In this document: positions 1 to 36,613 of the stretch, piece after piece | Layout of the letters: the number at the start of each line of letters is the position of its first letter | Position numbering within the stretch: position 1 is the stretch's first letter | Source of the DNA: Candidatus Altarchaeum sp. | GTDB taxonomy: Archaea; Altiarchaeota; Altiarchaeia; Altiarchaeales; Altiarchaeaceae | Direction of reading: 5' to 3' | Assembly: GCA_018260615.1 (NCBI GenBank) | Contig: JAGWDQ010000096.1 | Location: 1-36,613 of the forward strand | DNA: 36,613 bases | The notes under the pieces: generated by a model | Databases searched by the model: none | What the model saw: only the letters and a program-made list of their open reading frames with translations | What the model was told of the DNA's origin: nothing | Translations under genes and position numbers: made by a program

Positions 1-173
1 ATCTGCTGATTTTTAAATACTCTGTGACTTTGTGGCTTTGTGTGAGCATTTTTTATCGTACAGGAAAGTTTGTTTTATTGGTCTCTTACACCAAGACACA
101 GGGACACAAAGGAGTTATATTCTGTAACTTGGTGACTTTGTGGCTTTGTGTGAGTATTCTTCTGATTTTTTTA
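1..173. repeat. Tandem units of a short imperfect-inverted-repeat element (CTYACACCAAGACACAG...CTTTGTGGCTTTGTGTGAG)
   Basis: 1-55 is identical to 17628-17682; 52-79 matches 17479-17506 (27/28); 85-173 is the reverse complement of 36525-36613 with 3 mismatches. Confidence 0.9.
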
Positions 174-199
174 TTTTTTTCTTTTTGTGGTCACCTGTT

Positions 200-883
200 T
201 TAATGTTTTCTTATTTTTTGTCCTGAATTTGAATATAAAAGCATAACTTTTTTGATTTCTTCCTCATAGTCATTTCCTTTATATTCCTTTCCAAACCGGA
301 CAATTAAAGCATGATACTCGTTATAAATTTTGACTAATTTTGCTTTGTTCTTACAGACATTTTTTATTTCATTCTCAAAAATTTCCCTCAATTCATCGTA
401 TCTTAATTCCTGAGCATTTCCATACGCCGCATTATAAATTCTTCTCGTGTATGCGTCTATCACAAATACCGGCTTTTCAAATACATAAAGCAGCATTGAG
501 TCAGCCGTCTCTTTTCCGATTCCTTTGATATCCAAAAGTTCATTTCTTAATTCAAAAATTTCTTTGTCATTCATTTTCCCAATAAAATTTTCTCCGTAAT
601 TCTCAATTAAATATTCACAAAAATTTTTCAGCCGTTTTGCTTTCTGCCTGTAAAATCCCGATGGTTTTATTAAAATTTCAATCTCCTCAACAGGCATATC
701 TGCGATTGCCTTAATTGAGCATACATTTTTTACCTTTAAATTTTTTATCGCCTTTTCAACATTATTCCACGATGTGTTTTGAGTTAGAATTGCTCCGAGC
801 ATGATTTCTTCTTTACTGTCAGCAGGCCACCAATATTGCTTCCCGAATTTTTTAAACAGAATCTGATATAATCTGTATAGCAT
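200..883 (-). CDS. Endonuclease III-like HhH-GPD DNA glycosylase domain protein
   Basis: WWP...GAILTQNTSWNNVEKA, HhH motif LLDIKGIGKETADSMLLY, VIDAYTRRI and EYHALIV are typical of the EndoIII-related family. Confidence 0.9.
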   Translation of the reverse strand: MLYRLYQILFKKFGKQYWWPADSKEEIMLGAILTQNTSWNNVEKAIKNLKVKNVCSIKAIADMPVEEIEILIKPSGFYRQKAKRLKNFCEYLIENYGENFIGKMNDKEIFELRNELLDIKGIGKETADSMLLYVFEKPVFVIDAYTRRIYNAAYGNAQELRYDELREIFENEIKNVCKNKAKLVKIYNEYHALIVRFGKEYKGNDYEEEIKKVMLLYSNSGQKIRKH

Positions 884-895
884 TTCGGATAAAAT

Positions 896-1264
896 TTAAA
901 ATTCTCTAACAACATCCTCATAATTCAGATATGGCTCGTTTATATCTATGTTTTCATTGAGCTTTTCAAGGTCATAAAACCGGACATCTTTTCTTAAAAA
1001 TTTCACTGCAAAAAAGCATTTGATTCGGGCAATTTCCTTAAATTTTCTGAAATTTTCAACCCCTCTTGAAATATAAATTTTATCCTGTTTTGTTGCCTTA
1101 CATTGTATAGCCATAACAACGCCGTTTTTCATAACCAATATATCTGGCAGTAATTCCGAATATCTTCCGCTGCCGGCAATTCTCATAGCAATAAAGCCAT
1201 CTTCGCTGAACTTTTCAACCATCTTCCTTTCAAAAACAACCCCTTTTGTATATTCCCGGTTCAT
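896..1264 (-). CDS. hjc: Archaeal Holliday junction resolvase Hjc
   Basis: KG..FER, R.AGSG, PDIL and IQCK PD-(D/E)xK nuclease motifs; 122 aa. Confidence 0.88.
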   Translation of the reverse strand: MNREYTKGVVFERKMVEKFSEDGFIAMRIAGSGRYSELLPDILVMKNGVVMAIQCKATKQDKIYISRGVENFRKFKEIARIKCFFAVKFLRKDVRFYDLEKLNENIDINEPYLNYEDVVREF

Positions 1265-1272
1265 ATTAAATT

Positions 1273-1770
1273 TTAATCCAAATCACTTATCAGCAAAAAA
1301 TTTTTCTCTTTGCAAATTTCGTTCAGTTTTTCGTTCACCAGTTCATTACGCACTTCATCACATTCAATTTTTAGCATGCACGCAGAGACGGACTCCGGCG
1401 AATTCATAGTTACACTTAAATCATAAACCAGGCCACTTTCATTAATTCTGTCTATCGTATTCATAATATCTTTATCTATAATATGTCCGACCATAATAAT
1501 TGTCCTGGTTCTTTTTTTATAATATTTTTTCCCTTCAATAAGTATATCCGAAATTTTTATCCCTTCATTGAGCAGTATTGATTTTATGTTTTCAAGTGAT
1601 TTGACATCATCAATTCCAAATACAATTTCAACAGGAACTTCATCAGCAGCTTTAAACTGGTGCGAATGAACGATACTTTGTATATTTCCTCCGTTTGTTG
1701 AAATCGGTTCAATTGCCCTGATTAAACTTCCCGGTGTGTCCTTTAAAAAAATTTTCATATTTATTTTCAC
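1273..1770 (-). CDS. Tandem ACT-domain protein (archaeal amino acid-binding regulator type)
   Basis: N-terminal LKDTPGSLIRAIEPIS.NGGNI.SIVH ACT signature; second ACT-like half IIMVGHIID.DI..TIDRIN. Confidence 0.8.
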   Translation of the reverse strand: MKINMKIFLKDTPGSLIRAIEPISTNGGNIQSIVHSHQFKAADEVPVEIVFGIDDVKSLENIKSILLNEGIKISDILIEGKKYYKKRTRTIIMVGHIIDKDIMNTIDRINESGLVYDLSVTMNSPESVSACMLKIECDEVRNELVNEKLNEICKEKNFLLISDLD

Positions 1771-1859
1771 TTTGTGTTTTTAGTTAAGTTTAAAATTAGT
1801 TTAAAATTTAATTCTAATTAGTTTAATCAATTAAGAGTTTGAAAAAATTATGACTTAAT

Positions 1860-1943
1860 GCCGAGGTGGCAGAGTCCGGTAATGCGCACGCCTCGAGAGC
1901 GTGTTCCCGCGAGGGAATTAGGGTTCAAATCCCTACCTCGGCG
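1860..1943 (+). tRNA. tRNA-Ser(CGA), long variable arm, no encoded CCA
   Basis: Acceptor GCCGAGG/CCTCGGC, anticodon stem CACGC/GCGTG with loop CT-CGA-GA, variable arm TTCCC-GCGA-GGGAA, T loop GGTTCAAATCC, discriminator G. Confidence 0.95.
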
Positions 1944-1988
1944 ATGTTCAAAAACTTCGTTTTTGGACATTTCCGAACGAAGTGAGGT
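1944..1988 (+). repeat. 27-nt hairpin plus TCCGAACGAAGTGAGGT module directly 3' of tRNA-Ser
   Basis: ATGTTCAAAAAC-TTC-GTTTTTGGACAT stem (one G-T pair), then the motif at 1972-1988. Confidence 0.85.
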
Positions 1989-2051
1989 AAAAATTTAACG
2001 ATGGGAAATTTCAGATAAATTTTTATATGAAATCTAATTTTTAAGAAGTTA

Positions 2052-2121
2052 TAAATTTAAAGGATTATAAACTAAATTTAAAGGATTATAAACTAAATTT
2101 AAAGGATTATAAACTAAATTT
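2052..2121 (+). repeat. 21-bp tandem repeat, 3 full copies plus a partial (TAAATTTAAAGGATTATAAAC)
   Basis: Exact copies at 2052-2072, 2073-2093 and 2094-2114; ends 4 bp before the ATG at 2126. Confidence 0.95.
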
Positions 2122-2125
2122 TAAA

Positions 2126-3340
2126 ATGAGACAGGAAACAATAGAACTTACAGGACATATTATTGATTCTATGATACTTCCGAAGGTCTTTGATACAATA
2201 ATGGAAGATAAAGGGGACTTTGAGGTTTTGGAATTTAAAATCGGTAAAAAGAAAACCGAGCCAAGTTATACAAAAATTTTAGTGAAAGGAAAAGATAACG
2301 AGCATCTCAATACAATTCTTCAAAAACTCCAAAAATTAGGAGCAATTATTGCTGTTCCGAAGGATGCCGAGACCGAAATTGCAGATATGGATGGTGCTGC
2401 TCCCGAAAATTTCTGTCCCACAACAAATCAAAAGACATATATAAGAATCCTGGGGGAATGGAAGGAAGTAAAGAGTCAGAAGATGGATGCATGCATTGTC
2501 ATTGAAAATAATATTCCGGTCTGCAAAATATTCAGGCATATAAAAAAAGGCGACAAAGTTGTTGTCGGATTAGAAGGAATTAAGATTGAACCGATTGAAA
2601 GATCAAGAGAACCGATGGGTTTATTCGGATTTATGAGGAGTGAGACATCAACGGAAAAACCAACAATTACTTTGATAAAAGAGGTTGCAAATGAATTAAA
2701 GAAAATAAAAAGAGCAAACGGAAAAATAGGTATTGTTTGCGGGTCTGCTGTTATTCATACGGGGGCAAGCAGGGCACTTGCAGAAATCATAAATTTAGGG
2801 TATGTTGATGCATTCTTTGCGGGAAATGCCGTTGCAGTCAGAGATATTGAGTATGAAATTTACGGGACATCACTCGGAGTTAATATTGAAACGGGAAAGG
2901 TAGAGCAGTACGGATACAGGAAACACACTTCAACAATAAATTCAATAATACGATTAGGTTCAATCAAGAAAGCAATAGATAAAGGAATAATAAAGCATGG
3001 AATGATGTACGAATTAATTACAAAGAATATTCCGTACATTCTTGCAGGAAGCATAAGGGATGACGGACCTTTGCCGGATGTAATAACTGATATATGTGAA
3101 TCACAGGACAAAATGCGCGAATTAGTGCAGGATTTGGACTTGGTTTTGATGATGGGTTCAATGCTTCATTCAATCGCTCTTGGAAATTTAATGAAAGCGG
3201 AAACAAAGGTTATTTGCGTTGATATAGATCCTGCAATTGTTACTAAATTGAGAGACAGGGGAACATCACAGGCAATAGGAATAGTAACTGACCTGGGAAC
3301 ATTTGTTCCGGCATTGCTTGAAGAACTTAAAAGAAAATAG
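2126..3340 (+). CDS. TIGR00300-type protein (LOR/SDH conserved region; probable ornithine cyclodeaminase-like enzyme)
   Basis: ELTGHIIDSMIL, F.PTTN, MDACIV, FGFMRSETSTEK, LAGSIRDDGPLPDVITD, MLHSIA.GN and KLRDRGTSQA.GIVTD match this family. Confidence 0.88.
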   Translation: MRQETIELTGHIIDSMILPKVFDTIMEDKGDFEVLEFKIGKKKTEPSYTKILVKGKDNEHLNTILQKLQKLGAIIAVPKDAETEIADMDGAAPENFCPTTNQKTYIRILGEWKEVKSQKMDACIVIENNIPVCKIFRHIKKGDKVVVGLEGIKIEPIERSREPMGLFGFMRSETSTEKPTITLIKEVANELKKIKRANGKIGIVCGSAVIHTGASRALAEIINLGYVDAFFAGNAVAVRDIEYEIYGTSLGVNIETGKVEQYGYRKHTSTINSIIRLGSIKKAIDKGIIKHGMMYELITKNIPYILAGSIRDDGPLPDVITDICESQDKMRELVQDLDLVLMMGSMLHSIALGNLMKAETKVICVDIDPAIVTKLRDRGTSQAIGIVTDLGTFVPALLEELKRK

Positions 3341-3440
3341 AATTTAAAATATTTAGGCAGGCAGTTAATTTATAATAATTATTTATTTATTTATTTATAT
3401 CCTCAAACTAATTAATAAACAATAATAAACAAAAACCAAA

Positions 3441-3797
3441 ATGGCATCGGAAAAGGGGTTGATCGTGTTGGCGACATTTTTTATAGTGATGTCGCTGACT
3501 ACGAACATAGGATTTGCTAAGGATGGGGCAGCGATTGAATTGTATTTGGCAACTGCATTGAACATCCTGGCAACCTTTGTGAAGGTAGGAATGAAAAGAG
3601 GTGTTTTGGGAATGACTTCTCTGGGAGCAAGTGTTGTCGGAGACATACACTTGATATGGGCAGTACTTGTGTATGGAACTGACACGACTTTGGCAGCAGG
3701 TCTGGCATTTGGAGCAATTTTTGCAAATGTAGTTAGTATTGCACTATTGCTCATGGAAAGTTATATGGAAGCCAAGAAAGAATATTCAGAAGCATAA
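3441..3797 (+). CDS. Small 4-TM membrane protein (DUF6394-like)
   Basis: FFIVMSLTTN.GF, SLGASVVGDIHL and GA.FANVVS.ALL resemble from memory a small Campylobacterota membrane family; four hydrophobic segments. Confidence 0.6.
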   Translation: MASEKGLIVLATFFIVMSLTTNIGFAKDGAAIELYLATALNILATFVKVGMKRGVLGMTSLGASVVGDIHLIWAVLVYGTDTTLAAGLAFGAIFANVVSIALLLMESYMEAKKEYSEA

Positions 3798-3974
3798 GCC
3801 AAGAGAAAAACCAAAACAATACAAACTTTATTTTTTTATTTTTTTTATTTTTTTTTATTTTGTAGAGTAACAGCATTGACAAATTTATGAGAGATTTCTA
3901 AATTATTAAAAAAGAGATATATTTTTGTGTTGCAAAACAATGCTTGTGTTGCTGTTGTTTGACGGTGATCACTC

Positions 3975-4268
3975 CCCTACCGTTCGGAGATTTTCAAGTA
4001 AACTTGAAATGCCACATTTTTACGAGTAAATTTAATGAAAATTGTGAATTATTAGACAACTTCTTTGCGAATTTTAAAATCACCTCACTTACGTTCACTT
4101 CGTTCCACTCACTTTGTTCGTGTCTTTTCAAAACCTCTGCGGTTTTGAAAATCGTGTATTTTAAATTTTCTGCAAATTTAAAATCGTTCGGAGATTTAAA
4201 ATTTCTGTGGGAAATTTTAAAAAAATCAAAAAATTTGCAGTTAATTTTTTGGGCGACTGAATAGTTAC
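3975..4268 (-). repeat. Modular intergenic repeat region starting with a GTAACTATTCAG end sequence (solo element end)
   Basis: CTGAATAGTTAC at 4257-4268; 4095-4165 is the reverse complement of 14066-14136 with 4 mismatches; several CGAAC/GTGAG modules and hairpins. Confidence 0.8.
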
Positions 4269-5356
4269 ATTTCTTCTATTATTGCATCAGTCATTTCTTT
4301 CGTTCCGACTGCTTTTGCGGGCTCATTTGCTATGTCAAAGGTTACACATCTTCCATCTTCAAAGACCTTTTTAACCGCATTTTCCAGGATTTCCGCTGCC
4401 TTGTTTTCATTAATGTATTTTAACATCAGCACACCTGAAAGAATCAAAGATGCAGGATTTAATACATTTTTTCCCTTAAATTCCGGTGCAGAGCCGTGAA
4501 CCGCCTCAAAAACAGCACAATTTTCTCCGATATTTGCTCCCGGAGCAACACCTAATCCGCCGATTAAACCCGCACATAAATCACTTACTATGTCTCCGTA
4601 TAAATTTGGCAGAACCAGAACATCATAATTTTCAGGAACAGTAACCAAATCCATGCACAAACTATCAACTAATTTATGCTTAAATTTTATTTCGGGATAA
4701 TTTTTTGAAATTTCTTCTGCCGTGTGCATAAATAAACCATCGCTAAATTTCATTATGTTTGACTTTGTAACTGCCGTCACACTTTTCCTGTCGGTCCTTT
4801 TTGCATACTCAAAAGCATACCTTGTAATTCTCTCGCTTGCATATTTTGAAATTGTCTTTAGACCTATTGCAGAGTTCTCTCTTATTTTTCCTTTGTTTTT
4901 ACTTTCAATAAATTTAATTAAGTCCATAGTATCGGCATTTCCGTTTTCAAATTCAATTCCCGCATACAAATCCTCTGTGTTTTCCCTTATTATAACAAGG
5001 TCAATATTGTCGGGATTGCTTATTCTTGTTTTAATCCCTTTGTAATATTTGCATGGTCGCAAGCTGACATACAAATCAAGTTTTTTTCGCAATTCAACAT
5101 TAACGCTTCTGAAGCCCTTTCCAAGTGGTGTTGTAACCGGCCCCTTTAGAGCAACCTTGTTTCTTTTAACAGAATCAATTACATAATCCGGCAAAGGTGT
5201 TCCTTCTTTTGCTACTACATCTGCACCGGCATCAAAAATTTCCCATTCAAGACCTTTCCCACATATCTCTATTGCTTTGTCAATTGCCCTCTTTGCCTGT
5301 TCTATCAGTTCGGGCCCGGAACCATCACCTCTTATTAATGTTATTTTGTGCAACAT
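4265..5356 (-). CDS. icd: Isocitrate dehydrogenase (isocitrate/isopropylmalate dehydrogenase family)
   Basis: [22 protein letters not shown] (S-x-N isocitrate-type), [17 protein letters not shown] and EAVHGSAP. Confidence 0.8.
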
Positions 5357-5423
5357 CTTAATTCTTATTTTTATTTTATTAAATTTTTTAAATTTTAGTG
5401 TTAAATTTTATGAATGATTAATT

Positions 5424-6455
5424 ATGAGCATACTAAAAAATAAAGTAAAAAACATTAAAGAAGAAATCGGAGAAAAAAATGCCTTGCTGATTTACAATCC
5501 GAAAAATTTATATTATCTTTGCGGAATTGAGGGCTTCGGAGCAGTCGGATTATTAACTCCTGAAAAATGGACATTATTTTTAAACGAAAATGATTATGAA
5601 CTCGCTGCCGATAAAAATCCCGCTAATGAAGTCCATCTGGAAATTTATAAAAAAGGAATTGTGAAAGATACAATAAAAGAGCTGGTCAAAAAAGGCCGGA
5701 TTTCAGAAATTTTTGTTGATAATATTTATGGAGAAGCACTGAGAAATTTGGAAAATGCAACCGGAAGAAGAATAGAAATAAGTGATGTTGTTGAGAGAGC
5801 AAGGATGCTCAAAACAGATGATGAGATTGAAAATATCAAAAAGGCGTGCGAAATCGCGAGGAGGGGAATTGAATTAGCGAGGGAAATTTATCTGTCGGAA
5901 AAGCGAATTAGCGAGCACAATCTGGCAGCAGAGCTCGAATATTTTATGAAAAAATGCGGAAGCGAAGGAACTTTTGAAGAAGGAATACTGCTTGCCTGCG
6001 AGAAAAATGCTGCACACATTCATGCAAAGCCGTCGGATAAAATAATTAAAGGTGCTATGCTTGTTGATTTGGGGGCGAAATTTAACAATTATTTTTCTGA
6101 TTTCAGCAGGACTTTTACCGAAAGAGCAAGTAATGAAGTCAAAAAACATGCCGAATTTATAGAAAATTTAGAACTCATAATTATAGACAAAATTTATGCG
6201 GGAATGAAAATCCCGGAAATTTCCAAATTTGCCGGGAAAGAGATAGAGAAGAACAACTTTAAGCTTTTTCATTCGCTCGGGCACGGTGTCGGATTAGATG
6301 TTCATGAATTGCCGATTATAAATAACGATTCAAAAGAAGAGTTTACGGAGAATATGGTTTTTACGATTGAACCGGGCATTTATAAGGCAAATAAATTCGG
6401 AATACGGTCTGAAGATACCTGCCTAATAAAAAACGGAAAAGCAGAAATTTTGTAA
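5424..6455 (+). CDS. Xaa-Pro peptidase (M24B family)
   Basis: DLGA, SDFSRT, HSLGHGVGLDVHE, FTIEPGIY and GIRSED metal-binding motifs. Confidence 0.93.
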   Translation: MSILKNKVKNIKEEIGEKNALLIYNPKNLYYLCGIEGFGAVGLLTPEKWTLFLNENDYELAADKNPANEVHLEIYKKGIVKDTIKELVKKGRISEIFVDNIYGEALRNLENATGRRIEISDVVERARMLKTDDEIENIKKACEIARRGIELAREIYLSEKRISEHNLAAELEYFMKKCGSEGTFEEGILLACEKNAAHIHAKPSDKIIKGAMLVDLGAKFNNYFSDFSRTFTERASNEVKKHAEFIENLELIIIDKIYAGMKIPEISKFAGKEIEKNNFKLFHSLGHGVGLDVHELPIINNDSKEEFTENMVFTIEPGIYKANKFGIRSEDTCLIKNGKAEIL

Positions 6456-6473
6456 ATCAGGTCTAAATTTCCC

Positions 6474-6815
6474 TCATAAATTTTCTATTTTCTTTTTCAT
6501 TTCTTCTGTTTTTGCCTTTGTGATTAAGTCAAAGACATCCATTGATTTTTGGGCGGCATAGTCGGTAAGTCCCTGTTTTGTATCTTTTTGTATTTTTTCT
6601 TTTATTAATTTATAACTTGTATCTGTTGCTTTATTTTTCATGACTCCGCCAAGATTTGTTTTTACATTTTTGGCAATTATGGTCCCGGATTCTTTCTTTA
6701 TGTGGGTTTCCATGCTGCTCTTTACTAAATTTCCAACTATGTTGTTGTCTTTGACTTTTTTTTCTACTTTTTTCTTCATATCTTTCCTTATTTTTGAAAC
6801 AACCGAATTTTCCAT
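6474..6815 (-). CDS. Hypothetical Lys-rich protein
   Basis: 113-aa ATG ORF filling the gap between the peptidase and tRNA-Arg; no family recognised. Confidence 0.6.
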   Translation of the reverse strand: MENSVVSKIRKDMKKKVEKKVKDNNIVGNLVKSSMETHIKKESGTIIAKNVKTNLGGVMKNKATDTSYKLIKEKIQKDTKQGLTDYAAQKSMDVFDLITKAKTEEMKKKIENL

Positions 6816-6864
6816 GTTATCAAAATAATTGTGTTCAAATTTTAATTATAAATGTAAATTTTTT

Positions 6865-6938
6865 GCCCAAGTGGGGTAGCATGGACATCCTGGGGGCCCG
6901 CGGAGCTTCCGATTCGGGTTCAAATCCCGGCTTGGGCG
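6865..6938 (+). tRNA. tRNA-Arg(GCG) with C at position 33
   Basis: Acceptor GCCCAAG/CTTGGGC, D stem GGGT/ATCC, anticodon stem GGGGC/GCTTC with loop CC-GCG-GA, T arm TCGGG-TTCAAAT-CCCGG. Confidence 0.9.
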
Positions 6939-7215
6939 ATTTCAAAAATGTGAAATTTTTGAAATATCCGAACGAAGTGAGGTTATTTCAAAATGCTCAA
7001 AGCATTTTTGAAAGATTACAAATCATGTAGATTTTTAGTATTTAAAAAATGTGAAATTTTTGAAATATCCACATGAAATGAGGTTAAATTTAAATTTTTA
7101 ATCATGTTATAAGGTTTACTTTCTCTTTCTTTTCAGAAAGTTAAAGAAAAATCGTTCCAAATTCCTGCCCGAGCAAAATTTAAATTTATTTAAAATATCC
7201 GAGCGTAAGCAAGAT
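6939..7215 (+). repeat. Hairpin plus TCCGAACGAAGTGAGGT module cluster 3' of tRNA-Arg
   Basis: Perfect 11-bp stem at 6939-6965, motif at 6967-6983, further A5/T5 hairpins, a degenerate duplicate near 7045-7083, and TCCGAGCGTAAGC at 7198. Confidence 0.8.
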
Positions 7216-7220
7216 AAAAT

Positions 7221-7478
7221 TTAAGATAATTTTTCAGTAACAACAAAGGCAACATTTTTTCCTGTTCTTCTGCATTCTGCCGCCCTGACATTGTCTCCTA
7301 CCTTTACATCCAAATTTTCCGGAACTCTTGCTAAAATTTTTGTCCTTGCTTTTGAATATCTTTCATACTTCCTGATTTTGACAAGACGGTCATTTCTTAT
7401 ACATATTACTTTCTTTGCTTTTGCACTAACTACAACTCCGTCAATATTTTTGCCCCTGACTGACAATTTTTCTGCCAT
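7221..7478 (-). CDS. rps17p: 30S ribosomal protein uS17 (N-terminally short)
   Basis: LSVRG, G.VVS, KYERYSK.RTKI.A, VKVGD.VRAAECR; last gene of the ribosomal cluster. Confidence 0.93.
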   Translation of the reverse strand: MAEKLSVRGKNIDGVVVSAKAKKVICIRNDRLVKIRKYERYSKARTKILARVPENLDVKVGDNVRAAECRRTGKNVAFVVTEKLS

Positions 7479-7549
7479 TTTTTAATATATTATTTTTAAA
7501 AGTTAATTAAATTTAAATAAATAAAATCTGAATAAATTAGAAATACAAA

Positions 7550-7849
7550 TTAAAATTTAAAAGAAATTTTATGACGTTTTTTAATTCGTTCTTCGGGTCT
7601 GCCTGACATTAAATTCCCGTCTATTTTAACAACACTTCCATCATCTAATTGTGCTATGAGTATTATTGAATTCTTCGGAAACATTTTTATGTTGTTGTTG
7701 CTGTCTTTAATCAGAAACACATTTCTTGTTTCACTATGAACCTTGCCCTGCATTTTGTAACTTTCACCGCTTACTGGCAGGACATCAACATCAAGACCTG
7801 TCATTTCATGCCTCAAAATATTATACGGATTTCTCATGTTAAAATACAA
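7550..7849 (-). CDS. rnp1: Ribonuclease P protein component 1 (Rpp29/Pop4)
   Basis: NILRHE.TGL.V.V, GKV..ETRN, IDGNL..GRPEERIKK; conserved position between SUI1 and S17. Confidence 0.92.
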   Translation of the reverse strand: MYFNMRNPYNILRHEMTGLDVDVLPVSGESYKMQGKVHSETRNVFLIKDSNNNIKMFPKNSIILIAQLDDGSVVKIDGNLMSGRPEERIKKRHKISFKF

Positions 7850-7887
7850 AAATCAAAGGGCTAAAACACCACATAAAAATTACTTTT

Positions 7888-8229
7888 TTACTTTTTTTTT
7901 CTGGGAGGTCTCTCTTTTTTCGGAGGTCTGTCTTTAACATCTATCTTCTCTTTTGGAAAACCCAACGCTGTCAGGGCGTCTTCTATTTTGCTTTTATGAT
8001 CTCCCTGCAGTTCAATAATATTTCCTTCTCTTATTGTTCCTCCGCAGCCCAGCCGCCTTTTAATTTCTCTTGCAGTATTTTCTATATTTTCTTTATCTAT
8101 TCCGTCTATAATTGTCACCACCTTACGGTACTTCCTGTTATCAAATGACACAAATATTCCCTCTGTTGTTTTTATCTCCTTACAAACACACAACTCTTCG
8201 GGAAGTCCGCACTTAGGACAAATAGCCAT
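7888..8229 (-). CDS. Translation initiation factor SUI1/aIF1 homolog
   Basis: CPKCGLPEELCVC, K.VTII.GI, LGCGGT and IELQGDH. Confidence 0.95.
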   Translation of the reverse strand: MAICPKCGLPEELCVCKEIKTTEGIFVSFDNRKYRKVVTIIDGIDKENIENTAREIKRRLGCGGTIREGNIIELQGDHKSKIEDALTALGFPKEKIDVKDRPPKKERPPRKKK

Positions 8230-8256
8230 TGCTTTTTATTTTTTAAAAATTATTGA

Positions 8257-8472
8257 TTATTGGGATTGTTTATTTTTTTCCTTTTCGTGCTTTATTGTGA
8301 GTAATCGTGCAATGGTTCTTTTTATTTCTCTTATTGAGCCGATGGATTCAGACGCAATTCCCGCTGAAATGTCACTTCTTATTTTCATTTTTCTTTTATG
8401 CAGGTCTTTAAGATGCTCTTCCGTATCATCGGCATTCATTTCCCTCAATTCCTTTGCCCTGAGAATAGCCAT
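8257..8472 (-). CDS. rpl29: 50S ribosomal protein uL29
   Basis: MAILRAKELREM, IREIKRTIARLLTI; operon position. Confidence 0.95.
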   Translation of the reverse strand: MAILRAKELREMNADDTEEHLKDLHKRKMKIRSDISAGIASESIGSIREIKRTIARLLTIKHEKEKNKQSQ

Positions 8473-8515
8473 TTGTTAATAAATTAAATTTATAAAGTTA
8501 TTTAAATTAAAAAAT

Positions 8516-17478: not shown

Positions 17479-17682
17479 TTTATCGTACAGGAAAGTTCGT
17501 TTTATTATCCTCACACGGAGACACCGTCACCTCGCTCTTGCTCGGAGATTTTCAAAACTCCGCGTTTTGAAAAAGACACAAAGGAGAAATATACTGAAAA
17601 TTCTTTGAGAATTTTCAATCTTTAAAAATCTGCTGATTTTTAAATACTCTGTGACTTTGTGGCTTTGTGTGAGCATTTTTTA
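17479..17682. repeat. Composite repeat element (CTCACAC left arm, CCGAGC module, two hairpins, GTGTGAG right arm)
   Basis: Shares 17479-17506 and 17628-17682 with the window start; TCACCTCGCTCTTGCTCGGAG at 17527-17547; hairpins near 17548-17573 and 17594-17616. Confidence 0.85.
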
Positions 17683-18254
17683 ACCGTATCACAAATTTCA
17701 TAATCTGCCTCTCCGGAACATGTTTTACAGATTTTTTCTCCTTTTGATGCAAATGCTTCTTTGCAGACCTCACAAATCAGGATATTTTGTTTTTCTTCTT
17801 TTTCGGTTTTTATTTTGACATTCTGGTAAGATAATATTTCCCTTCCTGCCGCGAGAATTTCGTCAATAACCTGCTCTTTTGTTGGCCTTTTGTCTGTTAT
17901 TTTCTTCATGAACCATGTGTAAAATAGCGGATACTTTTTGCATTTTTCAGGACTTACAAAAACCCTGACCCCGTAGCCGGTTTTAATGTTATACAAACAG
18001 AATGATGAGTGTTTTCCAAAATCAGCTCTTCTCAAAAAACAATAACCGAAAATGTCTTTTAACATAACATAGAAAACATCCTGATCACATCCGCACGATT
18101 TTTCCGATTCTACCCGAACACCTATTTCCCTGATATTTAACTTTTTAATTAATTCAACCGCATAGTCAATCATAATGACGGTTAAAGCAACATGCGGGGT
18201 GTACCTGCCGTGAAATTCCGCCGCCTCCTTTATATATTCGTTTATAGTTTTCAT
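17640..18254 (-). CDS. FmdE-family protein with C-terminal Cys4 zinc finger
   Basis: AAEFHG...P, E..SCGCD, GVRV.V and ILAAG.EIL, then CEVCKE...CKTC. Confidence 0.8.
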   Translation of the reverse strand: MKTINEYIKEAAEFHGRYTPHVALTVIMIDYAVELIKKLNIREIGVRVESEKSCGCDQDVFYVMLKDIFGYCFLRRADFGKHSSFCLYNIKTGYGVRVFVSPEKCKKYPLFYTWFMKKITDKRPTKEQVIDEILAAGREILSYQNVKIKTEKEEKQNILICEVCKEAFASKGEKICKTCSGEADYEICDTVKKCSHKATKSQSI

Positions 18255-18413
18255 CTTTACTTTATTTGTTTTTTAAATTATGTTTTTAAATTTATATTTT
18301 CTCACTCTTATGTTGATTTTTGTTAAGAATGAAAATTTTATATCAAAAAGTATAAATTTTCATCAATTCTTATTAATTAAATTCAACTCTAATTAAATTC
18401 ATCTCCAAAAATA

Positions 18414-19259
18414 ATGAATCCGATAATCAGCGAAATAAAAAAATTTTTGTATGCACTTCAGTTTTTGACCATATTCAAAGTTTTAAATATCTCCGAACGA
18501 AGTGAGGGGATAATAAAGTTCATGAATGTTGAATGGAACGAAAAATTTGCCGCAAAATCAGCTGCTTATTTTCCCCTGGTCGGAATTTTAATCGGATGTA
18601 TTTTGGCAGTTGCTTATTTTGCCATTTCTTTTATATTTCCAAAGAGCATCGGACTGACAGCAATCATACTCATAATTATTGAAATAGTGCTTGTCAGAGG
18701 ACTCCATTTAGACGGATTTATAGATACGGTTGACGGCTTATTCGGAGGGATGAATAAAGATGAGCGGTTGAGAATTATGAAAGACACACATCCGGGCAGT
18801 TTTGGAATTGTTGCAGTTGTGCTATTGCTCTTACTTAAATTTACCTTAATTTCCGAAATTTTAAACTTAAATTTAAATTCGGATAAATTTTTTGTTGCAG
18901 CAATTTTAGTCCTGATGCCTGCACTTGGAAGATATGCAATGCTCATTCCGATGGCAGTTTTTCCTTATGCACGCAGTAACGGAACAGGCGGTTGGACAAA
19001 ATTTGTTAAATTCGGAGAAATTTTAACTGCGAGTTTATTTGTGGTTTTACCCGTAATTTTAATATCTTATGTTTTTCTAAATTTAAATATCATGGTATTG
19101 TTAATAACACTAATAATTGCATTGCTCATTTTTTCTCTGATGCTGTCAAAATACATCGCTTCAAAGATCGGGGGTATGACAGGAGATACTTACGGGGCAA
19201 TAACTGAAATTTCAGAAATTTTTGTGTTGTTTGCGTTTGTGAAATTTTTTGTTTTATGA
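18414..19259 (+). CDS. cobS: Adenosylcobinamide-GDP ribazoletransferase (cobalamin synthase)
   Basis: ALQFLT, YFPLVG, RGLHLDGFIDTVDG, RLRIMKD...GSFG and GGMTGDTYGA..E.SE. Confidence 0.95.
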   Translation: MNPIISEIKKFLYALQFLTIFKVLNISERSEGIIKFMNVEWNEKFAAKSAAYFPLVGILIGCILAVAYFAISFIFPKSIGLTAIILIIIEIVLVRGLHLDGFIDTVDGLFGGMNKDERLRIMKDTHPGSFGIVAVVLLLLLKFTLISEILNLNLNSDKFFVAAILVLMPALGRYAMLIPMAVFPYARSNGTGGWTKFVKFGEILTASLFVVLPVILISYVFLNLNIMVLLITLIIALLIFSLMLSKYIASKIGGMTGDTYGAITEISEIFVLFAFVKFFVL

Positions 19260-19271
19260 AAAAAGCAGTTT

Positions 19272-20165
19272 TTATACCTTTATTGTTTCTAACACACCTT
19301 CCGAAAGTCCTCTTAAATTATATCCTCCTTCAAGTATGAAAGCAACTCCGACACCAGTCATTTTTGCTGTTTCTTTTATGTATTTTGAAATTTTTCCAAA
19401 TCCGTCAATCGTGATATTCATTGAAGTTAAAGGGTCATCTATGTAAGTATCGTAGCCAGCGGAAACCAAAATTACATCGGGATTATAGTCAATGGCGACT
19501 TTTCTGAAAATTTTAAGTTTTTCAATATACTCATCGTCGGTTGTGTATGGACGTAATGGAATATTCAAGGTAAAATTTTTTCCCTCTCCAACGCCTGTTT
19601 CATCGGCACTTCCGGTTCCGGGATATGCGGGATATTGATGCAAAGAGATGTAATAAACATCTTTGCGAGCGTAAAAAATTTCCTGCGTTCCGTTTCCGTG
19701 ATGACAATCAATATCCAAGAGCAAAATTTTTTTGGCTTTGCCTGTGCTGAGCATATACTCTGCGGCGATTGCTATATTGTTAAAAATGCAGAATCCCATT
19801 CCTCTGTTTTTACAGGCGTGATGCCCGGGTGGTCTGACAAGTGCAAATGAATCTTTCTTATCTGCCGCATAATCAGCGGCATTTATGCTCGCAGCAACCG
19901 CCTTAACAGCAACATTGTATGTTTCTTTTACAATATAAGTATCGGAATCAAGCATTGTATCGGACTTAATATTTTTTATTAATTTCACATATTCATCCGA
20001 ATGAACCTCTTTGATTTTTTTCTCCGCATCGGGAACATCAACGGGTTCAATCGTAGCATAATTATATCTGTCAAGGATGTCTTTTATAGCAAGTAATCTG
20101 TTTTTATTTTCAGGGTGTCCGCTTTTGTTGTGTTCTAAAAATTTATCGTGGTAAATAAGGAGCAT
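19272..20165 (-). CDS. Histone deacetylase-family amidohydrolase
   Basis: HPE...RL, RPPGHHA, GFCIFNNIAIAA, DIDCHHGNGTQ, VSAGYD...DDPL and LEGGY. Confidence 0.95.
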   Translation of the reverse strand: MLLIYHDKFLEHNKSGHPENKNRLLAIKDILDRYNYATIEPVDVPDAEKKIKEVHSDEYVKLIKNIKSDTMLDSDTYIVKETYNVAVKAVAASINAADYAADKKDSFALVRPPGHHACKNRGMGFCIFNNIAIAAEYMLSTGKAKKILLLDIDCHHGNGTQEIFYARKDVYYISLHQYPAYPGTGSADETGVGEGKNFTLNIPLRPYTTDDEYIEKLKIFRKVAIDYNPDVILVSAGYDTYIDDPLTSMNITIDGFGKISKYIKETAKMTGVGVAFILEGGYNLRGLSEGVLETIKV

Positions 20166-20169
20166 CTTT

Positions 20170-21780
20170 TTATTTTTTTAGGGTGTGCTTATTAGTTACT
20201 TTGTCAATAATTTTTAAACCTTTTTTAGTAGCCCTATATTTTTGCTTGCTGCTTGTTGGTTTATCCGGTGCGGTTAATTCAAGCAGATCCGCTTCAATCA
20301 ATGGCTTTATAAATATGTTGCGAAAACGGGTTCTGTTTGTTTGATTGAGTATTGACATCAGAGATTTCATATCAATGCCATCTCTTGCAGATATGAGGAT
20401 AATTGCTGCATCTTCACTTGGGACAAACTTGGGACAAACTTGGGACAAACTTGAAACGAACTCGCTGAACTCTGTATGACTTAATCCATGAGAAATGCCA
20501 CCTTGCTCACCTTCTTGCTCACTTACTGTTGCTTCCGGATGAATCATCAATGTAGTTAAAAAATAACTTCGTTCGTTATCAGTTTCAAAAACTGGTTCTG
20601 GCGAGCCATTATTTTTCATTGCTATTTTAATTTTAGGGATTCCTGTACATCGTCCTTCAGTAAGTTTCAGTTCTTTTAAAAATTCACCGATTCTACGATT
20701 ACGATATCTTCTGGCAACCAATATTCCTTTATCTATATCTGATTGTTTTATTGACCTGTCAGGTCCCGGGAAGCTAAGAATCTCAATTTTATTGGGATGA
20801 ATCCGTATTTCTACCGGCTCTCTGATTTCATAACTTCTATGATATATTGCATTAACAATACTCTCTTTTAGGGCAATATACGGATAGTTATAAAACCGGA
20901 TAGATTTCACCTTGTCCGGAACTTTACGAATATATTCCTTGAGGATAACATTTTTTACATAAGTCAGAGCATCCTTAATTTGCTGATGTATAGGTCCCTG
21001 AAAAATTTTTTCACTCAATTTATCACCTCCGGGAGTTGATATAAATTGAACAATTTCAATCTGTGAAAGAGGAATAAACTTTTGAGGCAGGTCATTGAAA
21101 AAGAGTATTCCAACATTTCGGGGCCTCAAATATTCGGTCGTTCCATCAACAATTCTCATCTGCCAGCATAATTGTTCGAAATCCATGTTAGCAAAACCAT
21201 ATAAATCACTTTCAACTTCTTTTAAAAAAGATTGTATCAACGGAAGTTTTAAGTCAGCGATATCTGCTAAATGACAGATACGATCATCATAAGGAATTGT
21301 TCCTGCTAATGACAGGAGTTCTTTTTCATCTTCAAATTGTGCTTTAACTGTATTTGAAAATCTTCTGATATAATAGGCATACTCTTTCTCTTTCTTTTTG
21401 CCAAGCGATATCGGCGCCCGATAGGGTCTGTTCTGCCCGCCAAAAACCCATATTATTAAAACATATTTTCCCTGAAAACGCACCGGCTCGGCAATTGGGA
21501 AAAAATGCGGTTTTAAACGATTACAAAGATTTAGCAAGTCCTTCTGGATATTATTAATTGTTTCAGGGGCTAATCCTTTTGGAGGTAAAACAGGCCGTCC
21601 GTTATCTTCTTTTATTCCGATGATTATGTATCCTCCGCCCCAGTTGTTTATATCATTAGCAAACGCACAAATGGTGTGCATAACATCTTCCGGATTCCAA
21701 CTTTCTTTAAACTCAATACGTTCCCATTCAACGGTCTGTCCTGTTATCAAATCATTAATATTTATTGGTAAAGCCATCAT
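20170..21780 (-). CDS. AlbA_2 (Schlafen-like) plus GHKL-type ATP-binding plus C-terminal wHTH protein
   Basis: EWERIEFKE, ICAFAN..GGYIIIG (AlbA_2); ESIVNA.YHRSY, YRNRRIGEFLK and EGRCTGIPKI (HATPase_c_4-like); PDKPTSSKQKYR (wHTH). Confidence 0.88.
   Translation of the reverse strand: MMALPININDLITGQTVEWERIEFKESWNPEDVMHTICAFANDINNWGGGYIIIGIKEDNGRPVLPPKGLAPETINNIQKDLLNLCNRLKPHFFPIAEPVRFQGKYVLIIWVFGGQNRPYRAPISLGKKKEKEYAYYIRRFSNTVKAQFEDEKELLSLAGTIPYDDRICHLADIADLKLPLIQSFLKEVESDLYGFANMDFEQLCWQMRIVDGTTEYLRPRNVGILFFNDLPQKFIPLSQIEIVQFISTPGGDKLSEKIFQGPIHQQIKDALTYVKNVILKEYIRKVPDKVKSIRFYNYPYIALKESIVNAIYHRSYEIREPVEIRIHPNKIEILSFPGPDRSIKQSDIDKGILVARRYRNRRIGEFLKELKLTEGRCTGIPKIKIAMKNNGSPEPVFETDNERSYFLTTLMIHPEATVSEQEGEQGGISHGLSHTEFSEFVSSLSQVCPKFVPSEDAAIILISARDGIDMKSLMSILNQTNRTRFRNIFIKPLIEADLLELTAPDKPTSSKQKYRATKKGLKIIDKVTNKHTLKK
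20417..20453. repeat. 11-bp tandem repeat x3 (CTTGGGACAAA) inside the CDS
   Basis: Exact copies at 20417-20427, 20428-20438 and 20439-20449. Confidence 0.95.
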
Positions 21781-21827
21781 TCATATAATTTTTATAACAT
21801 AGCATATATTTTTTATTTTCCTGTATT

Positions 21828-22442
21828 TTATTTATTTTTTGCGGCTTTATCTGGTCTGTTTATTTCAATCACCCTTTTGTGTTGTCCGATTGCCTCATTG
21901 CCCGCTTCATCCATCGTTTTTCCGAGTGAAATAAATCCGTGCTCTTTGATTAAAAAGTAATTGCAGTTCATATTTAAAATTTTAACCACTTCATCAGCCA
22001 ATTCCATTGAACCGTAAGGTTGTTCTCTTTCTGTTATGGGAAAATTTAATTTATCGCCGAACTTTAATGTTATTTGGTCGTGTCCGTGAAAAACCGCATT
22101 AATATCCGTCCTTTTGGTATAAATTGCATGATGCAAAAATGATTCCGAAGATGGTTTCTTTAAACCGCAAACAAAAATTTGTTTTAAATTTACATCAACA
22201 CCTATTACCTCAACAAAGTCGTCATCGTTGAGTTCGGATAAATTTGCACCCGATGCAGTAATGATAAATCCATGCAGTGTTCTGAAACTTAAATTTCCAG
22301 CAAAGCCGCCTTCAATTTTTGGAGCCAAATTTAATTCCACAAATTTTTTCCCCCAAGTCATCAATTTCTCAATTCCCTTATGTTCTATTTTTTTCTTTTC
22401 TTTGAAAATTGTTTTAAATTTTACTCCCGAATATTTTTCCAT
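21828..22442 (-). CDS. Class II aldolase/adducin-family protein
   Basis: GNLSFR, IITASG, PSSE..LH..IY, AVFHGH and IKEHG metal-binding pattern. Confidence 0.88.
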   Translation of the reverse strand: MEKYSGVKFKTIFKEKKKIEHKGIEKLMTWGKKFVELNLAPKIEGGFAGNLSFRTLHGFIITASGANLSELNDDDFVEVIGVDVNLKQIFVCGLKKPSSESFLHHAIYTKRTDINAVFHGHDQITLKFGDKLNFPITEREQPYGSMELADEVVKILNMNCNYFLIKEHGFISLGKTMDEAGNEAIGQHKRVIEINRPDKAAKNK

Positions 22443-22452
22443 TTGGCATCCT

Positions 22453-23511
22453 TTAATTATCCTTTAATTTATATATCTCTTCCGGTTTAAAAATCCCAAT
22501 TTCTGTTATGATTCCGGTTATATATTTTGCAGGAGTGACATCAAATGCGGGATTTAATGCATGCGAACCAATAGGGGCGATTCTTATATTATTTACACTA
22601 AGCACTTCATCCTCATTTCTTTCTTCAATAGGAATTTCATTGCCTGATTTAATACTAAAATCAATTGTACTGATTGGAGCAGCAACATAAAACGGAATAT
22701 TATTTTCTTTTGCTAAAACCGCTTTCTCATAAGTTCCGATTTTGTTTGCAACATCACCGTTTGCAGTTATCCTGTCCGCTCCGACGATACATAAATCAAT
22801 TTCACCTTTTTGCATAAAATAACCGGCTGCGTTATCTGCAATGATTTTATGTTCAATTTCTTCGTTTAAAAGTTCCCATGCAGTAAGTTTTGCTCCCTGG
22901 AAACGAGGTCTTGTCTCATCAACAAAAACAAAAATTTCTTTTCCTGCGTATTTCGCAATTCTCAGCGGGGAAAGTGCTGTTCCAAAATCAACACAGGCAA
23001 GTGCTCCTGCATTGCAGTGGGTTAAAATTTTTGACTTATTTTTGAGCAGTTCGTTTCCGAATTCGCCGATTTTTTTGCAGGCATTAATGGTTTCATTGGC
23101 AATTTTTTGTGATTCGGAAACAGATATTTCAACTGCATTTTCTTTGTTTTCAATAGCATCCGAGTCCTTAATTTTATTTAAAAGTCCGTCAATTACATGA
23201 AATAAATCAACAGCAGTTGGCCTCGTTGACTTCAGTGTCTCTGCTGCTTTTTTCAGATAGTCCGTAAAATTTTGTTTTGGCGCATGCATACATGCCTGAG
23301 CAATACCGAAACCCGCTGTAACGCCAATAGCCGGAGCCCCGCGAACTATCATCGTCTTTATTGCCTCTGCCGTTTCTGTGTATGTTTTTAATTCGGTAAT
23401 TTCAAATTTATCGGGCAATATTGTTTGATTAATTGCATTAATAATTCCGGATTCGGGTTCAAACCAGACACTCCTGTAATTTTCAGTTTTGTTATTGATT
23501 TTTACCTTCAT
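22453..23511 (-). CDS. mtnA: S-methyl-5-thioribose-1-phosphate isomerase
   Basis: MIVRGAPAIG, TRPTAVDL, LTHCNAGALA, DETRPRFQGAKLTAWEL, GADRI..NGDVANKIGTY and NPAFDVTP. Confidence 0.93.
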   Translation of the reverse strand: MKVKINNKTENYRSVWFEPESGIINAINQTILPDKFEITELKTYTETAEAIKTMIVRGAPAIGVTAGFGIAQACMHAPKQNFTDYLKKAAETLKSTRPTAVDLFHVIDGLLNKIKDSDAIENKENAVEISVSESQKIANETINACKKIGEFGNELLKNKSKILTHCNAGALACVDFGTALSPLRIAKYAGKEIFVFVDETRPRFQGAKLTAWELLNEEIEHKIIADNAAGYFMQKGEIDLCIVGADRITANGDVANKIGTYEKAVLAKENNIPFYVAAPISTIDFSIKSGNEIPIEERNEDEVLSVNNIRIAPIGSHALNPAFDVTPAKYITGIITEIGIFKPEEIYKLKDN

Positions 23512-23562
23512 TTTTTTGTTTATGAAATTTTAAAAGATTAAAAATTAAAATTGGTGTAAATT

Positions 23563-24996
23563 TTATTTTTTGAATAATTCATTCACCTTCTTTTTATATT
23601 CATCTGCTTTTTCAGGATTGTTCATTTTCTCATAAGTAATTGCCATGTTTTCATAAAGAATTTTAAGATAATGTTCCTGTCCAATCTCTTTAAAAATTTT
23701 CTCTGCATTTAAATAATATTCAATTGCTTTCTTAAAGTCACCTAAACCAAAATAAACCATCCCTGAATTTGTATAACCTGCTGATTCTCCTGCTTTATTT
23801 CCAATCTCTAAAGCAATTTTTAATGCCTTTTCATAATATTCAATTGCTTTCTTAAAGTCACCTAAACCATCATAAGCAGCACCTAAATTTGTATAGCATT
23901 TTCCTTCTCCTGCTCTGTCACCAGTTTCCAAGCAAATTTTCAATGATTTCTCATGATATTCAATTGCTTTCTTAAAATCACCCAAACTATCATAAGCAAC
24001 CCCTAAATTTGTATAGCATTTTCCTTCTCCTGCTCTGTCACCAATTTCTAAAAAGATTTTTAATGATTTATCAGAATATTCAATTGCCTTCTTAAAATCA
24101 CCCAAACTATCATAAGCATTGCCTAAACCCATATAGCATCTCCCTTCTCCCGCTATGTCTCTAATTTCCAAACAAATTTTCAATGATTTCTCATAATATT
24201 CAACTGCCTTATTAGAATCACCCAAACTATCATAAGCAACACCTAAACTTCTATGACATTTTGCTTCTTGTGCTTTATTTCCCATCTCCAAAGCAATTTT
24301 CATTGCTTTTTCACAAATTTTTATTGAATTTTTAAAATTTCCAAAAATTTGCTCTATTGAAGCATTTTCTAATAACAATTCTATTTTCCTGTCTTTATAT
24401 TTTGTAATTTTCAGAAAGTCCTCATTGAGTTTTTTTCTCTTTAATAAGTCCTCTTTGTTTTCAAAATGAAATTCAACGGATGGCGTTTCTTTTTCCGCAT
24501 GGGCGATTATTCTTTCCTCGTCCTTAAATACATGAAAGCCCCCCCTATATCTCCAGAAATCAGGAGCTTTTTTTATAATATCTGATACAAATAACTCATT
24601 GCAAAATATAACGCTTGGCGCAGGATATTCATAGAAAAGTTCTCTGAAATTGTTTAATGCGTTTTCTATGTCGGCAGAAAGTTCATCGGGCATAATCCAC
24701 ACCAAAATTTTGTTTGATTTTTCTTTATCTGGTTTTTCATATCTTAATTTGTGTATAATTTTGTCTCCATCACCCTCTTTAACATAAATTTTCTCCGGGG
24801 AAAAATTTTGTTCCAGTCCCTTTATAATTTCCTCCCTGAAAACAGGAATATTTGCAACACATATAATAAGATTCCCCTCTCCTTTTGATGCAGTAAGTTC
24901 AAGATTTAAAGCGTGTATTTCATCCCCTGTTTTTCCTGCAAGATATTTTTCCATTTGTCTATCAAAGGAAATAATATTGGATTTATTTCGTGCCAT
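23563..24996 (-). CDS. TPR-repeat protein with an N-terminal alpha/beta (degenerate NTPase-like) domain
   Basis: Six 40-aa TPR-type units (23626-24345); N-terminal LN.FRE and APDFWRYRG motifs. Overlaps the upstream ATPase; the true start may be Met15 at 24954. Confidence 0.88.
   Translation of the reverse strand: MARNKSNIISFDRQMEKYLAGKTGDEIHALNLELTASKGEGNLIICVANIPVFREEIIKGLEQNFSPEKIYVKEGDGDKIIHKLRYEKPDKEKSNKILVWIMPDELSADIENALNNFRELFYEYPAPSVIFCNELFVSDIIKKAPDFWRYRGGFHVFKDEERIIAHAEKETPSVEFHFENKEDLLKRKKLNEDFLKITKYKDRKIELLLENASIEQIFGNFKNSIKICEKAMKIALEMGNKAQEAKCHRSLGVAYDSLGDSNKAVEYYEKSLKICLEIRDIAGEGRCYMGLGNAYDSLGDFKKAIEYSDKSLKIFLEIGDRAGEGKCYTNLGVAYDSLGDFKKAIEYHEKSLKICLETGDRAGEGKCYTNLGAAYDGLGDFKKAIEYYEKALKIALEIGNKAGESAGYTNSGMVYFGLGDFKKAIEYYLNAEKIFKEIGQEHYLKILYENMAITYEKMNNPEKADEYKKKVNELFKK
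23626..24345 (-). repeat. 120-bp period coding tandem repeat (TPR array)
   Basis: TATTCAAYTGCY...TCACCYAAAC recurs at about 23718, 23838, 23958, 24078 and 24198. Confidence 0.92.
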
Positions 24997-26195
24997 CTTT
25001 TTCCTTCTTTGTTTTCATATTCCACGATTATCAAACTGAACAGCATATCTCTGACAATTTTTTCTTCCGGGCTTTTGTCTGAAGCGTGTTTTGTTTCATG
25101 TATTTCAAGAAGTGTGGAAATGTGCTTTTGTGTTAGTGCCTTTTCATAAATTCCCCTCAAGTCAGATGCACATTCTTCAATTTCTTCTTTTTCAATTTTT
25201 GTTTTTCCTTTTACTGTGGATTTAATCAATGCATCCCTGATTACATTTACAAATTCTGATAATTTTCCTGTTGAGATGATTGCATACTCCAATGTGTTTT
25301 CATCAATAGTATCCTTTCTTTCATTAACTCTTTTATAAAAAATATTTTTGAAGAAATTTATTCCGTCATCGTCAAAAATTTCAAGATTTTTTGATTTTAC
25401 TGCTGGCTGGGGCAAAACACAAATACCATCAAACTTGTTTTGCACACTTTCAAAATATGGATCAAAAACAAGTGGAATTGGGAAAGTATAAATCACATTA
25501 CAATCAATTTGCAGCAAAAGAGAATAATTTTTATAAAAAAGATCCTCTGCCTGTTCGTATCTTGTCAGTTTATCTGTATCATCTACTACAATAAGTATTT
25601 TCTTATTACTTAAATTTTCAATAACAGCTATCAAATTATTGATTTTTCTTACTAAATCAGTAATCTTTGTTTTCAGCTCTTCTCTTACATAGTCCTTCGT
25701 CTGGGATTCAATTCCTATTTTTGCCATAAAAATTTTTGTAAATGACAAACCAGCTCCCTTCAATTCTTTTATTTCTTTTTCTTTTATATGAGTTGTTTCC
25801 CTTACAAATCTCATAAAATCATCTTTTAATTCAGTTGAAAATTCTATGTTGTTTTGCTCTCCAAGTTCGTAAATCTTCAGTCCGAGAGAAAGGAGAAAGT
25901 CCTTAATGGTAATATCATTCATGTCAAGATTTTCTTTGATAGAGTATCTGATAACTAAAAAATTTTCTTCTAATTCAGACGATAATTTATTAAGTTCTGT
26001 ACTTTTACCACTACCTCTATGTCCAATGAACAAAAATTTTCCCCTTTCTGCGTTTTCAATCTTTGTTTTCAATTCTTTCATAAGGGTGGATTTTATCGGC
26101 CTTTCAACATAAAATTTACTAAACTCCTCCGGTGTTTTTAGAGGCTCCGCTTTAAAATTCTTATAAACATTTAATAACGAATTTTCTTCAGGCAT
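24906..26195 (-). CDS. P-loop ATPase (AAA/STAND-like) with helical insert between the Walker motifs
   Basis: Walker A GHRGSGKSTEL, Walker B ILIVVDDTDK, IYTFP and C-terminal EY.N...W..INP. Confidence 0.9.
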   Translation of the reverse strand: MPEENSLLNVYKNFKAEPLKTPEEFSKFYVERPIKSTLMKELKTKIENAERGKFLFIGHRGSGKSTELNKLSSELEENFLVIRYSIKENLDMNDITIKDFLLSLGLKIYELGEQNNIEFSTELKDDFMRFVRETTHIKEKEIKELKGAGLSFTKIFMAKIGIESQTKDYVREELKTKITDLVRKINNLIAVIENLSNKKILIVVDDTDKLTRYEQAEDLFYKNYSLLLQIDCNVIYTFPIPLVFDPYFESVQNKFDGICVLPQPAVKSKNLEIFDDDGINFFKNIFYKRVNERKDTIDENTLEYAIISTGKLSEFVNVIRDALIKSTVKGKTKIEKEEIEECASDLRGIYEKALTQKHISTLLEIHETKHASDKSPEEKIVRDMLFSLIIVEYENKEGKRWHEINPILFPLIDKWKNILQEKQGMKYTL

Positions 26196-26313
26196 TTGAA
26201 TAAATTTAATTGTTAAATTGTTAATTTATTTATTATTAAAAATTATTAAAATTTTTTATTAAACTTAACTTTAATGAAATTTTATCTCGTTCTCCTATCC
26301 TTCAAAAATGTAT

Positions 26314-26823
26314 TCATACTTCATTAGAAATTTTCATTTCTCTTTCGGAAATCTTCCTTTTCGTATATTCTATCAGCCCGATTTCGGTTAAATCCTCAAA
26401 AAATTTAGGCATTTTCTTAAACTCATAAATTTTGCCGCCGTTTAAATTTTTTATTTCTCCTTTGTCAAAATCAATTTCAAGTATGTCCTCGTCTTTCGCT
26501 TCAATTTCACACTCTATAAGCCGTAACCCCAGATTTATTGAATTTCTGTAAAATATTCGTGCAAATGATTTCGCAATTATTACTTTTATTCCGTTTCCCA
26601 ATAAACATGACGGAGCATGCTCTCTGCTGCTTCCGCATCCGAAATTTTTTTCCGCAACAATGAGGTCACCTTCTTTTACTTTTTTTGCAAATTCCCGCCT
26701 TACTTTTTCAAACGAATGCTTTGCCAGCTCTGTTCTGTCGGCTGTAATTAAATATTCCGCCGGAATTATCTGGTCCGTATCTACATTATCTCCGAATTTC
26801 CATACGCTGCCTGAAATTTTCAT
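26314..26823 (-). CDS. leuD: 3-isopropylmalate dehydratase small subunit (LeuD/HacB/DmdB family)
   Basis: VWKFGDNVDTDQIIPAEYL, NFGCGSSREHA and SFARIFYRNSINLGL; paralog specificity not resolved. Confidence 0.88.
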   Translation of the reverse strand: MKISGSVWKFGDNVDTDQIIPAEYLITADRTELAKHSFEKVRREFAKKVKEGDLIVAEKNFGCGSSREHAPSCLLGNGIKVIIAKSFARIFYRNSINLGLRLIECEIEAKDEDILEIDFDKGEIKNLNGGKIYEFKKMPKFFEDLTEIGLIEYTKRKISEREMKISNEV

Positions 26824-26882
26824 TTTAAAAATATGAAGTTTAATTTAATATTATTCAATTACAATTAAAATTTAAAACTAAA

Positions 26883-27632
26883 ATGCTTTACAAAGACATC
26901 GTTCAGATTTTAAATTTAGACGAAAAAAAGGATGCGAAATCGGCAAAAATTTTGTCAAAAATATCCTGTGGGATGCAAAAGCAAATTTTGGATTTGAAAT
27001 ATGTTAAGAAAAGAATTGCCGGCAAAAATGTAATAATCTTTGGAGCGGGACCTTCATTAGTGTCTGGCATGGAACAACTGCTCAAATTAAAAAATTTTGA
27101 CTGTTTTGTTAAAATCTGTGCCGACGGCGCAGCAAAGGCATTAGTTGAGCGAAAAATTATTCCCGACTTTATTGTAAGTGATTTAGACGGGGATATTGAT
27201 GCGATAAAGGAAGCGAATGAAAAAGGAACAATTTTGATTATTCACGCTCACGGAGATAATATTGAAGCCATAAAGAGATATGTTCCGAAATTTAAAAATT
27301 TAATCCTGACGACGCAGACAAATTTAAAACTAAAAAATTTACATAATTTCGGCGGATTTACCGATGGGGACAGATGTGTGTTTTTTGCATTGAAATTTAA
27401 GCCGAAAGTTGTGGTGCTTGCGGGAATGGATTTCGGAAATAAAATCGGGGAATATTCAAAGAAAATTTCAGGAGAACGAGTGAAATTTAAATTAAAGAAA
27501 TTAAAGATTGGTAAAATTTTGATTGAAGAAAAATGCAGTCAAGCCAAAAATTTACGGGTTTATGATTTTACAAAGAACGGAAATTTAAAAATTGAAAAAA
27601 TTTCACACGGAGAAATTGAAAAAATGATATAG
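26883..27632 (+). CDS. mptE: 6-hydroxymethyl-7,8-dihydropterin pyrophosphokinase (MptE/DUF115)
   Basis: FGAGPSL, ADGA, VSDLDGD, HAHGDN, NFGGFTDGDR and LAGMDFG. Confidence 0.9.
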   Translation: MLYKDIVQILNLDEKKDAKSAKILSKISCGMQKQILDLKYVKKRIAGKNVIIFGAGPSLVSGMEQLLKLKNFDCFVKICADGAAKALVERKIIPDFIVSDLDGDIDAIKEANEKGTILIIHAHGDNIEAIKRYVPKFKNLILTTQTNLKLKNLHNFGGFTDGDRCVFFALKFKPKVVVLAGMDFGNKIGEYSKKISGERVKFKLKKLKIGKILIEEKCSQAKNLRVYDFTKNGNLKIEKISHGEIEKMI

Positions 27633-27654
27633 ATGAAAGAATATGTCTGAATCA

Positions 27655-27952
27655 TACCTTATGGGTATTGACTGGATCAATCTTAAAATTGATTTCGTAT
27701 CCCCTGCATCAGTTAAATAATATTTGCCATCTGAAGACATCATTTTCAGTTGACTACAATTTGTAGCCAACTGACTTCCTTCTTGTTTTAATCTGGTTTT
27801 TAAGACACTCCAATACTTTCTGGGGTTGACGCTTTCGGTTAAGATAGCAATTACATCAATAATACTAAAAAACCATTCTTCTTTTTCTTCGTTCCATACT
27901 CTGCGAATCTGTCTGTCATTAAACAAAACAATTGAATTTTTTTATTATCCAT
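27655..27952 (-). pseudogene. Truncated, frameshifted Bro-N (phage antirepressor-like) gene remnant
   Basis: IRRVWNEEKEEWFFSIIDVIAILT...YW..LK.RL..EG.QL.TNC.QLKM...DGK...TD...ILRLIQSIP then unrelated sequence; the ATG at 27952 (MDNKKIQLF) is out of frame with the body. Confidence 0.8.
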
Positions 27953-28043
27953 TTTATAACTCCTCCTTAAAAATTTGTTGTTTCCGCAATTTATTTTTAT
28001 TTATTAAGATTTAATGCACATCTTTATATTTTTACACATCTTT

Positions 28044-28520
28044 TTATATCTCCCCACTCTCCTTAAAACTATAAGGTGTATCTCCGATAATAACATGATC
28101 AAGCAGTTTTATATCTAAAAGTTTTCCTGCATCACATAGTATTTTTGTAATTTTCCTGTCATCCTCTGACGGTGTTGGATCTCCTGAAGGGTGGTTATGA
28201 ACAAGAATAATTGCGTTTGCACTTTCTTTTATTGCCGACTTAAAAACTTCACGCGGATGAACCATGGATGCATTAAGAATTCCTGTTGAAACAATTTCGT
28301 CTTTGATTATCATATTCTTGGAATCAAGATGCAAGACCATAAAATGTTCTTTATCGTTGCTTGGCAATCTCTGCGATGCGTATTCAAAAACATCATTTGC
28401 CGTTCGCACCGGAAATTTTCCTTTTTTTGCTAAATTATATTTTTTGATGAATCCGAATAATGCCTTGATTTGCTGTGTTTTTGCATCTCCCAGTCCTTTT
28501 ATCTTGTAGTAGATAGACAT
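28044..28520 (-). CDS. radC: RadC C-terminal part (HhH end plus JAB/MPN domain), split from its N-terminus
   Basis: IKGLG.AK..QIKA, KEHF.VL.LD, HPREVFK.AI, HNHPSGDPTPS.DD and LLDHVIIG. Confidence 0.9.
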   Translation of the reverse strand: MSIYYKIKGLGDAKTQQIKALFGFIKKYNLAKKGKFPVRTANDVFEYASQRLPSNDKEHFMVLHLDSKNMIIKDEIVSTGILNASMVHPREVFKSAIKESANAIILVHNHPSGDPTPSEDDRKITKILCDAGKLLDIKLLDHVIIGDTPYSFKESGEI

Positions 28521-28855
28521 GTTGCGAAATAATTTTCAATCTATTGTTATTTTAAATTTATTTAAAATCTCCGAACAGAGTGAGGTGACAATATATTTAC
28601 AACAATTATGAATTTTTTCCCTCATTTTAAATTTATTTAAAATCTCCGAGCAACAGCGAGGTGATAAAAAAATAAATTTTAAGAGGGTTAATCTATTGTT
28701 ATATCAAAAATGCTTCAAGCATTTTTGAGTATCTCAAAAATCTTATAGATTTTTGTTATTGTAAAAACCTCGTAGGTTTTTAGAATATTAAAAATACTCC
28801 GAGTATTTTTAGTATGGTATAAAATGAAGTATATAAACTATTTCGCAACAACTCT
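28515..28855. mobile_element. 341-bp MITE inserted in radC (17-bp imperfect TIRs, 3-bp TSD)
   Basis: AGACATGTTGCGAAATA (28515-28531) versus the reverse complement of TATTTCGCAACAACTCT (28839-28855), 15/17; GAT at 28512-28514 and 28856-28858; excision restores the frame. Confidence 0.85.
28704..28811. repeat. Array of four perfect A5...T5 hairpins with 3-nt loops
   Basis: 28704-28728 (11-bp stem, TCA loop), 28735-28755 (9, TAT), 28762-28782 (9, CGT), 28789-28811 (10, CCG). Confidence 0.93.
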
Positions 28856-29338
28856 GATGTTTATTTTGCCGTTTTCCTTTTTAAAAATACATTCATAATT
28901 CTTGTCATCATGAGTTTCCAGGATTGCTTTCTTTTTTACTTTGTCAAGTTTAAAAGTAGCCGATTTTTCTTTATCTGATTTTTCTTTACTCTTAACAACA
29001 ATTGTTTTCTTATCTTCGCTTTTACTGATTTCTGCATTTTTTGCCCAATCTATTCCTAAATTATTCTGCAAATATTTTAGAAATTTCTCGCTGTCTTTTC
29101 CAGGAACATCATCCCAGATAAACAAATAGACCTTTTGAAATTCTCCATCAGACAAATCGCTTAAATTTTCAAGCCCATAAAATGAGATTAGACGATTACA
29201 CATATCAACAACATTTTCTCCTCTGGCTCCTGTTTGTAAAATAACTGCTAATAAATCCGCATCACTCAATGCAGATGCACCATATCTCTTTAGTCGTTCT
29301 CTCGGGCGATTCTCCTTGGGAATATCTTTGATCTTCAT
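28838..29338 (-). CDS. radC: RadC N-terminal part fused to an inserted ~92-aa foreign domain
   Basis: IKDIPKENRPRERL...G..ALSDA.LLA.ILQTG (RadC residues 1-69), then VYLFIWDDVPG...KKENGKINI, which is not RadC-like. Confidence 0.85.
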   Translation of the reverse strand: MKIKDIPKENRPRERLKRYGASALSDADLLAVILQTGARGENVVDMCNRLISFYGLENLSDLSDGEFQKVYLFIWDDVPGKDSEKFLKYLQNNLGIDWAKNAEISKSEDKKTIVVKSKEKSDKEKSATFKLDKVKKKAILETHDDKNYECIFKKENGKINIRVVAK

Positions 29339-29396
29339 AATAATAAATGTTTTGCGTTTTGAAAATTTAGAGTTAATGAAAAGTATAGCAAAATTT

Positions 29397-30374
29397 TTAT
29401 TTCTTCAAAATTTCTTTCGCGGCATTCGCTATATCTTTTGCAGTCATTCCATAATATTTATAAAGTTCTTCGGAAGTTCCTGACTGTCCAAAGCAATCAT
29501 TTGTACCAATCCTTTTCATAATTGTTGGCTTCTTTTCAGCCAAAATTTCTGCAACCGCACTTCCCAAACCACCAATAATACTGTGATCTTCCGCCGTAAT
29601 AATCGCATTTGTTCTTCTTGCTTCTTCCAATATTGCACCTTCGTCAATTGGTTTTATTGAGGACATATTTGTAACACTTGCCCCAATTCCTTCGGTTTTT
29701 AAAATTTTGCCTGCTTCAATTGCTTTACTTACCATAACCCCGCATGCAATTATTGAAACATCGCTTCCATCAATATGTCTTACTGCATTCCCTAATTCAA
29801 ACTCATAGTCGTCATCAAAAATTTTCGGAACATTCTGTCTTACCAATCGGACATACATCGGCCCTTTCATTGCCCCGTCAATTTCAGCACTTTTTTCAAT
29901 AACTTTTTTTGTTTCCGTTGCATCTGCCGGAACAATTACTTTCATACCCGGAATTACCCGCATTAATGCAATATCTTCTAATGCCTGATGCGAATGCCCG
30001 TCCTCGCCCACACCCAAACCACTGTGCGTAACAACGAGCCGCACATTTAATTTATCATGAGCAATTATGTTCCTGACCTGGTCCCATGCCCGTCCGCTTC
30101 CGAAATATGCAAATGTGCTCGCAAAAACGATCTTTCCTGACATTGCCAGACCTGCTGCAACATCCATTAAATTTTGCTCGGCAACTCCCACATCAAAAAA
30201 TCTTTTCGGAAATCTTTTCTTAAATTTTATCGTCTTTGTTGATTCCGACAAATCAGCATCCAGAACGACAACATTATTGAACTTTTCCCCTAAATGGACA
30301 AGTGTGTCTCCATAAGTGCCTCTCACATCTTCCAACGTTTCCAAATTTTCCACATTCACGTGATAAAATTTCAT
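29397..30374 (-). CDS. Transketolase C-terminal subunit (split transketolase)
   Basis: LDADLSEST.T, FFDVGVAEQN, THSGLGVGEDGHSHQ, GPMYVRL and EDHSIIGGLGSAVAE. Confidence 0.93.
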   Translation of the reverse strand: MKFYHVNVENLETLEDVRGTYGDTLVHLGEKFNNVVVLDADLSESTKTIKFKKRFPKRFFDVGVAEQNLMDVAAGLAMSGKIVFASTFAYFGSGRAWDQVRNIIAHDKLNVRLVVTHSGLGVGEDGHSHQALEDIALMRVIPGMKVIVPADATETKKVIEKSAEIDGAMKGPMYVRLVRQNVPKIFDDDYEFELGNAVRHIDGSDVSIIACGVMVSKAIEAGKILKTEGIGASVTNMSSIKPIDEGAILEEARRTNAIITAEDHSIIGGLGSAVAEILAEKKPTIMKRIGTNDCFGQSGTSEELYKYYGMTAKDIANAAKEILKK

Positions 30375-30393
30375 TTTAAATTTTTACATAAAT

Positions 30394-30897
30394 TTAACTC
30401 ATATATACTCGTAATTCTTCTATTGTAATAGCAGGTATTTTGTTTTTTACACAATATCCGTATAATGCTATGTCTGATGTCAGTAATAATTTATCATCTT
30501 TTGTGGCTTCTATTAATGATATGTCTGTAAATCCGTATTTTAGAAGTTTATCTTCTGATAAAATAATATCTTTGTTTATGTAGGTCTCTTTTAATCGTTG
30601 TAATAATCTTATTTTCGAATAATATATAAAATCATAAAAAAATCCTTTCATTTCGTTTTTTGACAAATTCGAGATTTCTGCCAAGACCTCAGGAGTAATA
30701 AAAATTTCTGATTTTTCTAAAAAATTTTCTAAAAATTTCTTTACCAATATAAAATTATCTTCACTATAATTGAACTTCTTTATATTATGTCCGTAAAGTC
30801 CGGTTAAAACAAGTAATAATGGTCCTGTATCAATTACAATCCCTTTGTATTTGTAGAAATCCTTATGTAGATTCATTTTTCTTCTCTGTTGTTTCAA
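30394..30897 (-). CDS. PIN-domain protein
   Basis: IVIDTGPLLL, ITPEVLAEISNL, YGFTDISLI and LLTSD..L; the likely start is Met8 at 30876. Confidence 0.82.
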   Translation of the reverse strand: MKQQRRKMNLHKDFYKYKGIVIDTGPLLLVLTGLYGHNIKKFNYSEDNFILVKKFLENFLEKSEIFITPEVLAEISNLSKNEMKGFFYDFIYYSKIRLLQRLKETYINKDIILSEDKLLKYGFTDISLIEATKDDKLLLTSDIALYGYCVKNKIPAITIEELRVYMS

Positions 30898-31195
30898 TTT
30901 TATCTTCTGTTGTTTCAGTCATTTCATCAGATATGATGTCACCTTCAAAGTCCACTTCAACCTTGTGTGTTTCATAGTCAGAAGAAAACATTATTTTTCT
31001 GAATTTGCATATAACTATATATCCCTTTGTGTGTGGTTTGACAGAAATTGTACTAAAATCCAGCCATTCTATTAAGCCCATTCCTGCTATTTGCCTGGAC
31101 CCTTTAACAAGTCCAAAGTAATCTTTAACTATTTTTACTGCTTCTACTCCTTTTATATTTTTTTCTTTCCCAGGTATATTTTTTATATTTTCCAT
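30863..31195 (-). CDS. Hypothetical protein overlapping the PIN gene (possible partner or antitoxin)
   Basis: 110-aa ORF with an acidic C-terminus; its 3' end overlaps the PIN start. Confidence 0.6.
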   Translation of the reverse strand: MENIKNIPGKEKNIKGVEAVKIVKDYFGLVKGSRQIAGMGLIEWLDFSTISVKPHTKGYIVICKFRKIMFSSDYETHKVEVDFEGDIISDEMTETTEDKIETTEKKNEST

Positions 31196-31229
31196 TTTAA
31201 ATTTCTGTTTTAAATTTCCAAATCAGAAT

Positions 31230-31928
31230 TTATTTTTTACAGAATTTGTTTTTTAATTTTATAATATTTTTCCCAGGATCACCCTCAAATATTTCACTTC
31301 CCATTACAATAATATCCGCTCCGTTTTCAATAATCTTATCAACATTCCAAAATTTTACGCCTCCGTCAACTGCAATCTTTATATCTAAATTTTTGTCCGA
31401 ATTACACTCATCAACCGCTTTCTTTATATTTTTTATTTTCTTAAAAACCTCATCTATAAATTTCTGCCCGCTATAACCGGGATGAACGCCCATAATTAAC
31501 AAAATATCCGGCTTTCCTTCAGTCAGCAAGGTCTTTAATTCCTCTTTTGGCAGAAATGTTTCCGGATTTATTGCGAGCCCTGCTTTAATTCCAAAATTTT
31601 TAATGTCTTTTATTACATCAATGCATTTTTCAATATTTCGGTATGCCTCATAGTGAAATGTAATAATATCTGCCCCCAATCCGTAAAATTCTTTTATGTG
31701 GTTATGAGGATTGACGATCATTAAATGAACATCAGATAAAATTTTTAAATTTAAATCCGTTAAAATATTTCTCGTTGTCTTTACTATTACCTGCCCAAAG
31801 GTCAAATTCGGAACAAAAATACCATCCATCACATCAATGTGAATCATATCCGTATTTTTTATTCTCTTTATTTCATCCTTCAGATTGGCAAAATTTGCAG
31901 ATAAAATTGAGGTTGAAATTATTGACAT
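31230..31928 (-). CDS. rpe: Ribulose-phosphate 3-epimerase
   Basis: SILSANF, HIDVMDG.FVPNLTFG, DVHLM, ITFHYE, M.V.PG..GQKFI and VDGGV. Confidence 0.95.
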   Translation of the reverse strand: MSIISTSILSANFANLKDEIKRIKNTDMIHIDVMDGIFVPNLTFGQVIVKTTRNILTDLNLKILSDVHLMIVNPHNHIKEFYGLGADIITFHYEAYRNIEKCIDVIKDIKNFGIKAGLAINPETFLPKEELKTLLTEGKPDILLIMGVHPGYSGQKFIDEVFKKIKNIKKAVDECNSDKNLDIKIAVDGGVKFWNVDKIIENGADIIVMGSEIFEGDPGKNIIKLKNKFCKK

Positions 31929-31952
31929 TTTTATAGATTATTTTGTCTTGTT

Positions 31953-32651
31953 TTATATTCCTAAAATTTCCTTCATCTTTCCGGTGTTTGTCCAAAATAA
32001 ATTTTCAGAGTCAATATTTTGCGGCTTTCCCAAAGCAATGTCAAAATTTCCAAATTTTTTGTTTTTCTTAAATATTATATCCTTGCTCTTTTGGTCGTAG
32101 AATAAATGGTATGGAAAGCCCCTGTTTTTTATCGCATCATAATCATGTCCCGCATCATTAGGTACAAATCCGAGAACAACCGCCGAACCGAAAGTATATA
32201 CGCGATGAGGGTATTTAAAATTTATCAGATATTCGTCTCCTTTTTTCATATCAATAATTGTTTCTTTCTTCGCATCTTCATCAACTAAAAGGAGAAATGC
32301 CCTTCCCCGTATTACTTTATAAATTTCGTTTCGTTCGGCGGTATGAATGTGCCCATAAGTCGGATACATTTCACCGCTCAAATTTTCTCCATGTTTTTCT
32401 TTTAATATTCCGCTGTTCATTATCGTTACATCACAGTTTATGCCGCTTTTCCCGCATATCTCTTTAAATTCCTTCAGTTCGGAAAGATGATAGACCTTAT
32501 AAATTTCCCTGTTCTTTTTAATTTTGTTGCTATGTAACAAAACATTATCTTCTTTCATCTTGCCGAGTTCTCTGTTCCATCCCTGCGTTTTAATGTCCAA
32601 ATAGAAATTTTTGCCCTTCTTTTTTATGTTTAAAAACTTTTCAATATCCAT
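31953..32651 (-). CDS. Cupin-type glucose-6-phosphate isomerase-like protein
   Basis: TYGHIH...E.Y.VIRG, I...YPHR and AGHDY cupin GPI motifs; lies beside rpe and transketolase. Confidence 0.72.
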   Translation of the reverse strand: MDIEKFLNIKKKGKNFYLDIKTQGWNRELGKMKEDNVLLHSNKIKKNREIYKVYHLSELKEFKEICGKSGINCDVTIMNSGILKEKHGENLSGEMYPTYGHIHTAERNEIYKVIRGRAFLLLVDEDAKKETIIDMKKGDEYLINFKYPHRVYTFGSAVVLGFVPNDAGHDYDAIKNRGFPYHLFYDQKSKDIIFKKNKKFGNFDIALGKPQNIDSENLFWTNTGKMKEILGI

Positions 32652-32729
32652 TTTAAATTTTGATAAATTTTGCTTAATAATTAAAAATACAAACTAAATT
32701 TCCGTTAAAATTTAACCTGATAATTAACA

Positions 32730-33152
32730 TTAGCAAACATCTTTCAGACGCCTTTTTAGCACATCATCCAGTCTGCTTATGTCGTCCTTAAATTTTTCAT
32801 TAAGCACAACAATTTTCACATCTTTTCTGCGCTCAACGATTGCCCGCAGCGCATTTATTTTTGGATCTTCATCATCCTCATCCTCCTCGTCAAGAAACAT
32901 TTCCGTGGCATCTCCTTCCGAATCCGTAAGACATTCATGAATAAACGGGAATTTTCCGCGACAGGATGTTTCCATATCTGTCAGGGCATAAACAAAATAC
33001 TCTGCCTTCTTTTTATCCGTATCAAGATGAAGCGATGAAAAAAACGCCGATAAATTTTGCTCAATATTTTTATCGTATTTTATTGTGCTTAATTTCTCGG
33101 CCAGCGGTTTTGCAATCGCAGCAAAGCAGACACAACCCTTAATCACTACCAA
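32730..33152 (-). CDS. Hypothetical protein with an acidic patch
   Basis: 140-aa ORF (non-ATG start) tightly packed between the DHPS-like and GPI genes; DEEDEDDED tract. Confidence 0.6.
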   Translation of the reverse strand: MVVIKGCVCFAAIAKPLAEKLSTIKYDKNIEQNLSAFFSSLHLDTDKKKAEYFVYALTDMETSCRGKFPFIHECLTDSEGDATEMFLDEEDEDDEDPKINALRAIVERRKDVKIVVLNEKFKDDISRLDDVLKRRLKDVC

Positions 33153-33160
33153 AAAATGAA

Positions 33161-34741
33161 TTAAAACAACACCTCGTCCTGAATATAATTTTTGCCCAAT
33201 TTTAACGCAATCTCAGCTTTGCCTAATTCCTTTCCCAGATATGCACAGTGTTCATTGCTTATTTTAAGGTCTTGCTTTGAGATATGAGCAAGAATTGCGA
33301 GATAAATTTCTTCCGCTTTGTTTCCCTTTATGCAAATTTTAGGATTTTCAGCAGGACTCCTGTTTTCACGCATCATCACATAAATTTTATCCTTAACAAT
33401 TATCCGGAAATTTATTTTATCAAGTCGCTTTTTAAATTTAAAATTTTCCGCATCAAAAAAATCATTATTGCACTTTAATTCAAAATTTACCTTGTGTTTG
33501 TCCTTTAAAATCAGCAGATTAATTCCGACTTCCTTTGGCGGCTGATTTCTCCTGCCTGACAAATACATCATCTTAATTGCCGTATTTATTTCCCTGACAG
33601 AATTTTTCGCCTTTGTGCTATATTCCGGAGTAAAGAGCAGGTCAATTTTCAATTCATAAGCAATCGCGGTAAGCAAGGCATTTATTCCATGCGAATCAAC
33701 ATCCATCAGTTCGGTTACATTTCCAACGCCCATCAGCATTGCCATGTCTTTGTGCTTTTCCCTGAATTTTCCATAAAGAGCAATTGCTCCCGAAAGTCCG
33801 AAATTTGGCGGGTCAAGAATCAAATCGGCAATGATGTTTATATTTTCATTTCTCTTCTTTATATTCGCAATTAAATTTTCCAGAAATTTGAGCCGCTCGT
33901 TCGGACTCTTTACACCCTTCTCATCTCTCGGAATTACAACAATCGGAACATCAAAATTTTCAACAATTTTAAAATTTGTTGCATCAATACTCATGAGCAT
34001 TCCCGCTCCATACTTCACACCTTCTAAAATTTCGTCCTGATTTATAGTATCAATTGAAAAAGGAACATTTGTAACTTCCCTGATTGCCTTAATTATTCTT
34101 TTAACTTCTTCGGGCTTTGCTTTAGGCATCATTCCAATGTCAATAATTTTTGCCCCGGCATCTGTAAAATATTTTGCTCTTTCTTTCAGGTTCTCATCAC
34201 TCAACATCGGAGCATCGCAAATTTCTGCAACAACCTTTGGAATTCCGTTAAGCATTACATTGCTCTTTACTCCCTTTATTTCAAATTTTGCATTTCCATC
34301 ATGAGCAATAAATTTTAATTCATTATTTAATTTTTCCTTTATAAGTTCTTTTAAAATTTCATCCGCCGGCTTAAAATGTAATTGCTCAATTTCCTGAACG
34401 GTTAAGCCCTCAATATTTTCAAGTAAAATTCCGATGTCACTTAAATTTTTTGTTCCCTTAATAACAACAGGAAAATTACTTTTTATTTTTATCTTTTCCT
34501 CAATCACCTTTGTATTTCCGGTAAAATTTCCGGGCAGAATTATAAAGTCAAAAATTTTGCCACTCCTTATGCAATTGCTTATCAAATGGACAACATCTGC
34601 GGATTTCATAAATGCTGCAATTTCAACATTAATGCCTAAAATTTCAACATTCATTCCATTATCTTTCGTTCTATTTACTTCCTTTTTTGCGTTTTCTTTT
34701 AATTTTTCAGAGGTGAGCAAAGCAATTTTAAAACATGCCAT
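33161..34741 (-). CDS. Archaeal dihydropteroate synthase-like protein
   Basis: VAEI.DAP, GA.IIDIG, FSIDT, DLILDP, MGVGNVTEL.DVDS.G.NALL and H.AYLG.EL.KAEIAL.LGKNY.QD..LF. Confidence 0.9.
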   Translation of the reverse strand: MACFKIALLTSEKLKENAKKEVNRTKDNGMNVEILGINVEIAAFMKSADVVHLISNCIRSGKIFDFIILPGNFTGNTKVIEEKIKIKSNFPVVIKGTKNLSDIGILLENIEGLTVQEIEQLHFKPADEILKELIKEKLNNELKFIAHDGNAKFEIKGVKSNVMLNGIPKVVAEICDAPMLSDENLKERAKYFTDAGAKIIDIGMMPKAKPEEVKRIIKAIREVTNVPFSIDTINQDEILEGVKYGAGMLMSIDATNFKIVENFDVPIVVIPRDEKGVKSPNERLKFLENLIANIKKRNENINIIADLILDPPNFGLSGAIALYGKFREKHKDMAMLMGVGNVTELMDVDSHGINALLTAIAYELKIDLLFTPEYSTKAKNSVREINTAIKMMYLSGRRNQPPKEVGINLLILKDKHKVNFELKCNNDFFDAENFKFKKRLDKINFRIIVKDKIYVMMRENRSPAENPKICIKGNKAEEIYLAILAHISKQDLKISNEHCAYLGKELGKAEIALKLGKNYIQDEVLF

Positions 34742-35057
34742 TTGAAATTTTTAAGATATTCTAAATTTAATCTTTATTACAAATTATTCTTTAAAAATTT
34801 GTTTTAAATATAATCTTTTGTATTTGTTTTTTCCTAAAATTTTGAGTTCATAGGTTATCTTTGCGAGTTCAAAAATTCTGAACTCGGGTTCAATGCTTAA
34901 AATATATGCTGTTCATTACTATTTCTTATCACGTGTGGTTTGGTTTTGTGTGGGTGGTTATATTACAATCAGCCAAAAGATATTCTACTACGCAATGCTA
35001 AATCCCAACATTAAATTTTTATGATGCAAAATTTATCCAAAAATTCACTGAAATTTA

Positions 35058-35099
35058 TAGTGAATTCACTAACTTTTGATACTTTTGAAGTGAATTCAC
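35058..35099. promoter_or_regulatory. Two GTGAATTCAC palindromes 30 bp apart (candidate operator)
   Basis: TAGTGAATTCACTA at 35058-35071 and GTGAATTCAC at 35090-35099, with a partial AATTCACT at 35042-35049, in the divergent spacer. Confidence 0.5.
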
Positions 35100-35163
35100 G
35101 AGTATTACCTCGATGTTGCCCGGAAATTTCAGAATTTGTTTCTAAAATGCACGAATAATAAAA

Positions 35164-36378
35164 ATGTTACTTGAATTTCTGCTTTTTGCTTTTATCGGCA
35201 TAATAATTGGCTTTATTACAGGGTTAATTCCTGGTTTTCACATAAATAATGTTGCAATTATTATGATTTCCTTACTTCCTGTTACGGGATTGCTGCCTTT
35301 GGAGTTTGCAGTTATTCTGATATCCGCAATGATCGTTCATCAGTTTATAGAATTTATCCCGACGCTGTTTCTCGGCGCTCCGCAGGAGGCAACTGCTTTA
35401 AGTTTGCTTCCTGCACAACGTTTAATTTTGGAAGGCAAGGCGATGGATGCCGCATACTTTACATTATTCGGGGCAATATTCGGATTGTTCTTTGCTTTAA
35501 TTCTGTCGGTTTTTGCATTCCTGTTTCTTCCCGTTATTTATGAGGCGTCAAGAAATTTTATCGTATTTGTTCTCATAATTGTTGTTGCCGCTCTGTTGTT
35601 GTATGAAAAAAAAATTTATAAAATTTTAACCGCTCTTTTTGTATTTGTGCTTTCGGGATATTTCGGACTGCTCGTGTTAAATTTAAATTTCTTCTCACCG
35701 TCGCAGGTGTTTTTTCCCGTATTTGCGGGATTGTTTGGATTGAGTACCTTGCTTGTTAATGTAATCACTTATAAAGAGGGAAAGCAAATTTCACAGATTC
35801 CGAATGTGACTGTAAAACCATGCAAAAATTTCTATGCGGCGGGCTTTTTAGGGGCGTTTGCGGGAATGATTGCCGGAACATTGCCCGGGATAAGTGCTTC
35901 GCAGATAGGAACGCTGATGGCGATCGTTTTCAGGAATAGTGTCGGGGCGTTTATGATTTCGGTTTCCGCCATAAATTTATCAGACAGCATATTTTCGCTC
36001 ATTGCAATTTATACAATCGGAAATGCGCGCAGCGGAGTAGCGGTTATGATTGATTCAATTATGGATATAACTTTCGGGGAAATTTTACTGTTTATAGGAG
36101 TTATCCTGTTTGTTTCGTTCTTTGCAGTTGTGCTTTTTCATAAGACATCAAAAATTGCAGTGAAATGGACGGGAAGAATAAACAGCAGAAATTTAAATAT
36201 ATTTTCTTTTGTATTGATTTGCATCGCAGTTATTATTCTTACCGGAATTTATGGGATATTTATTGCTTTGGTTGGAATGTGTATCGGGCTGATTTCAATA
36301 TCTGGCAATGTAAACAGAACGCATGCGATGGGGGTTTTGTTAGTTCCGACAATTTTGTTTTTTCTGGGAATAAGATAG
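35164..36378 (+). CDS. Tripartite tricarboxylate transporter TctA-like permease (archaeal type)
   Basis: G.ITGLIPGFHIN, FIEFIP.LFLGAP, LLPA.RL.L.G, FAGLFGLSTLL and GNARSG; multi-pass hydrophobic. Confidence 0.88.
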   Translation: MLLEFLLFAFIGIIIGFITGLIPGFHINNVAIIMISLLPVTGLLPLEFAVILISAMIVHQFIEFIPTLFLGAPQEATALSLLPAQRLILEGKAMDAAYFTLFGAIFGLFFALILSVFAFLFLPVIYEASRNFIVFVLIIVVAALLLYEKKIYKILTALFVFVLSGYFGLLVLNLNFFSPSQVFFPVFAGLFGLSTLLVNVITYKEGKQISQIPNVTVKPCKNFYAAGFLGAFAGMIAGTLPGISASQIGTLMAIVFRNSVGAFMISVSAINLSDSIFSLIAIYTIGNARSGVAVMIDSIMDITFGEILLFIGVILFVSFFAVVLFHKTSKIAVKWTGRINSRNLNIFSFVLICIAVIILTGIYGIFIALVGMCIGLISISGNVNRTHAMGVLLVPTILFFLGIR

Positions 36379-36524
36379 AAATTTATTGCAACAATTAGAC
36401 CTACGATAATTATACTCATAAGTTTAATAAAATTTTTTCAACAAGCGAAATATATTTTTCGGGAATTTTTGCCATTCTCATTCCTCCTGCTAAAATTTCA
36501 GCATCGTTCCAACTTTTCTTTCTT

Positions 36525-36613
36525 TAAAAAAATCAGAAGAATACTCACACAAAGCCACAAAGTCACCAGGTTACAGAATATAACTCCTTTGTGTCTCTGT
36601 GTCTTGGTGTGAG
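36525..36613. repeat. Inverted copy of the element at 85-173
   Basis: The reverse complement matches 85-173 at 86/89 positions. Confidence 0.92.

What the first reader, a model, noticed from the sequence alone, without database searches (positions are those of the whole stretch)
28856..29131. In-frame ~95-aa foreign domain inserted into the RadC HhH motif
Seen: RadC normally reads ...E(L/F)QK-IKG(I/L)G. Here VYLFIWDDVPGKDSEKFLKYL...WAKNAEI.KS.D.KTI...KKENGKINIYYK lies between FQK and IKGLG, with AAG (Lys) at both junctions. It lacks intein hallmarks (no N-terminal C/S, no terminal HN). Recollection (unverified): closely similar F.WD.VPG.D...ENGKLNIY segments occur inside many unrelated proteins of ANME-1 and other subsurface archaea. 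Inference: a mobile protein-coding insertion element that colonises genes in frame, which may be an undescribed class of genetic parasite or tag domain.
Basis: partly seen in the sequence, partly recalled or inferred. Interest (0 to 1): 0.75.

Follow-up and report, generated by a model that had tools for sequence, protein, structure and literature searches.

The report
Domain-encoding MITE inside broken radC
The foreign segment in this archaeal radC gene is a small jumping DNA element that reads in frame and adds a well-folded domain of about 90 residues to its host protein; here a second, non-coding jumping element later landed inside it and split the gene.

Summary
The 92 in-frame codons at 28856-29131 (minus strand) are real. 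They interrupt radC between ...EFQK and IKGLG, where relatives read ELQ(E/K)-IKGIG. The protein is not continuous in this DNA. A 341-nt non-coding MITE (28515-28855, 3-bp duplication ATC) sits three codons before the module's end and splits radC into two ORFs.

The module is a protein-coding MITE:
- 14-bp inverted ends, GTATTTGTTTAGCT, which encode YLFSW and KLNIY.
- 8-bp target duplications; the AAG at both junctions is their remnant.
- Copies nested inside copies.
- 12 unrelated host genes in this Candidatus Altiarchaeum genome, and 1991 protein clusters elsewhere, including Methanoperedens, Argoarchaeum and ANME-2c.

Resident copies are under purifying selection (dN/dS 0.19-0.38). The fold is predicted with confidence (pLDDT 93) and has no clear solved relative.

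New here: a same-genus genome holds a 1381-bp IS with the same 14-bp ends, a perfect 8-bp duplication and an IS630-family transposase. This is a likely autonomous partner.

This scan had already found the same element family on other DNA of this genome (the other radC paralog and LonB). The closest published analogue I found is the Rickettsia palindromic elements.

The parts
29132..29338 (-). radC, N-terminal domain (codons 1-69, MKIKDIP...GEFQK), up to the insertion point inside the helix-hairpin-helix region
   Evidence: Pfam UPF0758_N E 6.9e-22, residues 3-69 on profile positions 1-67 of 77. Aligns with RadC of relatives up to ELQ(E/K).
29130..29137 (-). Left copy of the 8-bp target-site duplication of the coding MITE (CAAAAGGT)
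   Evidence: Read. It matches the right copy TACAAGAT at 5 of 8 positions.
28856..29129 (-). Coding MITE (the 'foreign domain'), first 274 nt: left inverted end CTATTTGTTTATCT, then codons Y71...I161
   Evidence: Translation. tblastn-type matches to 18 other places in the genome. HMM E 8.6e-36. AlphaFold2 pLDDT 93.2.
28515..28855 (-). Second, non-coding MITE (341 nt) inserted inside the right end of the coding MITE. It has 21-nt imperfect inverted ends, two 75-nt direct repeats and four A5/T5 hairpins. It is flanked by the 3-bp duplication ATC (28856-28858 and 28512-28514).
   Evidence: Absent from the same-genus ortholog L070, from the 99%-identical L084 and from the intact orthologs L085-L088. 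A 97%-identical copy lies at C46:1-345 and there are many partial copies. Ends and flanks; repeats; no Rfam family.
28509..28511 (-). Last codon (TAC, Tyr) of the coding MITE, cut off from the rest by the second MITE
   Evidence: The empty-site allele reads AAC ATC TAC | TAC AAG. The module consensus ends ...KLNIY.
28501..28508 (-). Right copy of the 8-bp target-site duplication of the coding MITE (TACAAGAT)
   Evidence: Same register as in the other radC paralog, where HK flanks both sides.
28047..28508 (-). radC, remainder: end of the helix-hairpin-helix region (YK-IKGLGDAKTQQI) and the JAB/MPN domain; stop at 28044-28046. An in-frame ATG at 28518-28520 lies in the end of the second MITE.
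   Evidence: Pfam RadC JAB domain E 3.2e-45; ORF 28044..28520.

Best explanation
The segment is a non-autonomous DNA transposon (MITE) of about 260-275 bp whose single open frame encodes a compact domain of about 87-92 residues that folds on its own.

Shown:
- The element begins G|TATTTGTTTAGCT (coding YLFSW) and ends AGCTAAACATATAC (coding KLNIY). These are 14-bp inverted repeats.
- It is flanked by 8-bp target duplications.
- Measured from those end points every full-length copy is 3n+1 nt long, so element plus duplication adds a multiple of three and the host frame downstream is kept. The 3n+1 length follows from how I set the boundaries; it is not independent evidence.
- It is found only in sense and in phase inside long ORFs of unrelated proteins, sometimes inside another copy of itself.
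- Resident copies evolve under purifying selection at the protein level.

Inferred:
- It is mobilised in trans by an IS630-family transposase. A 1381-bp IS in a same-genus genome has identical 14-bp ends and a perfect 8-bp duplication.
- Insertions in the wrong phase or orientation break genes and are purged.
- In-phase insertions in surface loops survive because the domain folds on its own and so leaves the host fold intact.
- Neutral intergenic copies have decayed.

In radC the element entered the helix-hairpin-helix region between ...ELQK and IKGIG, before radC duplicated in this genus, since both paralogs carry it at the same site. In the window's lineage a different, recently active non-coding MITE (341 nt, 3-bp duplication ATC) then inserted three codons before the module's end. 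That split this radC copy into two ORFs, so the copy is most likely inactivated. A second, intact radC paralog exists on another contig.
For: - Copies and hosts: 19 matches in G000 and 12 host ORFs. Pfam domains of the own-genome hosts and their close relatives: LonB, Cas3, TBP, rhomboid, PQQ/kinase, MBL-TPR. The same genus has 12-17 matches per genome; only 2 of 37 other genomes of the class have any.
- Ends and duplications: inverted ends match at up to 13 of 14 positions. One duplication is perfect (GCAAAAAA, nested copy in the other radC) and five more match at 7 of 8. The mean is 3.92 of 8 against 3.01 when flanks are re-paired at random; none of 2000 permutations reached the observed value; shifted registers gave 2.4-3.2.
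- The end motif GTATWTGTTTAGC occurs 30 times in G000 against 2 for the reversed control.
- A non-coding MITE family has the same ends and six perfect 8-bp duplications of different sequence.
- Self-nesting: the pattern partial[1-x], full, partial[x-89] was seen 14 times among the top 150 representatives. The break points are at profile positions about 24-26, 31-33, 39-46, 51-54 and 57-64. Apart from those at 31-33 they mostly fall between the predicted helices and strands.
- Empty sites in RadC: G006 and G008 (60% identical) and a third paralog in G002 read ELQ(E/K)|IKGIG.
- Selection: module dN/dS 0.25-0.38 against host 0.13-0.15 in LonB orthologs; in radC, 0.19 against 0.16.
- Fold: pLDDT 93.2, pTM 0.83. 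In the intact 316-aa ortholog the module keeps its elements and begins and ends with strands (E69-74, E158-164).
- Partner: G002:C3:4468-5848 has perfect 14-bp ends, the duplication AAAATTAA, and a 378-aa ORF matching NF033545 (IS630 family transposase) at 1.1e-69 and DDE_3 at 7.9e-26. G000:C52 holds a distant IS630 relative and starts with the same subterminal CTAGTGTCTTG.
- Spread: 1991 clusters. The same ends and duplications are seen at DNA level in Methanoperedens (13/14, 6/8) and Argoarchaeum (12/14, 7/8).
- Second MITE.
Against: - No transposition has been observed. The youngest copies in this genome are only 76-81% identical in DNA, and the window copy is 55-69% identical to the others. 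Current activity of the coding element is therefore not shown.
- The proposed partner is a single copy in one 65%-complete MAG. It shares only the 14-bp ends with the module.
- From my own knowledge, IS630/Tc1/mariner elements canonically duplicate TA, not 8 bp. Either the assignment or the mechanism is atypical.
- No intergenic copy of the coding element was found. I explain this by decay and selection, but it could also mean something else targets or retains it in genes.
- The window copy's own duplication is degraded (5 of 8) and its inverted ends match at 10 of 14, so on its own it would not prove a transposon.
- Whether the domain stays in mature proteins has not been tested.
Confidence: 0.82

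Rival explanations
1. The segment is an ordinary protein domain. It was spread by gene fusion, duplication and recombination and has a cellular function of its own, for instance as a binding or 'tag' domain. It is not mobile DNA.
For: It folds with high confidence. It is under purifying selection in place. It is conserved across phyla at 35-50% identity, with an invariant W-D-D-[VI]-P-G region. Copies in this genome are old. No intergenic copies were seen.
Against: - The ends are inverted repeats at the nucleotide level and use the same codons in Altiarchaeum, Methanoperedens and Argoarchaeum.
- The 8-bp flank duplications are significant.
- Non-coding MITEs and an IS carry the same 14-bp ends.
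- Clean nesting inside other copies at many positions and clean presence/absence in RadC are not what domain shuffling produces.
- An acquired function in some hosts is not excluded.
Confidence: 0.08
2. The segment is a protein-splicing or RNA-splicing element (an atypical mini-intein or an in-frame intron) that is removed, so the host protein is restored.
For: It is always in frame and sits in conserved genes at conserved sites, as inteins do. A comparable unclassified in-frame insertion, the ShiLan domain, is described in a phage methylase (PMC11855218, abstract only).
Against: - No Pfam family, Hint/intein families included, matched at E up to 1.
- The first residue is V/K/Y, the last are I-Y, and the following residue varies (E, I, A, K, F, C, H). 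The intein nucleophiles and the His-Asn are absent.
- At about 87 residues it is below known mini-intein size (my own knowledge).
- No Rfam intron or ribozyme match in 28300-29400.
- Amino-acid-level constraint is not expected of an RNA intron.
- Target duplications and inverted ends point to transposition.
Confidence: 0.03
3. The 341-nt interruption is an intron that is spliced out, so the window's radC still makes the full protein, as the reader's 'reconstructed protein' implies.
For: Removing 341 nt plus one ATC restores the frame exactly. The element has 21-nt inverted ends that could pair in RNA.
Against: - It is one member of a dispersed repeat family found at at least eight other places, some at contig ends.
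- It has a target duplication and an empty site in a 99%-identical genome.
- No Rfam family matches.
- No bulge-helix-bulge geometry is apparent at the junctions (reading).
- The same-genus ortholog of this paralog is independently frameshifted with two TAA stops, so this copy seems dispensable.
Confidence: 0.04

Closest known systems
Rickettsia palindromic elements (RPEs), as summarised in the MITE review PMC10969869
   Same: Small non-autonomous repeats that insert in frame into many unrelated protein-coding genes, add a conserved peptide to the product, and are tolerated by the host protein.
   Different: - RPEs are about 150 bp and occur in Rickettsia. The review does not report a confidently folded autonomous domain for them.
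- This element is about 260-275 bp and encodes a domain of about 87 residues (pLDDT 93).
- It has clear 14-bp inverted ends and 8-bp duplications, nests inside itself, and has a candidate transposase partner.
- It occurs in several archaeal phyla.
- I did not test for any sequence relationship between the two.
MITEs derived from IS630/Tc1/mariner elements (Stowaway-like)
   Same: Short, without a transposase, and sharing terminal inverted repeats with an element that encodes an IS630-family (DDE_3) transposase. Altiarchaeum is reported to have the highest conserved-MITE density among archaea (PMC11602168).
   Different: The duplication is 8 bp, not the canonical TA (my own knowledge). The element is coding and resides in genes, whereas most MITEs are non-coding and intergenic.
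Inteins (and mini-inteins)
   Same: Genetic parasites that are translated in frame inside conserved host proteins.
   Different: No Hint-domain match, no catalytic end residues, too small, and flanked by target duplications. Nothing suggests that it is spliced out.
ShiLan domain, an in-frame homing insertion in a phage DNA methylase (PMC11855218, abstract)
   Same: [quoted passage not shown]
   Different: According to its abstract it contains a hidden HNH endonuclease and homes to one gene. The present module encodes no nuclease and occupies hundreds of different host genes.

Membership tests
MITE (miniature inverted-repeat transposable element) | Terminal inverted repeats | tested here: met
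   GTATTTGTTTAGCT against GTATATGTTTAGCT, up to 13 of 14 across 26 copies. The window copy matches at 10 of 14 (read).
MITE (miniature inverted-repeat transposable element) | Target-site duplication of fixed length | tested here: met
   8 bp. One copy is perfect and five match at 7 of 8. Mean 3.92 of 8 against 3.01 for re-paired flanks; 0 of 2000 permutations reached the observed value. Window copy: 5 of 8.
MITE (miniature inverted-repeat transposable element) | Small, multicopy, no transposase of its own | tested here: met
   256-307 nt. 12-17 matches per genome in the genus. The one ORF has no Pfam or credible NCBIfam match.
MITE (miniature inverted-repeat transposable element) | An autonomous element with the same ends | tested here: met
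   G002:C3:4468-5848 is 1381 bp with perfect 14-bp ends, the duplication AAAATTAA and a 378-aa transposase ORF. It is a single copy in one MAG, and mobilisation has not been shown.
IS630 family (for the partner and hence the MITE) | Transposase matches the family model | tested here: met
   NF033545 transpos_IS630: E 1.1e-69, 235 bits against a cut-off of 100. Pfam DDE_3: E 7.9e-26. Also has HTH_32 and HTH_23.
IS630 family (for the partner and hence the MITE) | TA target duplication (the canonical feature, from my own knowledge) | tested here: not met
   The IS, six non-coding MITEs and the coding MITEs show 8-bp duplications.
IS66-type element (earlier scan note) | IS66 DDE transposase associated with the same ends | tested here: not met
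   No PF03050 match in G000. The remnants in G002 and G003 lack the end motif nearby.
Intein | Hint domain; Cys/Ser at the N-terminus; His-Asn at the C-terminus followed by Cys/Ser/Thr | tested here: not met
   No Pfam hit at E up to 1. The ends read (K/V)YLF... and ...NIY, and the following residue varies.
Self-splicing or archaeal intron (module and 341-nt element) | Match to a group I/II intron or another curated RNA family | tested here: not met
   A cmscan of 28300-29400 at E up to 1 gave only a chance microRNA hit, 22.6 bits against a gathering score of 68.
RadC (UPF0758 N-terminal domain plus JAB domain), the host gene | Both Pfam domains in order | tested here: met
   PF20582 at 6.9e-22 on the N-terminal ORF and PF04002 at 3.2e-45 on the C-terminal ORF. 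In this window they lie on two separate ORFs.
Rickettsia palindromic elements | Sequence membership in one of the RPE families | not tested
   No RPE sequences were compared. The resemblance is one of behaviour only (PMC10969869).

The most novel reading that the evidence does not exclude
The coding capacity is an evolved persistence strategy. On this reading, an IS630-family MITE has acquired a domain that folds on its own, part of it encoded by its own inverted ends, so that it can live inside essential genes without splicing. That would make it a third way, beside introns and inteins, for a parasite to hide in coding sequence. As a by-product it would distribute a ready-made domain into hundreds of protein families across at least three archaeal phyla.
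Probability: 0.4. Interest if true: 0.8.

Novelty: new variant of a known kind. Interest (0 to 1): 0.62.

Why it matters
In-frame coding MITEs are known mainly from Rickettsia, where they encode short peptides. Here a transposon carries a complete, confidently folded domain.

- It has entered core genes: LonB, TBP, Spt5, DNA ligase, CTP synthase, Cas3 and RadC.
- It nests in itself.
- It is shared at the nucleotide level between Altiarchaeota and methane- and ethane-oxidising Halobacteriota.

This gives a concrete, testable route by which mobile DNA adds domains to prokaryotic proteins, and a natural example of a domain-insertion module. There is also a practical consequence: such insertions inflate and confuse protein annotation in subsurface archaeal MAGs. 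The window adds a before-and-after pair for a second, recently active MITE, with the empty site preserved in a 99%-identical genome. It also adds a candidate transposase that makes the mechanism open to experiment.

Tried and rejected
- The search for related loci with the alignment A1 failed because no conserved 7-10-column stretch exists. A single copy was used instead.
- Fold searches with the module model gave no clear relative. The best Foldseek hit in PDB was E 0.096 (frataxin, TM 0.45). The best VIA-align wide hit was Z 5.3, among 1348 chains with Z of 2 or more. I therefore name no fold family.
- Two scans of viral contigs, one with an Altiarchaeum-type copy and one with a Methanosarcinales-type copy, found nothing. 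These scans use exact peptide patterns, so this is weak evidence.
- IS66 as the parent element: not found in G000, and no matching ends near the remnants in relatives.
- A TA duplication for the 341-nt element was considered, because TA adjoins most copies. I rejected it for the window copy because the empty-site allele AACATCTACTAC fits a 3-bp ATC duplication. Other copies fit 3 bp only imperfectly.
- A pairing search in G000 for an autonomous element bounded by the module's ends found none. The candidate came from a same-genus genome.
- The observation that every copy is 3n+1 nt long follows from how I set the boundaries and is not independent evidence.
- Literature searches found no paper describing this module. 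The library is incomplete, so this is not proof of novelty.

Full report
**1. What is in the window**

On the minus strand, ORF 29338..28838 (166 aa) begins as RadC. Residues 3-69 match Pfam UPF0758_N positions 1-67 of 77 (E 6.9e-22). From codon 70 (29131) it reads VYLFIWDDVPGKD...KKENGKINI up to codon 161 (28856). No Pfam family matches this part at E up to 1, and there is no credible NCBIfam match.

The frame then runs five more codons (RVVAK) to a TAG at 28840-28838. A separate ORF in another frame, 28520..28044, reads MSIYYKIKGLGDAK... and carries the RadC JAB domain (E 3.2e-45). So in this DNA radC is split.

**2. The interruption is a second, non-coding MITE**

The same-genus ortholog (L070) is colinear with the window except for 344 nt. 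A contig of GCA_002841095.1 (L084) is 98.8-100% identical. It reads GGC AAA ATA AAC ATC TAC TAC AAG ATA AAA GGA across the site, and the two alignment blocks overlap by the three bases ATC. The element is therefore 341 nt (28515-28855) with a 3-bp duplication ATC.

- Its inverted ends are 21 nt long and 86% complementary. Inside are two 75-nt direct repeats and four A5/T5 hairpins.
- A 97%-identical copy lies at C46:1-345. Shorter derivatives (228 and 89 nt) and many partial matches lie elsewhere, some at contig ends.
- No Rfam family matches.
- Intact 316-aa orthologs, syntenic with the transketolase gene, occur in four other assemblies (P0187; L085-L088).
- The G003 ortholog of this paralog is independently frameshifted and has two TAA stops. 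A second radC paralog on contig C44 is intact.

I conclude that this radC copy is broken and probably dispensable. There is an in-frame ATG in the end of the MITE (28518-28520). Whether the JAB half is still expressed from it cannot be told.

**3. The 'foreign domain' is repeated in unrelated genes**

The 92 residues match 18 other places in the 2.23-Mb genome, all inside long open frames without stops. An HMM search of all six-frame ORFs gives 12 host ORFs:
- both RadC paralogs
- LonB (two N-terminal copies)
- Cas3 (inside the helicase)
- two TATA-binding proteins
- a rhomboid
- a PQQ-repeat/kinase protein
- a PIN protein
- a TPR-metallo-beta-lactamase protein
- two unknowns

The translations are, and the Pfam domains of these or near-identical proteins are.

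The genome belongs to Candidatus Altiarchaeum, judging by the titles of the related records. Same-genus genomes have 12-17 matches each. Only 2 of 37 other genomes of the class have any, one each.

**4. It is a transposon at the DNA level**

- *Ends and duplications.* I took the base before the Tyr codon of YLF as the first base and the last base of the final Tyr codon as the last. With those boundaries, 26 distinct full-length copies show ends GTATTTGTTTAGCT and GTATATGTTTAGCT (reverse complement), identical at up to 13 of 14 positions. The 8 bases on either side match better than chance: mean 3.92 of 8 against 3.01 for re-paired flanks (0 of 2000 permutations reach it) and 2.4-3.2 for shifted registers.
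- *Best cases.* The copy nested in the other radC has a perfect GCAAAAAA on both sides. Five others match at 7 of 8.
- *The window copy.* It reads CAAAAGGT|C TAT TTG... and ...ATC TAC|TACAAGAT, a match at 5 of 8.
- *Motif count.* The end motif occurs 30 times in G000 against 2 for a reversed control.
- *Related non-coding family.* It has the same ends (GTATTTGTTTAGCACCACAGAGG...TCTAAACAATTAC) and perfect 8-bp duplications of six different sequences.
- *Nesting.* Among the 150 best database representatives, 14 show first part, complete copy, remaining part, with break points at various profile positions. Apart from those at 31-33, the break points mostly fall between the predicted secondary-structure elements. 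In this genome the C44 radC and the C60 protein show the same pattern.
- *Presence and absence in RadC.* Six RadC genes without the module read ...EL(Q/C)/DLE then (E/K/A)I(K/E/Q)GIG; these are the two families of relatives at 60% and 40-50% identity and a third paralog in G002. The module-bearing genes read EFQK-V[YLF...NIY]YK-IKG.

**5. A candidate autonomous partner**

A search for the end motif in the four genomes of the family found one inverted pair 1381 bp apart, at G002:C3:4468-5848. It has perfect 14-bp ends GTATTTGTTTAGCT and a perfect 8-bp duplication AAAATTAA. It carries one 378-aa ORF that matches NCBIfam NF033545 'IS630 family transposase' (E 1.1e-69, 235 bits, cut-off 100) and Pfam DDE_3 plus HTH domains.

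G000 holds a 25%-identical IS630 relative on a 1095-bp contig (C52). That contig starts with CTAGTGTCTTG, the sequence that follows the end repeat in the G002 element. This is what one expects if the assembly broke in the repeat.

I found no IS66 DDE domain in G000 and no such ends near the IS66 remnants in G002 and G003. The 8-bp duplication is unusual for IS630/Tc1/mariner, which canonically duplicate TA (my own knowledge). The partner assignment is therefore inferred, not shown.

**6. The protein level**

- AlphaFold2 with the 12 own-genome copies gives pLDDT 93.2 and pTM 0.83: two helices followed by a beta-meander.
- No solved structure stands out. The best Foldseek hit is E 0.096 and the best VIA-align Z is 5.3.
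- In a model of the intact 316-aa RadC ortholog (pLDDT 83.8) the module keeps these elements and begins and ends with strands (69-74 and 158-164). I could not check whether those strands pair.
- Orthologous copies are constrained. Module dN/dS is 0.25-0.38 against host 0.13-0.15 in LonB across the genus. In radC it is 0.19 (7 non-synonymous and 7 synonymous changes) against 0.16. This argues for a translated, folded segment and against an RNA intron.
- Intein features are absent.

**7. Distribution**

A profile search of 1.84 billion representative proteins finds 1991 clusters at E up to 1e-3 and 1323 at E up to 1e-10. Host lengths range from 85 to 5438 residues.

Annotated hosts include DNA ligase, LonB, CTP synthase, PRPP synthase, Cas3, Cmr3, Spt5, TBP, XPD-type helicases, N6 methylase, HD phosphohydrolase, RHS and KAP NTPase. 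Source names include Altiarchaeales, Candidatus Methanogaster (ANME-2c), Methanoperedens, Argoarchaeum ethanivorans and Aenigmatarchaeota. ANME-1 was not among the names.

In the Methanoperedens and Argoarchaeum contigs the ends are the same to the nucleotide (13/14 and 12/14) and the duplications match at 6/8 and 7/8. So the DNA element itself, not just the domain, has crossed phyla.

**8. Age, and a puzzle**

Copies in G000 are at most 81% identical in DNA, and the window copy is 55-69% identical to the others. The coding element may no longer be active here. No intergenic copy was seen. I attribute this to survivorship: copies inside genes are kept by selection for foldability, and neutral ones decay. 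This is inference. The antisense frame is also open in 14 of 26 copies, which I did not explain.

**9. Comparison and novelty**

The behaviour matches Rickettsia palindromic elements (PMC10969869). Altiarchaeum is already reported as the archaeon with the highest density of conserved MITEs (PMC11602168). I found no paper on this module.

It differs from RPEs in size, in encoding a whole folded domain, in nesting inside itself, in its phylogenetic range and in having a candidate transposase. I class it as a new variant of a known kind.

The same family was already reported by this scan on other DNA of this genome (notes e1-1064248, e1-5531835, e1-5531851). Specific to this window are:
- the second radC paralog carrying the orthologous insertion
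- its later disruption by another MITE, with a preserved empty site
- the IS630-family partner

Noticed in passing
window 28515-28855 and G000 C46:1-345, C53:62173-62405, C125:4928-5159, C44 (89-nt derivative): A modular non-coding MITE family with ends AGAGTTGTTGCGAAATA...TATTTCGCAACNNGTCT and a 3-bp duplication. Its internal hairpin and 75-nt units also occur separately at more than 100 places in the genome. Several copies lie at contig ends.
   Followed up: partly
G000 C15:720-1041, C37:3086-3354, C124:19294-19623, C130:22028-22407, C26:10319-10708, C60:49902-50075: A non-coding MITE family (135-377 nt) with the same 13-nt ends as the coding module and perfect 8-bp target duplications. It looks recently active.
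   Followed up: partly
L095:269-1649 (G002:C3:4468-5848): A complete 1381-bp IS with an IS630-family transposase but an 8-bp rather than a TA duplication. This may be an atypical subgroup of the family.
   Followed up: partly
window 1-186, 4058-4267, 6938-7070, 14059-14154, 17458-17683, 35052-35105: Other short segments of the window are repeated elsewhere in the genome. By blastn, 1-186 has up to 105 copies and 17458-17683 up to 128. This fits a very high MITE load. A 634-nt segment at 23680-24313 has about 5 copies.
   Followed up: no
26 full-length module copies (G000 and loci L051-L068): One antisense frame of the element is free of stop codons in 14 of 26 copies. No host ORF was seen running through it.
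   Followed up: no
L070 (G003:C242), ortholog of the window radC: The same radC paralog is independently damaged in a sister genome: a frameshift and two TAA stops in the first half of the module.
   Followed up: partly
window 28955-28999 (minus strand, module codons about 114-128): The window copy and its MSI-type orthologs have five more residues (KSKEKSDKEKS) than the P0190 form. The extra stretch looks like a 15-nt tandem duplication (AAAGAAAAATC repeated) in a loop of the module.
   Followed up: no
window 28518-28520: The end of this copy of the 341-nt MITE reads CAACATGTCT, where most copies read CAACTGGTCT. That gives an ATG in frame with the downstream JAB half of radC, and TTTAAATA motifs lie about 50 nt upstream. 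Whether it drives expression is unknown.
   Followed up: no
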